From assembly GCA_037445065.1 (NCBI GenBank), contig JBBILD010000002.1:184074-248073 (forward strand): DNA of 64,000 nt. Reading direction: 5' to 3'. The translations under genes were made by a program, and so were the position numbers. The stretch's first letter is position 1, and each line of letters opens with the position of its first letter. Positions 1 through 64,000 of this stretch are shown here, piece after piece. This DNA is from Myxococcales bacterium (lineage in GTDB: Bacteria; Desulfobacterota; Binatia; HRBIN30). Under the pieces are notes generated by a model. It saw nothing but the letters and a program-made list of their open reading frames with translations, was not told where the DNA came from and made no database searches.

Positions 1-1
1 G

Positions 2-2368
2 GCCATCCTGCAGCCACTAGCGTCACCTGACGGCTTGCTGGCGGCATACACGCCCACAAACACTTTGATTTTGATTGACACCGCCGCGCAGACCGATCGC
101 TTGGCCAAGATCCTGAGCCAACTGGATGTGGAAGGACAACAGCAGGAAATCGAAGTTGTGCGGCTGAACTATGCCTTTGCCGGGGATATCGCCGCTTTGT
201 TGCAACAGTTACTGGAGGAGCCGACCGCGCCCGCGACGGGTGCGGCTCCTGCGACCCAACCCGGAGCGGCACCCGACGCGAGGTTGCGCCGTGGCACGGC
301 CCCCCGGACTGGGGGCGCGGCAACGGGTTCCGCAATCAGTGGCGGTGTGACGCCGGAAAGGGCGTTCAAGATCATCCCTGACGAACGGACGAACTCGTTG
401 ATCTTAGTGGCTGGGCCGGCGGAAGCTCGGCGGATCAAGGACCTCATCGCTCGCCTGGACGTGCCCTTGCCATTAGGCACTGGGCGGATTCACGTGTACT
501 ATCTCAAGTACGCCAATGCTTTCGAATTGATTCCTGTTTTGGCCTCTTTGGTGGGGGGAACCGGAGGAGGAATCGGCGGGTTCAGTCCGTTCGGTTTTGG
601 TGGAATCGGTGGGCTCCGGGGAGGTTTTGGAAGTTTCGGGGGGGTGCGCGGTGGCTTCGGAGGGATCGGGGGTCTTGGCCGCTTCGGAGGAAGTAGCTTG
701 GGGTTTGGAGGGTTTGGTGGCGGAGCATTCGGCGGGTTTGGGGGTGGCCTCGGTTTTGGCGGAGTCGCGCCAGGCGTGGGGCTCGGTCTCGGGCAAACCG
801 GGTTTGGCACGGCCGGGGCGTTAGCTGGGCGCCGGCCCGGACTCGCTGGTGCTACTGGTGCTGCTGGGACGGGTGCGGCGGCGGGTCAGCAAACTGAGTT
901 CGAGGGGCAGGTTCGGATTAGTGCCGATCCTGCAACCAATGCGCTGATCATTAACGCTTCCCCTCAAGACTTCGAGACGCTGCGCGAAGTGATCGAGAAG
1001 CTGGATGTCCGGCGTCGGCAGGTGTACGTGGAAGCAATTATTGCCGAGGTGTCGCTTGATCTCACTCGGGAGCTGGGCATCGAGTTACAAGGTGCAACGG
1101 AAATTCCCAACGGCGTGGGTTTTGGCCGCACCAACTTGCGTGGTGACATCAATCAGCTTTTGAACCCCACCAACTTATCTGGCTTAGTGCTAGCGGCGGC
1201 AAGCTCCCAAACCGTCACGGTTAACGGAGTCACCATTCCTGCACAGCAGGCTCTTTTGCGCGCGCTGGAAAGCCGCTCCGACGCAAACATTTTGTCCGCG
1301 CCAACGGTGCTGACAACGGACAATCAGCCAGCGGAAATTGTTTCTGGACAGAACGTGCCCTTCATCGCGAGTCGGGCCACCAGTGACGTGAACTTGAGCA
1401 ACACCTTTGCGACCATCGAGCGGCGGGATGTGGGAATTACGCTGCGCCTCACTCCTCAGATCTCGGAGGGGGGGCAGGTTCGGTTGGACATCTTCCAAGA
1501 AGTCTCCGACGTGATTTCCAACGACCCGCAACTCGGCCCAACGACCACCATCCGGTCCGCCACCACAAGTGTGGTCACGCGAGACGGCCAGACGGTGGTC
1601 ATCGGCGGTATCATGTTCGAAGCACGAGGGAAGAATGTGAGTAAAGTGCCCTTCTTGGGCGACGTCCCAGTGTTGGGGAATCTCTTCCGAACAGACTCCA
1701 CGCGAAACCGCAAAACGAACCTGTTGATCTTTCTGACCCCCCACATCATTCGTAACGAACGCGATCAGCGCAACGTGGCGGTAAACGAGCGGGAGCGCTT
1801 GTTGCGTCGCCCATTCGAAGAGATGGGCCAGCGACCACCCAACTGGGAACAGCTCAATACCCCGTCTTGGGAAGTTCGCCCGTCCATTGACGCTCCGGCT
1901 GAGCCTGAGGGGGAGAGCGAGAAACGGTCGCGTATTGAGATCCACCGCCCAAGTTCTGGAAACGGGGCAGGGGAGAGCACCAGGTCAAGAGCTGAAGAAA
2001 GAGGTTCTGCCAGTTTGAATTCCTCTGCGATTAGCGCGGCCCCACACAACCGTTATGTGTTGCTGGCGACGGTCTCGTCGAGCGGCAGCCCGCCGCAAAG
2101 CCTGGAAGGGAGTAATGGCCTTTTGGCGCTAGCCGTCCCCGCCTCGCTGCCACTTGCGCGTAGCTTCCAGAAGGGCCGCGTGTACCGATTCGTTGGCAAT
2201 GGCTTCACGGCGAGCTACGTGTGTTTGGAGGTCTTTGAGGGTCCCAACGAGGCTTTCGCCGTGTATCCAGAGGGAATGCAAGTCAGCACGAACCCACCTA
2301 GCTTTCTGCATTGGCGTGAGCCAGTGGAGGCTTCTGTGCTCGATGACGCAAATTGGAGTGCCGGGTAG
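2..2368 (+). CDS. gspD: Type II secretion secretin GspD (5'-truncated by window edge)
   Basis: Frame is open from the window start. Secretin N-domain repeats (IEVVRLNYA, IIPDERTNSLIL, ISADPATNALII), LDVRRRQVYVEAIIAEV, and secretin core (KVPFLGDVPVLGNLFR, NLLIFLTPHII). First gene of the gsp cluster. Confidence 0.96.
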   Translation, partial: AILQPLASPDGLLAAYTPTNTLILIDTAAQTDRLAKILSQLDVEGQQQEIEVVRLNYAFAGDIAALLQQLLEEPTAPATGAAPATQPGAAPDARLRRGTAPRTGGAATGSAISGGVTPERAFKIIPDERTNSLILVAGPAEARRIKDLIARLDVPLPLGTGRIHVYYLKYANAFELIPVLASLVGGTGGGIGGFSPFGFGGIGGLRGGFGSFGGVRGGFGGIGGLGRFGGSSLGFGGFGGGAFGGFGGGLGFGGVAPGVGLGLGQTGFGTAGALAGRRPGLAGATGAAGTGAAAGQQTEFEGQVRISADPATNALIINASPQDFETLREVIEKLDVRRRQVYVEAIIAEVSLDLTRELGIELQGATEIPNGVGFGRTNLRGDINQLLNPTNLSGLVLAAASSQTVTVNGVTIPAQQALLRALESRSDANILSAPTVLTTDNQPAEIVSGQNVPFIASRATSDVNLSNTFATIERRDVGITLRLTPQISEGGQVRLDIFQEVSDVISNDPQLGPTTTIRSATTSVVTRDGQTVVIGGIMFEARGKNVSKVPFLGDVPVLGNLFRTDSTRNRKTNLLIFLTPHIIRNERDQRNVAVNERERLLRRPFEEMGQRPPNWEQLNTPSWEVRPSIDAPAEPEGESEKRSRIEIHRPSSGNGAGESTRSRAEERGSASLNSSAISAAPHNRYVLLATVSSSGSPPQSLEGSNGLLALAVPASLPLARSFQKGRVYRFVGNGFTASYVCLEVFEGPNEAFAVYPEGMQVSTNPPSFLHWREPVEASVLDDANWSAG

Positions 2369-2377
2369 GTAACCGGA

Positions 2378-4090
2378 ATGGCGGTCGCAGTCAGCTCTTT
2401 GGAGTCGTTCTTACTCCAATACGGGCACGTCAGCGCGGAAACGCTCGAGAAAGCTAGAGAGCGGCAACGGGACGGGAAAAACCTCGGCGACGTCCTGCTT
2501 GAGATGGGCGCCATTGATGGGGCGACCTGGGCGCGCGTGGTGGCGGACCATTACGGCCTCCCATTCTGCGACCATCTACCCGATGAGACAGCTGTGCTCG
2601 ACTTGATCGAGCAGGTACCGATCAATTTTGCCAAGCGCTACTCGGTGCTGCCGGTGGCTCGCGAAGGGGACACCGTCGTGGTCGCGTGTGCAGACCCGAG
2701 TCAGATCGGCGCTTTGCACGACCTCCGCATTTTACTTGGCTGCCCGTTACGCGTGGTGGTAGCACCGGCGCAGGCAATCATCGATGCGATCAACCGAGCG
2801 TACGACACGATTACGGCTGGATCGGCATCCGAGTTGATGGACGACCTGGATACCGAGCGGCTCGATTTGGAACTCGCTGACCTCGAGGAACCTAGGGACC
2901 TGCTCGATGCGGACGAGGAAGCACCCATCATCCGGCTCGTGAACCAACTGATCTTCCAGGCGGTGAAAGACCGAGCAAGCGACATCCACATCGAGCCGTA
3001 CGAACGGGATTTACACGTGCGCTTTCGAATCGACGGCATTCTTTACGACATCTTGTCGCCCCCGAAGCGTTTTCATCCGGTAATCATCTCGCGTGTGAAA
3101 GTAATGTCGGGGTTGAACATCGCGGAGAAGCGCCTGCCCCAAGATGGAAGAATTCGGATTCGGTTGGCTGGGAAGGACATTGATATTCGGGTCTCGATTG
3201 TACCCACCGCGCATGGGGAACGCGTGGTCATGCGGCTGTTGGACCGCGCCAGCACGTTGTTGCATCTTGAAGATTTGGGCCTCACGGGAGCGAAACTAGA
3301 AACGGTGAACCGACTCATCCGGCAGAGCCACGGCATCATCCTGGTGACAGGCCCGACCGGAAGCGGAAAAACGACGACGCTCTACGCCTGCTTGTCGAAA
3401 ATCAACACGGTCGACAAAAACATCATCACCATCGAGGATCCGGTCGAATACCAGCTAAAAGGGGTTGGCCAGATCCAGGTAAATCCGAAAATTGACTTAA
3501 CGTTCGCCAGTGGGCTCCGTTCGATTCTCCGGCAGGACCCGGACGTGATCATGGTGGGCGAGATCCGCGACGTGGAAACTGCCGAAATTGCGATCCAGGC
3601 AGCGCTGACCGGTCACCTTGTATTCTCCACCCTGCACACGAACGATTCTTTCGGTGCAATGACCCGGCTGCTGGACATGGGAATCGAGCCATTTCTCGTT
3701 TCCTCCTCGGTCATTGCGGTGATGGCGCAGCGGCTCGTGCGGCGCGTGTGCGAGAACTGTCGCGTTGCGTATCGGCCCACCCGCGAAGAGATCGAAGAGA
3801 TTGGCATTACTCCCCAGCAGTTAGGCGGACGAGAACTCTTCCGGCAAGGGCCCGGGTGCAGCCAGTGCAAAGGGAAGGGATATCGTGGGCGGACGGGGAT
3901 TCATGAGTTACTGGTCGTGGACGACGAAATCCGTTCTCTGGTCATGAAAAACGCAGACGCGGCGTCCATTCGCCGCACTGCAACCGCGCACGGCATGAAC
4001 ACGCTCCGCCAAGACGGAGCAGATAAAGTACTAGCCGGAATCACTACAGTGGAGGAAGTGTTGCGCGTGACCCAGGACGATATCGTTTGA
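2378..4090 (+). CDS. gspE: Type II secretion ATPase GspE
   Basis: ASDIHIEP, EKRLPQDGRI, Walker A GPTGSGKTTT, LRQDPDVIMVGEIRD, TGHLVFSTLHTN, Zn motif CENC...CSQC. Confidence 0.97.
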   Translation: MAVAVSSLESFLLQYGHVSAETLEKARERQRDGKNLGDVLLEMGAIDGATWARVVADHYGLPFCDHLPDETAVLDLIEQVPINFAKRYSVLPVAREGDTVVVACADPSQIGALHDLRILLGCPLRVVVAPAQAIIDAINRAYDTITAGSASELMDDLDTERLDLELADLEEPRDLLDADEEAPIIRLVNQLIFQAVKDRASDIHIEPYERDLHVRFRIDGILYDILSPPKRFHPVIISRVKVMSGLNIAEKRLPQDGRIRIRLAGKDIDIRVSIVPTAHGERVVMRLLDRASTLLHLEDLGLTGAKLETVNRLIRQSHGIILVTGPTGSGKTTTLYACLSKINTVDKNIITIEDPVEYQLKGVGQIQVNPKIDLTFASGLRSILRQDPDVIMVGEIRDVETAEIAIQAALTGHLVFSTLHTNDSFGAMTRLLDMGIEPFLVSSSVIAVMAQRLVRRVCENCRVAYRPTREEIEEIGITPQQLGGRELFRQGPGCSQCKGKGYRGRTGIHELLVVDDEIRSLVMKNADAASIRRTATAHGMNTLRQDGADKVLAGITTVEEVLRVTQDDIV

Positions 4091-4165
4091 GCGTTGCGCG
4101 CGGACGATCCCTTGGAGTTACGGCGAGTTTTTCGAGAGAAGTTTCGCAGAGCTGGATGATCGGCC

Positions 4166-5404
4166 ATGCCGGTGTATGCGTATCGCGGGTTTAACGCGGC
4201 GGGTCGGGCGATCGGAGGCATCGTTGATGCGGACACGCCGAAAGGAGCCAGGCAAAAGCTCCGACGCGAGGGGATTTTCCCAACCGAACTGGTCGAGCAA
4301 CAGCGACAAGTACCAAAACGTGCGGCGACCGAGTCAACCACCTGGCAGTCTTTTACCCGTTATTTCGAGCGAATTTCTCCGGAAGAGCTGGCCCTCTTAA
4401 CCCGGCAACTAGCAACCCTGGTGGGTGCCCGGGTTCCTTTGGTAGACTCGCTCTCGGCGCTCATCGAGCAGTCAGAGCACGCTCGCACAAAGCGCATCCT
4501 CTCCCAAGTTCGCGAGCAGGTGACCGAGGGCTCGTCACTTGCGGATGCTCTGAAGGCACACCCGCGGGTGTTCAGCGACTTGTACGTAAACATGGTGCGA
4601 GCCGGCGAGGCGTCGGGTGCCCTCGAGGCGGTCCTTTTGCGACTCGCGGATTACACGGAAAGTTACGCCCAACTCCGTTCGAAAGTGCGCTCGGCACTCA
4701 CGTATCCGACGCTCATGGCAGTAACGGGAGCGGCGATTCTCATGTTTTTGCTAGCCTACGTCGTTCCGAAGATCACGAAGATTTTTGCCGAGAATCAGGC
4801 AACGTTGCCTCTCATGACGCGCATTCTGCTGGCGGTGAGTGGCTTTGCCCAGGAGTACTGGTGGCTGATGGTTTTTGTCCTGCTGACGGCAGGGGTCTCG
4901 GTGCAGATGAGCCGGCGCACGGAGGCCGGGCGCTTGCGATTCGACCGCTACATGTTGGCCATCCCATACCTGGGGACGCTGTTTAAAAAGGTGGCTCTTG
5001 CGCGCTTTGCGCGGACGCTCGCCACGCTTCTGAAGAGCGGTGTCAATTTGCTTACGGCGCTGGACATCGCGAAGAATGTCGTAAACAATTCCCTTCTGAG
5101 TCGGGCGATCGAAGAAGCGCGAGAAAGTATCCGGGAAGGACAAAGTATCGCGCCGCCGCTCAAGAAGAGCGGCCTGTTCCCGCCCATGCTGGTGCACATG
5201 ATCGCGGTCGGGGAAAGAAGCGGGGAGCTCGAAAACATGCTGAGTAAGGCCGCCGAGGCATACGACAACGACGTATCCACTTCGGTTGCGACCATCACGA
5301 GCGTGCTCGAGCCGATGATGATTTTGTTCGGGGGGGCGGTTGTGTTGTTCATTGTGCTCGCCATCCTGTTGCCGATTTTCGAGATGAACCAGTTGGTTCG
5401 TTGA
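4166..5404 (+). CDS. gspF: Type II secretion inner-membrane platform protein GspF
   Basis: TRQLATL, YVNMVRAGEASGALE, ALTYP, MIAVGERSGELENML, EPMMIL, AILLPIF. Confidence 0.96.
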   Translation: MPVYAYRGFNAAGRAIGGIVDADTPKGARQKLRREGIFPTELVEQQRQVPKRAATESTTWQSFTRYFERISPEELALLTRQLATLVGARVPLVDSLSALIEQSEHARTKRILSQVREQVTEGSSLADALKAHPRVFSDLYVNMVRAGEASGALEAVLLRLADYTESYAQLRSKVRSALTYPTLMAVTGAAILMFLLAYVVPKITKIFAENQATLPLMTRILLAVSGFAQEYWWLMVFVLLTAGVSVQMSRRTEAGRLRFDRYMLAIPYLGTLFKKVALARFARTLATLLKSGVNLLTALDIAKNVVNNSLLSRAIEEARESIREGQSIAPPLKKSGLFPPMLVHMIAVGERSGELENMLSKAAEAYDNDVSTSVATITSVLEPMMILFGGAVVLFIVLAILLPIFEMNQLVR

Positions 5405-5499
5405 CCCGTCAGGCGTTGAAGGACCCATGTCGGCTGTTAGCCTAGCGCTCGCAATTCGTCGGTCCGTAAGTAAGGTTTCACAAGGAGGGCGAAAGGGAA

Positions 5500-5913
5500 A
5501 TGCGTCGGCTGTCCGGTTCTGCTGGCTTCACCTTGATCGAAATCATGGTGGTAGTGTTCATTCTGGGCCTGTTGGTCACCCTGGTCGCGCCGAGGATCAT
5601 CGGGCGGACCGACGAGGCACGCCGAACCAAGGCGGCCGCGGATATCAAAGCCATCGAGCAAGCGTTGAACCTCTTTAAGCTGGACAATGGGTTCTATCCA
5701 AGCACCCAGGATGGCCTGCAGGCTCTCGTCCAGCGCCCGGCAAACGCTCGCAACTGGAACCCTGACGGTTACCTGGACCAGATTCCGGTGGATCCGTGGG
5801 GCAACCCCTACGTGTATTTCTCCGACGGCACGCACATCGTGATCAAGTCATACGGGGCAGACGGTCAGGAGGGCGGCGAAGGCAAGAATGCCGACATTGA
5901 CAACCGCGGCTGA
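5500..5913 (+). CDS. gspG: Major pseudopilin GspG
   Basis: Prepilin motif GFTLIEIMVVVFILGLL; LDNGFYPSTQDGLQALV; DPWGNPYVY; SYGADGQEGGEG..ADI. Confidence 0.96.
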   Translation: MRRLSGSAGFTLIEIMVVVFILGLLVTLVAPRIIGRTDEARRTKAAADIKAIEQALNLFKLDNGFYPSTQDGLQALVQRPANARNWNPDGYLDQIPVDPWGNPYVYFSDGTHIVIKSYGADGQEGGEGKNADIDNRG

Positions 5914-6466
5914 CACCCGGGCTGGTTTCCGAGCGGTATGGAAGCGGGCGGACGATCGCGGTTTCACGCTCCTGGAAATCTCGTTGATCCTCTTGCTCCT
6001 GTCGGTGGTACTGGTGGTCGTGGTGCCCCGGTTCCGCGATCGCAGTCGGGTGGAGCTGTTCGCTCACGCCAACCGCTTGCAGTTGACCTACCGGCTGCTG
6101 CGTAACCAGGCCGTCCTCGACGGGGTTGCGTACCGGCTGTACTTCGATTTGGACCAGCAGCGGTACTGGGTGACGCCGGACGAACCCGGCGCCATCGAGC
6201 TGCGGCAGTTCGTTGCAAACCTTGGATCGCTCGCACGGGGGGTGGCGCTGGAAGGGGACGTGCAGCTCTTGGACGTCAGCCTCCCGCTGGACGGAGTCAA
6301 GCTGGCACAGGGCTCCTTGTATGCCATTTTTTACGCCGATGGCTCGGTTGATCCCACCGTGGTTCACCTGGGAACAGCGCAGGAGGCTTACACGTTGTGG
6401 TTCGACCCGCGAGCGCAAAAACTGCGGGGTCGCCTTGGTTACTGGGAGCCGAGTTATGGGCGCTGA
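5888..6466 (+). CDS. gspH: Minor pseudopilin GspH-like
   Basis: GFTLLEISLILLLL prepilin motif, IFYADG, position after gspG. Confidence 0.8.
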   Translation: MPTLTTAADTRAGFRAVWKRADDRGFTLLEISLILLLLSVVLVVVVPRFRDRSRVELFAHANRLQLTYRLLRNQAVLDGVAYRLYFDLDQQRYWVTPDEPGAIELRQFVANLGSLARGVALEGDVQLLDVSLPLDGVKLAQGSLYAIFYADGSVDPTVVHLGTAQEAYTLWFDPRAQKLRGRLGYWEPSYGR

Positions 6467-6851
6467 TGGTGGTTGGCGAGATCGGCCGACCGGCTTCACA
6501 TTACTGGAGGTCCTGGTCGCCCTTGCCGTGGTCGCCATCGCGTTCGTGACCTTACTCGGTTGGCATGCGCGTAACATTCGAACGATCGCGTACAACCAAA
6601 ACCTATCTCGCGCCGTGTTGCTCACCCGCGAGCGCGCTAGCTTGGTCCAGTTCCGGGTTTTGCAAGATGGAATCGAGGGGGCCAGAAACGAGGCGGGGCC
6701 GATCGACGGCTATCCGGGTTTTTACTTTGACCAGGAGGTCTTCCCTACCGGAATCGAAGAGCTACGCCAGGTCGTGGTGCGTGTGTACTGGGACCCGCGC
6801 AATCCGTCTGCATGTGAGGTGATGTTCTTTGTTCGCGACCCGATGTTCTGA
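6456..6851 (+). CDS. gspI: Minor pseudopilin GspI-like
   Basis: GFTLLEVLVALAVVAIA and LRQVVVRVYW. ATG at 6456 chosen within ORF 6213..6851; overlaps the gspH stop. Confidence 0.82.
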   Translation: MGADGGWRDRPTGFTLLEVLVALAVVAIAFVTLLGWHARNIRTIAYNQNLSRAVLLTRERASLVQFRVLQDGIEGARNEAGPIDGYPGFYFDQEVFPTGIEELRQVVVRVYWDPRNPSACEVMFFVRDPMF

Positions 6852-7593
6852 ACGCGCTTGCGCAGGATTCACGTTGCTCGAGCTGTTGCTGGCGATCACG
6901 ATCTTCGCGATTTTCGCCACCGCGATTTATGGCGTGCTTGCGCGTACCTTAGAGGGCAAGGAACGGGCCGAAGCGAAAGCGGAGCTGTTCGCTGCGGGTC
7001 GCGATGCAGTGATGCGAATCGCAGACGATCTAGAGCGTGCCCTTCCGCCTCTGCCGGGTAATCGCAATCAGGTTTGGTTGATTGGGGTCCCAGGGAATGA
7101 CGCTGTTCCTACCGACCAAATCGGCTTTGTCATGGACGTGCGCCGAGAGCGGAGTGCGAGCGGCCGCAGAGGTGGGCGGGTGTTCGTGTCGTACCTGCTG
7201 GAACCGATGCCGGACATACCCCGTGCGTTCGCGCTGTTGCGTCACGAGGAGTTACTGCTGGATCCGCTCGCACAAGCAATGGCTGAGGGTGAAGCGGGAG
7301 CAGAAAACCAAGACACTTCTCTCGTGAACGAGGTCTACCTGGTAGATCGCGTTGCGGGGCTGCGCTTCCGTTATTTGGATCCCGCTTCCGGCGAGTGGGT
7401 GAACGCCTGGGACACCACTGCGGCAGTTCAACCGGGTGAAGCTCCCGTCCCTCTTCCTCCGGTGGTCGAAGTGCAGCTCTTCTTGTTCGACGACACGGGA
7501 GGATATGTGGACTTCAGTACACGGGTCGATCTGCCACTGTACTCGCCACCGCCCACCCCCGCTCCAGGAGGAGTGCGTGCACCGTTGGGGTGA
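6829..7593 (+). CDS. gspJ: Minor pseudopilin GspJ-like
   Basis: GFTLLELLLAITIFA, IADDLERA, LRFRYLD...W.NAWD, LPPVVEVQL. Confidence 0.85.
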   Translation: MFATRCSERACAGFTLLELLLAITIFAIFATAIYGVLARTLEGKERAEAKAELFAAGRDAVMRIADDLERALPPLPGNRNQVWLIGVPGNDAVPTDQIGFVMDVRRERSASGRRGGRVFVSYLLEPMPDIPRAFALLRHEELLLDPLAQAMAEGEAGAENQDTSLVNEVYLVDRVAGLRFRYLDPASGEWVNAWDTTAAVQPGEAPVPLPPVVEVQLFLFDDTGGYVDFSTRVDLPLYSPPPTPAPGGVRAPLG

Positions 7594-8800
7594 GCACAAG
7601 CGTGACAACGAGCGTGGGGCGGCTTTGCTGCTTGCGATCGCGGTGGTGGCTTTACTGACCATCACCGTCTCGGAGTTTTTCTTTTCGGCAGAGGTGGACT
7701 CGCGCATGGCGCGCAATTCCGTGCACAGCCTGCAAGCGTCTCTTCTGGCTCGATCCGGGATTGCCATCGGCGAGGCACTCCTTGCGAAGGATGAGGATCC
7801 AGTAACGGACTCGTTTCTAGAAGAGTGGTGCCCGGCACAAGCGAGAGAGGGCATGGCGTGTCAGATCGAAGACGGTGCCGGGCTGGTGCAGATTCCGGAG
7901 GGAATGCGCCTACGCGTCGAGATTTGGGACGAGAGCGCAAAAATTAACGTGAATCTCACGCGACCCCAAAATCAAAACGAGTGGCGCTTGGGGAATATGG
8001 CCGCGGACCCCCGTTCTGCGCCGCAGCGGTATCAATCATGGCTCTTTGCTCTAGGTAGGGTGCTGCAAGCGCGAGGGATTGGAGAGGATCTCATTCTCGC
8101 GTTAGACCAATACTGGAGCCAACTGTATGAAGTGTACTTTGGGCCCTTGTCTCCCGCGGGTAGCGGCTCTGGAGCCGCTGCGACACCGACCCCACCCTCC
8201 CTCGCCGCTACGCCAGGAGCGACGCCTCCGCCCTTGACCACGCTGTATTTCAGTTCCCTAGACGAGCTTGTAGCGGTAAACGGCTTTCTGCGTAGCTCCG
8301 ATCTACCGCGGATTCGTTCTGTGGTGACGGCAATCGGCTGGCCGTTTCAAGCACAAATTAACGCCAACACCGCTTCCCGCGAGGTCTTGCAGGCCATCAT
8401 TGGGGATAGCGAAGTGGTAGAAACCCTGATTGCAGAGCGGCAAAATCAACCGCTGACAGCAGCCACGGTCGTGACCATGCTGAACAGCAGTGGGACGCTG
8501 CAAGACCCCCAATATCGGAACTCTCGGGTGATGGTTGGCGCGCGCAGCAATGTCTTCTGGATTCGAGCCAGTGCCGTCGTCAACATCGATCCCGTGACTG
8601 GCATGGGTGGCGTGAGCCGAAGTGCAGAAATGGTGGTCCGGCGTGAGCCGAGGCCGGTGCAACAAGGCGCTGGAACGCTTCATCGGTGGAAGCTAACGCG
8701 TCTCTACTGGCAGAAGTCGGGTGGTGCGATTCTGTTTCGCCCCGATCCTGGCGATAGCGGTGAGGCAAGTGGTGAACGGAGCTCAGACGTTCGGTTCTGA
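7577..8800 (+). CDS. gspK: Minor pseudopilin GspK
   Basis: ERGAALLL (no Glu+5, typical of GspK), DESAKINVN, ININTA-like INANTASREVL. GTG at 7577 follows AGGAGG. Confidence 0.88.
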   Translation: MHRWGEHKRDNERGAALLLAIAVVALLTITVSEFFFSAEVDSRMARNSVHSLQASLLARSGIAIGEALLAKDEDPVTDSFLEEWCPAQAREGMACQIEDGAGLVQIPEGMRLRVEIWDESAKINVNLTRPQNQNEWRLGNMAADPRSAPQRYQSWLFALGRVLQARGIGEDLILALDQYWSQLYEVYFGPLSPAGSGSGAAATPTPPSLAATPGATPPPLTTLYFSSLDELVAVNGFLRSSDLPRIRSVVTAIGWPFQAQINANTASREVLQAIIGDSEVVETLIAERQNQPLTAATVVTMLNSSGTLQDPQYRNSRVMVGARSNVFWIRASAVVNIDPVTGMGGVSRSAEMVVRREPRPVQQGAGTLHRWKLTRLYWQKSGGAILFRPDPGDSGEASGERSSDVRF

Positions 8801-8818
8801 AAACACGACGGAAACATT

Positions 8819-10336
8819 ATGCCACAGCGAGTCTTAGCGCTCGACATCGAGCCTACGGCGATCAAAGCCGCGGTGGTCGAGACATCGTTCCGTGAGTTTC
8901 GCATCGCTGGCTTCTACCGAGTGCCTGTTCCGCCTGGGCAGCCTGTTGCGGATGTGCTGCGCAGCTTTGTGGCGAACAATGGGCTCGAAGGGTGCGTGGT
9001 GCTTTCGGCCCTATGTGGGGAGAAGGTCACATGGCGCACCTTGTTTCTGCCGTTCCGGGACCGCAAGCGGCTCGACCAGACCGTTCCGTTTGAACTGGAA
9101 ACCCAGGTACCTTTCGACCTGGATGATGTCGTGATCACGTATCAGCTCTTGCAGCGAGATAAAGCAGGCAGCACGGTTTTGGCTGCCTTGGTGCAGCGCA
9201 AAGACCTGCAAGATCACTTGGACCTGTTACAGGGCGCCGGTCTCGATCCGAAGGTTGTGGACCTCAGTCCCCTCGTTTGCCTAAATGTTCTCGACTTACT
9301 CGCGCCGGAGCCTCCACCCACGTGCGTCTTTCTTTGTGGCGACCCACACGAACTAACCGTGGCACTGCGGCGGGACGGCACCTTGGTTGGCATTCGAACA
9401 ATCACTCCCGCGCTAAAGGTGGAAGAGCCGAGCGCGGAGCAATCCGCTGATAACGGACATGCCGTGGTGGCATCGCAGTGGGCGGAAGAGGTGACTCGAG
9501 AAGTTCGCTGGACATTGCTCGCACTCAATGGGGCGCCGCTCGAGCCAGGAACCCCCTGCGTGGTGGCAGGAGAGGGAATTTACTTTGACTGGTTGGGAAA
9601 CCGGCTTGCGGCGCTCGAGTTGAGCGTGCAGCGCCTCGAGCAAGGGGCGATGCGAATGGTCTCCAGCGAGGTGCTAGGCGCGGTGTCTGCGTTTGTAACG
9701 CCTCTCGGCTTGGCACTCCGTGAAATCCAGCCAGAGCGTGCTTTTGGGGTGAATTTCCGGCAGGGGGAATTCGCGTACCAGCGCGGAAGAGAAGAGGTCC
9801 GTAGCGCGCTCGTGCGAACCGGTACGATCGCCTTCGCGGCGGTCGTGCTGTTGCTGGCGAACGCCTACCTGGAGTACCGGGGGCTACAGGCCCGGCTCGA
9901 CGCGGTCAATGCCCAAGTTCGATTTGTTTTTCGCGAGACGCTGCCTGATGTCCAGCGGATCGTGGATGAGCGCAGGCAACTGCAAGAAGAGATTGATGCG
10001 GTGGAAAAGCGACTCAAGTTGCTCGGCAGTGTTGCTCCACCCAGCGGGGCGACTGCGATCGACGCTTTGCACGCGATCAGTGCGGCGCTCCCCGAGACTT
10101 TGAAGTTAGAAGTGGACGAATACGTGATGGATACACAGGAAATCAAGATTCGCGCGCACACGGATTCGTTAGACACGCCAAACGCCATTCGCGAGGCAAT
10201 TGCTGGCAGTAGGTACTTCGCCGATGTGCAGGTGAAAGACATCAAGTCCGCGCCGGATGGGCGAGTCGATTTCCGCATGATTCTGGTGCTCAATCGCGGC
10301 GGTATCCCAGCGCCGCTTCCCTCAGGTCGGTTATGA
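8819..10336 (+). CDS. gspL: GspL (PilM/PilN-like) assembly platform protein
   Basis: N-terminal actin-like LALDI domain, VPFELETQVPF, VNFRQGEF, single TM and periplasmic coiled coil; gene order. Confidence 0.85.
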   Translation: MPQRVLALDIEPTAIKAAVVETSFREFRIAGFYRVPVPPGQPVADVLRSFVANNGLEGCVVLSALCGEKVTWRTLFLPFRDRKRLDQTVPFELETQVPFDLDDVVITYQLLQRDKAGSTVLAALVQRKDLQDHLDLLQGAGLDPKVVDLSPLVCLNVLDLLAPEPPPTCVFLCGDPHELTVALRRDGTLVGIRTITPALKVEEPSAEQSADNGHAVVASQWAEEVTREVRWTLLALNGAPLEPGTPCVVAGEGIYFDWLGNRLAALELSVQRLEQGAMRMVSSEVLGAVSAFVTPLGLALREIQPERAFGVNFRQGEFAYQRGREEVRSALVRTGTIAFAAVVLLLANAYLEYRGLQARLDAVNAQVRFVFRETLPDVQRIVDERRQLQEEIDAVEKRLKLLGSVAPPSGATAIDALHAISAALPETLKLEVDEYVMDTQEIKIRAHTDSLDTPNAIREAIAGSRYFADVQVKDIKSAPDGRVDFRMILVLNRGGIPAPLPSGRL

Positions 10337-10932
10337 GATTCGACTGGAATCTTCTCGCCCGGTACATTGATCGTCTTGCACCGCGGGAAAAGCTGCTGCT
10401 GCTCGTCGCAGCCGCGGTCACCGTCCTTATCCTCGGCTACTCGTTTGTTTGGGACCCGTTGCAGGCTGGCGCCGCACAATTGTCCCGAAGGATCAGTTTG
10501 CGGGAGCGAGAATTGGAGGAAATCCTGCGCCAGCGGGAACAATACCTCGAACTGCTCCGCCAGTTGGAAGCGTACGGCGACATTTCCGAGATGGACCCGA
10601 ATTTCAATTTGTTGGGTTACTTGCAGGGCGTTGTGACTGCAGCCGTGAGTCGCGAGAAAATCACGTCTCTGAACCCGACCACGCGGCCAAAGGCAGAGGC
10701 TCCTGAATTCGTCGAGGAAATGGTCGAGATCAAACTAGCGGGGGTATCGCTCCCACAGATTGTGGATCTGTTGCATCGGGTGGAGAAAGGAGAGCACCCG
10801 CTGCATTTTAGCCGGGTGTCCATTAAGAAGCGCGTTAACGATCCGTACTCCTTTGACGTGCAGGCTACCGTGGCGGTGCTCAAGCACGCCGAAAAGCCCG
10901 CGGAAAAAGCCGTGTCGCGAGGAGAGAGCTGA
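10333..10932 (+). CDS. gspM: GspM-like assembly platform protein
   Basis: LAPREK followed by a TM helix, coiled coil and ferredoxin-like C-terminus; 4-nt overlap with gspL. Confidence 0.8.
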   Translation: MRFDWNLLARYIDRLAPREKLLLLVAAAVTVLILGYSFVWDPLQAGAAQLSRRISLRERELEEILRQREQYLELLRQLEAYGDISEMDPNFNLLGYLQGVVTAAVSREKITSLNPTTRPKAEAPEFVEEMVEIKLAGVSLPQIVDLLHRVEKGEHPLHFSRVSIKKRVNDPYSFDVQATVAVLKHAEKPAEKAVSRGES

Positions 10933-11855
10933 TGCGGGCTCCACAGTTGCGGCTGCCTTGGGCAACGTGGTTTTCTTCACGCTGGGTCCCTGATTTCTTG
11001 CTGCGGCGCAGCACGTGGTTGTACCTGTCGTACACGTTTGCAGTGTTTCTAATCGCGCTGGTCGTCACCTTCCCGCACGACTTGTTGATCCAGCGGGCGG
11101 TCCGGCACTTGGACCGCGGGCCGTTGGCGTTGCACGTCAATGGAGCCGGCGTTTCGCTCTTGCGCGGATACTGCGTTAGCGGCGTGCGGTTGGGAAACAG
11201 TGACGGCAACCGCCCGCCGCTACTCGAGATCTCGACGGTGTGGGCCCGCCCGAGCATTCGCGAATGGTTGCGGGGGAATTTTTATGCGGCGGCAGTAGGC
11301 GCTGAACTCTACGGAGGAGCCCTCCAAGGAAGCGTCCTGTACCAAGACGTCGGCTTGTCAGGTGCAGTCGAGTGGCACGGACTTCAGCTCGGACGTTACC
11401 GGACACTGCAGAGCCAGCTGGAAGAAGGTCAGATTACGGGCGTGGTTTCCGGTGACTTGGCCTTCGAAATCCGCGGGCAGAATTTCCAACAGGGGCAAGC
11501 CAACGGTGAAATCGTGATCGAGTCCGCTGCCTTACAAGACGTGAAGTTGGGCGGCTGGCCCATTCCGAACGTGCAACTGAAGCAGATCAAGGCCAAGATC
11601 AAGGTCGTTCCTGGACGGATCGAACTTGCCGACTTGGTGGCGACCGGCGACCTAAGCGTTCAGGGTGGGGGCCAGATCACGGTGCGCGAACCGTTTGGTG
11701 AAAGCGCGCTCAATCTTCGTCTGACAATTGCCCCGACACCCCAAACCCCAGATACCCTAAAAGCTGCGCTGGCGCTACTACCGCGCCCAGCGGGAGGGAA
11801 GCCGGACAGTCCGATCACGATCGCCGGTACGTTGCTCAAGCCGAAGCTGCGCTAA
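10932..11855 (+). CDS. gspN: GspN-like protein
   Basis: N-terminal TM ending in TFP, beta-rich body, C-terminal ITIAGTLLKPKLR; last gene of the gsp operon. Confidence 0.75.
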   Translation: MRAPQLRLPWATWFSSRWVPDFLLRRSTWLYLSYTFAVFLIALVVTFPHDLLIQRAVRHLDRGPLALHVNGAGVSLLRGYCVSGVRLGNSDGNRPPLLEISTVWARPSIREWLRGNFYAAAVGAELYGGALQGSVLYQDVGLSGAVEWHGLQLGRYRTLQSQLEEGQITGVVSGDLAFEIRGQNFQQGQANGEIVIESAALQDVKLGGWPIPNVQLKQIKAKIKVVPGRIELADLVATGDLSVQGGGQITVREPFGESALNLRLTIAPTPQTPDTLKAALALLPRPAGGKPDSPITIAGTLLKPKLR

Positions 11856-11890
11856 GCTCCGATGCTTCAGCCTTCCCGCGGCGGTGCCAC

Positions 11891-13159
11891 CTAGCGGCGA
11901 ATCTGTTCCGTGTCCATGTACGGCTGCAGGACTTCCGGAATGCGGACGGAGCCGTCGGGCTGCTGGTAGGTTTCAACTAGCGCGATTAGCAAACGGGGGA
12001 GGGCAAGGCCGCTTCCGTTCAGTGTATGGACGTATTCTGGCTTTTTGCCGGGGCCTCGCCGGAAACGGATGTTTGCACGCCGTGCTTGATAGTCCGTGCA
12101 GTTGCTGCATGAACTTACCTCGAGCCATTCCGCACAGCCCGGCGCCCATACCTCGAGATCGAACTTCTTTGCCGCCACAACTCCCAGATCGCCGGTGCAA
12201 ATGGAGACCACTCGGTAGAGCAGACCGAGGCGGCGCAACAGGTCTTCCGCGTCCGCCACGATCCGCTCGAGCGCGGCCGGCGAGTCCTCCGGAGCGGTGA
12301 TCTTGTACATTTCGACCTTGTCGAACTGGTGCCCCCGCTTGATGCCCCGTACATCCCGGCCGGCGGACATTTTTTCCCGGCGAAAGCAGGCCGTGTATGC
12401 CACGTACGAGATCGGCAGAGTTTCAACGTCGAGGATCTCGTCGCGATGGAGGTTCGTCAACGGGATTTCGGCCGTGCCGATCAGCCATAGGTCGTCCTCA
12501 GCATCATGGTAGATGTTGTCAGCGAAGCGTGGCAGTTGACCTGCTCCGTACAGGCACTCTTGCTTGACCAAGTATGGCGGGTAAATCTCGAAGTACCCAT
12601 GCTCCCGAGTGTGGACCTCGAGCATCCAGGCGATGAGGCTACGCTGTAACTTGGCCCCGGCCCCTTTGAGAATGTAAAAGCGAGAACCCGAAATTTTCGT
12701 CCCACGTTCGAAGTCGATTAGGTCCAGCTCGGGGCCGAGCTCCCAGTGGGGCCGTGGCTGGAACGAGAAAACCGGTTCTGTCCCTACGGTGCGGATTACT
12801 TGATTGTCGCGCTCGTCGTGGCCAACGGGAACGGACGGATCCGGTAAGTTGGGAAGCATGAGCAGGCGTGCGCGCAGTTCCTGCTCAACCTTTTCTAAGC
12901 GTTGCTCTAGCTCGGTTAAGCTTCCAACGATTTGGCGTACGATTTCCTTCTTCGCTTCTTGCTCTTCGCGGGGCAAAGACGGGATTTCTCGCGAGATACG
13001 CGTACGGCGCGCTCGCAGCTCCTCCACCTGGCGCAGCAAGGAACGGCGCTCCTCGTCGGCAGACAGCACCGCGTCCACCTCTTCAGGAGCGGTCCCGACC
13101 TTTGCCAATTCTGCTTTGACAAAATCCGGCTTCTCGCGGATCAGGTGCAGATCGAGCAT
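11891..13159 (-). CDS. serS: Seryl-tRNA synthetase
   Basis: MLDLHLIRE start, LIGTAEIPL, CFRRE, HQFDKVEM, EVSSCSNCTDYQARR, HTLNGSGLA. Confidence 0.98.
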   Translation of the reverse strand: MLDLHLIREKPDFVKAELAKVGTAPEEVDAVLSADEERRSLLRQVEELRARRTRISREIPSLPREEQEAKKEIVRQIVGSLTELEQRLEKVEQELRARLLMLPNLPDPSVPVGHDERDNQVIRTVGTEPVFSFQPRPHWELGPELDLIDFERGTKISGSRFYILKGAGAKLQRSLIAWMLEVHTREHGYFEIYPPYLVKQECLYGAGQLPRFADNIYHDAEDDLWLIGTAEIPLTNLHRDEILDVETLPISYVAYTACFRREKMSAGRDVRGIKRGHQFDKVEMYKITAPEDSPAALERIVADAEDLLRRLGLLYRVVSICTGDLGVVAAKKFDLEVWAPGCAEWLEVSSCSNCTDYQARRANIRFRRGPGKKPEYVHTLNGSGLALPRLLIALVETYQQPDGSVRIPEVLQPYMDTEQIRR

Positions 13160-13214
13160 GCGCGCGCGGTTAGCACGCTGCCCCAAGGGCAACAAGCAAA
13201 CGCAACGGTCACAC

Positions 13215-13592
13215 TCACTCGTCGCGGAACGCGTCGCGCAGCAACTGGTACTCGAAACCACCGCTGTTCACAAAAACGCACACAACATCGAAACGAACGG
13301 ATGCGCGGGCATGCTCCGAATGGCAGGCGAGAAAGTGCCGTGCGGCACGACGAATCCGCTCGCGTTTACGGCCATCAATCGCTTCCCACGCCGCCCCTTG
13401 CCAGCGGCGAGAGCGAGTTTTGACTTCGATAAACGCCAGTACAGGACCGTCATAAGCAATCAGGTCGATTTCGCCCCCCGGGCAGCGGTAGTTTCGTTGA
13501 AGGAGTCGGTAGCCGTGGGCTTCTACCAGGTACTCGATCGCCAGCGTTTCCCCGCTGCGCCCTCGGTGGGGTGCCTGCTGCGAACTCCGCAC
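13215..13592 (-). CDS. yraN: YraN (UPF0102) family endonuclease-like protein
   Basis: G..GE..A..YL, RNYRCPGGEIDLIA, FIEVKTR, RFDVV. Confidence 0.92.
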   Translation of the reverse strand: MRSSQQAPHRGRSGETLAIEYLVEAHGYRLLQRNYRCPGGEIDLIAYDGPVLAFIEVKTRSRRWQGAAWEAIDGRKRERIRRAARHFLACHSEHARASVRFDVVCVFVNSGGFEYQLLRDAFRDE

Positions 13593-13703
13593 GAACGCAA
13601 TGTATCGCCTTTTGCTCCCGGCGCGAAGAGGGGAGGAGGGCCTGGACCGGAGAGAACGGTAGTGAATTGAAGGGAGCGGGCGGCTGTGTTAACCGCGGCG
13701 CCG

Positions 13704-13991
13704 ATGGGCTTGGACCGAAACAAGGTACGCGAAATTGCAGCCTTGGCCCGCCTCGCACTGAGCCCGCAGGAAGAGGAGTCACTCACCACACAACTCGAGC
13801 GCATCCTGTCGTATTTTTCACGCCTTTCGGAGGTGCCTACCGAGGATGTCCCCCCGGCCACCGAGGCGCTTACTCGTTCTTTCCATTCGCGGGACGATGC
13901 CGTGACCAATACACCGCGCGTAGAGGAGTTCCTCGAAAGCGCTCCGCAGCGGCGCGGAAACTTTTTTGTCGTACCCAAAATCATTGAATGA
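13704..13991 (+). CDS. gatC: Asp/Glu-tRNA amidotransferase subunit C
   Basis: VREIAALARL, ILSYFSRL, FFVVPKIIE; upstream of gatA. Confidence 0.93.
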   Translation: MGLDRNKVREIAALARLALSPQEEESLTTQLERILSYFSRLSEVPTEDVPPATEALTRSFHSRDDAVTNTPRVEEFLESAPQRRGNFFVVPKIIE

Positions 13992-14054
13992 TTGGGCCCT
14001 TGCTTCCGAGAACCGAGTGCTGCTGGGGCAGCCTGCAGCCGGTGGGTGCACTGC

Positions 14055-15515
14055 ATGGTTGAGGTGTTGAAGCTCTCCATCACTCGTTTGACAGAACTGC
14101 TCCGCTCCCGGGCCGTGAGTGCGCGCGAAGTCACCGAGGCCTGCTTGAAACGCATCGAGGCCGTCGAGCCGCAACTCTCGGCGCTTTTGACCATTTGTCC
14201 CGAACTGGCTTTGGCCCAGGCAGACGAAGCAGATCAGCGGCGGCGGAAAGGTGAGGATACGCCCTTGTTGGGTGTGCCCCTCGCCCTGAAAGACGTGATT
14301 GTGACGCGCGGCGTCCGTACGACGGCGGCGTCGCGCATTCTGGAGCACTACGTTCCGCCCTACGATGCGACTGTGGTGGAGAGACTGAGGGCGGCCGGAG
14401 CGGTGCTGCTGGGCAAGCTGAACTGTGATGAGTTCGCGATGGGTTCATCCACGGAAAACTCCGCCTTTTTCATCACGCGCAACCCTTGGAACCTGGAGCG
14501 CGTACCTGGCGGATCGTCGGGGGGGTCTGCCGCCGCGGTTGCGGCCGGAGAGTGCTTCGGATCTTTGGGTTCGGACACAGGCGGGTCGATTCGTCAACCA
14601 GCAGCTTGCTGTGGTATCGTGGGACTCAAGCCAACGTACGGTCGTGTGAGCCGGTACGGCCTCATCGCGTACGCTTCTTCTTTGGACCAGATCGGCCCGA
14701 TGACCCGCACAGTGGCGGATGCGGCCGTACTTCTAGAGGCCATCGCAGGCTGGGACCCAGCGGACGCGACGTCGTCTCCATTGCCTGTGCCCTCCTATTC
14801 TGCCGCGCTGGCGGTCGAGGTCAAGGGCATACGCTTAGCGCTGCCGAAGGAATTTTTCGGGGAAGGCCTTGACCCCGAAGTGCGGGGTGCCGTTCTACAG
14901 GCGGTTGACCTGCTGCAAAAACAGGGAGCACTTGTGCGAGAAGTGTCTCTGCCTCACACCGCGTACTCGATTCCGACCTACTACATGATCGCAACTGCGG
15001 AAGCGAGCTCGAACCTAGCGCGCTTCGATGGCGTTCGGTACGGCTTGCGAGTAGGGGAGGAGGATCGCGTCCAAGAAATGTACGCACTGACACGCGCAAA
15101 GGGCTTCGGGGCAGAAGTGAAGCGGCGAATTATGTTGGGAACGTACGCGTTGTCTGCCGGGTACTATGATGCGTACTATCTCAAAGCGCTGAAGGTGCGA
15201 ACGTTGATCCGGAGAGACTTCGAGGCCGCATTTGAGGAGGCAGACCTGGTGGTGACACCGACTGCGCCAACCACGGCGTTTCGCTTAGGTGAGAAGGCAG
15301 GAGACCCCCTCCAAATGTACCTTTCCGACGTATACACGATCGCTGCAAATTTGGCAGGCCTCCCGGCACTTTCGCTGCCGTGTGGCTTCGACTCACAAGG
15401 GCTGCCAATTGGCGTGCAACTCATCGGCCAGGATTTTCAGGAGCAGCGGTTGCTCAACGCGGCACACGCACTCGAGCGAGAATTGGGCGTGAGCGAGCGG
15501 TGGCCACCGCTTTGA
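14055..15515 (+). CDS. gatA: Asp/Glu-tRNA amidotransferase subunit A
   Basis: Amidase signature [57 protein letters not shown]. Confidence 0.97.
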
Positions 15516-15551
15516 AGGTTCGTGGGCGCACGGGAGGTCGGATCGGGGCTC

Positions 15552-16997
15552 ATGGAATTCGAAGCAGTCATTGGTCTCGAGGTTCACGCTGAGCTCCTGA
15601 CCGAGTCGAAGATGTTTTGTGGATGCTCGGCTCGGTTCGGTGCGCCGGCGAATGAGAATACCTGCCCCGTCTGCCTCGCCTTGCCGGGAGCGCTGCCCGT
15701 TGCGAATCGGCGGGCTGTCGAGTTCGCGATTCGTTTGGGCCTGGCAACGGACTGTAAGATCGCACCTTCCAGCCAATGGGCACGTAAGAACTATTTTTAC
15801 CCGGATCTTCCCAAGGGGTACCAGATCAGCCAGTACGAGTTGCCCATTTGTTCGGGAGGCCGCATCACGATTGAGACGGAAGCTGGGCCTCGGGTGGTGC
15901 GTCTCCATCGAATCCACATGGAGGAAGACACTGGGAAGAGCATCCACGATCCGCAGACGGGTGTCAGTCTGATTGATTTCAATCGCTGCGGTGTGCCGCT
16001 TTTGGAGATCGTCAGTGAGCCGGATTTGCGTTCCGCGCAGGAGGCAGCCAGCTATTTGCGGAAGCTTCGCCAGATCCTGCAGTACCTGGAGATTTGTGAC
16101 GGCAACATGGAGGAGGGGAGCTTCCGTTGTGACGCCAATGTCTCTGTTCGCCGCAGCGGAAGTACAGCGCTGGGTACGAAAGTGGAAATCAAGAACATGA
16201 ACTCCTTTCGCCACGTCGAGCGGGCACTCGAATACGAGATCCAACGCCAAGTCGAATGCCTCGAACTCGGCGAACCGATCGTGCAGGAAACGCGGCTTTG
16301 GGATGCGGAGCAAGAGATCACACGCCCAATGCGTTCCAAGGAGTATGCGCACGACTACCGGTACTTTCCGGAGCCAGACTTGCCCCCCGTCGTCGTGGAC
16401 GATGCTTGGATTGCCCGTATCGCGGCTTCCATGCCCGAACTACCTGATGCGCGCCGCCGGCGCTTCGTTGAACAGTACGGCCTTCCGGCTTATGACGCCG
16501 AAGTGCTCACTTCGCGGCGGGACCTGGCCGAGTACTTCGAGCAAGTCGCGGCAGGTGGCGTGGCGCCGAAAAGCGCCAGCAACTGGGTGATGAGCGAACT
16601 CCTCCGCGTCGTTCGGGAACGCGGCCTCGATCGGGAACTGCGGATTGAATCCTGGCCGCTGTCGCCCAAACAGCTCGCGGAACTGATTTCTCTCGTCGAA
16701 AGCGGCACGATCAGCGGAAAAATTGCCAAGATGGCCTTTGAGGCTCTCCTCGATACGCAGACATCTCCGGAAACCCTGATTCGCGAACGGGGCTGGGTAC
16801 AGATTTCGGACGATGCCTTCCTCACAGAGGCGGTGGACGCCGTCATTTCGGAGCACCCAGACAAGGTCGCCGATTTCCGGGAGGGGAAAACCAAACTGTT
16901 GGCCTTCTTTGTCGGTCAAGTAATGCGCAGGACCGGCGGGAGGGCAAACCCACAACGGGTCAACGAGCTGCTCCTGGAGCGCCTGGGGAGGGGTTGA
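15552..16997 (+). CDS. gatB: Asp/Glu-tRNA amidotransferase subunit B
   Basis: IGLEVHAEL, RKNYFYPDLPKGYQISQ, RCDANVS, DYRYFPEPDLP, FFVGQVM. Confidence 0.98.
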   Translation: MEFEAVIGLEVHAELLTESKMFCGCSARFGAPANENTCPVCLALPGALPVANRRAVEFAIRLGLATDCKIAPSSQWARKNYFYPDLPKGYQISQYELPICSGGRITIETEAGPRVVRLHRIHMEEDTGKSIHDPQTGVSLIDFNRCGVPLLEIVSEPDLRSAQEAASYLRKLRQILQYLEICDGNMEEGSFRCDANVSVRRSGSTALGTKVEIKNMNSFRHVERALEYEIQRQVECLELGEPIVQETRLWDAEQEITRPMRSKEYAHDYRYFPEPDLPPVVVDDAWIARIAASMPELPDARRRRFVEQYGLPAYDAEVLTSRRDLAEYFEQVAAGGVAPKSASNWVMSELLRVVRERGLDRELRIESWPLSPKQLAELISLVESGTISGKIAKMAFEALLDTQTSPETLIRERGWVQISDDAFLTEAVDAVISEHPDKVADFREGKTKLLAFFVGQVMRRTGGRANPQRVNELLLERLGRG

Positions 16998-17130
16998 GGA
17001 AGCGGAAGAGGCCGGAGAGAGTGCTTGGGGGGTAAAGGCGAGGCGGAACCGGAGTCAATGTCCGATAAGATATGTTCCGTTACTTAGACCCTGGAGCGGT
17101 TTTCCCCCCAATCGATTCGAGCGCTCACCC

Positions 17131-17787
17131 TCACGGCTCGCGTAATAGCACCCGCGCACGCCGCAGTTCTGCGGAGTTGGCATCCTCACGCTTCAGGGAT
17201 TCGAGGAGGCTGCGTGCCCGGTTCGCGTCTCCTTGTTGCACTGCAACGCGGAGTTGCTCGTACCGGGCAACGGTCGTGTACGGACCGCCCTGTTGCTCGG
17301 CGCGCTCGAAGGCTGTCGAGGCCTCGTCGAGCTTGCCTGCCGCCTCGTGGGCGTAAGCGACCCCAAGAGCGGCCGCCTGCCTGAGCGGCGGTGGCAAGTT
17401 GGAGTCATTGACGAGGTTGGCGAGCAACTCCGAAGTCCGGTTCGGTTCATTCACGCGCAGGGCCGCGTGGCCGGCCAGTACGGCCGCTAGTTTGCCTGGA
17501 AGTCGGTTCTGCCAACGTTGCGCCACCGCGGCGAGTTCCGATGCGGCTTCCGGGTACTTGGCGGCCCGATACTGTCCCAGAGCCGCCGTCAGCTCCTCAT
17601 TGGCATGCTCCAATGCTCGCTGCTGGTACGTGACCAGCGCCCCCACCAAAACTAAGAACGCGAAAAGAACCGAAGCCGCGATTCCTACTTCGCGGCGGTG
17701 GGCTTGCGTCCATTGGAGAACTTGTCTTCCGAGGGAGACGAACTCATCTGGGCGCTTCAGGTCTTTTCGTCGCGGCTGCAATTTCAT
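17131..17787 (-). CDS. Membrane-anchored TPR protein (YfgM-like)
   Basis: RKDLKRPDEF N-terminus, single TM helix, then Ala-rich TPR-like helical repeats. Confidence 0.7.
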   Translation of the reverse strand: MKLQPRRKDLKRPDEFVSLGRQVLQWTQAHRREVGIAASVLFAFLVLVGALVTYQQRALEHANEELTAALGQYRAAKYPEAASELAAVAQRWQNRLPGKLAAVLAGHAALRVNEPNRTSELLANLVNDSNLPPPLRQAAALGVAYAHEAAGKLDEASTAFERAEQQGGPYTTVARYEQLRVAVQQGDANRARSLLESLKREDANSAELRRARVLLREP

Positions 17788-17852
17788 GGTTCAGTAGCTT
17801 TCCCTTGCGGCGGTTCTGCAGAGCAATGGGCCGGCGCGTCCCGAATCGCGAG

Positions 17853-18371
17853 CTACATCTTATACTTGAAGTCATCCGGGTTCATTTTTTCTAGGATTTC
17901 GGCCCACTTGTCACGGGAAACTCCAGATAGATCCGGGGTGGCAGCTTCCTCTCCACCTTCTTGCAGAACGCTGGATGCTTCCAGGACCTGGCGGTGAACA
18001 AAGATCGGGCTCTTCAGACGCAACGCCAGGGCGATGGCGTCACTGGGGCGCGAGTCAATCACCAACACTTGGTCGCCCAGCCGAAGGTGGATTGCTGCGT
18101 AGTAAGTGTTGTCGCGCAAGTCAGTAATTTCTACCCGGTCGACAGATGCGCCAACCTGCCCGAGGATGTTACGCAAGAGGTCGTGGGTCATGGGCCGGGC
18201 CATTTTGATCCCTTCGAGTTCGGTGGCAATCGCTGTAGCCTCGAGGAGCCCGATCCAAATTGGCAAGGCGATCTTGTTGTCCTGATCGCGCAAGAGGACA
18301 ATCGGAGTCTTGGTCACCGGGTCCAAGGTGAGGCCGCCAACTGTCATTTCGATTGCGTTTTCCGCCGTCAT
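17853..18371 (-). CDS. Bifunctional nuclease family protein (DUF151)
   Basis: LPIWIG..EA.AI, RPMTHDLL, IDSRPSDAIALALR. Confidence 0.93.
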   Translation of the reverse strand: MTAENAIEMTVGGLTLDPVTKTPIVLLRDQDNKIALPIWIGLLEATAIATELEGIKMARPMTHDLLRNILGQVGASVDRVEITDLRDNTYYAAIHLRLGDQVLVIDSRPSDAIALALRLKSPIFVHRQVLEASSVLQEGGEEAATPDLSGVSRDKWAEILEKMNPDDFKYKM

Positions 18372-18427
18372 CTCCGTAACTCGTGAAGAGGGATTTTGCG
18401 CAAAAGCTTCTCAGCGGTCAATCTTTC

Positions 18428-19873
18428 TTAGCGAACAAGTCGGTCAATCACACGGTAGAGCTGATTTAGATTCCGGCATTCCTCGACAAGGTCGCAGTAA
18501 GGCATGTAGCGATCCATCTCGCTGTCTCCAAAGCCCCAGGTCAATCGGTTTTCCGGGTTCAACCAGATGACTTGCTTGGCCCGTTGCTTGATCTCTTTCA
18601 AGGTCCACTCGTGGGGCAGATTGTAGTTGTTCCTCGCATCACCCAAGATCAACACGGTGGTCCGCTTGTTCACCGCGCTCAAGTAATCGCGGTGGAAGGC
18701 ACGGAAGGCACGTCCGAAATCCGAGTGGGCAAACACGTTAACGACTTGACCGCTCAGGGACTGCTCGATCGCTGTGTGAATATCTTGCTCTTCGAACAGT
18801 CGTGTCACTTCCCCGAGTTCGCTGACAAAGACGAAACTTCGCACTCGAGCATAAAGGTCCTGCAGCGTGTACACGAACTGCAGCATGAAGCGCGAGACGT
18901 TGCGAACAGAGTCGGAAACGTCGCACAGGACAATGATTTGCGGCTTGTCTTTGACCCGCCGGTCGAACCGCAGCTTGAAAGGCACGGCGCCGTATTGGAG
19001 GTTCGTGCGCAGGGTTGCTTTTACATCGAAGCGGCCGCGCTTGGCGCGCTTTCGCCGCAAAGCCACCACGTTTTTGAGGCGCTCGGCGAGCTTGGTCACC
19101 GCCTCTTTCATTCGCCGAATCTCGTCCTCCGTGAGGTAGTAAAAACTCTTCTCCCCTAGCGGGTCCAGCCGCTGGGATTCTCGCTGGGTAGGGTCCTGCT
19201 TCTCCAACTCCATCCGCACCGTGCGCTTGATCAGTGCGGTTAGGTCGGCCAGGCGCCGCTCAATCCAGCGCTGCAGGAGATCCTTTTCCTCGTCCGCGAG
19301 GTTGCTGCCCCGGACGGCTTGCTTGAGCAGTTCCAACTCCGCGGAAATTCCCGAAAGGCCAAGGGCTTGCGCGAGACTGTGTGCGTACCTCCCCTCTTGA
19401 AACGGCCGCTCGATCTGATCGAGACCGATCTGACTAGCCGCCTGAGCGAGGAGCCGCTGCAGTTCGCCTGAGTTCCCCAATAGCAAGTGGCGGGCGAGAT
19501 CAGAGAGTTCGATGTTCCACTCTGCCAATTGGTCGGCGAGCTGCTCGAGCAGAGCTTGGTAGTCCGGGTCGGCGAGGTGTAGCGCTTCCTTCAGGGCTGT
19601 CTCTTGTATCTTCCACTGGGTGCTCAGACCGCGGAAGAACAGCTCGAACAGCTCGTCAAAAGCGGGCTCGTCCACCTTGCGCTTGACCAAGCAAGCCTTG
19701 AGCGCTTCCCGGAAATCGCTACCTTGCTCGATACCGACGGAGGCTACCGCCGCTAAGCCGTCGAGGGTTTCGGCGACGGTGACCCTCACGCCATTGCGTC
19801 GCAGCAATCCCACGAACTCGAGAATCTTTTTCTCGAAGCCTGAACCGAGCATTGCAGATGGATCGTGGGGCAT
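18428..19873 (-). CDS. VWA domain CoxE-like protein
   Basis: F...LRRNGVRV...ETLD, LCDVSDSV (MIDAS-like), ILGDARNNY, WLNPE, ECRNLNQL. Confidence 0.9.
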   Translation of the reverse strand: MPHDPSAMLGSGFEKKILEFVGLLRRNGVRVTVAETLDGLAAVASVGIEQGSDFREALKACLVKRKVDEPAFDELFELFFRGLSTQWKIQETALKEALHLADPDYQALLEQLADQLAEWNIELSDLARHLLLGNSGELQRLLAQAASQIGLDQIERPFQEGRYAHSLAQALGLSGISAELELLKQAVRGSNLADEEKDLLQRWIERRLADLTALIKRTVRMELEKQDPTQRESQRLDPLGEKSFYYLTEDEIRRMKEAVTKLAERLKNVVALRRKRAKRGRFDVKATLRTNLQYGAVPFKLRFDRRVKDKPQIIVLCDVSDSVRNVSRFMLQFVYTLQDLYARVRSFVFVSELGEVTRLFEEQDIHTAIEQSLSGQVVNVFAHSDFGRAFRAFHRDYLSAVNKRTTVLILGDARNNYNLPHEWTLKEIKQRAKQVIWLNPENRLTWGFGDSEMDRYMPYCDLVEECRNLNQLYRVIDRLVR

Positions 19874-19922
19874 GGAGATGGATGCGACCGCTCGGAATCA
19901 CGCGGCCAATTCAGCAAGCCGC

Positions 19923-20906
19923 TCAGTGGAGCAAATCTTTGTCCTCCGTCGCCGCTCCCGGCGCTTGCGCCTCGGCCCGCTTTCTGGCCACGTAGTCCTT
20001 GAGTTCTTCTTGTGCTTTGCGCAGATCACCCTCGTACTTCGCAATTGCACTGAGCGTTTCCCGCACCGTCTCTCCATCCAAGAAATCCGCATTCAAAACC
20101 GTCAGAGCGCGCGCCCAATCGAGCGTTTCGCTAATGCTCGGAACCTTCTTAAGGTCCAGTTTCCGCACGCGCTGGACGAACTCCACCACTTGCGCGGCTA
20201 AGGTGCGGTTGATTCCGGGCACTTTGAGGTTCACGATCTCCAGCTCTTGTTCCAGGGACGGAAAATCAATGAAGAGGTGTAAACAGCGGCGCTTGAGGGC
20301 ATCGGACATTTCACGCGCGTTGTTGCTGGTGAGCACCACAAATGGAATCTGCCGTGCTTTGAGCGTGCCGAGTTCTGGCACGCTGACTTGGAAGTCGCTC
20401 AAAACCTCCAACAAAAACGCTTCGAATTCCGGGTCCGCCTTGTCGATTTCGTCGATCAACAAGACGACCGGCCGCTGTGCGGTAATGGCGCGCAGCAACG
20501 GCCGCGGCAGGATGAAGCGGTCCGAGAAAAACACGTCGTCTTCGCGAGCGATCCGGTCCACAGCCTCGCGTAAGGAAGAGGCTCCGCCAATGACTTCGCC
20601 GATCTTGTCCTTCAAAATCTGTGTATACAGAAGCTGCTTGGCGTACTCCCACTCGTACAAGGCCTTGGCCTCATCCAGGCCCTCGTAACACTGCAGCCGG
20701 ATGAGTTCGCAACCCGAGGCTTCAGCGAGAACTTTTGCGAGTTCTGTTTTGCCGACCCCCGCGGGCCCTTCGACCAAGATCGGTTTCTGTAAGCGAGTTG
20801 CCAAGTACACAACTGTGCCGATGCGCCGACTACAGATGTACCGCTGCGCAGCAAAACGGTCGATTACCTCATCCACAGAGGAGAAGGGAAAAAAGTCCGG
20901 AGACAT
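19923..20906 (-). CDS. MoxR/CoxD-like AAA+ ATPase
   Basis: Walker A EGPAGVGKTE, RLQCYEGLD, Walker B LLIDEIDKAD, LTSN..RE.SDALKRRC. Confidence 0.94.
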   Translation of the reverse strand: MSPDFFPFSSVDEVIDRFAAQRYICSRRIGTVVYLATRLQKPILVEGPAGVGKTELAKVLAEASGCELIRLQCYEGLDEAKALYEWEYAKQLLYTQILKDKIGEVIGGASSLREAVDRIAREDDVFFSDRFILPRPLLRAITAQRPVVLLIDEIDKADPEFEAFLLEVLSDFQVSVPELGTLKARQIPFVVLTSNNAREMSDALKRRCLHLFIDFPSLEQELEIVNLKVPGINRTLAAQVVEFVQRVRKLDLKKVPSISETLDWARALTVLNADFLDGETVRETLSAIAKYEGDLRKAQEELKDYVARKRAEAQAPGAATEDKDLLH

Positions 20907-21013
20907 GGCCGGACGCTAACATAGCCGGTTGGTACCCACAATTGACGAGGCTGGCCTTTGCAAGGCTGCGCACCTCTCGGTAGGTTACGCCCGGAACGCC
21001 CTCTGGAACGAGC

Positions 21014-21796
21014 ATGTGCACGCTAGTTGTCTACGTGGACCCGCACCCTGCTCTGCCTCTCCTCATTGCAGCCAATCGCGACGAGTTCCTCAGCCGCCCT
21101 ACTGCCGGAGCACAGGTCGTTGCGAGGCCGACCCGACTACTTGCCGGTGTGGATCTGGTGGGCGGCGGAAGCTGGCTCGGGATCAACGAATACGGTGTGG
21201 TGATCGGCGTGCTCAATCGGAGGACGGGAGAAGGTCGAGACCCAAGCAAGCAAAGCCGTGGCCTGCTCTGCACAGAGGGGCTGCGTTTTAGGAGCGCTGG
21301 CGCAGCAAAGAGCTGGTTCGCTTCTCTGCCCGCCGGCGACTTTAACCCTTGCAGCTTGCTGCTCGCCCGTGCGGGCGAAGGAGCCTGGGTGATGGCCAAT
21401 GCCGCCTCCGGTTGGCGTGAGGCGTCCCTCGGATCGGGGGTGCATGTGCTCACGAACCGCCCGTTCGAGGACCTCGAGTGCCCGCGCCGCGCCCGCGCCG
21501 TTCAGCGGTTCGAGCAGTTGCTGCCGCTGGTGGCGACGGGCTGGTCGGACCGTCTCCTGCCCTCGCTTCGCGAAGCCCTCGCTGATCACGGCGGAGAAGA
21601 CGGCTACGTAGCCCGGGTTTGGGACGAAACGTTGTGTGTGCACTTGGAGGGATACGGAACACGCTCAGCGAGCGTTCTTGCGGTGCTGGGCGGGCCTGAG
21701 GGGAAAAAGCGTGCGTTGCTCTGGGTGAGTGGCGGACCGCCTTGCACGCACGACTTCGACACTTGCCTCTCCGTGGACTTGCAAACAACTCCCTAG
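21014..21796 (+). CDS. NRDE/TANGO2 family protein
   Basis: Starts MC; AANRDEF, GGSWLGIN, SRGLL, YGTRSAS. Confidence 0.92.
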   Translation: MCTLVVYVDPHPALPLLIAANRDEFLSRPTAGAQVVARPTRLLAGVDLVGGGSWLGINEYGVVIGVLNRRTGEGRDPSKQSRGLLCTEGLRFRSAGAAKSWFASLPAGDFNPCSLLLARAGEGAWVMANAASGWREASLGSGVHVLTNRPFEDLECPRRARAVQRFEQLLPLVATGWSDRLLPSLREALADHGGEDGYVARVWDETLCVHLEGYGTRSASVLAVLGGPEGKKRALLWVSGGPPCTHDFDTCLSVDLQTTP

Positions 21797-21830
21797 ACAG
21801 CACCTCAGCCCAGGGGTAAGAAACGCGTTC

Positions 21831-22703
21831 GTGCCTCATCATGCTTTCGGCTGTTGGCGGGTGCAAGCCGCGTGGGCGCTCCTTTTGAGCGCGAGTCTCA
21901 TGGTCGCTTGCGCGTCGCGCCGCCCGGAGCCGTACGGACCGGAGTCTCACGCGGGAGACCGCGCCGCTTCCTCAGTGGCACTCCCCGATGATGGGCTCCC
22001 TGTTCCAGGTGCCGAGCTGGCGGTGCAAGTGCGCGAACTACAGGCGCGCTTGCAGGAGAAGGATGAAGAACTGAAAGCCGCGCTCAAGGAACTCGACGCC
22101 CTTCGGGCCAGCAACTCGGGTCGAGGGGGGGACGGCAACGATGCCGCGCAAGCCGCGGCTGTCCGTTCGCTTCAGGAAGAGTTAGCCGCAGAGCGAGCGC
22201 GGCGAGAAGCACTGGTTCGGGAACTGGAAGAGTTGCGCCGCGAGGTGGCTTCGCCCTATGGGGAGAATCGCGTGCCCGAGTCAGAGTATCTGGCAATCAA
22301 ACAGGAGCTGGTCGACCTCCGGCGACGGTTGCAAACGTTAGAGGAGGATCGCCGTTCACTCATGGCGGCGGCGGACAGATCAATGTCGGCTGGAGCAGGC
22401 GAGCAGGAGCGTTCCCTATTCCGGGAACAAGAGCGACTGGCAGCGGACGTTGCAGGTGAACTGGACGCGACCCGCGCTCGGGTGTTGCAGTTGGAACAGC
22501 AGTTGTCCGAGAGCCGCGCCCTGCTTCAAAGGAGCGAGAGCATCGCACAAGAAAACTCTGCGTTGCGCGAGCAGCTTGCTGAGGAGAAACGGCGAGCGGA
22601 AGCTTTGGAAGCCAAGCTCAAAGTCGCGGCACGTGTGACCGAACTCATCTTCCGGATGCGTTCCGAGGCCGGGCGGAGTGTGGCTCCGGAGGGTGGCCGT
22701 TAG
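21831..22703 (+). CDS. Hypothetical coiled-coil lipoprotein
   Basis: Hydrophobic stretch ending in lipobox-like LMVAC, then long E/R/L/A heptad-rich helices. Start is uncertain (ORF open from 21729). Confidence 0.65.
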   Translation: MPHHAFGCWRVQAAWALLLSASLMVACASRRPEPYGPESHAGDRAASSVALPDDGLPVPGAELAVQVRELQARLQEKDEELKAALKELDALRASNSGRGGDGNDAAQAAAVRSLQEELAAERARREALVRELEELRREVASPYGENRVPESEYLAIKQELVDLRRRLQTLEEDRRSLMAAADRSMSAGAGEQERSLFREQERLAADVAGELDATRARVLQLEQQLSESRALLQRSESIAQENSALREQLAEEKRRAEALEAKLKVAARVTELIFRMRSEAGRSVAPEGGR

Positions 22704-24264
22704 TAATCTCGATGCGTACCCGCCCAACCCGCGGTGGGCGCCACGGGTGCAGGCGAAAACCGGCCACTCGGGATTGGACCAACACGAAGGTGCTGGGATG
22801 GAAGAGGAAGATCCACGGCGCATCCTCGATGATCGCTTGCTCCGCTCGATACAAAAATTGGATGCGAGCAGAAGCAGAGAGTTCCCTGGCGGCTGCCTCG
22901 AGTAAAGCGTCCACGGCAGGGTTGCGGTATTCCGTATGGTTGTTCGCGCCGACTTGCCGGGAGTGAAACAGCACGTCGAGAAAGTTGCTTGCATCCGGGA
23001 AGTCGGCCTCCCAGCCGAGCAGAAACATCGGCACCCTCCCCGGTTCCCGAATTGCTTCTAGGAACACTCCCCAAGCGAGCGGCCTCAGTTTGACGTGGAT
23101 TCCGACCCGCAGCCAGTCTTGTTGCAGAGATTGGGCAATGCGCATCGCCGTGGGGTCGTTTCGCAACCAAAGCGTGGTTTCGAATCCCGCAGCGTACCCC
23201 GCGGCTCGGAGCAGTTGTTCCGCACGATGTGGATCGTAAGGGTAAACCGGCGCGCGCTCTGGGTAGCTCGGCAGATTTGGGGGCACGACGCCAACCGCAG
23301 CCACCGCTCGTCCGTTCAGCAAGCGCACCAGTTTTTCCTTGTCCGTCGCGTAATTCAAAGCTTGGCGGACACGCCGATCGTGGAACGGGGGCACCGAACA
23401 GTTCAGCCCGACGTACTGGGTGCGCAGCGTGGTGATTGTGTGGATCCGCTCCCGCCAGCGCGGGTCTCCTCGCACGTGCAAAAAATCCGCTGTCGGAATC
23501 CCAGTGACATCGAGTTGTCCGGATAGGAACTGCATCCACGCGAGTTCCTCCCCTACTCCGGTTTGCCGCAGGATTCCCGCAAGGGACGGTGGCTGAGCGC
23601 CCTCGTAGTAGGGATTTGGCTCGAGCCACAGATATTGACCAGCACGCCACTCCCGCAGACGGTACGGGCCGCTGCCGGTCGGGTTGCGGCTAAAGGTTGC
23701 GCCACGTTCGCGCACGATTTCTTCCGGCAAAGCCGCGGCAAACGGAAGGGCCACCTTGTGCAGGAAGAGAAGGTCGGGCGTCTCCAACCGAAAAATCAGT
23801 AGATCGGGCTCGCGCGCCTCGATGCCGGGAACATCGCAGGCGGTGCTATCGCACTCCCGAGCCCCCAGGAGGCCAAGATAAAAGTCCCGCCCTGGGGATT
23901 GTGTACTCGGAAGCAAAACGCGCCGCACCGCGTACGCAAAGTCTCCCGGTCGAACGCTACGCCCGTGACTGAAGCGGCTGGGCCGCAGCATAAACCGAAA
24001 CTCGCGGAAATCGGCCGACGCGCTCCACGACTCCGCGGCCTCTCCCACCAAATCACCTTTGTCGTCGTAGTCGAGCAGAGTCTCAAAGATCAGGTCCTCG
24101 AATTGCCAGGAGGCGGTGTCATAGCCGCGCGCCGGATCGAGAGTCGGTATCTCGTCCTGATCGGCCAGGCGGAGCACGTGGTCGCTGTCGCTTGCTGGAC
24201 CGGGAGATTGCTGCCGGCAGGCTAGAACAAGCAGAGTGCAAAGAAGGAAAAGACGCGACCTCAT
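22645..24264 (-). CDS. Peptide/nickel ABC transporter substrate-binding lipoprotein (family 5)
   Basis: Lipobox VLAC, TLDPA, PTGSGPYRL..W, PPFHDRRVRQALNYA, GWEADFPD, DAPWIFL. Confidence 0.93.
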   Translation of the reverse strand: MRSRLFLLCTLLVLACRQQSPGPASDSDHVLRLADQDEIPTLDPARGYDTASWQFEDLIFETLLDYDDKGDLVGEAAESWSASADFREFRFMLRPSRFSHGRSVRPGDFAYAVRRVLLPSTQSPGRDFYLGLLGARECDSTACDVPGIEAREPDLLIFRLETPDLLFLHKVALPFAAALPEEIVRERGATFSRNPTGSGPYRLREWRAGQYLWLEPNPYYEGAQPPSLAGILRQTGVGEELAWMQFLSGQLDVTGIPTADFLHVRGDPRWRERIHTITTLRTQYVGLNCSVPPFHDRRVRQALNYATDKEKLVRLLNGRAVAAVGVVPPNLPSYPERAPVYPYDPHRAEQLLRAAGYAAGFETTLWLRNDPTAMRIAQSLQQDWLRVGIHVKLRPLAWGVFLEAIREPGRVPMFLLGWEADFPDASNFLDVLFHSRQVGANNHTEYRNPAVDALLEAAARELSASARIQFLYRAEQAIIEDAPWIFLFHPSTFVLVQSRVAGFRLHPWRPPRVGRVRIEITNGHPPEPHSARPRNASGR

Positions 24265-25079
24265 TGCCGCTCGGCGAACGGGCGCCCAAGTCCGCTAGCA
24301 ATGAGCTGAAAAGCGAGCACTGCAAAGCTCAACGCCGCTCCGGGGAACAGCATGAGCCAAGGAGCAGCACGGTAGTACGTTTGGCTTTCGCTCAACATTC
24401 GGCCCCAACTCGGCACCGGTGGGGGAACCCCAAGGCCGATAAAACTCAGCCCAGCGTCAATCAGTAATGAGTGGCTGGCGGTGACGGCCGCCAAACCAAG
24501 AATGCTCGCCCGCAAGTTCGGGAGAATGTGCTTGCCCAGGATTCTGCGATTCGTTGCCCCGATTGCCCTTGCTGCCACGACGAACTCTCGCGCGCGCAAG
24601 GAGCGAACCTCAGCGCGTACGGCACGGGCCACGGGCGTCCACCCCACCGCTCCAATGACCGCAAGCAGCAGGTAAGGGCTCGGCTCGAACAAAGCCGCAA
24701 GTGTGATCGCCAGCAAAAGCATCGGTACGGCGAGTAACACTTCGGTGAACCGCATGAAGAGCGTGTCCACCCACCCTCCGAAGTAGCCAGCGAGTAGACC
24801 CACCCCTACCCCGACCCCCAGGCAGATTGCTGTTGCGGAGATTGCGATCGCCAGGGAGACCTGGCCAGCGACCAGGATTCGCGCGCAAACGTCGCGGCCG
24901 AGTTCGTCCGTTCCGCACGGGAAGGTGCGCTGGGGCGCAAGCGGCTCACCGATCGCATCAGTGACGGGTAACAGAGGGTCCCGGTTCAGCCAGACGGGAG
25001 CGATGGTGGCCACAGCCAGCATCAGCACCAGCATCGCGATTCCCGTTGCCAGGGTTCGGTTGGGAGCGGAGCGCCTCAC
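24261..25079 (-). CDS. Peptide ABC transporter permease (DppC/OppC-like)
   Basis: GTDELGRDV, AGYFGGWVD..MR, EFVVAARAIGA (EAA loop), GLSFIGLG..PP.PSWG. GTG at 25079 chosen; the rest of ORF 24261..26162 overlaps the next gene. Confidence 0.92.
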   Translation of the reverse strand: MRRSAPNRTLATGIAMLVLMLAVATIAPVWLNRDPLLPVTDAIGEPLAPQRTFPCGTDELGRDVCARILVAGQVSLAIAISATAICLGVGVGVGLLAGYFGGWVDTLFMRFTEVLLAVPMLLLAITLAALFEPSPYLLLAVIGAVGWTPVARAVRAEVRSLRAREFVVAARAIGATNRRILGKHILPNLRASILGLAAVTASHSLLIDAGLSFIGLGVPPPVPSWGRMLSESQTYYRAAPWLMLFPGAALSFAVLAFQLIASGLGRPFAERQ

Positions 25080-25081
25080 CT

Positions 25082-26017
25082 TTACCCCTCCCCCTCCGCC
25101 TGGCGCACCCGAGGGTCGATCCACGCGTGCAGCAGATCGGCGATCGCGTTGAGAGCCACCAAGATTACGGTGGTCACTAACACCACGCCCATCAGCATGG
25201 GGAGGTCCTGGTTGAAAACCGCCTCGACCGCGAGTCGCCCGAGCCCTGGCCAATGAAAAACTGTCTCGGTAAGAGTCACGCCGCCTAGCAGACCTGCAAG
25301 ATCGAGAGCCAGGAGAGTCACTACGGGTAAGATCGCGTTCCGCAGTGCGTGTAAAAGAACCACCCGTGACGGAGGCAATCCTTTTGCGTGCGCTGCCTGG
25401 ATAAACGGCTGCGCGAGGACCTCCCGTAAATTGGCTTCCAGGATGCGGTAGTACGCAGCCGCCATCCCTGCGGCCAGCGCGCACGCCGGCAGCACGACGC
25501 CAAGTGCGCTGTATCCGCCCAGAGGAAACAGCGGCCAGTAAAAGGCAAACGCGTAAAGGAGGAGAAGACCAAGCCAGAAGGGAGGAATGGCGAGCCACAA
25601 GCTGGAGCTTGCGAACAAAAGAGGTTGCCACGACCGACGCATCGCACCGAGGCAACTGAAGCACACCCCTAAAACCAGCGCGATGCACCAGGCGGTGAGT
25701 GCAAGAAGAACGGTTGGCGCGAGCCGTTCGCTGATCGCCTCGGATACTTGTTGTTGGGTTACGAACGAACGGCCCAAATCCCCGCGCAGAAGGCGCTTGA
25801 GATAGAGTCCGTACTGTACCCAGACGGGACGGTCCAGGCCGAGGTCCTGTCGGATTTGGCGGCGGGTTTCCGGCGAGACTTTGATCCCTGCAATCGCCGC
25901 TACTGGGTCGGCCGGCATCAGAAAAGTCAGTGCAAAGGTGAGGAACGAGACTCCGAAGCACACCACTGCGGCTTCTGCCAAACGCCGGAAGACCGCTACC
26001 CAAAACATACTCAGCAT
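25082..26017 (-). CDS. Peptide ABC transporter permease (DppB/OppB-like)
   Basis: LGLDRP...QY, GDLGRS, AHAKGL..HALRNA, ETVFHWPGLG, DPRVR. Confidence 0.93.
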   Translation of the reverse strand: MLSMFWVAVFRRLAEAAVVCFGVSFLTFALTFLMPADPVAAIAGIKVSPETRRQIRQDLGLDRPVWVQYGLYLKRLLRGDLGRSFVTQQQVSEAISERLAPTVLLALTAWCIALVLGVCFSCLGAMRRSWQPLLFASSSLWLAIPPFWLGLLLLYAFAFYWPLFPLGGYSALGVVLPACALAAGMAAAYYRILEANLREVLAQPFIQAAHAKGLPPSRVVLLHALRNAILPVVTLLALDLAGLLGGVTLTETVFHWPGLGRLAVEAVFNQDLPMLMGVVLVTTVILVALNAIADLLHAWIDPRVRQAEGEG

Positions 26018-26181
26018 TTGTCGTGTGCAAACGCGCCGCGCAAGCCAGGCTTCGCCCTTCCGCTCCTTCTCCGCAAATGCTTGTTTTGCCTCCGGCCATC
26101 TGGCAGAGAGGATCTGCTGCGGACGATTGAGGGCGGCGACGAACAGCTTGGGGTGCCTGCATCTGTGCGGACGAAGATGGA

Positions 26182-27093
26182 GTGGTAGCTGTGGCCCTAC
26201 CGAAGCTTCCCGCGGCCGGGACTGCCGGCGGAAAACCGGTAAGGTTGTTTACAACGGCTCAAGTGGCCCGGTTGCTTCGCACAACGCCACATGAGATCCG
26301 CCGGGTGATCCGCGCGGTGGGCTTGAAAGTTCAGCGTCGGCGGCGTCGGATTTTCGTCACGTTCCGCGATCTTGTCGTGCTGCGGGCGGCGTTGAAGCTG
26401 CGCCGCCAATCTGTCCCGTTACGTCGCTTAGGAGTAGCGTTGCGGAAGCTGCGCCAGGAACTGCCGCAAGAGCAATCGGTCAGTGGCGTGCGCTTGTGGG
26501 CGCAGGGGGACGAAGTACTCGCCCAGCGAGGGCCGTCATTTTGGAGCGTGGAGTCCGGCCAGCTCGTTTTCCCGTTTGCGGTCGAACCGAGAAACGCTCA
26601 TACCCCATCCTCTGTTGCCACCCTCGCTGGAACGACGGGAGCCGATCCGGAGCGGGCTGCGCGAGCAAGCGAAGCGGCTGCAGAGCGTTGGTATTCCTTG
26701 GCGGTGGCGCGTGAAGAAGCAGGCGACCTGGCGGGCGCTCGCCAAGCCTACCTACGCGCCTTGCGCTACGACCCCAATTTGTCCGACGCGTGTGTGAACC
26801 TTGGTCGCCTGGCGCATCAAGCCGGCCGCTTTCAGCAGGCCGCCGAATGGTACCGTCGTGCCTTGCAGTCCAGTCCCGACGATCCCATTGCACACTACGA
26901 CTTGGCCATTGCTCTCGAAGACCTCGGCGACTTTGCGGCAGCGATTCGCGAGTACCAGCGCGCGCTGCGCGCGAACTGGGACTTCCCAGAGGCGCACTTC
27001 AATTTGAGTCGGTTGTATCGGGCCACGGGAAGGGTTCTCGAGGCAGCACGCCACTTGCGGATATATCGGCGGCTCACTGGTAAGCCGAGCTAA
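26182..27093 (+). CDS. MerR-like HTH plus C-terminal TPR protein
   Basis: N-terminal FTTAQVARLL...FRDLVVLRAA (MerR-like winged HTH), ESGQL linker, then about four TPR motifs (AYLRALRYDP, NLGRL, AHYDLAIALED, AHFNLSRLY). Confidence 0.8.
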   Translation: MVAVALPKLPAAGTAGGKPVRLFTTAQVARLLRTTPHEIRRVIRAVGLKVQRRRRRIFVTFRDLVVLRAALKLRRQSVPLRRLGVALRKLRQELPQEQSVSGVRLWAQGDEVLAQRGPSFWSVESGQLVFPFAVEPRNAHTPSSVATLAGTTGADPERAARASEAAAERWYSLAVAREEAGDLAGARQAYLRALRYDPNLSDACVNLGRLAHQAGRFQQAAEWYRRALQSSPDDPIAHYDLAIALEDLGDFAAAIREYQRALRANWDFPEAHFNLSRLYRATGRVLEAARHLRIYRRLTGKPS

Positions 27094-27456
27094 AGCTGGT
27101 TGCGGATCGGTTCTCGACTGGTCTGCCCTCTTCCCATTTTGGGGGGATTTCGGAGGCTCGGGAGGTTCTTTGACTTCCGTATCGCCTTGGCAGACGGCTC
27201 GAACCGTATAAATGTTGCGCGCTTTGACGATCTACCTGATCTACAGTCCTAGCCCGGAGGCGCAGCGGTCGCATTTGGTGGCTTCTGCGCTTCATCCGGC
27301 GTGGCGGGCGCGGTGGGCAGGAATGGGTCGGAGTAGGGAACGGCGTTTCCTGCCAGATCGGCAAAGGGAGGCCGTTCTCGTGTTGCAAAGGCTCCCTCAC
27401 TGCTTCGCTGCTCTGGGTACACAAGTAAGCACTGGAGCTGGGCCAAGCCGTGCTCC

Positions 27457-28392
27457 TCACTCGGAAGCAGAGGTCTGCGTACGCGGTGTTCCGAAGTGGC
27501 AGATGGCGCAAGCTTCTTGCCGATACCCGATGATCGGCGGATCGTTACGCGGGTCGCCGTCTCTGTACAGCTCAACGCGGGTCGGCAATGTTCGCAGCCG
27601 CTCGTCAATCAAGTCGCGAAAGCGCCACGGTTCGTCGCTAAATGGAGTTTTCGCCAAGCGGTAAAAACCGGCGGCTCGTTCCGTGTCTCCCGCCTTCGCG
27701 AATAGGTCACCGAAGAGGACCAATGATCCCTCGATGTTGTGGGGGGCTTTGCCTGCGTTACCGCAGATTTCGGGCTGCGAAAACGGCGAGCAAGCAGCAT
27801 TGAGCGGGTCGCCGACGTATTCGAGCACCTCCAGATAGAGCGGGTCGTCCGCGGAAACGGTGGGCGCCACCACACCGATAAAGCTGAAGCTATTGAACTC
27901 GGGGTACAACTGGATGGATTCGCGCAGTTGCCGCAAGCCGAGCTCGCGCAGTCCTTCCTCCTGAAACACAACGCCGCGCATGTATGTAGCGGCACCACGG
28001 AACCCCGGGACACGCCGATCCTCAGGGAGTAACGGTACGGCGCGCTCGAGGGCTTCGTGGGCGCGGAGGATCTCGGCTTTGTCGGCCGGCGAAGGGTCAA
28101 AGAAGTCCTCGATTTGCTGAGAGAAGCGGAACAGGTGCATCATCCCGAGCAAAAAGAAGGAGCGCCCATCTGTGGGGTCCAGACGCGTCGCGAGGCGCAA
28201 CTGCTCGATTGCTTCGGCACTCCTGTCTTCGCGGCCAAAGAGGGTGTCCCAAAACGCGGCCTGTCCCGCAGTGGCAAATTCACGAGCGTTCCCTCGTTCG
28301 CCGTCATCGCCACATGCAGCGAGACCGAGCGCGAGAGCACAAACTACAGATCGAAGCGTTTTACCCACAATCCTCCCCGTGATCATGACCAT
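27457..28392 (-). CDS. Hypothetical helical lipoprotein with C-terminal CxxCH motif
   Basis: Lipobox LAAC-GDD, TPR-like helices, C-terminal CAICH. Confidence 0.8.
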   Translation of the reverse strand: MVMITGRIVGKTLRSVVCALALGLAACGDDGERGNAREFATAGQAAFWDTLFGREDRSAEAIEQLRLATRLDPTDGRSFFLLGMMHLFRFSQQIEDFFDPSPADKAEILRAHEALERAVPLLPEDRRVPGFRGAATYMRGVVFQEEGLRELGLRQLRESIQLYPEFNSFSFIGVVAPTVSADDPLYLEVLEYVGDPLNAACSPFSQPEICGNAGKAPHNIEGSLVLFGDLFAKAGDTERAAGFYRLAKTPFSDEPWRFRDLIDERLRTLPTRVELYRDGDPRNDPPIIGYRQEACAICHFGTPRTQTSASE

Positions 28393-28435
28393 AAGACGCT
28401 AAGGGAAGTGCTTGCTCGAAGCAAGGAAAAAGTCG

Positions 28436-28960
28436 GAGGTCATGCCAATACGTGTGTAGACGAGATCAGGCGGCGAGGCTTCCTCTGACATCGTTTGCCT
28501 TTTTCACAGCAACTGCACCGACGAACTGCTTTCCCTCCCAGACTTCCTGCAGCAATCTGGGGCGTTCAGACGCCGGAACTTCTTCTCCGCCATCATCAGG
28601 GTCTTCCAGATCAACACCATCGCACTCGCCGCCTTCGTGAATCGTTTGGCCGCCGCGGTGCGCAGGCGCGAAGCGGCGAAAGGGGACTCCACCAGGTTGG
28701 TAGTACGCAGGTCGCGCCAGTGGTCGTTCAGGAAGCCGTAGAACGCCACCAACCGCTCCCAGTCTGGACACAAGGTCTCGGCCGCCATCGGGTCGGCGTT
28801 GCCGTACCGCGCCACGAACTGACCCTGCCGCCGCTCCCACTCAGGGCCCGTTTCCGCGGAGGCGATCAGCCTGAGCAGCTCCCAGGCCTCGGCCCACAGC
28901 TCCTTCGGGAGCTGATCGGTGACCTTGATGTTCCGACGGAACTTGCGCGCATATACGCAT
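28436..28960 (-). mobile_element. IS256-family insertion sequence remnant (3' part of transposase plus one terminal inverted repeat)
   Basis: LRTTNLVESPFAASRLRTAAAKRF...LIWKTLMMAEKKFRRLNAP is a typical IS256 C-terminus. It shifts frame to LLQEVWEGKQF...AA* (stop at 28466). Candidate end GAGGTCATGCCAATACGTGTGTAGAC at 28436-28461. The N-terminal region is missing. Confidence 0.8.
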
Positions 28961-28981
28961 GGAGGATGCTGCGCTGAAGCC

Positions 28982-31900
28982 TCAACTCCAGCTGCCACTC
29001 GGCGCGTTGTTCTTGGCAGCCACAAATTTGGAGATTGTGACGTTCTGGCGCGCTTCAGCCGCTAGCTGCGCACAGGGCACCGCGTCTGCGTGGCCGAGGG
29101 CGATGTTCATCATCATGACGAGCGCGTCAACCGTTATCACGGCGTCGCCGTTGCAGTCGCCCAGGCAGGTGGCCGGCCTCGCTCTATGCAACACTGGAGT
29201 GGGCGGCAGGGGCTACGTTGGCAGCGGGGTCGGACCACGGAGTGGGGACTCCGCGCACGTCGTGAGGCAACAGGCTCGGAAGAACTCGGTCGGGGTTGCG
29301 GTTGGACCCCTCCAGGCGTGGGCGAACTCGGCGGGGAAGCCGGTCCGACGAACCGACCGACCGCGTGCTGGATTCCCCGAGGGCCGTGCCGGCGGGGCTG
29401 AATCCCCGGGCAAAGACGTTCCAGTTCTTGCCCCGGCATCGTTGACTGTGCCGGTCCACGTGAGACGAAGTTGTCGTCGGAATCGGTGGCCAGGCCGACG
29501 CGGGCCTGACGTTGGGCCCCAGCGGCAGGCCCGGGGAAGCACTGACCAGTACCTGGTTCTCGATGGGTGAGAGCGTGGCGTTGTTCCAGAACATGCGGCG
29601 GTAGATCCCGTCGGGCTGCGTGCCGTCGCACTGACGTTCCAACCACGGGGCGATCACGGTGCAGGCGTCGCAAGTCCGCCCACCCGGACAGTCGGCGCTG
29701 GTCGTGCACGTCCGGTTGGCGACGCTACACCAGCGCGCGTTGCTGGTCGCCAGCGCCACTTCGTGGCCTTCGGTCGGCGGGCTGGTCAGGGTGTTCACCT
29801 GGATCGTCGCAATCGTCGTACCCGTTGGGTCGGACTTCCGAAGCATGATACTGCCGTTGCTGCGCGTGTCGAACTGCTCCCGGGCGACGAAGCCGTTGCT
29901 GCTGGCGTCCGACGCAACGGTGGGAGTGGTCGCATCGGCAGTTGATGCGTTGAGCTTGCACTGAACACCGCCCGCGCAGCAGTCCGTCCCGATGGGTGAT
30001 CCGGACGAGTTGTAGAATCGGGCGAGGATGTCGTAGAGCGTGCTGCCGGCGGTGCGTTCCGCCTGCCACGCGACGGCGAAGCCGAGATTCTGCTGCCAGG
30101 TGATCTCTGGGTATGTGGCGTTGATGTTCGTCGCGTGCGTGTCGGCGCGCTGGTCGGGCCAGGGCATGTAGCCGTCGCTCCCGACGTACTTGAAGTAGAC
30201 CCGCTGGTTGACGGTCGGGTTGAGGCGCTCATCGTGCCAAGCAACTAGGCTGTCGTAGTAGGCGAGGTTGGCCTGCGTGGGGTGCCCCGCGAGCGCGACA
30301 TCCTGGGCCACGGGAATGCTCCCGCCGTTCACCTTCAGATCCGTCGCCACCGGCTGCCCGCTCACGTCATACTTGTAGGCGCGGTGGTAGAGGTGCCAGT
30401 TGTGCGCCCCCACGCGGTCGTCGATCCACGCGAGAACGTAGTTTTGCCCAGTGTTGTCGCTCGTGATGGGCCGCGTTGTGCAAGGTCCCGTCACGCCGCT
30501 CACTGTGTTCCCCTTGTGGTCGGAATTCGCGGCCGTCACGACGGTGGCTCCCAGGCGCTCCGGCCGTAGCTCCACGCTCGCCATAGACCGACGTCGGCGT
30601 GAGAAGCGATCAATCGAGTGTCTGCCACCACAGGGAGCCGGTTGGTGAAGGCCCCCACCTCCACGATGAGCCGTTATCGGTCCCCTGGTAGATGCCCATC
30701 GCCGCGGCCAAATCGAGTGTGGTCGTACGGGTGGGGTGAGGGGCCGTGGAGTAGGCGGGAACGTTCGGGCGGTTATAGCTGATGTTCTGCCAGGTCTGAC
30801 CAGCGTCGGTGCTGCGGAAGACGTGACCCGGCATAGCGCCGTTGAACCCGTCGGTGCTTACGTAGCGCGTGCACGCCGACGGTGTGCAGGTCGCACCGGG
30901 TAGATAGGCGAAGCGCGTGATGTTCCGGGCGGTCGGCAGCCCACCGATACTCTGGGTCTAGGTGCTCGCCGTCGTCGTTCGTCACACCCCGCTCTGGCAG
31001 CCGGCGGCGAAGGCGAGCGTCGAGGGAGGGCTTGCCGAGGGAGCGACCGCGACGGTGATGAACGTCGGGAGCAAGGCGTTCGACCTGATGGACTGCCAGC
31101 AGGCGTCGCTCGGGTTGGTGGTCGTGGCATTGGTGGTGCGGTACACCTTGTGCGTACTGTCGGAGTAGGCAATCAGCACGTTGTTGCTCCCAGGGGCCAT
31201 GGCGACTGGGAACCTCGCTTACGGCAGGTGCAGTGGGAAGACGCGAGCGGCGTTGAAGTTGTGCGCGATCGAGTAAAAGCGGCCACTGCCGTCCGTGCTG
31301 CGCATGAGAGCCTCGCCGCGCAAATCGTCAGTGTAGATCACGTTCTAGTTCTTGGGGTCGAGGAAGCGACCCGAAGCCGTCGCCGCCGTACAGCTGGTGC
31401 CAGACAGTAGTGTTCCCGCCCTTGGTCTTGCCGTTGTCCTGCATGCCGCCGACCGGCTCGCTGTGGTTCGAGGGCGCAAGCGCGCCGCGGTGGTAGAGCC
31501 TGTTCGCCATGTCCCCATTCATGTTCTCGAACGACGGCGTGACGTTCTAGTTAACGAAGTTCGGGCTCTCCCAGACGCTGCCGTCCGTGCCGATGAATAA
31601 GGCGAGCCCATTGGAGGCGAACGTGACGTCGTTTGTGTCTCCGTGGAAGCCGTTCACGCCGCGTCCGTACCGCATGGAATTCCCCCCGACGCAAATCTGC
31701 CCACTCGGGCAATCGCTGTACTGCGTGCAAGGCTGGTTGTTCACGCTGCACCCGCCGCCACCAGTGGTCGAGCGGTAGAGGAGCTCCAAGCCGAGCGCGA
31801 CGGGTTCTCGTCTGTAGGACTGATGGCAAGGCTCCGCGAGAAGATCCGGCAGTCCGGTGCCGGTTGGCAGCAGCCGTTGGTACAAGCACAGTCCACTTTG

Positions 31901-33430
31901 CAACAGTCCGCCGCTGTCGTGCACTGCTTGTTCGAAGTCGTTCGCGCCCACCCGGTGAACGAGCTCCCGAACTTGAGCTTATAGAGCAGCTAGCCGCCGG
32001 ACTTGCTCGGACACGCGGCTGGGGCGGGATGGATGGGGCGCTGACAATCGCGTACAGCACATCTTGGTTGGCAGTGCTCGGGTGCGGGGTGAGGACCAGA
32101 ACTTCCAGCGGCCCGTCGTTCGGCAGCGTGAAGCTGCCGATGCCGTTGGTCCAGGTGCTGCTGTTCGTGGACCGGCATACGCCGTTGTTGCCGGCGGACT
32201 CCACGCCAGGCTGGCGTACAAGGTCGCGTTGCTTTGGGCGCCGACCCGCATACCCGTGACGATCTCTGGATTTCCATCGGGGCGCATTGGGAGGCCCGTC
32301 GAACTGTACGGGGAGTTGCTCAGCGGCGTCCGCGTGACCCCGTTGCAACTCGTTGCCGTTGAGTCGGTGGTGTAGAAGAGTCCGCGGTCGGTGGCGGCGT
32401 ACAGCTTGCGCAAGGAAATCGAAAACGAGCTTGTAGACCGCGACACTGCTCGTGTCGTTGGCAGATCCAGGCGGCCACGCGGGACCGATCTTTCACGAAG
32501 AACCCGCCGCGCCCGACTGGAGGGACCGGAAGACACCGGCGGGACGATCGATCCGCGTGATGAAACCTGTTCTGCTTCCCCGGAAGACGGCGCTCGTAAC
32601 CGTGGGTTGGATCAAGACCTTCCGGATGCGCGGCTCGGCTTGACCGTCGGTGACTGGCGTCCAGGGTTTACCACCATTCGTTGTCTTGAAGATTCCTCCC
32701 GAGGTACCGGCGAAGAGACCGTTCATGTTTGGGTCACCAGGAACGATGGCGATCTCGCGCCGGCCAATCCCGGGTTCGCGTTGGTGCCGGACAGCAATGG
32801 CGGCGGGCCAATTTGTATCCATTGGTAGGATTGCGCCCACGGTGCGCTCGAGCCAACGGCCTCCCACAGTGAGGCGAACCAGCGTTCGAGAAGGCAGAGC
32901 CACGAGCCGGGTTCCTCAAGTGTCTCGTTAGACGGCGGCTCGGCGGCAGGCATCTTCTGGATCTACTCTCACGCCTTCTGCCATGCCCCTCCCGGCACGT
33001 TGCCGCGCCGCTCGTTCTCCAGGTCTTGGATGATGTCGAGGAGAACGTGTTCCGCGCGCTTGAGACGGCCGGTACAACGATCGAGCCGAGGGGCGGTGTT
33101 GTCGAGATGCGCTGACGAAGCGTGGGCGGCCACCTCCGATTCGGCAGGAGACTCGCTGACCTCCGATGTGTCGGGTGGATGCTCCGCCGGTTGCGACGGC
33201 GTTGATTCCACGCCATCGAGTGGTGCGGGCGGCAGCGGAGGCAAGTGGCCAAAGTACAACTCCTCTGAGTCCGGGGCCGCGGATGTCCAAGGATCACGGA
33301 TGTCGCCGTCCACTTGAAGCAACTCGTCTTCGCTCTCCTGCGCGAAACCGGTCGGCGGTCCGGCTGAAGAATTCCCAGCGGTGGCGAATGAGAGCAACGC
33401 AAATGCGAAGAGTCCGCCATGGTCCTTCAT
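28982..33430 (-). pseudogene. Decayed large secreted BNR/VPS10-like beta-propeller protein with Cys-rich inserts and C-terminal dockerin-like tag
   Basis: Signal peptide MKDHGGLFAFALLSFATAG. Asp-box-like segments (GGIFKTTNGGKPW, GVCRSTNSSTW, GHVFRSTDAGQTWQNIS, GGMQDNG, GGDGF) are spread over more than 8 short ORFs in different frames. In-frame stops at Trp-like positions (30982-30984, 30958-30960). Terminal CLGDCNGD...NIALG. Confidence 0.78.
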
Positions 33431-33742
33431 CGCTGTTCCCTTTCCCACGCCCACGACGCACGTTATCGAGGATACACAGAGACCGACGGCAGACCTCTCG
33501 ACTGACGCTCATCATTGACGACTGTCGTCATCCTATTCTTGGAAGAGAACTCGCGGCCCGGTCAGATTCTTGCCCCTTCTCCTCCCTGCGTCTCGACCGA
33601 CGCCGCTCCGCTCTGCTTTGTTCTTTCATGGTGGTGTCCTCCTGCGGGCTAGATTGTTCGGGCACCGTTTTGGTCAACGGGAAGGCCGACACCGCTTTCT
33701 CTCCGTTTACAGAGCAGTTGATCTTGCCTCCAAGTGGTCCTC

Positions 33743-34207
33743 TCAGCGACTCTTGATCAGGGCGGCGCACTCGGGCGAACCGAGTAAGCGCGTGACCCGC
33801 CGGGAGATGCGCCACTCCGCTCCTTGCCGGACCAACTCGAAGCGGTTGAGACTGAGCCGCCACAACACGATCTCCTCATTTTGAACCACGTAAAGGCGGC
33901 TGTAACCCCGGGCTGTGGCACGCTCCCCTTGGATGTCCACAGCTACTGGCCCGATGGTGTGCGCCGCCATCGGGTGGACTGCACCGTGCTCACCGGAGAA
34001 CACCGCTTCCACAATCGCTGCCCGCCCAACGATGCGCAGCGTGTCCAGCTCGTAGACGGCATCCTCCGCCAAGAGTTCGGAAAAGGCAGTGCGGTCGCCA
34101 GCATCCACTGCCAGACCGTACTCGACTAACAGGCGCTGAACCGCAAGCTCGTCCTCGACACGACGGAGCCGATTCGCAATTTCCTCGATCGTTTGCGGTG
34201 GACTCAT
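33743..34207 (-). CDS. SnoaL/NTF2-like protein
   Basis: RLRRVEDELAVQRLLVEYGLAVD, GRAAI, WRISRR. Confidence 0.88.
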   Translation of the reverse strand: MSPPQTIEEIANRLRRVEDELAVQRLLVEYGLAVDAGDRTAFSELLAEDAVYELDTLRIVGRAAIVEAVFSGEHGAVHPMAAHTIGPVAVDIQGERATARGYSRLYVVQNEEIVLWRLSLNRFELVRQGAEWRISRRVTRLLGSPECAALIKSR

Positions 34208-34216
34208 GCGGACTCC

Positions 34217-34708
34217 TCACAGGTCTTGGGTCTCATCACGCAACGGTCGCCACAAGGGCAACACAACCTCACTTGTGAGCCTCTTGAACACGACCTCGAC
34301 ACGCATACCGAACCGCACGGTTTCTGCTGGGCAGTCGACCAGGTAGCTGACCAGGCGCGGCCCCTCGTCGGTTTCCACAATGGCTAAGATCAAGGGCAAG
34401 AGGTGCTGGAATGCGGGCAAAAACGGCTCGTGCGCGACGACAAAGCTAAACACCCGGCCCAGGCCAGTGGCCTCGAACCATTCCAGTTCTCCCCCGGCCC
34501 AGTAATGCGGTTTTGGTGGCCAATGCACGATACCCGCACACCGGTCCCGCTGGAACACAAGCTTGCCCTCACGGGCCGCCGACCAAAACGGTCGCATGAC
34601 CGGATCGTCGAGGTCCGGGAGCGGGTAGTCGGGATGCAAAGCGCCTTCCGCATTTACCCAGCGTGTTCCTCTTGCGAAGCCCATGCTCGGGATCACCTCC
34701 TCTTTCAC
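34217..34708 (-). CDS. DUF35 OB-fold protein (degenerate Zn ribbon)
   Basis: PFWSAAREGKL..QR, G.GRVFSF, AIVETDEGPRLVS, GMRVEVVF. Alternative ATG at 34684. Confidence 0.9.
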   Translation of the reverse strand: MKEEVIPSMGFARGTRWVNAEGALHPDYPLPDLDDPVMRPFWSAAREGKLVFQRDRCAGIVHWPPKPHYWAGGELEWFEATGLGRVFSFVVAHEPFLPAFQHLLPLILAIVETDEGPRLVSYLVDCPAETVRFGMRVEVVFKRLTSEVVLPLWRPLRDETQDL

Positions 34709-35883
34709 GGTGCGCGCAAAATCATCGCGCTGGTTGCGACGGGAGAAGCTCCAGTTACCAGGACCGCTTGGCAGTTCGGTACTTGATTCCAGGCTGTTCC
34801 CCGAATTTGGCGGACCCCTTCTAAAATCAGATTAAAGCCGTGCACGTATGCTTCCGATAGGCCTCCGCCCGAAGTTAAGACCGGCAGCTCGCCTCCGATT
34901 TCGATCCGTCCGTTTTCCGTGAACGGCCCGCCCTCGCCTTTTTTGCAAAAACCGTAGTCCTCGAGACCCATGATCACGAGTGGCGTGAAGGCATCGTAAA
35001 TCTGCGCGCAGTCAATATCTGCCGGTTTCAGGAGCGAGCGCTGCCAGAGAAGCCGGGCACAAAACGCGGCCGTCATCTCCGCATCTGGCGTGTTGTTGAA
35101 ATTCACCAGGTGCACCGGGTTGGGCCCCGAAGCTTGGGCGACGCTGTGCACCAGCACGGCTCGCTGGCGCAAGTCTCTGGCTCGCTCCGCTGAGGTAACG
35201 ACGCAGGCGAGCGCACCATCGGTCTCCAAACAGCAGTCGTACAAGGTGAGGGGGTAGCTGATGACGCGTCCCCCAAGGTACGTCTCCATGTCGAGCGGCC
35301 GGCCACGCATCATCGCGTAAGGGTTTTGTTGTGCGTGTTTCCGTGCCGCAATGGCCACGTTTCCGAAATGCTCGCGCTTCGTCCCGTAGACGTGCATGTG
35401 CCGGTGAGCATACAAGCCGACGATGTCTACCGGACGGATGAGGCCCCACGGCAGATAGAGGGACTTATCTCCTTGCGCGATTCCACGCTCTTGTGCCCAG
35501 GGGCGCGAGCTTTTTGCCCCCCGGTTCCGCGCTCGGTGGCAGACGACGACCGACGCCAACCCGCAGGCGATGGCCGCGGCCGCGTGCATAATCGTTGCCG
35601 CACCTGCCCCGCCTCCGTAGGCCACCTTGTCCCACCAGCGGAGATCCCGCACACCGAGGCGGCGCGCAATCGTGACTTCTTGCGTCGCTTCCATTTCGTA
35701 CATGCTGAGGCCGTCCACATCTTCGGCAGTGAGACCGGCGTCTGCGAGGGCGAGCTGGATTGCCTCGATGGCTGTGTCGGCAATTGGGCGCCCGATGTTC
35801 TTGGCGAACGGCAGGTGGCCGATTCCGACGATTGCCACGCGATCGCGAATCCGCTCGAACAGGTCGCGATCGAGTCCGTCCAT
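34705..35883 (-). CDS. Thiolase-fold lipid-transfer/aldolase protein (Ltp2-like)
   Basis: AIVGIG, DCCLETDGA.A, YDAFTP, SGGGLSEAYVHGFN, EGVRQIRG. Confidence 0.9.
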   Translation of the reverse strand: MDGLDRDLFERIRDRVAIVGIGHLPFAKNIGRPIADTAIEAIQLALADAGLTAEDVDGLSMYEMEATQEVTIARRLGVRDLRWWDKVAYGGGAGAATIMHAAAAIACGLASVVVCHRARNRGAKSSRPWAQERGIAQGDKSLYLPWGLIRPVDIVGLYAHRHMHVYGTKREHFGNVAIAARKHAQQNPYAMMRGRPLDMETYLGGRVISYPLTLYDCCLETDGALACVVTSAERARDLRQRAVLVHSVAQASGPNPVHLVNFNNTPDAEMTAAFCARLLWQRSLLKPADIDCAQIYDAFTPLVIMGLEDYGFCKKGEGGPFTENGRIEIGGELPVLTSGGGLSEAYVHGFNLILEGVRQIRGTAWNQVPNCQAVLVTGASPVATSAMILRAP

Positions 35884-35962
35884 GGCGAATCTCCCCGAAC
35901 TTCTTTCGCTCCGCTACCGCTTTCTCCCGAACCCCATGTTCCGGGGGCTGTGTGCTTGCGGT

Positions 35963-36769
35963 TCAGGGATCGGAGAATTCTGGGGTGCGCTTCTCCAAGT
36001 TGGCCCGGACTGCCTCCATTTGGTTGGCGGAGCCAATCAGGCGCAACTGCGTTTCTTCCTCCAGGCGGAGCCCAGTAGCTGTGTCCACCTGAACGGCGCG
36101 GTTCCAGAGTTGCTTTGCGGCACGCACTGCATCCGGTGACTTTTGCGCGATTTCCTCGGCTAGCTCAAAGGCGTGCTTCAAAGGATCCGGTGCACAACGA
36201 GTCACCAGTCCCAACGCGCATGCTTCCTCCCCGGAAACAATGCGGCCAGTGAAGGTCAGTTCCTTGGCCACGTCCAGGCGCAGCAGGTGCCGTAATGTTT
36301 GCGTGCCGCTCATGTCAGGGATGAGTCCCCAACGGATCTCCATGATCGAAAGGCGCGCATCCGGAGCCGCAATGCGCAGGTCCGCCCCGAGCGCGATTTG
36401 CAGTCCGCCGCCAAAGGCAACCCCGTGGATGGCGGCGATCACCGGCACTGGCACTTCTTGCCACACGAGGGCAACGCGTTGTGCGAGGTTCCCAAGCTTT
36501 CCCTCGCGGCGCTCGAGCAGGTTCGGCCGATGCGGGGACTCTTGAGCCATCTGCATGAAGGCGGCAAAGTCCAGTCCAGCGCAAAAAGCCCGCCCGGACC
36601 CAGACAAAACCACGGCGCGGGTGCCGGCTGGATCAGCGGCAAGAGCTTCGCCTGCCGCCAGCAGCGCTTCGAACATGGCGCCATCGAGTGCATTGAGCTT
36701 TTCAGGGCGGTGCAACTCCACATGAACCACCTTGCCTTTGCGCGACACTTGCACTCGTTGTTCCGCCAT
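35963..36769 (-). CDS. Enoyl-CoA hydratase/isomerase (crotonase) family
   Basis: RPEKLNALD, AFCAGLD, PVIAAIHGVAFGGGLQIALGAD, MEIRWGLIPD. ATG at 36769 follows AGGAG. Confidence 0.93.
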   Translation of the reverse strand: MAEQRVQVSRKGKVVHVELHRPEKLNALDGAMFEALLAAGEALAADPAGTRAVVLSGSGRAFCAGLDFAAFMQMAQESPHRPNLLERREGKLGNLAQRVALVWQEVPVPVIAAIHGVAFGGGLQIALGADLRIAAPDARLSIMEIRWGLIPDMSGTQTLRHLLRLDVAKELTFTGRIVSGEEACALGLVTRCAPDPLKHAFELAEEIAQKSPDAVRAAKQLWNRAVQVDTATGLRLEEETQLRLIGSANQMEAVRANLEKRTPEFSDP

Positions 36770-36898
36770 TTGTCTCTCCTTTCGTGTGGTGCAGCAATGA
36801 ACCATTCTCGCAGGTGACACAAGCCCAGCGACCCGAGCTGCGCGCGTGCAGGCACCCTGCTTGACGAACAAGTGTTCACTGCAGTACGGAACGGCCTC

Positions 36899-37342
36899 AT
36901 GTCGGAAATTCGCAAGACCCGTATTCCGGTGAAGCCAGGCTATTTCACTGTGCCCGAAGATCCGAACGAGCCACCCAAACTACTCGGCAGCCGCTGTAAC
37001 CGTTGCGGCGAGGCGTACTTTCCGCGCCGAGCAATCTGTGCGCGTGCCGAGTGTTTGAGCGAGGATCTGGTGGACATCACGCTCGGCCCCGAAGGCACGC
37101 TGTATAGCTACACCTTCGTGCACATGCCTTTGTTCGGCTCGAGTAACCTGGAACACATGGATGGTTACGGGGTGGGTCAAATTGACCTTCCGGAAGGACC
37201 TCGCGTGCAGCTTCCGCTCGCCGGAAAACGGGAGGACTTCTTCATCGGGCAACGGCTCTTGGCAGAACTCGATAAGATGCGGGAGGAAGGGAACAACGAA
37301 GTTGTGATCGTGCGCTTCCGGCCGATCGAGGTGAAGGGATGA
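36899..37342 (+). CDS. Zn-ribbon DUF35 OB-fold protein
   Basis: LLGSRCNRCGEAYFPRRAICARAEC, GTLYSYT, DLPEGPRV. Confidence 0.9.
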   Translation: MSEIRKTRIPVKPGYFTVPEDPNEPPKLLGSRCNRCGEAYFPRRAICARAECLSEDLVDITLGPEGTLYSYTFVHMPLFGSSNLEHMDGYGVGQIDLPEGPRVQLPLAGKREDFFIGQRLLAELDKMREEGNNEVVIVRFRPIEVKG

Positions 37343-38481
37343 AGGACGTAGCGGTTCTTGGTGTGGGGATGTACCGCTTCGGCATGTGGGACGTGCCGAA
37401 TGCGGTGATGGCCCGCGAAGCGGGTATGGCGGCGCTGCGTGATGCGAATCTCTCGTTTCGCGATGTCCAGGCGGCGTACGTAGGCCACATTTTTGCTCCC
37501 GTGATGAGCGCTGTGCGGGTGATGAAGGAGTTTGGGCTTACAGGCCTTCCCGTCCAGCACGTGGAGAACGCCTCTGCCACTGGCTCGGCGGCGTTTCGGG
37601 AAGCGTGCTTGCAGGTAGCCTCTGGTGAGTACGACGTGGTGATGGTCTTAGGCTTCGACAAGATGACGACCATGATCCAGCAGTCGGCCCAGTCCACTTC
37701 CGCCGAGTACATGGAGGATGCCATCTTGCCCGCCGCTTTCTTCGCGTTGTGGGCCACTCGCCGCATGCACGAGCGGGGGATGAAAGCGGAGCACCTGGCG
37801 CGCATCGCCGCGAAGAACTGGAACAACGGTGCCTTGAACCCGATGGCACAGCGCCAGCCTCGGGAGCGAACAACGGTGGAGCGAGTGCTCCAGTCGCGGA
37901 TGGTGGCTTGGCCGCTGACCACGATGATGTGCTGCCCCATGGGTGACGGCGCGGCCTGCGCGATCGTTGGAAGAGCAGACCTCGCAAAGAAGCTGAATCC
38001 GGGGCGCCCGGTTGTGAAGGTGGTGGCCTCCGCGCTGCAAACGGAAAAATACGCTCCCGGCCACCTATTCATTGGACCCGTGGTAGGACCCGCGCAAATG
38101 ACCATCGACACTTCGCGCCAAGTGTACGAAGAGGCGGGGTTGGGTCCCGAGGACTTGGACTTGGTGCAAGTCCACGATGCTTTCGCCATCGAAGAACTGG
38201 AATACTACGAGTTGCTGGGACTCTGCCGGCCCGGAGAAGCAGAAAAATGCATCGAGGAGGGGGACTTCGAGTTGGGTGGCAGGGTGCCGGTTTCGACCGA
38301 TGGAGGGCTGATCGCTCGTGGCCACCCGGGCGGACCCACCGGGCTGGCTCAGATCTGGGAGACAACGCTGCAATTGCGCGGTGAGGCGGGCAAACGGCAA
38401 GTCGAGGGGGCTCGCGTCGGCTTGTGCCACATGATGGGCGGGGGCAGTGTGTGCGTGATCCACATCCTGCAGCGCGACTGA
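37339..38481 (+). CDS. Thiolase-family protein (SCP-x type)
   Basis: VAVLGVGM, VENASATGS, CCPMGDGAA, VHDAF, DGGLIARGHPGGPTG, QLRGEAGKRQV. Confidence 0.92.
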   Translation: MKDVAVLGVGMYRFGMWDVPNAVMAREAGMAALRDANLSFRDVQAAYVGHIFAPVMSAVRVMKEFGLTGLPVQHVENASATGSAAFREACLQVASGEYDVVMVLGFDKMTTMIQQSAQSTSAEYMEDAILPAAFFALWATRRMHERGMKAEHLARIAAKNWNNGALNPMAQRQPRERTTVERVLQSRMVAWPLTTMMCCPMGDGAACAIVGRADLAKKLNPGRPVVKVVASALQTEKYAPGHLFIGPVVGPAQMTIDTSRQVYEEAGLGPEDLDLVQVHDAFAIEELEYYELLGLCRPGEAEKCIEEGDFELGGRVPVSTDGGLIARGHPGGPTGLAQIWETTLQLRGEAGKRQVEGARVGLCHMMGGGSVCVIHILQRD

Positions 38482-38490
38482 GCTCGGACG

Positions 38491-39318
38491 ATGCCGCCCT
38501 ACTTTGGCGGAATTCCCCCCAAGACTCCCGCGAGCCGTGACGAAATCGCCGCGTTCCAGCGGCACCTGCCGCCAAAGCGCTGGCACGGCCTCGATCCGCC
38601 TCTCGTACGCTGCGGGGTGATTGGCCAAGGCGCCGGACTGGTAGTGGCCGCCTGGACAGCGGCTTCCCTCACGGAGGAAAAGAACGCCGGTGTGCAAATG
38701 TTCCGTTCTTTTGGCGTTGCCGCCACGATGCGAGTCGTACAAACCCTGCCGGGGGCGCTTACGACGCCAGGGAGCCTCCTTGTCGGCGACGTGCTCGAGG
38801 AATTGGGTGCGCTCGATGCGCCCTTTGGTCCGGTGCGAAACGAGAAAGACCTTCAGGGTTTTTGGGATGCAGTCGCCTCACTGGGAGCAGAGGTTTTCGT
38901 AACCGACGAGAACAGCGGGCGGCGGCTGCTTACAGCAGCGACTCCAGCCGGTGCGACCGGCAACCTGAAAAAGTGGATTTGGGTGAGCGGCTCCCCGAGG
39001 TTCCGCCCTCCTCCCCTACCCCGCTGGGCTTCGATGGTCGAGTGCCACGTGTGGTTCACAGCTCCGGAGGCAGAGAGCTTTTTTGCGTTTCTCTGCCCAC
39101 AGGGCCGTGTCCACCTGCGCCTGCCGGAACGGGTGCGCCTGGCGCAAGAAGGGCGCGCCCAAGCCACCTGCTCCGGTTTGATCGTCAACTGCAAGGAAAC
39201 CGCCGGCTTTGACGTGCTGGTGCAATGGCCGGTACGCGGCATCACAGCCTGTGCGTGCGGGAAGAAGGGCGCGCTCGAATTGACGCAACCGCAGGAGAAT
39301 GTATGGACCTACGACTGA
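38491..39318 (+). CDS. Hypothetical protein, possibly a degenerate phenylacetate-CoA ligase (PaaK)-like protein
   Basis: WT...L....G...FRSFGV...MRVV..LPGAL.TPG..L.GD..EELGAL..PFG and CACGK resemble the PaaK layout, but the SSGTTG loop is absent. Confidence 0.55.
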   Translation: MPPYFGGIPPKTPASRDEIAAFQRHLPPKRWHGLDPPLVRCGVIGQGAGLVVAAWTAASLTEEKNAGVQMFRSFGVAATMRVVQTLPGALTTPGSLLVGDVLEELGALDAPFGPVRNEKDLQGFWDAVASLGAEVFVTDENSGRRLLTAATPAGATGNLKKWIWVSGSPRFRPPPLPRWASMVECHVWFTAPEAESFFAFLCPQGRVHLRLPERVRLAQEGRAQATCSGLIVNCKETAGFDVLVQWPVRGITACACGKKGALELTQPQENVWTYD

Positions 39319-40493
39319 CTCCCGAGCAAGAACAGTTTCGCGCTTCCGTTCGGCGTTGGTTGAGAGAAAACCTGCCAGCGGGCTGGGGGACACCCGCGTA
39401 CCAACCTCCTGCCACTGCCGAAGAGCAAGTGGCCTTTGCACGCTGGTGGCAACGAAAACTCTACGAAGGTGGTTGGGCAGGGCTGACCTGGCCGCGGGAG
39501 TATGGCGGAAGGGGCGCGTCGCTCGTCGAGCAACTCCTCTACAACGAAGAATACGCGCGTGCGGCGGCCCCCGACATTTTGTGCCTGAAGATCGGTTTGA
39601 GCTTGGTGGGTCCCACCCTGATCGCGTGCGGGAGCGAATGGCAAAAAGAGTTCTTCCTGCCAAGGATTCTGACGGGCGAACACATTTGGTGTCAGGGTTT
39701 TTCCGAACCGAATGCCGGATCGGATCTTGCAGCCGTGCGTACCCGCGCGGAGCGACAGGGAGACACCTTCCGCGTGACGGGGCAGAAGATTTGGACCAGC
39801 GTGGCTCGTTACGCGGATTTTTGCATGCTGGTTGCGCGCACCCGCTTCGATGGCCCGAAGCACCGAGGACTCACGTTTTTCCTTGTTGACATGAGGAGTC
39901 CGGGAATCACCGTACGCCCTCTTCGGGAAATGACGGGAGAAGCCTGGTTCAACGAAGTGTTTTTTGATGGCGTGGAGGTCGGCGCTGATCATGTGGTCGG
40001 GGAAGTGGACGGGGGTTGGGAAGTCATTCTCACCACGCTCGGCCACGAACGCGCGGGTACGACCCCGCATGTCCGTCTCCAGGCCGAGGTGCAGCGCTTG
40101 GCGCGGTTGGCGCAGGCTACCGCGCGATTTGGGCAGCCTGCCGCCTGTGACCCCGTCATTCGCCAGAAGGTTGCCCAGTCGTGGATCGAAACGACGATTT
40201 TGCGTTACACCGCCTACCGGAACGTGACGCAAATGGCGCGGCGCGGTGTTCCGGGTCCCGAAGGATCCATCTTGAAACTGTTTTGGAGCGAACTCGAACA
40301 GCGGCTCAAAGACACGGCCTTTGAGATTCTTGGTCCCTCAGGCCTCCTCGAACGAGACGACCCGCGCACGGTGGAAAAAGGTTTCTGGGCGCACGAGCTT
40401 CTGTGGTCCCGCTCTGCAACCATCTACGCTGGGACTTCTGAAATCCAGCGGAACATCCTAGCACAGCGGATTCTGGGGCTCCCCCGCTCTTGA
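39303..40493 (+). CDS. Acyl-CoA dehydrogenase
   Basis: WPREYGGRG, WCQGFSEPNAGSDLA, GQKIWTS, FNEVFFD, TIYAGTSEIQRNI. Confidence 0.96.
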   Translation: MDLRLTPEQEQFRASVRRWLRENLPAGWGTPAYQPPATAEEQVAFARWWQRKLYEGGWAGLTWPREYGGRGASLVEQLLYNEEYARAAAPDILCLKIGLSLVGPTLIACGSEWQKEFFLPRILTGEHIWCQGFSEPNAGSDLAAVRTRAERQGDTFRVTGQKIWTSVARYADFCMLVARTRFDGPKHRGLTFFLVDMRSPGITVRPLREMTGEAWFNEVFFDGVEVGADHVVGEVDGGWEVILTTLGHERAGTTPHVRLQAEVQRLARLAQATARFGQPAACDPVIRQKVAQSWIETTILRYTAYRNVTQMARRGVPGPEGSILKLFWSELEQRLKDTAFEILGPSGLLERDDPRTVEKGFWAHELLWSRSATIYAGTSEIQRNILAQRILGLPRS

Positions 40494-40541
40494 CCGAGCC
40501 CGCGTCTGGCAGCACGCTGCTTCTCGGCGTCGAGGAACGTC

Positions 40542-41033
40542 GTGCAGTACTGCCCTCACTGCGGACAGCGGCTAGAGGCCAAGCGCAAAGGCGCCAGCTT
40601 TTGCGTTCGGTGTCGTCGTTGGCTGTACCGGAATCCTGCTGTAGGTGTGGCCGTGCTGGTTGTTCGCGACACCCGAGTGTTGCTCGCGCGCCGAAGGCGA
40701 GGCGCCTATGCGGGGCTTTGGTGCGTGCCGTGCGGGTACGTTGAATGGGACGAAGATGTACGCGTTGCGGCCAGGCGGGAATTGATGGAGGAAACTGGGC
40801 TAGACGTCGAGCTAGGGGATGTTTTTGATGTCCAATCCAACTTTCACGACCCAGAACACCAGTCGGTGGGAATTTGGTTTCTGGCCCGTTCCTGGGCTGG
40901 TACACCCAGGGCTGGAGACGATGTCGATCGAGTGGAGTTTTTTTCGTTCGATGCGCTGCCAGACCTAGCCTTCCCCACGGATCGGATCGTTTTGGAGAAG
41001 CTAGCTCGGTTGCTGTTGGCTCGGTGCGTTTGA
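40542..41033 (+). CDS. NUDIX hydrolase with N-terminal Zn ribbon
   Basis: YCPHCG...CVRC, YRNP, Nudix box [23 protein letters not shown]. Confidence 0.92.
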
Positions 41034-41046
41034 AATCGCGCAAAAG

Positions 41047-41856
41047 CTAAAAGCCGCGTTCCAACGCGCGCTGGGTGAATTCGTCATCGCCGAGGCCCGA
41101 GTCGTACTCCACTTTAGTAAAGGTTACCACGGTGCGGCTACCGCCAGCTTCGTTACGCATCTCCATCGAAAACGGAGTAGGAATTGCCCCAATTTTGCGA
41201 ATGTCGCCGAGCACCAAGCGTTTGACCACCCGACCTTCCGAATCCACCATCTCGAAGCGCACTACGATCAGGTCTTCGGCGTCGAGCCAGGTGCGCACAC
41301 GTGCATAGCCGATTTCCTTACCTGTCGGAGTGAACTCCAGTACGTGGCAGGAGCGCCCTCCGCAGTCTTCGGTGCGCAGGAGTTCGGCCCGCGCCTCGCT
41401 ATCGTCCCAATCGAGAATCTGGGTGATCACGGCCAGGTCTTCGTAACTGAAGTCGGTGCCAACAAAGCTCTCGCGTTTGGCAGCACCACTGATCTGGCGA
41501 ACCTTTCCCAACTCCGGCAAATAGAGCCACTGTTCATCGCGGCCCTTGGGGTCGGCCCACTGCAACATGCCAACGCCACGGACATCGGCCGGGTTACGGA
41601 AAAACACGACCGAGCGCGTTCGGTCCTGCGGATACTTCTTCATCTTGATGATGAGTTCGCGCGAGCGCTCGCCGCCGCGCCGATCGATGATGCGGAGCTG
41701 AAGCTCTTGGGTGCGATCGGTCCACTTTCGCGTCGTGTCCGCCAGCTCCCGCGCTTTGGCCAAGAGAGCCTTGGCGCGATCATCGGCGACACTGGGCTGC
41801 ACTGCACTGGCGAGAAGCACCACCACAGCCAGCACCGGAAACCTTACCCATCTCAT
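41047..41856 (-). CDS. Outer-membrane lipoprotein-sorting (LolA-like) protein
   Basis: Signal peptide, F..PADVRG, WLYLPELGKVRQI, SFVGTDFSYEDL, FTQRALE. Confidence 0.87.
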   Translation of the reverse strand: MRWVRFPVLAVVVLLASAVQPSVADDRAKALLAKARELADTTRKWTDRTQELQLRIIDRRGGERSRELIIKMKKYPQDRTRSVVFFRNPADVRGVGMLQWADPKGRDEQWLYLPELGKVRQISGAAKRESFVGTDFSYEDLAVITQILDWDDSEARAELLRTEDCGGRSCHVLEFTPTGKEIGYARVRTWLDAEDLIVVRFEMVDSEGRVVKRLVLGDIRKIGAIPTPFSMEMRNEAGGSRTVVTFTKVEYDSGLGDDEFTQRALERGF

Positions 41857-41871
41857 CCTCGCCTCCTCCCC

Positions 41872-42438
41872 TTACCGGTGTTGGGGTTTATCCACCGCTC
41901 CTTGCGCCTCCACCCATAACAAGCCCTTGTACACATAGTGAACTCCAGAGGCGGTAACGGTGACCGCGGTGGCGTACCAAAGCAAGCGGTTCCATTCCCC
42001 GAGCGGTAATTCGGGGCGGGCCAAGGTGAGTAACGCAAAGCCGATCGTCAGCATCTCGAGAAAAGTGTTCACCTTGCTGATCTGCGTTGGAGAGACTTCC
42101 ATCGGCATCCCGAGAAAGTAAAGAGCGAGGTATCCGACGAGGATGACGACGTCGCGACTGATCACGAGTATCAGTAACCAAGCCGGGATCACGCCCAGCC
42201 AGGCAAGGCCGAGAAAGGAACTGACGACCAAGAGCTTGTCCGCAAGCGGGTCGAGGCTCGCTCCGATCGAACTCTTGCTGTCACAGGCCCGCGCGATGGC
42301 GCCGTCAATGCCGTCCGTTACGGCTGCGAGAAGAAACAAGACCAGCGCTGCTCCGTACCGTTGCGCGGTCAGCAAAATCAGAAAGGTGGGCACCGCGACG
42401 ATTCGCAGCAGCGTAAGAAAGTTCGGCAATGTCAGCAT
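41872..42438 (-). CDS. CDP-alcohol phosphatidyltransferase (PgsA-like)
   Basis: TLPNFLTLLRI, signature TDGIDGAIAR...GASLDPLADK. Confidence 0.94.
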   Translation of the reverse strand: MLTLPNFLTLLRIVAVPTFLILLTAQRYGAALVLFLLAAVTDGIDGAIARACDSKSSIGASLDPLADKLLVVSSFLGLAWLGVIPAWLLILVISRDVVILVGYLALYFLGMPMEVSPTQISKVNTFLEMLTIGFALLTLARPELPLGEWNRLLWYATAVTVTASGVHYVYKGLLWVEAQGAVDKPQHR

Positions 42439-42583
42439 CGGCTTGTACGGCCCCTACCTTGCCTAGCGGTAGAAGACAACCTGCGGTTCCCCAGATTCGG
42501 CTTGCGAGCTCTCGCTGATCTCCCGTAGGGTGAAGTTCGCTCGGCTGGCCAAACCGACTTCTCAGGGGAAAGGAAGAAGGAGC

Positions 42584-43027
42584 ATGCCTGGAAGCGCAGA
42601 CAAACTCCAAATTGCGCGCATCTTGCTGATCGAAGACAACGCCCAGGACATCGAGTGGACCCGCCGCGTCTTTCAGCGCGGCCACCTCGGCAATCCGTTG
42701 ACCGTGGTGGAGAATGGGGCCGAAGCATTGGATCTCTTGTCGCGTACAGCCAATGACCCGGAAGGGCTACCGTTCGACTTGATTTTGCTGGATCTCACAC
42801 TGCCAGGGGTCGACGGGCGTACCTTACTCACCCAACTTTCGGAAGACCGGCGCCTGCGCAGGGTTCCGGTTGTAGTTCTCACTGGCTCTCAACGGGAGGA
42901 CGACATGGTTCTGGCGTACAAGAGCGGTGCGGTGGCCTTCCTGCGCAAGCCCGTAGATGTCGAGCGTTTAATCAAGGTGGTCGGCGACCTGTACGGATAC
43001 CGGGTCTTTATTGTCAAGGAAACCTAA
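42584..43027 (+). CDS. Single-domain response regulator (Rcp1-like)
   Basis: ILLIEDN, DLILLDLTLPGVDG, PVVVLTGS, FLRKPV. ATG follows AAGGAG. Confidence 0.92.
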   Translation: MPGSADKLQIARILLIEDNAQDIEWTRRVFQRGHLGNPLTVVENGAEALDLLSRTANDPEGLPFDLILLDLTLPGVDGRTLLTQLSEDRRLRRVPVVVLTGSQREDDMVLAYKSGAVAFLRKPVDVERLIKVVGDLYGYRVFIVKET

Positions 43028-43058
43028 CCTCCTAACGCAACCGCCAGCCGGAACGAAG

Positions 43059-43499
43059 TTATCGCAGGGGTTCGTTTGTCTGCAGCCAGAAACGAACCAG
43101 CCACTGGATTGCACGCAGGAAGCGTACAAATTCAACGGGTTTCACCACGTATCCGTTGACCCCGAGGTAGTAACACGCAGTGATGTCTTGCGGCTCTTGC
43201 GAGGACGTGAGAACCACCAGAGGTAAAGGTTTGAGCCGCTCGTCGGCGCGTACCGCCTGGATGAATTCCTGCCCGCTCATACCGGGCATGCGCAGATCGA
43301 TGACTGCAACTGCAGGTAAAGAACGCGGGTACTCGGGAGCATTCTTGGCGTCGCTCAACATGCGCCAAGCGCTGGTGGCATCGGGCAAGCAGACTACGCG
43401 CGATTCGAACCCGAGTTCGCGGCAGGCCAAAAGGAACAGTTCCGTGTCCTGCGGGTCGTCCTCGACTAGCAACAGCGGCCGTTCCTCAGCGAGTCTCAC
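43059..43499 (-). CDS. Single-domain response regulator (Rcp1-like)
   Basis: LLVEDD, IDLRMPGMSG, VVLTSS, GVNGYVVKPVEF, C-terminal FW. Confidence 0.92.
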   Translation of the reverse strand: MRLAEERPLLLVEDDPQDTELFLLACRELGFESRVVCLPDATSAWRMLSDAKNAPEYPRSLPAVAVIDLRMPGMSGQEFIQAVRADERLKPLPLVVLTSSQEPQDITACYYLGVNGYVVKPVEFVRFLRAIQWLVRFWLQTNEPLR

Positions 43500-43569
43500 G
43501 TGCCTGCCCTCTGACTTGCGTCTAGTATGCCTGCACAAACGGGAGGGCTGCAAATGGGAACTTTGCGCC

Positions 43570-44274
43570 TTACTCCGGGTCCTTCGGGAAGGTGCAACAC
43601 ACCACAGTGCCCGCTGTAGGGCGCCGGCTCAGGCTGATCTGAGCTCCGTAGTGAGAGAGAATCGTCCGCGCGATGAAAAGGCCCAATCCTACACCCGGCC
43701 AAACTGTACGCGAGCGCAGCAATGCGAACGGGCGAAAGCAAATCTCCGGGTCCTCGCCTGGCAAGCCTGCGCCGTTGTCCTCGATGGTCAGAGTGCTGTG
43801 CCCGCCCAGTTCCACCGCACGGATGACCACCGTTGCGTCGTTCCGATGCCGCGTTGCCAGCGCTGCGTTGCGCAAAAGTTCCGCGAGCAACAGTTGGAAG
43901 TGGCTGCGGCGCCCGACAACCGTCATCTTGCCGTTTGCCTCCACTGCGAAGCGCCAACCCTGCTGCTGGAGAGCGCCGCTTTGTTCCACGGCCAGCGCAA
44001 TCAATTCGCACGGCACTCTGGACTCTGGCGGCGTTGCCGCTTCTGCAAGCTTGGTGAGCCCCTCAGCAAGAGCCTCTAACTTGCTGATCGCTTGGCTGGT
44101 TTGCCTCAGGTAAACACCCGCCTCAGGTGTACCGCTCCGTGTCAGTTCTTCCTGAAGCAACGTGCCGAAGCCCTTGAGGGCTCGCAACGGAGCCATCAGC
44201 TCGTGCACCAGCGGGAAAAGAAAGGATGGGGACGGCGCGGTCAGTGGCCCAGCCGGTGTTCCAGAAGCGGTCAT
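43570..44274 (-). CDS. Histidine kinase core without sensor domain
   Basis: H-box HELMAPLRALKGF at about residue 24, N-box ELLRNA, G1 EDNGAG, F-box FRPF, G2 GVGLGL. Confidence 0.8.
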   Translation of the reverse strand: MTASGTPAGPLTAPSPSFLFPLVHELMAPLRALKGFGTLLQEELTRSGTPEAGVYLRQTSQAISKLEALAEGLTKLAEAATPPESRVPCELIALAVEQSGALQQQGWRFAVEANGKMTVVGRRSHFQLLLAELLRNAALATRHRNDATVVIRAVELGGHSTLTIEDNGAGLPGEDPEICFRPFALLRSRTVWPGVGLGLFIARTILSHYGAQISLSRRPTAGTVVCCTFPKDPE

Positions 44275-45671
44275 GGCTGGCGGGCAGGAGTCGTGGCGAG
44301 AGATGCTGGCCCACTCTCTTCACGTTTCGCCGGCGCTAACGCCACGCTGCGCAGTTGGCCAGCGAGCTTCGCGGGCACTAGGGCGTTGAGTTCCACGAAA
44401 TCACTCGAATACTCCTCGGAGAGAATCCGGCCGAAGCGCCGCGCTCTGGCAACCAGATCTCCGCGGTTCAGGGGTAGTGCGACTCGCACCTCTTCCAGTC
44501 GCTGTGCGAGCGTTGCCTCGATCCGGGCCAGGAGCTGATCGATCCCCTGCCCTGTCCGCGCTGAGACCCTGCTGCTCGAACCGCTCCATGCGATGCCGAG
44601 TGGCTCGCCTTCTAGCAAATCCATTTTGTTCCAGACGACGATCTGCGGCTTGTCCTGGGCTCCGAGCTCCGCCAGCACCTGGTGCACCGTATGAACCTGT
44701 TGTTCCCGATTGGGGTGGCTCGCGTCAACTACGTGCAGCAGGAGATCCGCCGTCTGGACTTCTTCGAGCGTGCTACGAAAAGCGTTAACAAAGCCGTGCG
44801 GAAGCTTGTGAATGAAACCTACGGTGTCGACTAGCAAGGCTACGCTTCCTGACGGCAAGCGAAGCTGCCGCGTCATCGGGTCGAGGGTAGCAAACAACCG
44901 ATCTGCGACCTGGGATTCCGCCCCCGTCAATCGGTTCATGAGAGTACTCTTCCCCGCATTCGTGTAACCCACCAAAACAATCGTGGGAAACGGCGCATCC
45001 GCCCGCGCGACTCGATGCAACTGGCGCGTACGGGCCACCTCCCGTAATCGCCGCCGTATGTGGGCCATCCGCTCCCGCACCTTGCGCCGGTCGACTTCGA
45101 GCTGCGTTTCGCCGGGTCCGCGCGTGCCCACCCCTCCACCGAGGCGCGACAAGTGGGCCCATTGGCGGGTCAGGCGTGGCAACAGATATTGGAGTTGGGC
45201 CAGTTCGACTTGCAGTTTTCCCTCTAGGCTACGGGCGCGCTGTGCAAAAATATCCAAGATTAATTGGCTGCGATCAATGACTTTTACGCGCAACGACGCC
45301 TCCAAATTTCGCTGTTGCGCGGGCGAGAGAGGCTCGTCGAAGACGACCACGTCCGCAGCCACAGCGTGGACCAGTTCCCGAACTTCCTCCACTTTGCCGG
45401 CACCGATGAAGGTCGCGGCGCTTGGTTTTCGCAAGCTTTGCAGCACCCGCGCGACCGTGATCAGTCCTGCGGTATCGGCCAGACGTTCGAGTTCGGTGAG
45501 CGATTCCAATCCGCTAAATGCTTGCCGCTTCCACCCCTCTGCTCCAACCAAGATGGCCCTCTCGCGCGGCCGCTGCGAGGCAAGCGTTGCCGCTACGCGA
45601 CCGGAAACAGCAAAGGCGCCGGCAGCGGGCAACGTTGGCTCAAGCCCAATACGCGAGGCGTGTCGTTTCAC
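44271..45671 (-). CDS. hflX: GTPase HflX
   Basis: LILDIFAQRA, GKLQVELAQL, GPGETQLEVDRR, GYTNAGKST, LFATLD, DTVGFI. Confidence 0.97.
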   Translation of the reverse strand: MKRHASRIGLEPTLPAAGAFAVSGRVAATLASQRPRERAILVGAEGWKRQAFSGLESLTELERLADTAGLITVARVLQSLRKPSAATFIGAGKVEEVRELVHAVAADVVVFDEPLSPAQQRNLEASLRVKVIDRSQLILDIFAQRARSLEGKLQVELAQLQYLLPRLTRQWAHLSRLGGGVGTRGPGETQLEVDRRKVRERMAHIRRRLREVARTRQLHRVARADAPFPTIVLVGYTNAGKSTLMNRLTGAESQVADRLFATLDPMTRQLRLPSGSVALLVDTVGFIHKLPHGFVNAFRSTLEEVQTADLLLHVVDASHPNREQQVHTVHQVLAELGAQDKPQIVVWNKMDLLEGEPLGIAWSGSSSRVSARTGQGIDQLLARIEATLAQRLEEVRVALPLNRGDLVARARRFGRILSEEYSSDFVELNALVPAKLAGQLRSVALAPAKREESGPASLATTPARQP

Positions 45672-48600
45672 TGGAAAAAAACCGATCCCTCCCCGAGGAG
45701 CTGCTCGATCTCGCTCACCAGTTGTTCATTCGCCGCAACGCTCAACGACGGGGGCAAAGCCAGCACGGCTTCCCAACCATCCGGAGCCAGGACATGGAGA
45801 AAGGCCGTGCACGTACCACGATGGCGGGCGAGCGTATCTTTGAGCCGCTCTAAGTGTTCGCGCTGCACCCTCCCTGCGCGCACTGCGAGGTGCAGTTGCC
45901 GGGCATTGCGTTCCCTCACGTCAATCAGGCGGGTCACAGCGTCGGCAAAAATCTGGCAGCGTTCTTCGTCAACCTCAAGGGTCCCTTCGACCAAAACGGG
46001 CTCATCCCCATGAATCGCGCTCTCCGATTTCCGGTATGCCTCAGGCCACGCGATGACTTCGACGGTCCCCGAGCGATCCTCCAGTACGAAGCTCGCATAC
46101 CGTTCGCCCTTTTTTGTGTTGCGCGTTTTGACTGCCTGAATCACCCCACCCACCCGCACTTTGGAGGAATTGGCTTTAGCCCCAAGCTGGCCAATGGGGC
46201 CATCTGCCCACCGGCGCAAGTCGGCCTCCCACCGATCGAGAGGGTGACCGGTAATAAAAAAGCCAAGAGTTTCTCGCTCATAACGGAGCCGCTCTTTGGC
46301 TTCCCACTCTGGAACTTCGGTCAACTCTGGAGGGGTGTTCGCCGCTTGCAGCACCTCGGCCCCAAACAGCGACCCTTGCGCTGCCGCGGCCGGGTCGCTG
46401 GCGATCGCCGCCCACCGTAACACGGTGTCGAGATTTTCCACTAAACGCCGGCGTGGCTGCCCGGTAAAATCGAACGCGCCGCACTTGATGAGATTTTCGA
46501 TGACCCGCTTGTTGACCTGTTGCAGGTTGACCCGACTGCAGAAATCAGCGAGCGAAGTGAAAGGACCATCTGCGCGCGCCGCCAGGATCGCTTCGATGGC
46601 TTTGGTTCCCACCCCCTTCACGGCGCCGAGCCCAAAGCGAATTCGTTGGCGCTCGCCGGGAGCATCTGGCGCCAACACCGTGAAATCCAGCATGCTTTCG
46701 TTCACGTCGGGAGGCAAAACAGGAATTTGCCGGTCGCGGCATTCAGCAATATTTTTGAAGGTCTTCTCAGTACTATCCATTTCCAAGGTGAGGAGGGCAG
46801 CCAGGAACTCCTCGGTGTAATGGACCTTTAGGTACGCGGTCTGATACGACACTAACGCATACGCGGCCGAATGGGACTTGTTGAAGCCGTAGGCTGCAAA
46901 CGTCTCCATTTGTTCGAAGATTTCGCGTGCCAATGGCTGACTTACGCCGCGTGCGGTTGCCCCGTCGATGAAGCGTTGCTTTTCGCGCTCCATCTCATCC
47001 TTTTTCTTCTTGCCCATTGCCCGGCGTAAATTGTCGGCGTCACCTAGGCTGTAGCCGGCGAGCACTTGGGCGATTTGCATGACTTGCTCTTGGTACAAGA
47101 TGACACCGTAGGTCTCGCGTAGAATGGGCTCCAGGGCTGGGTGCAGATAGCGGATCGGTACTTCACCGTGCTTCCGCTTGATAAACTCCTCGACCATCCC
47201 CGAGTCCAAGGGGCCCGGGCGGAAGAGCGCGAGGACGGCAATCAGGTCTTCGAACACGCTCGGGCGCAGCGAGGTTACCAGCTTGCGCATGCCACTACCC
47301 TCGAGCTGGAACACACCGGTCGTGTCTCCCCGTGCAATGAGCTGGTAGGTCTCGCTGTCGTCAAGCGGTAGGTTGTCTAAATCGAGCCGGATCCCGCGAC
47401 TTCGCTCCACGCGTTCGATCGTTTTGGCGATGAGGGTGAGCGTCTTGAGGCCGAGGAAGTCGAACTTGATGAGCCCGATCGCGTCCACGTCCCCGTACGG
47501 GTACTGGGTCATGACCGTGCCGTCTTTGTCAACGAACAGGGGAAGGGTTTCCATCAGCGGCCGATCACCGATGACGATCCCAGCGGCGTGTTTGGAGGCA
47601 TGACGGAGCAAACCCTCGAGCCGCAACGCATAGTCGAACAGGAGTTTTTCCCGCTCGCCCCGCTCGCGAATCTCTCGCAGTCGCGGCTCCATTTCGAGAG
47701 CCACGGCGAGCGGAAAATCTTTGCCTTGTTTGGGAGCTGGGTAGAGCTTGGCGATCCGGTCGGTCTCGGCAAAGCTGAAGTCCAACGCTCGCCCCACGTC
47801 TTTGATGGCTTGTTTTCCCTTGAGCGTACCGAAGGTAATGATCTGAGCGACGCAATCCTCCCCGTACTTGTTGCGCACGTAGCGGATAACCTCGTCCCGC
47901 CGCTCGAAGCAAAAGTCCATGTCAATGTCGGGCATGGACTTCCGCTCTGGGTTCAAGAAGCGTTCAAAGAGCAGGTTGTACGGAATCGGATCGATCTCGG
48001 TAATACCGAGCGCGTAAGCCACGAGGCTGCCTGCAGCGGAACCTCGCCCGGGGCCAACGGGAATGCCCGACTGTTTGGCGTAGCGCGTAAAGTCCGCCAC
48101 GATCAGGAAGTACCCGGAGAAGCCCATGCTCTGAATAATCCGCAGCTCTTCCTCCAAGCGCGCACGGTATCGTTCCTCTTGTTCGCTGTTCCAGTTCGGG
48201 CGGGCTCGCAAGCGCGCGAACCGCTTCTCCAGTCCCTCTGTTGCGAGGCGCTCCAAGTACCCATCCAGGCTCTCGCCGTTCGGGGTGTGAAAGACCGGGA
48301 ACTGATAACGCCCGAACTTCATCTCGAACTGGCAGCGGCGGGCGACCTCCAAGGTGTTGCTGATGGCTTCTGGGCAATGGGCGAAAGCGCGAGCCATTTC
48401 TTCCGGCGTTTTCACGTACAACTGATCCGTCTCGAACCGCCACCGGCGCCCGTCGCTGAGGGTTTTCCCGGTCTGGATACACAAGAGAACTTCATGCGCG
48501 GCAGCGTCGTCTTTAGACAGGTAGTGGCAGTCGTTGGTGGCCACCACAGGTAACGATAGCTCTTTGGCTAACCTCAGAAGTTCCTCGTTGGCTCGCTCTT

Positions 48601-49153
48601 GTTGGGGCAACCGGTTGTCTTGTACCTCGATGTAATAGCGGCCGTCGAAGATCGCCCGGTACTCCTCCATCACCGCCCGCGCGCGGTCAATCGAGCCGCT
48701 CGCAATCGCTTGGTTGACCTCGCTCGCCAGGCAACCAGAGAGAGCGATCAGACCCCGATTGTATTCGCGCAGCAGTTCTTTGTCGATTCTAGGCTTGTAA
48801 TAAAAGCCTTCCTTGTAGCTTAGGGAGACCAACCGGCAGAGATTCCGGTACCCCTCCTCGTTCATGACCAGCAGGATGAGGTGATAATTCCCGCCTGATT
48901 CATAATCGTCCGCCTTGCCACCTTTTTCCGAGCGGTGACGCGGAGCCACGTAGACTTCGCAGCCAATGATGGGCTGCACGCCTGCTTGGCTGGCGCGGCG
49001 ATAAAACTCCACGGCGCCGAACAGGTTCCCGTGATCGGTCATGGCAAGTGCCGGCATGCCGGCACTTTTTACCTTGGCAACGAGATCCGGAATTTTGTTT
49101 GCGCCATCCAACAACGAGTATTGTGTGTGAACATGCAGGTGAACAAAACTCAT
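45668..49153 (-). CDS. dnaE: DNA polymerase III alpha subunit
   Basis: FVHLHVHTQYSLLDG, TDHGN, GPGRGSAAGS, FERFLNPERKSMPDIDMD, YGFNKSHS. Confidence 0.98.
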   Translation of the reverse strand: MSFVHLHVHTQYSLLDGANKIPDLVAKVKSAGMPALAMTDHGNLFGAVEFYRRASQAGVQPIIGCEVYVAPRHRSEKGGKADDYESGGNYHLILLVMNEEGYRNLCRLVSLSYKEGFYYKPRIDKELLREYNRGLIALSGCLASEVNQAIASGSIDRARAVMEEYRAIFDGRYYIEVQDNRLPQQERANEELLRLAKELSLPVVATNDCHYLSKDDAAAHEVLLCIQTGKTLSDGRRWRFETDQLYVKTPEEMARAFAHCPEAISNTLEVARRCQFEMKFGRYQFPVFHTPNGESLDGYLERLATEGLEKRFARLRARPNWNSEQEERYRARLEEELRIIQSMGFSGYFLIVADFTRYAKQSGIPVGPGRGSAAGSLVAYALGITEIDPIPYNLLFERFLNPERKSMPDIDMDFCFERRDEVIRYVRNKYGEDCVAQIITFGTLKGKQAIKDVGRALDFSFAETDRIAKLYPAPKQGKDFPLAVALEMEPRLREIRERGEREKLLFDYALRLEGLLRHASKHAAGIVIGDRPLMETLPLFVDKDGTVMTQYPYGDVDAIGLIKFDFLGLKTLTLIAKTIERVERSRGIRLDLDNLPLDDSETYQLIARGDTTGVFQLEGSGMRKLVTSLRPSVFEDLIAVLALFRPGPLDSGMVEEFIKRKHGEVPIRYLHPALEPILRETYGVILYQEQVMQIAQVLAGYSLGDADNLRRAMGKKKKDEMEREKQRFIDGATARGVSQPLAREIFEQMETFAAYGFNKSHSAAYALVSYQTAYLKVHYTEEFLAALLTLEMDSTEKTFKNIAECRDRQIPVLPPDVNESMLDFTVLAPDAPGERQRIRFGLGAVKGVGTKAIEAILAARADGPFTSLADFCSRVNLQQVNKRVIENLIKCGAFDFTGQPRRRLVENLDTVLRWAAIASDPAAAAQGSLFGAEVLQAANTPPELTEVPEWEAKERLRYERETLGFFITGHPLDRWEADLRRWADGPIGQLGAKANSSKVRVGGVIQAVKTRNTKKGERYASFVLEDRSGTVEVIAWPEAYRKSESAIHGDEPVLVEGTLEVDEERCQIFADAVTRLIDVRERNARQLHLAVRAGRVQREHLERLKDTLARHRGTCTAFLHVLAPDGWEAVLALPPSLSVAANEQLVSEIEQLLGEGSVFFQ

Positions 49154-49175
49154 GTTCGTCCCCGCTGTGCGAAGT

Positions 49176-50705
49176 TCACTCCCACTCGATCGTAGCGGGA
49201 GGTTTCGAGGAAATATCGTACACCACCCGATTGACCCCGTTTACCTCGTTGATCAAGCGGGTGGAGAGTTGTGCGAGCAAATCATAGGGTAGTCTGGCCC
49301 AATCGGCGGTCATTCCGTCAACACTTTCCACTGCCCGGATCGCCAAGACGTTCTCGTACGTGCGAGCGTCGCCCATTACCCCCACCGTGCGCACTGGAAG
49401 CAGTACCGCAAACGCTTGCCAAAGGCGCTCGTACCAGCCCGCCTTGCGCACTTCCTGCTCGACGATGGCTTCAGCCGCCTGCAGGATTGCGACTCTTTCT
49501 CGTGTCACCTCACCGAGAATTCGGATTGCGAGGCCGGGCCCGGGAAACGGGTGGCGGTGGATGATCCGTTCCGGGATCCCCAGCACGCCTCCGAGCTCAC
49601 GCACTTCGTCCTTGAACAACTCCCGCAACGGTTCGACGAGTTCCAGGTTCATGCGTTCCGGTAGGCCGCCCACGTTATGGTGACTTTTGATGGTGGCCGA
49701 CGGGCCTTTGAACGACACAGACTCGATCACGTCTGGGTAGAGCGTGCCCTGAGCGAGAAACCGTACCCCCTGCAGGGCCCGCGCTTCTCGTTCGAAAACC
49801 TCGATGAAGGTGTTCCCGATGATTCGCCGTTTTTGCTCCGGGTCTTCCACTCCAGCCAGACGGCGCAGGAACAATTCACTGGCGTCTACCTTCCGGATGC
49901 GGAAGTGAAACGACTCGGTGAGAAACGACATCACCTGCTCGGCCTCGTCGCGGCGAAGAACGCCGTTGTCCACAAAAATGCATGTGAGTTGATCGCCAAC
50001 CGCGCGGTGTACCAAGGCGGCTGTCACCGTTGAATCCACCCCGCCGCTGAGTGCGCAGACTACGCCCGCTGAACCGATCCGCTGGCGTAGCCGTTCGGTT
50101 TCACGCTCTACAAAACTCTCCATCGTCCATTCGGGCCGGGCGCCGCAAATCCTGAGGGCGAAATTGCCTAAAATCGTACGCCCTTCTTCCGTGTGAGCTA
50201 CCTCCGGATGAAACTGCACACCGAAAAAGGTTCGGCTCGGGTCGCACATCGCCGCGACGGGTGAGTTGGTGCTGTGCGCCAACACGTGCCAGCCGGCCGG
50301 CTTCTGCTCGATGCGGTCGCCGTGGCTCATCCACACGCGTAAGGCTCGCCCCCCGAGGCCGTGAAACAAGTCGCGGTCGTCATCAATGTAGAGTTCGGAG
50401 GGACCGTACTCGCGCCGCGCTGCGCGGCTTACTTCGCCCCCGAACTGCCGCGCGAGCACACCTAGGCCGTAACAAATCCCGAGCACAGGGACGCCCAGGG
50501 AAAAGACTCCCGGGTCTGGCCACGGTGCACCTTCTTCGTACACACTGGCCGGGCTCCCCGAGAGAACGATCCCCCTTGGCTGCAACCGGCGGATCTCTGG
50601 CAGAGGTAAGGAAAACGGCTGGATTTCACTGTACACATGCAGCTCGCGGATGCGGCGCGCGATCAACTGCGTGTATTGGCTGCCGAAGTCGAGGATTAGA
50701 ATCAT
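49176..50705 (-). CDS. guaA: GMP synthase (glutamine-hydrolysing)
   Basis: [50 protein letters not shown]. Alternative GTG start at 50759 overlaps the guaB stop. Confidence 0.98.
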
Positions 50706-50755
50706 GGCCTCATGCTTCCCCGCCCTGCCGAAGCTCGCCTGCCGAAATCCACGAC

Positions 50756-52237
<1,482 letters not shown>

Positions 52238-52417
52238 TCATCGCTCCAGGGCCAGAAACGAACCGAGCCCACCGCTCTCGTCGAACGATGGGCTCAGCAC
52301 TGCAATCGAATCGTCAGCCATGCAACTAGGTACCAAAACGCGTGTGCCGGCTGCAAGATGGCAAGCCGCGGCGGGGCCGAGCTTGCCCATCCGCCACGGT
52401 CCACGTAGCCTTGCCCC

Positions 52418-52936
52418 ATGATCATCCCGTTTGCAGACAAACAGCCGGAGGTTCATCCCACGGTGTATGTGCAGGAGACCGCGCAAATCATTGGCGACGT
52501 CCGGATTGGCGCGTACAGCAGCGTGTGGTTCCAGGCGGTGATTCGCGGTGACGTACACTTCATCCGGATCGGCGAACGGACGAATGTGCAAGATGGCACA
52601 ATCATTCACGTCACCACCGACCGCTGGCCGACGTATGTTGGGAATCAGGTGACCGTTGGCCATCGTGCCGTCTTACATGGATGCCGCGTGGGGGACCGCT
52701 GCTTGATCGGTATCGGGGCGATCGTGATGGACGGTGTGGAGATCGGGGAGGAGTGTTTGATCGGGGCCGGGACGCTGCTCCCGCCCCGCACCTCTGTGCC
52801 TCCGGGCTCGCTCGTGCTCGGCTCGCCCGGGAAGGTGGTTCGCCCACTGACAGCCGCAGAGCGGGAGCAGCTAGTGGAGAGCGCCGAACACTATGTTCGC
52901 CATGCCCAGCGGTACCGCCAGCTCGGCATTCGCTGA
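52418..52936 (+). CDS. Gamma carbonic anhydrase family protein
   Basis: IIGDV.IG, IRGD, TNVQDG..IH, VTVGH.A.LHGC hexapeptide repeats. Confidence 0.93.
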   Translation: MIIPFADKQPEVHPTVYVQETAQIIGDVRIGAYSSVWFQAVIRGDVHFIRIGERTNVQDGTIIHVTTDRWPTYVGNQVTVGHRAVLHGCRVGDRCLIGIGAIVMDGVEIGEECLIGAGTLLPPRTSVPPGSLVLGSPGKVVRPLTAAEREQLVESAEHYVRHAQRYRQLGIR

Positions 52937-52958
52937 CGGCTGATCTGGCGTTGGGGTT

Positions 52959-54362
52959 TTAGCCGCGCCGGGTGACGGCTGTTCGCTGCGCTCTGTTTTC
53001 CTTTGTGCGTGCCCGGAACTGAAGAACAATAGGGATCCCTGCCCAGCGGAAGCGGCTGCGCAAGATGGAGGATAGGTAGCGTTCGTAGCTGGCCGGGATT
53101 GCTTCCGGTTGGTTTGTGAAGACAGAGATCCTGGGTGGTTGGGTACCCACCTGAACGGCGTAATACAACTTCACCGGCTTGCCCCGATAAGCTGGCGGCG
53201 CGTTCTTCTGTACCGCTTCTCGCAAACACACGTTCAACTCATGGGTGGGCGCCCGGAAAAGAAACCGAGCGTAGACTTTCTGAACGAGCGGGAACAAGGC
53301 ACCGATGCCATCCCCCGTCTGTGCTGACAGAAACACGCGCGGCACCTCGGCCAAAAACGGGTACTCGGCATGAAGGCGCTCCTCGAAGTAGCGCAAATCC
53401 CTGACACTGGGAGCAACGGCATCCCATTTGTTGAACACGAGAACAAGCGCTCGCTCTGCCTCCCAGGTGTAGCGGGCAAGCCGCGCGTCCTGGTCGGTCA
53501 CTCCCTCCACCGCATCCACCACGAGCAAAGCGATCTGTGCCCTTTGCAAGGCTTGCAGGGCGCGCACAACGCTCGCGCGCTCCAGGATCTCGCGTACCCG
53601 GGAGCGCCGCCGCACTCCGGCTGTATCAATGAGCAGGTACGGACGGCCCCCGACGACCAGCGGTGTATCAATGCTATCTCGCGTCGTACCTGGCGTGGCA
53701 TCCACGATCGCCCGCTGATAGCCGACCAGCCGATTCACAAGAGACGACTTCCCGACATTCGGCCGGCCGATGATCGCGAGCCGAATCGCACCATTGTCGA
53801 ATTCGGAGGCGACCTGCTCGGCCCCGCCGGCTTCTTCCCTAGGCAGCAGTTCGAGGACCGTGTCCATTAGCTCTGGCACACCCCGCCCGTGCGCTGCGGA
53901 AATTGGGAAGACACGCTCCAACCCGAGTCGGAAAAACTCGGCCGCACGCAGCTCCAGGGCTTCAGTGTCCAATTTGTTTACGGCAAAGACCACTGGCTTC
54001 GGGAAGCGGCGTAGGCGGGCGACCAGGTCGGCATCCAATGGGTTCAGCCCCTCCCGCCCGTCGAACAAAGCGATCACCACGTCAGCCTCGCTCGCCGCTA
54101 GCCAGGTTTGCTCTTGAACACGGCGCAACACCTCCGTGTCCTCCCGATCGGTTACCCCACCGGTGTCGATGAGGAGGAAGCGCCGTTCCCGATAGGAAAG
54201 TACAGCGATATTGAGATCGCGGGTCACTCCGGGTTGCTCGTCCACGATCGCTTTTCGCTGCCCGAGTAAACGGTTGAACAGCGTGGACTTGCCGGCGTTT
54301 GGCCGCCCCACCAAAGCAACCACCGGGAGTCGTGCGCCGAGAAATTCAGTGACTCGTGCCAT
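52959..54362 (-). CDS. der: Ribosome biogenesis GTPase Der
   Basis: Two G domains: GRPNAGKST/PGVTRD/DTGG/NKLD and GRPNVGKSS/PGTTRD/DTAG/NKWD. Confidence 0.97.
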   Translation of the reverse strand: MARVTEFLGARLPVVALVGRPNAGKSTLFNRLLGQRKAIVDEQPGVTRDLNIAVLSYRERRFLLIDTGGVTDREDTEVLRRVQEQTWLAASEADVVIALFDGREGLNPLDADLVARLRRFPKPVVFAVNKLDTEALELRAAEFFRLGLERVFPISAAHGRGVPELMDTVLELLPREEAGGAEQVASEFDNGAIRLAIIGRPNVGKSSLVNRLVGYQRAIVDATPGTTRDSIDTPLVVGGRPYLLIDTAGVRRRSRVREILERASVVRALQALQRAQIALLVVDAVEGVTDQDARLARYTWEAERALVLVFNKWDAVAPSVRDLRYFEERLHAEYPFLAEVPRVFLSAQTGDGIGALFPLVQKVYARFLFRAPTHELNVCLREAVQKNAPPAYRGKPVKLYYAVQVGTQPPRISVFTNQPEAIPASYERYLSSILRSRFRWAGIPIVLQFRARTKENRAQRTAVTRRG

Positions 54363-54417
54363 GATGAATGCCGGGAGGCTGGTGAGTCCCCGTTTCAGGA
54401 TGGTGAGAGGAGGTTGC

Positions 54418-56700
54418 CTAACCGTCGTCGCGGCCGGCAGCAAGGCGCTGCGAACCGGCGTCCTCACCTGTTTCAGTGGTTTCGAGCCTGTCTACCTCTG
54501 AAGCCCCCGTTCCGACCGGGATCCAGACTGTGAACGTAGATCCTTGTCCCACTTGGCTTTCCACAGAGACCCGCCCGCCGAGCAGTTCCACGAGCCGGCG
54601 CACAATGTAGAGGCCAAGCCCGACCCCGCCGTGCCTCCGGGTTGAAGACGAGTCGACCTGCCAAAACGGTTCAAAGATGGCTTCACGGGCATTCGCGGGA
54701 ATTCCCACGCCCGTGTCTCTCACGGAAAACGCAACGCCGTCCCTTCTCGCCTCTACACGCACAACCACCTCGCCGCGGTCGGTAAACTTCATCGCATTTT
54801 GAATCAGGTTTTTGAGCACGACCGCTAGTTTGATCGGGTCCGAGAAGACAACTGGCAAAGGTTCCTGTGACTCGAAGCGGAGTTGCACCTCGGGCTTCGT
54901 CCACAGCCGTTGGGAGTCGTGTTCGATCTGTCCGAGCAGAACCCGCAGGTCAATCGGTCTCGCCGCGACAGGCACCTGCCGTGCTTCGAGACGGCTGAAA
55001 TCCAAGGTCATCGTGACCAGGTCGAGGAGCTGTTGGGCACTGAGTTGCAAGCGCTCGAGGACGTCGCGTTGCTCGGCCGACAATTCCCCGAAGGACCCAT
55101 CCAGGAGCAAGGCACTGTAGCCGAGGATGACGTTGAGGGGCGTGCGCAGCTCGTGCGACATGGTGGCGACAAATTCTGACTTCACCCGGCTCGCTTCCTC
55201 GAGTTCTTCCACCAGGCGCGCATTTGAAAAAGCCAGGCTGGCGAGGTGAGCCAGGTTCACGGCAATGCGCTCTGCCACTTCACCAAATCCGTCTTTCTTC
55301 CGCAGAAATCCACAGGACAGAACCGCAGCCAACTGACCTCTGTAGCGAATGCTGAGGTGTAAGATCTCCGTCATGTGGAAGCGGCGCGCCAACACGTACC
55401 AGGGATGGTTGCCCCGTTCCGGCACGATCAGTTTGAAGGTTGGCTTCTCTTGGAGCGCCAGCCAGAGGGCCTCCACCTCTTGCGTGGTGGGAGCGAACAT
55501 GCGGACCGACTCCCAGCTCTCCGCATCCAATCCGACTTGCAGCAATGGACAAAAGCGCTGCTCTTGCTCGTGGAAGGTATAGGCGATGGCAAAGTCGCTG
55601 CGTAGGATTTCCCGACTGAGTTCAGCCATGGTCCCGAGCAGGTCCTTCACGCTGTGGGTGGCGAGAATCGCTTCTGCAGCGCGAGAAGTGGCTTCGCTGA
55701 CCTCGAGTTCCCGTTGCTGGAATTCGGCCGCTTTTTTTTGGGAGGATATATTCCACGTGAGTCCGACCACACCAGCTATCCCCCCGCGCGCGTCCCGCCA
55801 GGGTTGGACATGGGCGGCAAAGTACTCGCCCGCGAGTTCGTACTCGTACCCTCCTTCCTTCCCTGTCAGTGCTTCCAGGTGAGCGCGCAGGGGCGGAAAG
55901 TTCGGGTCGTTCGACGGCAAGGTTTCGCCAATGCGGCGGCCGACCATGCTCGCGGAGCGCGGGAAAGAGGAGCCAGCGAGAACGAACTGGATTCGCAGTT
56001 CGTCGTCTGTGACCCACAGAGCTACCGGCAGCCGGTCGAGCATCAAGTGAAGATACCTCTCGGCCTGCGCTAGCCGAGCCCCATGCAGATACGCTTGGTA
56101 TCGGGTGCGGTCTGCCAACACGGCGCCTGCCATGGCGAACACACAGGCGACTGCAGGACCCGCGACTTGGTGAACGACAGCGTCAGGATCGAGCGTTCGC
56201 GCTCCAAGGGCTAAAGTCAGGTAATAAGCCCCCAGGGTCACGATGCTGGAAACCATCTGCAGCCACGGCGACCATGGGAAAAACACAGCCGTGGCGATCA
56301 TTTTGAGCGACAGGATCAACGCTGCACCGGACACGGTTGTGCTCGGCAGTAGGAACTGGCTGATGAGCACCCCGGTGAAGAGCAGGTCGCCGAATAACAA
56401 GATGATCGGTGCGCGCTGAGCCGGCAGTCGGCGTCCAGCAATGAGGACGACAAGCGGAATCGAGATTTCCGCGACGTACAGGGGAAGCGATTCGTAAAAG
56501 ACCCAACGGCGAATTGCGAACTCGATCGCTCCGTACAAAACCACCGCGCCGACCACGATCCACACCGCGGCAGGAATCGCTCGCGCTGCCAGGTCACCGC
56601 GATGGCCGCCGTAGTCCTCAGCCCGGAAGAGTGACCCGTCGGAACTGTCTACTCCGGCGGTTTTGAACGCCTTTCCGACCCTTTCGATGATGTTTGCCAC
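54418..56700 (-). CDS. Membrane sensor histidine kinase (TM region, PAS, GAF, HisKA, HATPase)
   Basis: Several N-terminal TM helices, PAS-like and GAF-like segments, [33 protein letters not shown]. Confidence 0.93.
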
Positions 56701-56712
56701 CTTTTGCCACGC

Positions 56713-57516
56713 TTACCGTGCCTGCCACCGGGGTGGGCGCTTTTCGACAAACGCTCGCGGCCCTTCTTTGTGATCCTCTGACTGCTCGACAATCTCCAGA
56801 TACCCGGCCGCGATTTCTTCGGCTTGGGGAATCGGCAAGCCAAGCCCTTGGAGGATCGCCATCTTCGTTCCCCAAACGGCCAGGGGCGCATTGGATAAAA
56901 TCATCTCAGCGAGTTCGCGTGCCCTCGGTAGCAAGTGCTCGTGCGGAACGACTTCGGTCACTAGGCCAACTTCGTAGGCGCGCTGCGCGCTCATACGCTC
57001 GCGGCTGCCGAGCAGAGCCATGCGCAGGCAGACCGCCAGTGGAACGCGGCGCGCCATATTTACCATTTCGTGTGACGACACGTAACCGATGGATACGTGC
57101 GGGTCCACGAAATACGCCCGCTCCGAGGCAATGGGAATGTCGGCCTCGGTGACCAGGTCGAGCGAAAAGCCGGCGACCACACCATTGACAGCCGCGATCA
57201 CTGGCTTGTGAACCCGCAGACGGCGCGGCGTGGGCAGGTCCACGATTCCCTCGATCATGGCGAGTTCCCTCCAGCGATCCGGCTTCACGAAGCCGCCGCT
57301 CGCGAGGGACTCGACGTCCGCCCCGCTCGAGAACGCTTCCCCTGCACCCGTGACGATGGCGACCCAAATATCCGGGTCGTTTTTGACCCGGCGCCAGCAC
57401 TCGCGTAGTTCGTCCTTGAGCTGCTGGTTCATGGCGTTTTTCCGCTCCGGGCGATTGAGCGTGATGGTGGCGATCTTGTCGGTGACCTCGAACAAAACTG
57501 TCTGGAACTCTTCCAT
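56713..57516 (-). CDS. Enoyl-CoA hydratase/isomerase family protein
   Basis: ITLNRPERKNA, AFSSGAD, KPVIAAVNG, EGPRAFVEKRPPRW. ATG at 57516 follows GGGAG. Confidence 0.92.
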   Translation of the reverse strand: MEEFQTVLFEVTDKIATITLNRPERKNAMNQQLKDELRECWRRVKNDPDIWVAIVTGAGEAFSSGADVESLASGGFVKPDRWRELAMIEGIVDLPTPRRLRVHKPVIAAVNGVVAGFSLDLVTEADIPIASERAYFVDPHVSIGYVSSHEMVNMARRVPLAVCLRMALLGSRERMSAQRAYEVGLVTEVVPHEHLLPRARELAEMILSNAPLAVWGTKMAILQGLGLPIPQAEEIAAGYLEIVEQSEDHKEGPRAFVEKRPPRWQAR

Positions 57517-57642
57517 CTTGGTGACTCCCCTTGGATCCGCTCCCGCAGGCTTCATAAACAAGCACCCGACAGAAAAAAAGCGACCGTTCGTTGACGCCTA
57601 GCGCTTCCCATCGGTACGGCAATTCATTAAAAGCCAGCAACC

Positions 57643-57693
57643 ATGAGTTCCGAAGGCCCAGGCAGTTCCGTCCCATTACCTAGGATCCAGTAA
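57643..57693 (+). promoter_or_regulatory. Candidate Pro-rich leader peptide uORF (MgtL-like) upstream of mgtE
   Basis: ATG AGT TCC GAA GGC CCA GGC AGT TCC GTC CCA TTA CCT AGG ATC CAG TAA = MSSEGPGSSVPLPRIQ. Followed by an 11-bp hairpin (57696-57706/57722-57732) next to the mgtE SD. Confidence 0.45.
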
Positions 57694-57748
57694 CGCCGCC
57701 TTGCGCTGGTCGCACCTCGCCGCGCAGGGCGGAGCGGGAGGTGTGACC

Positions 57749-59122
57749 ATGACTTCCACAGACAACGCGGTAACCCCTGCCAGCGGGAGCCACGCGAGGC
57801 CGCCGCTCCAAGACAGCACAGAAGAAGTTGATGCCAACGAACTCCTCGCTGCTTGGCCGCTCCTTTCTGCTGAGGAGCGCCGCCGCGCGCTGCTCCTGTC
57901 GCGGCCGATCGCCGAGGACCTCTTTCTCGCCCTGCCAACGCGGGATCAGGCGGAACTGCTGTTGTCTCTGCCACCAGCAGAGCGGCGTTCGTGGATACGC
58001 TTGCTACCTCCAGACGACGCTGCTGACGTGATCCAAGAGGTTCCGGCCGAGGAGCGCGAGGGGTTACTTGCCCTCCTCGACGATGCAACGCGCTCCCAGG
58101 TCAGCGGCTTGCTCGCTTATGCGGAAGACGCAGCGGGTGGGCTGATGAACCCGCATTACGCGCGTCTGCGCCCAGAAATGACCGTCAGCGAGGCCATTGC
58201 CTACTTGCGGAAGTATGCTGCCGAGCACCGCGACACCACGTATTACGCCTACGTGTTGGATGAAAACCAGAAACTCTTAGGGGTTCTTTCCTTCCGCGAG
58301 TTGTTTGCCGCTGGGCCGCACGAGAGAGTCGCAGACTGCATGCGTACCGACTTGGTCACGGTGCGAGAAGATCAAGACCAGGAAGCGGTAAGTCGGCTTT
58401 TCGCGCAACACCACTTCTTGGCGCTTCCCGTGGTTGACGCTGAGGGCCGCATGAAGGGCGTGGTCACCATTGATGACATTGTGGACGTCGTACAGGAAGA
58501 GGCCACCGAGGACATCCAGAAGATCGGCGGGAGCGAAGCTCTGGATCTGCCGTACTTTGCAACTGATTTCCTAACCCTGATTCGCAAGCGCGGGATGTGG
58601 CTAACGGCCTTGTTTCTCGGAGAAATGCTGACTGCCACGGCCATGGGCCACTTCGAGGAAGAAATCGCCCGCGCGGTGGTCCTGGCCTTGTTTGTACCTT
58701 TGATCATCAGCAGCGGAGGAAACTCTGGGTCACAGGCTTCTACCTTGATCATCCGTGCCATGGCCTTGGGCGAAGTGCGGCTACGGGATTGGTGGCGCGT
58801 GATCCGGCGCGAACTCGCCTCAGGTTTGGCGTTAGGCACCCTTTTGGCCACAATCGGAGTGATTCGCATCGCTGTATGGCAGTGGGCCTCGGGCATCTAC
58901 GGCCATCACTGGGAACTCGTAGCCGCCACTGTGGCCTTGGCGCTCGTTGGGGTGGTGACCTGGGGAACAATCATTGGCTCGATGTTGCCGTTCGTTTTGC
59001 GGCGGCTGGGTTTCGACCCAGCCAGCGCTTCCGCTCCTTTTGTGGCCACCTTGGTGGATGTGACCGGGCTCATCATTTACTTCACGATTGCGAGCGCGGT
59101 TTTGCGGGGAACCTTGCTTTGA
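57749..59122 (+). CDS. mgtE: Magnesium transporter MgtE
   Basis: PDDAAD, AGGLM, CBS pair, EEATEDI, PLIISSGGNSGSQ, DPASASAPFVATLVDVTG. Confidence 0.97.
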   Translation: MTSTDNAVTPASGSHARPPLQDSTEEVDANELLAAWPLLSAEERRRALLLSRPIAEDLFLALPTRDQAELLLSLPPAERRSWIRLLPPDDAADVIQEVPAEEREGLLALLDDATRSQVSGLLAYAEDAAGGLMNPHYARLRPEMTVSEAIAYLRKYAAEHRDTTYYAYVLDENQKLLGVLSFRELFAAGPHERVADCMRTDLVTVREDQDQEAVSRLFAQHHFLALPVVDAEGRMKGVVTIDDIVDVVQEEATEDIQKIGGSEALDLPYFATDFLTLIRKRGMWLTALFLGEMLTATAMGHFEEEIARAVVLALFVPLIISSGGNSGSQASTLIIRAMALGEVRLRDWWRVIRRELASGLALGTLLATIGVIRIAVWQWASGIYGHHWELVAATVALALVGVVTWGTIIGSMLPFVLRRLGFDPASASAPFVATLVDVTGLIIYFTIASAVLRGTLL

Positions 59123-59495
59123 AAGCTCGAGCCTGGGTGTTTAGGCGGGGGGCGCCGCTTGCTCGCCCGGATCGGTGGTCGCAGTGCTGTATCTTATCGA
59201 GCGGTGCCTCGTTAAGCGCACCGGACAGGTTCCTGCGTGCGCCACGCGGGACCATGACGGGAGCGGCTCGGCAAGTGTGGCTTGCGTAGCGATACCGTCC
59301 GCACTGCGCGACCGCAACGAGAAACCGAGCGACAGCGACGAGCGCACTAGCCTGGATGGGCGGCCGGGCATAAGCCGTGCCGCGAGTCGGTGGATCGCCG
59401 TTCCAAGTGCGGACTCTTGAGAGACTTCTTGGGCCCATGCCATGCACTCGTGGCGAAAGCATCGAAAAGTCTGAATCGGGATCAACAGCCGAACC

Positions 59496-60611
59496 ATGAT
59501 GTTGCTCACCGTCAACGCCGGAAGCTCCTCTATTCGCTTGGCGGCGTACCGGTATGCCGAAGACACACCGGGCGTCGTCGCCTCGTTTAGCGGGCCAGCA
59601 TTGCCAGAAGACGCCGCGCGGTTGCTGCGCCAGTTCGCTACGAAGAATCAACTCGAGCCTCTGGCTGCTGTCGCGCATCGGATCGTTCATGGCGGTCCCT
59701 ACCTCCGCCAGCCGTGTCTGGTGGATGAGGCGGTCGAGAAAGAAATCGAGCGGGTGAGCCCGCTAGCGCCGCTCCACAATCCCGTCGCGTTACTTTGGTT
59801 GCGTGCCTGCCGAGAAGTGTTTCCGGGGGTGCCACAGGTCGCTGCATTCGACACTGGTTTTTTCGCAGAGCTCCCGGAGGTGGCTCGCACCTACGCGCTG
59901 CCCCGCTCTTTGAGCGAGCAATTCGGCATCCGCCGTTACGGCTTTCACGGCCTTGCGCACGAGGCGATGTGGAAGCGGTGGCAAACGTTGCACCCGGAGC
60001 GAGCAGCGACCAGCCGAGTGATCACGGTACAACTCGGCAGCGGGTGCTCTGTTGCGGCCGTACTGGGCGGGAAGCCACAGGACACCTCGATGGGATTTAC
60101 GCCCCTCGAGGGGCTCGTCATGGCTACCCGGGCGGGCGATGTCGACCCGGGCCTCCTGTTGTTTTTGCAGCGTGCCGGGAACCTCTCGGCAACAGAGCTC
60201 GAAGAAATTTTGAATCAGCACTCCGGTCTTCTCGGTGTTTCCGGCGAGGCTGCTGACATGCGGGTCCTGCTTGCATCCTCTTCCGCCACCGCGCGCCTCG
60301 CAATCGAGCTTTATTGTTATCGGGTGCGCAAGTACCTTGGTGCTTACGCGGCCGTACTGGGTGGGATGGACGGTGTCGTTTTCGGGGGCGGGGTCGGGGA
60401 ACACGCTCCGGCTATTCGAGCAGGAATTCTCCGCTCGATGGAGTGGGCAGGGATCCACCTCGACGAAGCGCGCAACCGCACTGCGGTCGGTGGGGATGCA
60501 CTGATCAGCCCGCAAGGTGCCCCCGTCGAGATTTGGGCCCTGGCCGTTAACGAAGCGGCAATCCTTGCGGCCAGCGCCCGGCAGGTTCTGCTCGAATTAG
60601 GTCACCGCTAG
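59496..60611 (+). CDS. ackA: Acetate/propionate kinase
   Basis: NAGSSS, HRIVHGG, LAPLHN, FDTGF, RRYGFHG, DTSMGFTPLEG, FGGGVGE. Confidence 0.95.
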   Translation: MMLLTVNAGSSSIRLAAYRYAEDTPGVVASFSGPALPEDAARLLRQFATKNQLEPLAAVAHRIVHGGPYLRQPCLVDEAVEKEIERVSPLAPLHNPVALLWLRACREVFPGVPQVAAFDTGFFAELPEVARTYALPRSLSEQFGIRRYGFHGLAHEAMWKRWQTLHPERAATSRVITVQLGSGCSVAAVLGGKPQDTSMGFTPLEGLVMATRAGDVDPGLLLFLQRAGNLSATELEEILNQHSGLLGVSGEAADMRVLLASSSATARLAIELYCYRVRKYLGAYAAVLGGMDGVVFGGGVGEHAPAIRAGILRSMEWAGIHLDEARNRTAVGGDALISPQGAPVEIWALAVNEAAILAASARQVLLELGHR

Positions 60612-60741
60612 GAATCGCACGTCACAGGGAACCTCGGCGTCCCGCAGAGCAGGCAGCTAGCGCATCGCTACCCAACGGAAAGAGCGCTGTTACAACAACA
60701 CGGATGCACGCTTGGTTTGCGATCGTGAAGGGAGGAGCAAG

Positions 60742-63135
60742 ATGAGCGAAGGCACGAACGCGACCCCGAAAGCATCGGCCTTGGCGGAAGACGAGCTGGT
60801 CGCCCTCGATGCTTGGTGGCGTGCCGCTAACTACCTGTCCGTTGGGCAGATCTACTTGCTGGACAATCCGCTGCTACGCGACGCTCTGTTGCCGGACCAC
60901 ATCAAACCGCGTCTGCTGGGGCACTGGGGCACAACCCCTGGGCTGAATTTCATTTACGTGCACCTCTGCCGCGTAATCCGGAAGTATGACCTCGACATGA
61001 TCTTTCTCGCCGGTCCGGGACACGGTGGCCCGGCCCTCGTGGCGAATACGTGGCTCGAAGGGACTTACAGCGAGTTCTATCCGAACGTGTCGCAGGATTG
61101 GGAAGGGCTCAAGCGACTCCTCAGGCAGTTTTCCTTTCCTGGCGGGATCGGCAGCCATGCCACACCGGAGATCCCGGGCTCGATTCACGAAGGGGGCGAG
61201 CTTGGGTACTCGCTTGCTCACGCCTTTGGTGCGGTGTTCGATCACCCGCATCTGATCGCTGCCTGTGTCACCGGAGATGGCGAGGCGGAAACGGGGCCGC
61301 TGGCGGCCGCGTGGCACTCCAACAAGTTCTTGAATCCCAAGACTGATGGAGCTGTGCTGCCGATCCTGCATCTGAACGGCTACAAAATTGCCAACCCGAC
61401 GATCCTCGCGCGCATCCCGCAGGACGAGCTGGCAAGTCTCCTGCGTGGGTACGGGTATGCTCCTCGGTTTGTCGAGGGAGAAGAGCCGCAAGTGATGCAC
61501 CGGCTCATGGCGAGCACACTCGACGAGGTCATCGAGGCGCTCCGCGCGATCCAGCAACGGGCCCGGCGCCAAGGTGACTGCGAACGACCGTTATGGCCCA
61601 TGATTGTGCTCAAGACGCCAAAAGGCTGGACCGGTCCCAAAGAAGTCGGCGGCAAGAAGGTGGAAGGTTCCTGGCGGTCCCACCAGGTGCCGCTCGCGGA
61701 TGCCCGCGAGAATGCCGCACAATTACGTCAGCTCGAGCAGTGGCTCAAGAGCTACCGTCCAGAGGAGCTGTTCGATTCCGAGGGGAGGCCCAAGGCTGAA
61801 ATTCGCGCGATCGCCCCTTCAGGGCCGCGTCGGATGGGCGCGAACCCTCACGCCAACGGCGGGCTCCTCCTAAGAGACTTGCGCTTACCTGATTTCCGCG
61901 ACTACGCGGTTGCCGTTCCACGCCCCGGGGCGGTCGAGGCCGAAGCGACGAGGGTACTGGGGCAGTACTTGCGAGATGTGATGCGGCTCAATCAGGACAG
62001 CCGTAACTTCCGCGTTTTCGGCCCGGATGAAACCGCTTCGAACCGACTCGACGCTTTGTTCGAAGTGACCTCTCGAACGTGGGTCGCCGAACGTCTGGAC
62101 GACGAGGAGCAACTGGCGCCTGATGGCCGAGTCATGGAGATTCTTTCGGAACACACGTGCCAAGGTTGGCTGGAGGGCTACTTGCTGACTGGGCGGCACG
62201 GCTTCTTTTCGTGTTACGAGGCGTTCATTCATATCGTTGATTCTATGTTCAATCAGCACGCCAAGTGGCTCAAAGTTGCCAAGGAAGTTCCGTGGCGGCG
62301 ACCGATTGCATCGCTCAACATTTTGCTGACCTCACACGTGTGGAGACAGGACCACAACGGCTTTTCCCATCAGGACCCGGGTTTTATTGACCTCGTCGTG
62401 AACAAGAAGGCCGACATCATTCGCGTTTACTTGGCTCCAGATGCAAACACACTCCTGGTCGTTGCGGATCGCTGCCTGCGCTCGCGCGATTTCGTGAACG
62501 TGATCATCGCTGGAAAGCAACCGCAGGCTCAGTGGCTCGACATGCATGCCGCTATCAAACACTGCACGGCTGGGGTCGGGATCTGGGAGTGGGCAAGCAA
62601 TGACCAAAACGGGGAGCCCGACGTGGTGCTGGCCTGCGCTGGCGACGTGCCAACCTTGGAGACCTTGGCCGCCGTCCAGTTATTGCGCGAGTACGTACCG
62701 GACCTGCGCGTACGGGTAGTCAACGTCGTCGACCTCATGACTTTGCAACCGAAGGAGGAGCACCCGCACGGATTGTCCGACCGTGAGTTCGACACCATTT
62801 TCACTACAGATAAGCCGATCATCTTCGCCTTCCACGGCTATCCCTGGCTGATTCACCGCCTTACGTATCGGCGCACCAATCACAAAAACCTGCACGTGCG
62901 CGGCTACAAGGAGGAAGGCACCACGACAACCCCGTTCGACATGGCTGTGCGCAATGACCTCGACCGCTTCCACCTTGTTGCCGATGTGATTCACCGCGTC
63001 CCGAAACTGGGATACCGCGCCGCGTACTTGAAACAACTCGTCCGTGACAAACTGATCGAACACCGCGAGTATATCGAGACCTGGGGTCAAGACCTGCCCG
63101 AGATCCGCAACTGGCAGTGGAAAAATGAGCGCTGA
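60742..63135 (+). CDS. xfp: Phosphoketolase (XFP family)
   Basis: [60 protein letters not shown] follows GGAGG. Confidence 0.97.
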
Positions 63136-63482
63136 GCAGAAAGCCGCTTCCTTCTGGAATTTGCCCCTACGCTGCGCGTGTCATTTCAGGACTGGGTGAG
63201 GACAGCGAGAAACTCGTCACAGCTGCGCGGCTGCGGCAGGTTCCCCTTTGCCCACAGCCCACCGAGCTTCGGTCGTTGCGGGAGTCAAATTCGCGGTATG
63301 CAAGTTGCGCTTGCGTTCGGGGCCCGGACCGACAGCACCCTGGCGTGGTTTCTTCCGTGGCCCGGAGACCACGGCGAGAGAACGCAAGCGGAGCGTGGTT
63401 TCTGGCTGCCGCGATTCACGCGGAGTGAAGAGTTGCGGAACCGCTTTCGCCCAGTTGGCCGGAAAATGCGGGACGGGGAAAG

Positions 63483-63556
63483 TGCCCTCGGCGCGAGTCG
63501 AACGCGCGGCCCCAGGATTAGGAATCCTGTGCTCTATCCTACTGAGCTACGAGGGC
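63483..63556 (-). tRNA. tRNA-Arg (anticodon CCT); CCA not encoded
   Basis: Reverse complement GCCCTCGTAGCTCAGTAGGATAGAGCACAGGATTCCTAATCCTGGGGCCGCGCGTTCGACTCGCGCCGAGGGCA folds as a cloverleaf: acceptor GCCCTCG/CGAGGGC, anticodon arm CAGGA-TTCCTAA-TCCTG, T-loop TTCGACT. Confidence 0.96.
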
Positions 63557-63803
63557 TCGAACACGCAGTGTTTCTCGCTGGAGGAAGGATCGGCGGCGGC
63601 GCACCTGCGTCTTCTAGAAAAACTGCCCCGGTCTCTGCAAGCAGATCGAGGTGTGGCGGCGCGTAGGAACGCGCCTGTGCGCGCGATGTCAGGCGATCGA
63701 CAGCCGCAGAATTCTGGTTTCCCCCTTGCCCTCCCCCGAGTTTCTCGTGTTAAACGCTGGCCGCGTGGGACGTTGCGGGCCGCGACCGCAAAGGAGGCTG
63801 AGT

Positions 63804-64000
63804 ATGGTTCGGCGGGGAACGTGGATGGACATTGGGCGCGTCGTGCTCACAACACTTCTGTCGCTGGCTTTTTTCCAGCCTCTGCCCGTACAGGCCACGG
63901 TGTGGACTGTGAACTCCACGAACGACTTGCCCGACGCCCAGCCTGGGGACGGCGTGTGTGCGGCTTCCAACCGAGCCTGCACACTTCGAGCCGCGGTACA
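63804..64000 (+). CDS. Secreted CSLREA-domain protein (3'-truncated by window edge)
   Basis: AAGGAGG then ATG at 63804. Signal peptide ending PVQA, then WTVNSTNDLPDAQPGDGVCAASNRACTLRAAV, matching the CSLREA N-terminal motif. Confidence 0.85.
   Translation, partial: MVRRGTWMDIGRVVLTTLLSLAFFQPLPVQATVWTVNSTNDLPDAQPGDGVCAASNRACTLRAAV

Follow-up and report, generated by a model that had tools for sequence, protein, structure and literature searches.

Secretins form a pore about 70 Å wide in the outer membrane, which must avoid leaking while folded proteins pass. In the 64,000-nucleotide stretch of DNA analysed here (the window), the first gene encodes a T2SS secretin, GspD, with a long Gly- and Phe-rich insertion in its N3 domain. 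The question raised by this locus is what such a segment does in the channel, and whether it acts like the FG repeats of the nuclear pore, as a sequence-only reading of the window had proposed. To our knowledge, the disordered N3 loop of secretins is invisible in every structure.

The identity of the gene is clear. GspD (P0001) is 948 aa long, with its 5′ part cut off by the window start; the full ORF begins 479 nt upstream, at L001:1022. Pfam finds a Secretin domain (PF00263, 1.4e-49) and Secretin_N (PF03958, 6.2e-37) in three stretches, GspD structures in the PDB match down to 1.8e-81, and homologues share the domain set PF21305, PF03958 and PF00263. Together with the AlphaFold domain order, these matches give the N0 domain, repeated Secretin_N domains (N1–N3) and C-terminal Secretin domain of a T2SS secretin. 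The gene is surrounded by gspC, gspE, gspF, gspG and pseudopilin genes, the arrangement of a gsp operon:

L001:81-1013, just upstream of gspD and outside the window: gspC (Pfam T2SSC and PDZ)
2..2368, forward strand: gspD, of which the window holds the 3′ 788 codons and the stop (ORF, Pfam and PDB matches)
2378..11855, forward strand: rest of the T2SS operon (Pfam T2SSE, T2SSF, T2SSG, N_methyl, T2SSJ, T2SSK, T2SSL, T2SSM and T2SSN)
2378-4090, forward strand: gspE (Pfam T2SSE)
4166-5404, forward strand: gspF (Pfam T2SSF)
5500-5913, forward strand: gspG (Pfam T2SSG)
within 2378..11855, forward strand: minor pseudopilins and gspK/L/M/N-like genes (Pfam)

Within GspD, the insertion and its surroundings are laid out as follows (residues in P0001 numbering):

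224..325, forward strand, residues 235-268: disordered Ala/Pro/Thr/Gly-rich insertion in N2 (AlphaFold pLDDT <50)
485..553, forward strand, residues 322-344: first strand and first helix of N3, ...IHVYYLKYANAFELIPVLASLV (AlphaFold strand 322-327, helix 333-344)
554..910, forward strand, residues 345-463: Gly/Phe-rich N3 insertion of 119 aa (composition, pLDDT <50)
578..808, forward strand, residues 353-429: FG-dense core of the insertion, 77 aa with 12 FG, 13 Phe, 52% Gly and an FG roughly every 6.4 residues
911..1003, forward strand, residues 464-494: second and third strands and second helix of N3, VRISADPATNALII... (AlphaFold strands 465-469 and 474-479, helix 481-494)
1019..1750, forward strand, residues 500-743: secretin beta-barrel domain (PF00263, 1.4e-49; AlphaFold strands 500-743)
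2039..2365, forward strand, residues 840-948: folded C-terminal domain of about 110 aa (pLDDT 92-98 in the full model, 94.1 alone)

The C-terminal domain follows a disordered linker (797-839) and occupies the place of the S domain in Klebsiella-type secretins. It has no Pfam match and no Foldseek match in the PDB at E <= 0.001. Assignment to a known fold was rejected, as the best VIA-align hits (Z 4.3; inteins and OB-like folds) are not distinguishable from chance.

The AlphaFold model places the loop between helix 333-344 and strand 465-469 of the last N domain before the barrel, which is N3. The first half of N3 aligns with E. coli K-12 GspD (5wq7) up to about residue 264 and the second half with solved GspD from about residue 287 of 5wq7, and the alignments to 5wq7 and 5wln both break at the loop site. 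Over residues 347-457, AlphaFold with a 148-sequence alignment predicts pLDDT <50 and no secondary structure. The initial assignment to N3 of GspD, made from the letters of the DNA, is borne out by these domain matches and predictions. The N2 insertion is modelled at the same helix-to-strand position as the N3 loop.

As modelled, the insertion is the known variable N3 insertion of secretins, a site at which loops range from 12 to 114 aa among 146 representatives. The equivalent loop is unmodelled or disordered in PulD (288-303) and InvG (228-251 of the 217-267 insertion), and D. radiodurans DR_0774 has a 59-aa unresolved gap in N3. The GspD loop resembles these segments in being disordered or unmodelled and linked to the periplasmic constriction below the gate. 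It differs from them in being two to seven times longer (119 aa versus 16-59), in its composition of 46% Gly, 12% Phe and 12 FG, and in holding length and composition across the class. A literature search found no description of an N3 loop with such a Gly/Phe composition. Papers on PulD, pIV and InvG describe the equivalent disordered loop as forming the periplasmic constriction, directed to the pore centre. In open, needle-bound InvG, however, the equivalent insertion leaves the lumen by passing between N3 and N1, where it stabilises ring interfaces; a lumenal placement of the GspD loop is therefore not guaranteed.

The loop is bounded by ...ELIPVLASLV before it and VRISADPATNALII after it. 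Its 119 residues include 55 Gly (46%), 14 Phe (12%), 12 Ala, 8 Leu, 5 Arg, 3 Val and 3 Ile, with two Glu, both in the last 7 residues, as its acidic residues; Asp, Lys, Tyr, Trp, His and Cys are absent. The rest of GspD has 2.9% Phe and 7.4% Gly. The loop holds 12 FG and 9 GF dipeptides and 8 GFG tripeptides, and RGGFG occurs twice. When its own residues were shuffled 20,000 times, FG averaged 6.45 +/- 1.76 and reached at least 12 in 0.18% of shuffles, so FG is more frequent than even the loop's own composition gives. The sequence-only reading had described about 110 low-complexity residues with 12 FG, a few Arg and no acidic residues; on translation, 554-889 gives 112 residues with 12 FG, 5 Arg and no Asp or Glu, and its example string and both flanking motifs are found in GspD.

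Three candidate accounts of this composition were rejected. A recent DNA slippage repeat fails because the single array that TRF detects (9 bp, 2.4 copies, 846-867) does not touch the FG core. A general tendency of the genome towards Gly/aromatic low complexity fails as well: in a six-frame scan, 3 of 20,059 stop-to-stop ORFs (at least 100 aa) passed a filter of at least 35% Gly and at least 8% aromatic residues over 60 aa, and only GspD resembles real coding sequence, the other two resembling off-frame Arg/Gly sequence. Nor is the loop common to all secretins of the genome, since its PilQ-like secretin (contig 31) has an ordinary N3 loop. Gly runs broken by Phe, Tyr or Arg are also typical of RGG/GAR boxes, the 'glycine loops' of keratin and loricrin, and plant glycine-rich proteins, all of which bind RNA or serve as structural proteins in the cytoplasm, nucleus or cell wall. 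The Gly runs of GspD are alike, but they belong to a periplasmic loop that would lie inside a channel, and a loop-only homology search gave no sequence relation to these proteins; its 8 matches are all family-level GspD and include no other protein family. An ESM Atlas search with the loop reached a best score of 0.84 (lead threshold 0.9), and two of its top three clusters are Secretin_N fragments, which we treat as a lead only.

The loop is conserved throughout Candidatus Binatia. In all 121 clade sequences, the GspD loop is 93-142 aa long (median 116) with 37-65% Gly, and every one of these loops carries a positive net charge, from +2 to +9. Asp and Glu together make up 2.2% of all residues in these 121 loops, and Val and Ile 4.4%. 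Class genomes have loops of 85-126 aa at 28 of the 29 loci examined, so that none of the 149 intact loops examined falls outside 85-142 aa, with folded domains down to 45-50% identity across the class. Phe is far more variable. It ranges from 1 to 18 per loop, and Tyr (as in GGYGGGG), Met or Leu stand in for it: some relatives' loops have 5-9 Tyr, two class relatives (L056 and L059) have Gly/Met loops with 17 Met each, and other class members are low in Gly or Phe, such as L050 (22% Gly) and L047 (1 Phe). The coefficient of variation is 0.44 for the Phe fraction versus 0.15 for the total hydrophobic fraction, and Phe correlates negatively with the other hydrophobics (Spearman -0.67 over 149 loops that share ancestry and are therefore not independent data points). 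Residues per aromatic-Gly motif range from 7.7 to 59.5 in the clade (median 15.6).

What is conserved is length, Gly content, a net charge that is not negative and total hydrophobic content, not Phe as such. The loop is an intrinsically disordered, uncharged-to-basic segment of Gly and hydrophobic residues, conserved across the clade. The sequence-only reading had named equally long orthologous loops without Phe enrichment as the outcome that would count against it, and this is partly what was found, as orthologous loops are equally long and hold anywhere from 1 to 18 Phe. Phe is followed by Gly beyond expectation in three sequence sets (808 of 1,038 Phe versus 516 +/- 16 expected, 263 of 328 versus 123 +/- 9, and 62 of 99 versus 34 +/- 5), while Gly before Phe is at expectation in two of the three. 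The common form is GFG (595 occurrences); GLFG is absent from this loop and occurs twice in the 121 clade loops.

Within the family, the sequence itself is retained. Loop identity is 0.75-0.78, compared with 0.48 for shuffled loops, and F-to-F identity is 0.79-0.86, compared with 0.40-0.46. Loop dN is 0.14-0.17, and dS is saturated or undefined and therefore yields no dN/dS ratio. At this level, purifying selection acts on the loop. Beyond the family, loop alignments score 0.44-0.57 versus 0.42-0.49 by chance. Phe positions, whose spacing the sequence-only reading had named as a test, are conserved within the family and near chance beyond it. With sequence near chance at that distance, the constraint is on bulk properties only, which roles other than a plug would need as well.

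Crowding in the channel can be estimated from stoichiometry. Solved T2SS secretins in the PDB have 15 chains, and if this 15-fold stoichiometry applies here, the loops of one channel amount to 1,785 residues, 156 kDa, 210 Phe and 180 FG (15 x 12), in agreement with the earlier figure of well over 100 FG per oligomer. The crowding estimate uses an Rg scaling formula. The estimated volume fraction in a 70 x 35 Å N3 lumen is 1.4, so 15 loops would overfill the ring lumen. Spread along 110-150 Å of channel, they would reach an estimated 390-530 mg/ml, and the FG concentration is estimated at 450-615 mM on the same 15-mer assumption. Nup98 FG phases hold about 470 mg/ml and 380 mM FG, and FG phases as a group span 210-550 mM FG. 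FG-type cohesion survives motif changes if hydrophobicity is kept, and negative charge opposes it.

Our leading explanation, which we hold tentatively and at close to an even chance, is that the loops form a cohesive, deformable plug or soft gasket in the secretin channel. Speaking for it are the loop's position in N3, its predicted disorder, the conserved length and composition, selection within the family, the exchange of Phe for other hydrophobics, the FG bias, the estimated crowding, and the ordinary N3 loop of the PilQ-like secretin. In a 15-mer, the loops would reach into the channel directly beneath the gate, where they would overlap strongly, as the N3 ring alone could not contain them. 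Contacts between hydrophobic and aromatic side chains, made by Phe here and by Tyr, Met or Leu in relatives, with Arg helping, may join the loops into a dense plug, a cohesion suggested by composition only. The plug would fill the vestibule at rest. Once the gate opens, it could mould around the pseudopilus tip and folded cargo and be pushed aside, possibly threading out between the N-domain rings as the InvG loop does. Its role would be to limit leakage through a very wide pore, and any cargo selectivity would be a by-product. Several points argue against such a plug: needle-bound InvG has the equivalent insertion outside the lumen, a mass of 156 kDa would have to shift in every secretion cycle, the bulk-only constraint beyond the family fits other roles too, and some class members are poor in Gly or Phe (L050, L047). 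The whole class keeps a loop of about 115 Gly and hydrophobic residues, enough material to fill the channel, and its function is therefore directly testable. If the loops are a cohesive seal, prokaryotes would have a simple counterpart to the FG barrier of the nuclear pore, and confined FG-like phases could be studied in a minimal system, a defined ring bearing 15 short tethered chains.

A more specific possibility, which we consider unlikely, is that the FG motifs act as a sieve: inert proteins of the periplasm would be kept out, while T2SS cargo or the pseudopilus tip would dissolve into it through FG-binding surfaces, in convergence with the nuclear pore. Its fullest form is equally doubtful: a tethered FG-type cohesive phase, evolved independently of eukaryotes, would provide a second permeability barrier with about 180 FG per pore at roughly half-molar concentration, so that the gate could admit folded cargo while periplasmic contents stay in. 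The surfaces of cargo or pseudopilus would be adapted to this phase, and related lineages would have Tyr, Met or Leu versions of it. The directional F-then-G bias in three sets, the depletion of acidic residues with positive net charge in 121 of 121 loops, and an estimated FG concentration in the range of FG phases speak for such a phase, and the Tyr-using relatives fit the finding that a YG phase can also be selective. The density of one FG per 9.9 residues over the whole loop (6.4 in the core) compares with one per 12 in Nup98 (PMC9918544).

The resemblance to Nup98/GLFG domains extends to disorder, low complexity, acid depletion, recurrent FG motifs with a directional F-then-G bias, a similar or higher estimated FG concentration, and tethering round the wall of a wide channel through which folded proteins move. 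The loop is nevertheless not an FG nucleoporin. A cohesive FG domain of the Nup98 type has about 500-700 residues of low complexity, with strong selection against charged (especially acidic) residues and prevalent GLFG motifs; Tyr, His, Cys, Trp, Val and Ile are selected against too (PMC9918544). The GspD loop matches this description in its low complexity and depletion of acidic residues (no Asp or Glu in the first 112 residues), and departs from it in being 119 aa per chain and having no GLFG. It has no Tyr, His, Cys or Trp, and 3 Val and 3 Ile. It shares neither homology with nucleoporins nor their NPC anchor, and its spacers are almost pure Gly where theirs are rich in Ser, Thr, Asn and Gln.

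Selectivity of the nucleoporin kind also fits poorly with the relatives and with the machine. Many orthologues are down to 1-4 Phe, with Met or Leu instead, and changing GLFG to GLLG in Nup98 abolished phase separation unless hydrophobicity was restored elsewhere. By the Nup98 work, spacers as short as these should give a hypercohesive phase that even transport receptors cannot enter. No FG-binding partner emerged as a candidate, and the six-frame scan gave no other Gly/aromatic-rich protein in the genome. Transport in the T2SS is driven by the pseudopilus, in contrast to receptor-driven transport in the nucleoporin system, and a piston does not need a selective solvent.

An assembly role, to which we give a similarly low probability, would place the loops between the N-domain rings or outside them, where they could glue the 15 subunits together, brace N3 on N2, or contact peptidoglycan or GspC, with the cohesive sequence aiding oligomerisation in a lineage whose secretin has no recognisable S domain for pilotin binding. 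Open InvG offers a precedent, as its insertion threads between N3 and N1 and stabilises ring interfaces. The estimate that 15 loops cannot all fit the N3 lumen, the different C-terminal domain where the S domain would be, and the second disordered insertion at the same site in N2 point the same way. Against it, AlphaFold predicts no part of the loop to be ordered, even from a 148-sequence alignment, whereas the stabilising pieces of InvG are short and ordered, compared with 110 featureless residues here, and position-specific conservation is gone beyond the family, which is unusual for a docking segment. If the loops are not a seal, their strong conservation still indicates that secretin assembly or gating in non-model phyla depends on something not yet recognised.

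The loop could also be a low-complexity expansion that is merely tolerated and serves no specific function, its composition drifting in a G+C-rich lineage. We regard this as improbable: the N3 site varies in all secretins, composition wanders between Phe, Tyr, Met, Leu and Ser, and alignment is near chance beyond the family, but length holds in all 149 intact loops while the folded domains fall to 45-50% identity, no DNA repeat lies behind the FG part, family-level loop dN lies far under the saturated dS, none of the 121 clade loops has a negative net charge, total hydrophobic content is steady, and drift does not explain the directional FG bias. At the phylum level, matches are present in 113 of 151 genomes, with ORF sizes mostly of 600-800 aa.

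The Gly/Phe-rich loop of GspD is rated here as a lengthened version, specialised in composition, of the variable insertion in the secretin N3 domain. GspD is encoded by a 948-aa ORF (P0001), with the window start falling inside the gene. Its earlier designation as a T2SS secretin is borne out by Pfam domains (Secretin at 1.4e-49 plus three Secretin_N stretches), PDB matches and the gsp operon. The closest solved structures are T2SS GspD/XcpQ/PulD (E down to 1.8e-81), with 15 chains in each deposit. The operon around gspD is complete: gspC, carrying a PDZ domain, lies upstream, and gspE, gspF, gspG, pseudopilins and K/L/M/N-like genes lie downstream.

Distinctive regions of GspD (P0001)
Window 554-910 (+), residues 345-463: N3 insertion, 119 aa, with 55 Gly, 14 Phe and 12 FG
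Window 2039-2365, residues 840-948: C-terminal domain, ~110 aa, predicted to be beta-rich (pLDDT 94.1, pTM 0.85)

AlphaFold2 modeling of P0001 with a 148-sequence alignment gives the domain order N0, N1, N2, N3, barrel and places the loop between the N3 helix 333-344 and strand 465-469. Three segments have pLDDT <50 and lack secondary structure: residues 347-457, an insert in N2 (235-268) and a linker at 797-839. When P0001 is aligned to 5wq7 and 5wln with HMMER, the alignments are interrupted at the loop site, where the E. coli K-12 and P. aeruginosa proteins carry only ~20 residues. The model and the alignment breaks support the N3 position proposed in the sequence-only reading, and its FG-rich, low-complexity span of ~110 aa free of acidic residues is confirmed: the 112 residues encoded by window 554-889 include 12 FG and 5 Arg but neither Asp nor Glu. 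Both Glu of the 119-aa loop fall in its last seven residues. The N2 insert (window 224-325), which is rich in Ala/Pro/Thr/Gly, lies between helix and strand at the site that matches the position of the N3 loop, and keeps a PGAAPDAR.RRG motif in the clade consensus.

FG dipeptides exceed what composition predicts, with a directional bias. Shuffling the loop's own residues 20,000 times yields 6.45 +/- 1.76 FG, with at least 12 in 0.18% of shuffles, and no DNA tandem repeat was found beneath the FG part. A six-frame scan of the genome found three of 20,059 ORFs passing a Gly/aromatic filter, GspD being the only convincing one. Across a Binatia set of 121 sequences (the query and 120 proteins listed by the first search, including the 99% identical P0002 from the window's own cluster), Gly follows Phe in 808 of 1,038 cases (shuffle 516 +/- 16) and precedes it in 677 (518 +/- 15). 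A second lineage found with P0143, labeled as 'Oligoflexia', 'Deltaproteobacteria' and 'Pseudomonadota' MAGs, has FG at 263/328 (123 +/- 9) and GF at 120 (122 +/- 10), and 38 representatives with loops of at least 60 aa have FG at 62/99 (34 +/- 5) and GF at 35 (34 +/- 5). The excess of FG over GF thus recurs in all three sets, whose counts are non-independent trials because sequences within each set are related.

Source labels among the homologues include Candidatus Binatia, 'bacterium HR30' and older 'Deltaproteobacteria' MAG names. All 121 Binatia sequences carry the loop, at 93-142 aa (median 116), 37-65% Gly (median 50%) and a net charge of +2 to +9; together the loops contain just 2 His and 1 Cys. 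In a GTDB sample of the class, 89 of 121 genomes match at E <= 1e-60 (G233 by match only), and loops are intact in 28 of the 29 loci examined (85-126 aa, 22-53% Gly, 1-16 Phe). Conservation of Phe among orthologues, a check put forward with the sequence-only reading, holds within the family, where loops from three genomes are 75-78% identical to the query (shuffled loops 48 +/- 5%) and 79%-86% of Phe align to Phe (chance 40-46%). It does not hold beyond the family: loop identity at order and class level (0.44-0.57) is near chance (0.42-0.49), Phe ranges from 1 to 18 per loop (median 8) in the 121 sequences, and it is swapped for Tyr (as in the GGYGGGG repeats of P0015, P0020, P0043 and P0052), Leu (P0084, P0098) or Met (17 each in L056 and L059). 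A loop-only database search returned eight proteins, every one a family-level GspD. At order and class level, only loop length and composition persist. Across 149 loops the Phe fraction varies more (CV 0.44) than the total hydrophobic fraction (CV 0.15), with a Spearman correlation of -0.67 between Phe and other hydrophobics that is descriptive only because the sequences are related. For the family-level genomes, dN is 0.14-0.17 in the loop and 0.03 in the folded domains with synonymous sites saturated, indicating that the loop evolves at ~5x the rate of the folded domains but far below the neutral rate.

In one sub-lineage of the class loci (L051, L053, L055-L059), the loop begins with a conserved GGGGP.TLSP.TGR.SLGRGS motif, followed by Gly/Met/Phe repeats. 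This motif may serve for docking or form a short ordered segment, the remainder of the loop being of low complexity. The one class locus without an intact loop belongs to an order-level genome (L060, G262:C8:243300-248093). Its gspD orthologue matches the query in two pieces that overlap (38-355 and 332-946), with the loop region in a different frame, reflecting either misassembly or a frameshift within the Gly-rich segment.

Among the best 150 representatives at 50% identity, 146 have a loop, which measures at most 45 aa in 97, 46-69 aa in 21 and at least 70 aa in 28; of these 28, 14 have at least 30% Gly and 13 at least three FG/YG. A FastTree phylogeny of the barrel and the C-terminal part of N3 (loop columns excluded, 143 rows, 5 fragments dropped) contains a 36-row set (support 98) with 12/13 long Gly-rich loops, 11/14 other long, 10/20 mid-length and 3/96 short loops, so that expanded loops are the mark of a single GspD subfamily, apart from a few cases scattered elsewhere. 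Three proteins of >1,300 aa were kept out of the loop statistics: P0204 (5,532 aa), P0212 (5,131 aa) and P0268 (1,666 aa). They have 9-45 separate GspD-matching stretches and a C-terminal secretin domain, and could be either fusions produced by gene calling or secretins whose N domains are repeated very many times.

The N3 insertion site is already known to be variable, disordered and lumen-associated, as papers on solved secretins and the structural alignment breaks show. Hu et al. hold the InvG N3 insertion responsible for the closed channel's periplasmic constriction and show that it threads out between N3 and N1 when the needle is in place. In other sources, PulD residues 288-303 could not be modelled and N3 constriction sites inside the channel are mentioned (Chernyatina and Low 2019, PMC6882859), pIV has a 74-A opening at N3 with disordered loops directed to the pore centre (Conners et al. 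2021, PMC8563730), N3 of the D. radiodurans secretin contains an unresolved gap of 59 aa, the constriction measuring ~67 A (PMC10828601), and a review legend (PMC9251779) credits Yan et al. 2017 with 'N3 constriction sites' opening when cargo passes. We infer a lumenal placement for this particular loop. No description of Gly/Phe-rich or FG-like secretin loops turned up in full-text searches of the main text of freely accessible papers; a Myxococcus/cyanobacteria GspD paper names glycine solely as a buffer.

For an assumed 15-mer, the loops total 1,785 residues, 156 kDa, 210 Phe and 180 FG, and their dry volume of 189,000 A3 is 1.4x the space in an N3 lumen of 70 x 35 A. If the loops were distributed along 110-150 A of channel with a width of 75 A, their estimated concentration would be 390-530 mg/ml and 450-615 mM FG. 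Each loop could reach the axis, since its Rg, which we take from denatured-chain scaling to be ~34 A, roughly equals the lumen radius.

The best-supported reading, though a tentative one, is that in this clade the variable loop of N3 has become a mass that is cohesive and deformable and acts as a plug or gasket. Loop mass would fill the vestibule beneath the gate, and the pseudopilus and cargo would displace it. PMC9918544 puts Nup98-type FG phases at ~470 mg/ml and 380 mM FG, with shorter spacers giving hypercohesive phases (600 mg/ml, 550 mM); phase separation tolerates motif changes while hydrophobicity is kept, negative charge works against it, and a YG phase can be selective. A nucleoporin-like selective sieve is favoured by the FG asymmetry, charge pattern and estimated concentration, but Phe is freely replaced by Met or Leu, the Gly spacers are very short and no candidate FG-binding partner was found, which makes it unlikely. 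Nor is the loop an FG nucleoporin, because it differs from that family in length per chain and GLFG prevalence and is not homologous to it. A role in structure or assembly with loops outside the lumen, suggested by InvG and by the inability of N3 to hold all loops, is equally unlikely. Neutral drift is quite improbable, fitting poorly with a conserved loop length, with the charge pattern, with hydrophobic residues that compensate for one another and with a dN far below dS.

The C-terminal domain follows the disordered linker 797-839 and stands in place of the pilotin-binding S domain. Neither Pfam nor a Foldseek search of the PDB (E <= 0.001) gives a match, the best VIA-align Z is 4.3, and invariant positions include Trp, Tyr-Pro-Glu-Gly and Leu/Gly. 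Of the 29 class loci examined, 17 (L005, L034-L047, L060, L061) have an aligned segment of at least 90 aa, which is short or absent in the other 12. The genome's second secretin is PilQ-like (L003, G000:C31:17932-21441; 677-693 aa, Secretin domain at 2.0e-45), with an ordinary N3 loop and a Gly/Ala/Thr-rich stretch within the barrel region.
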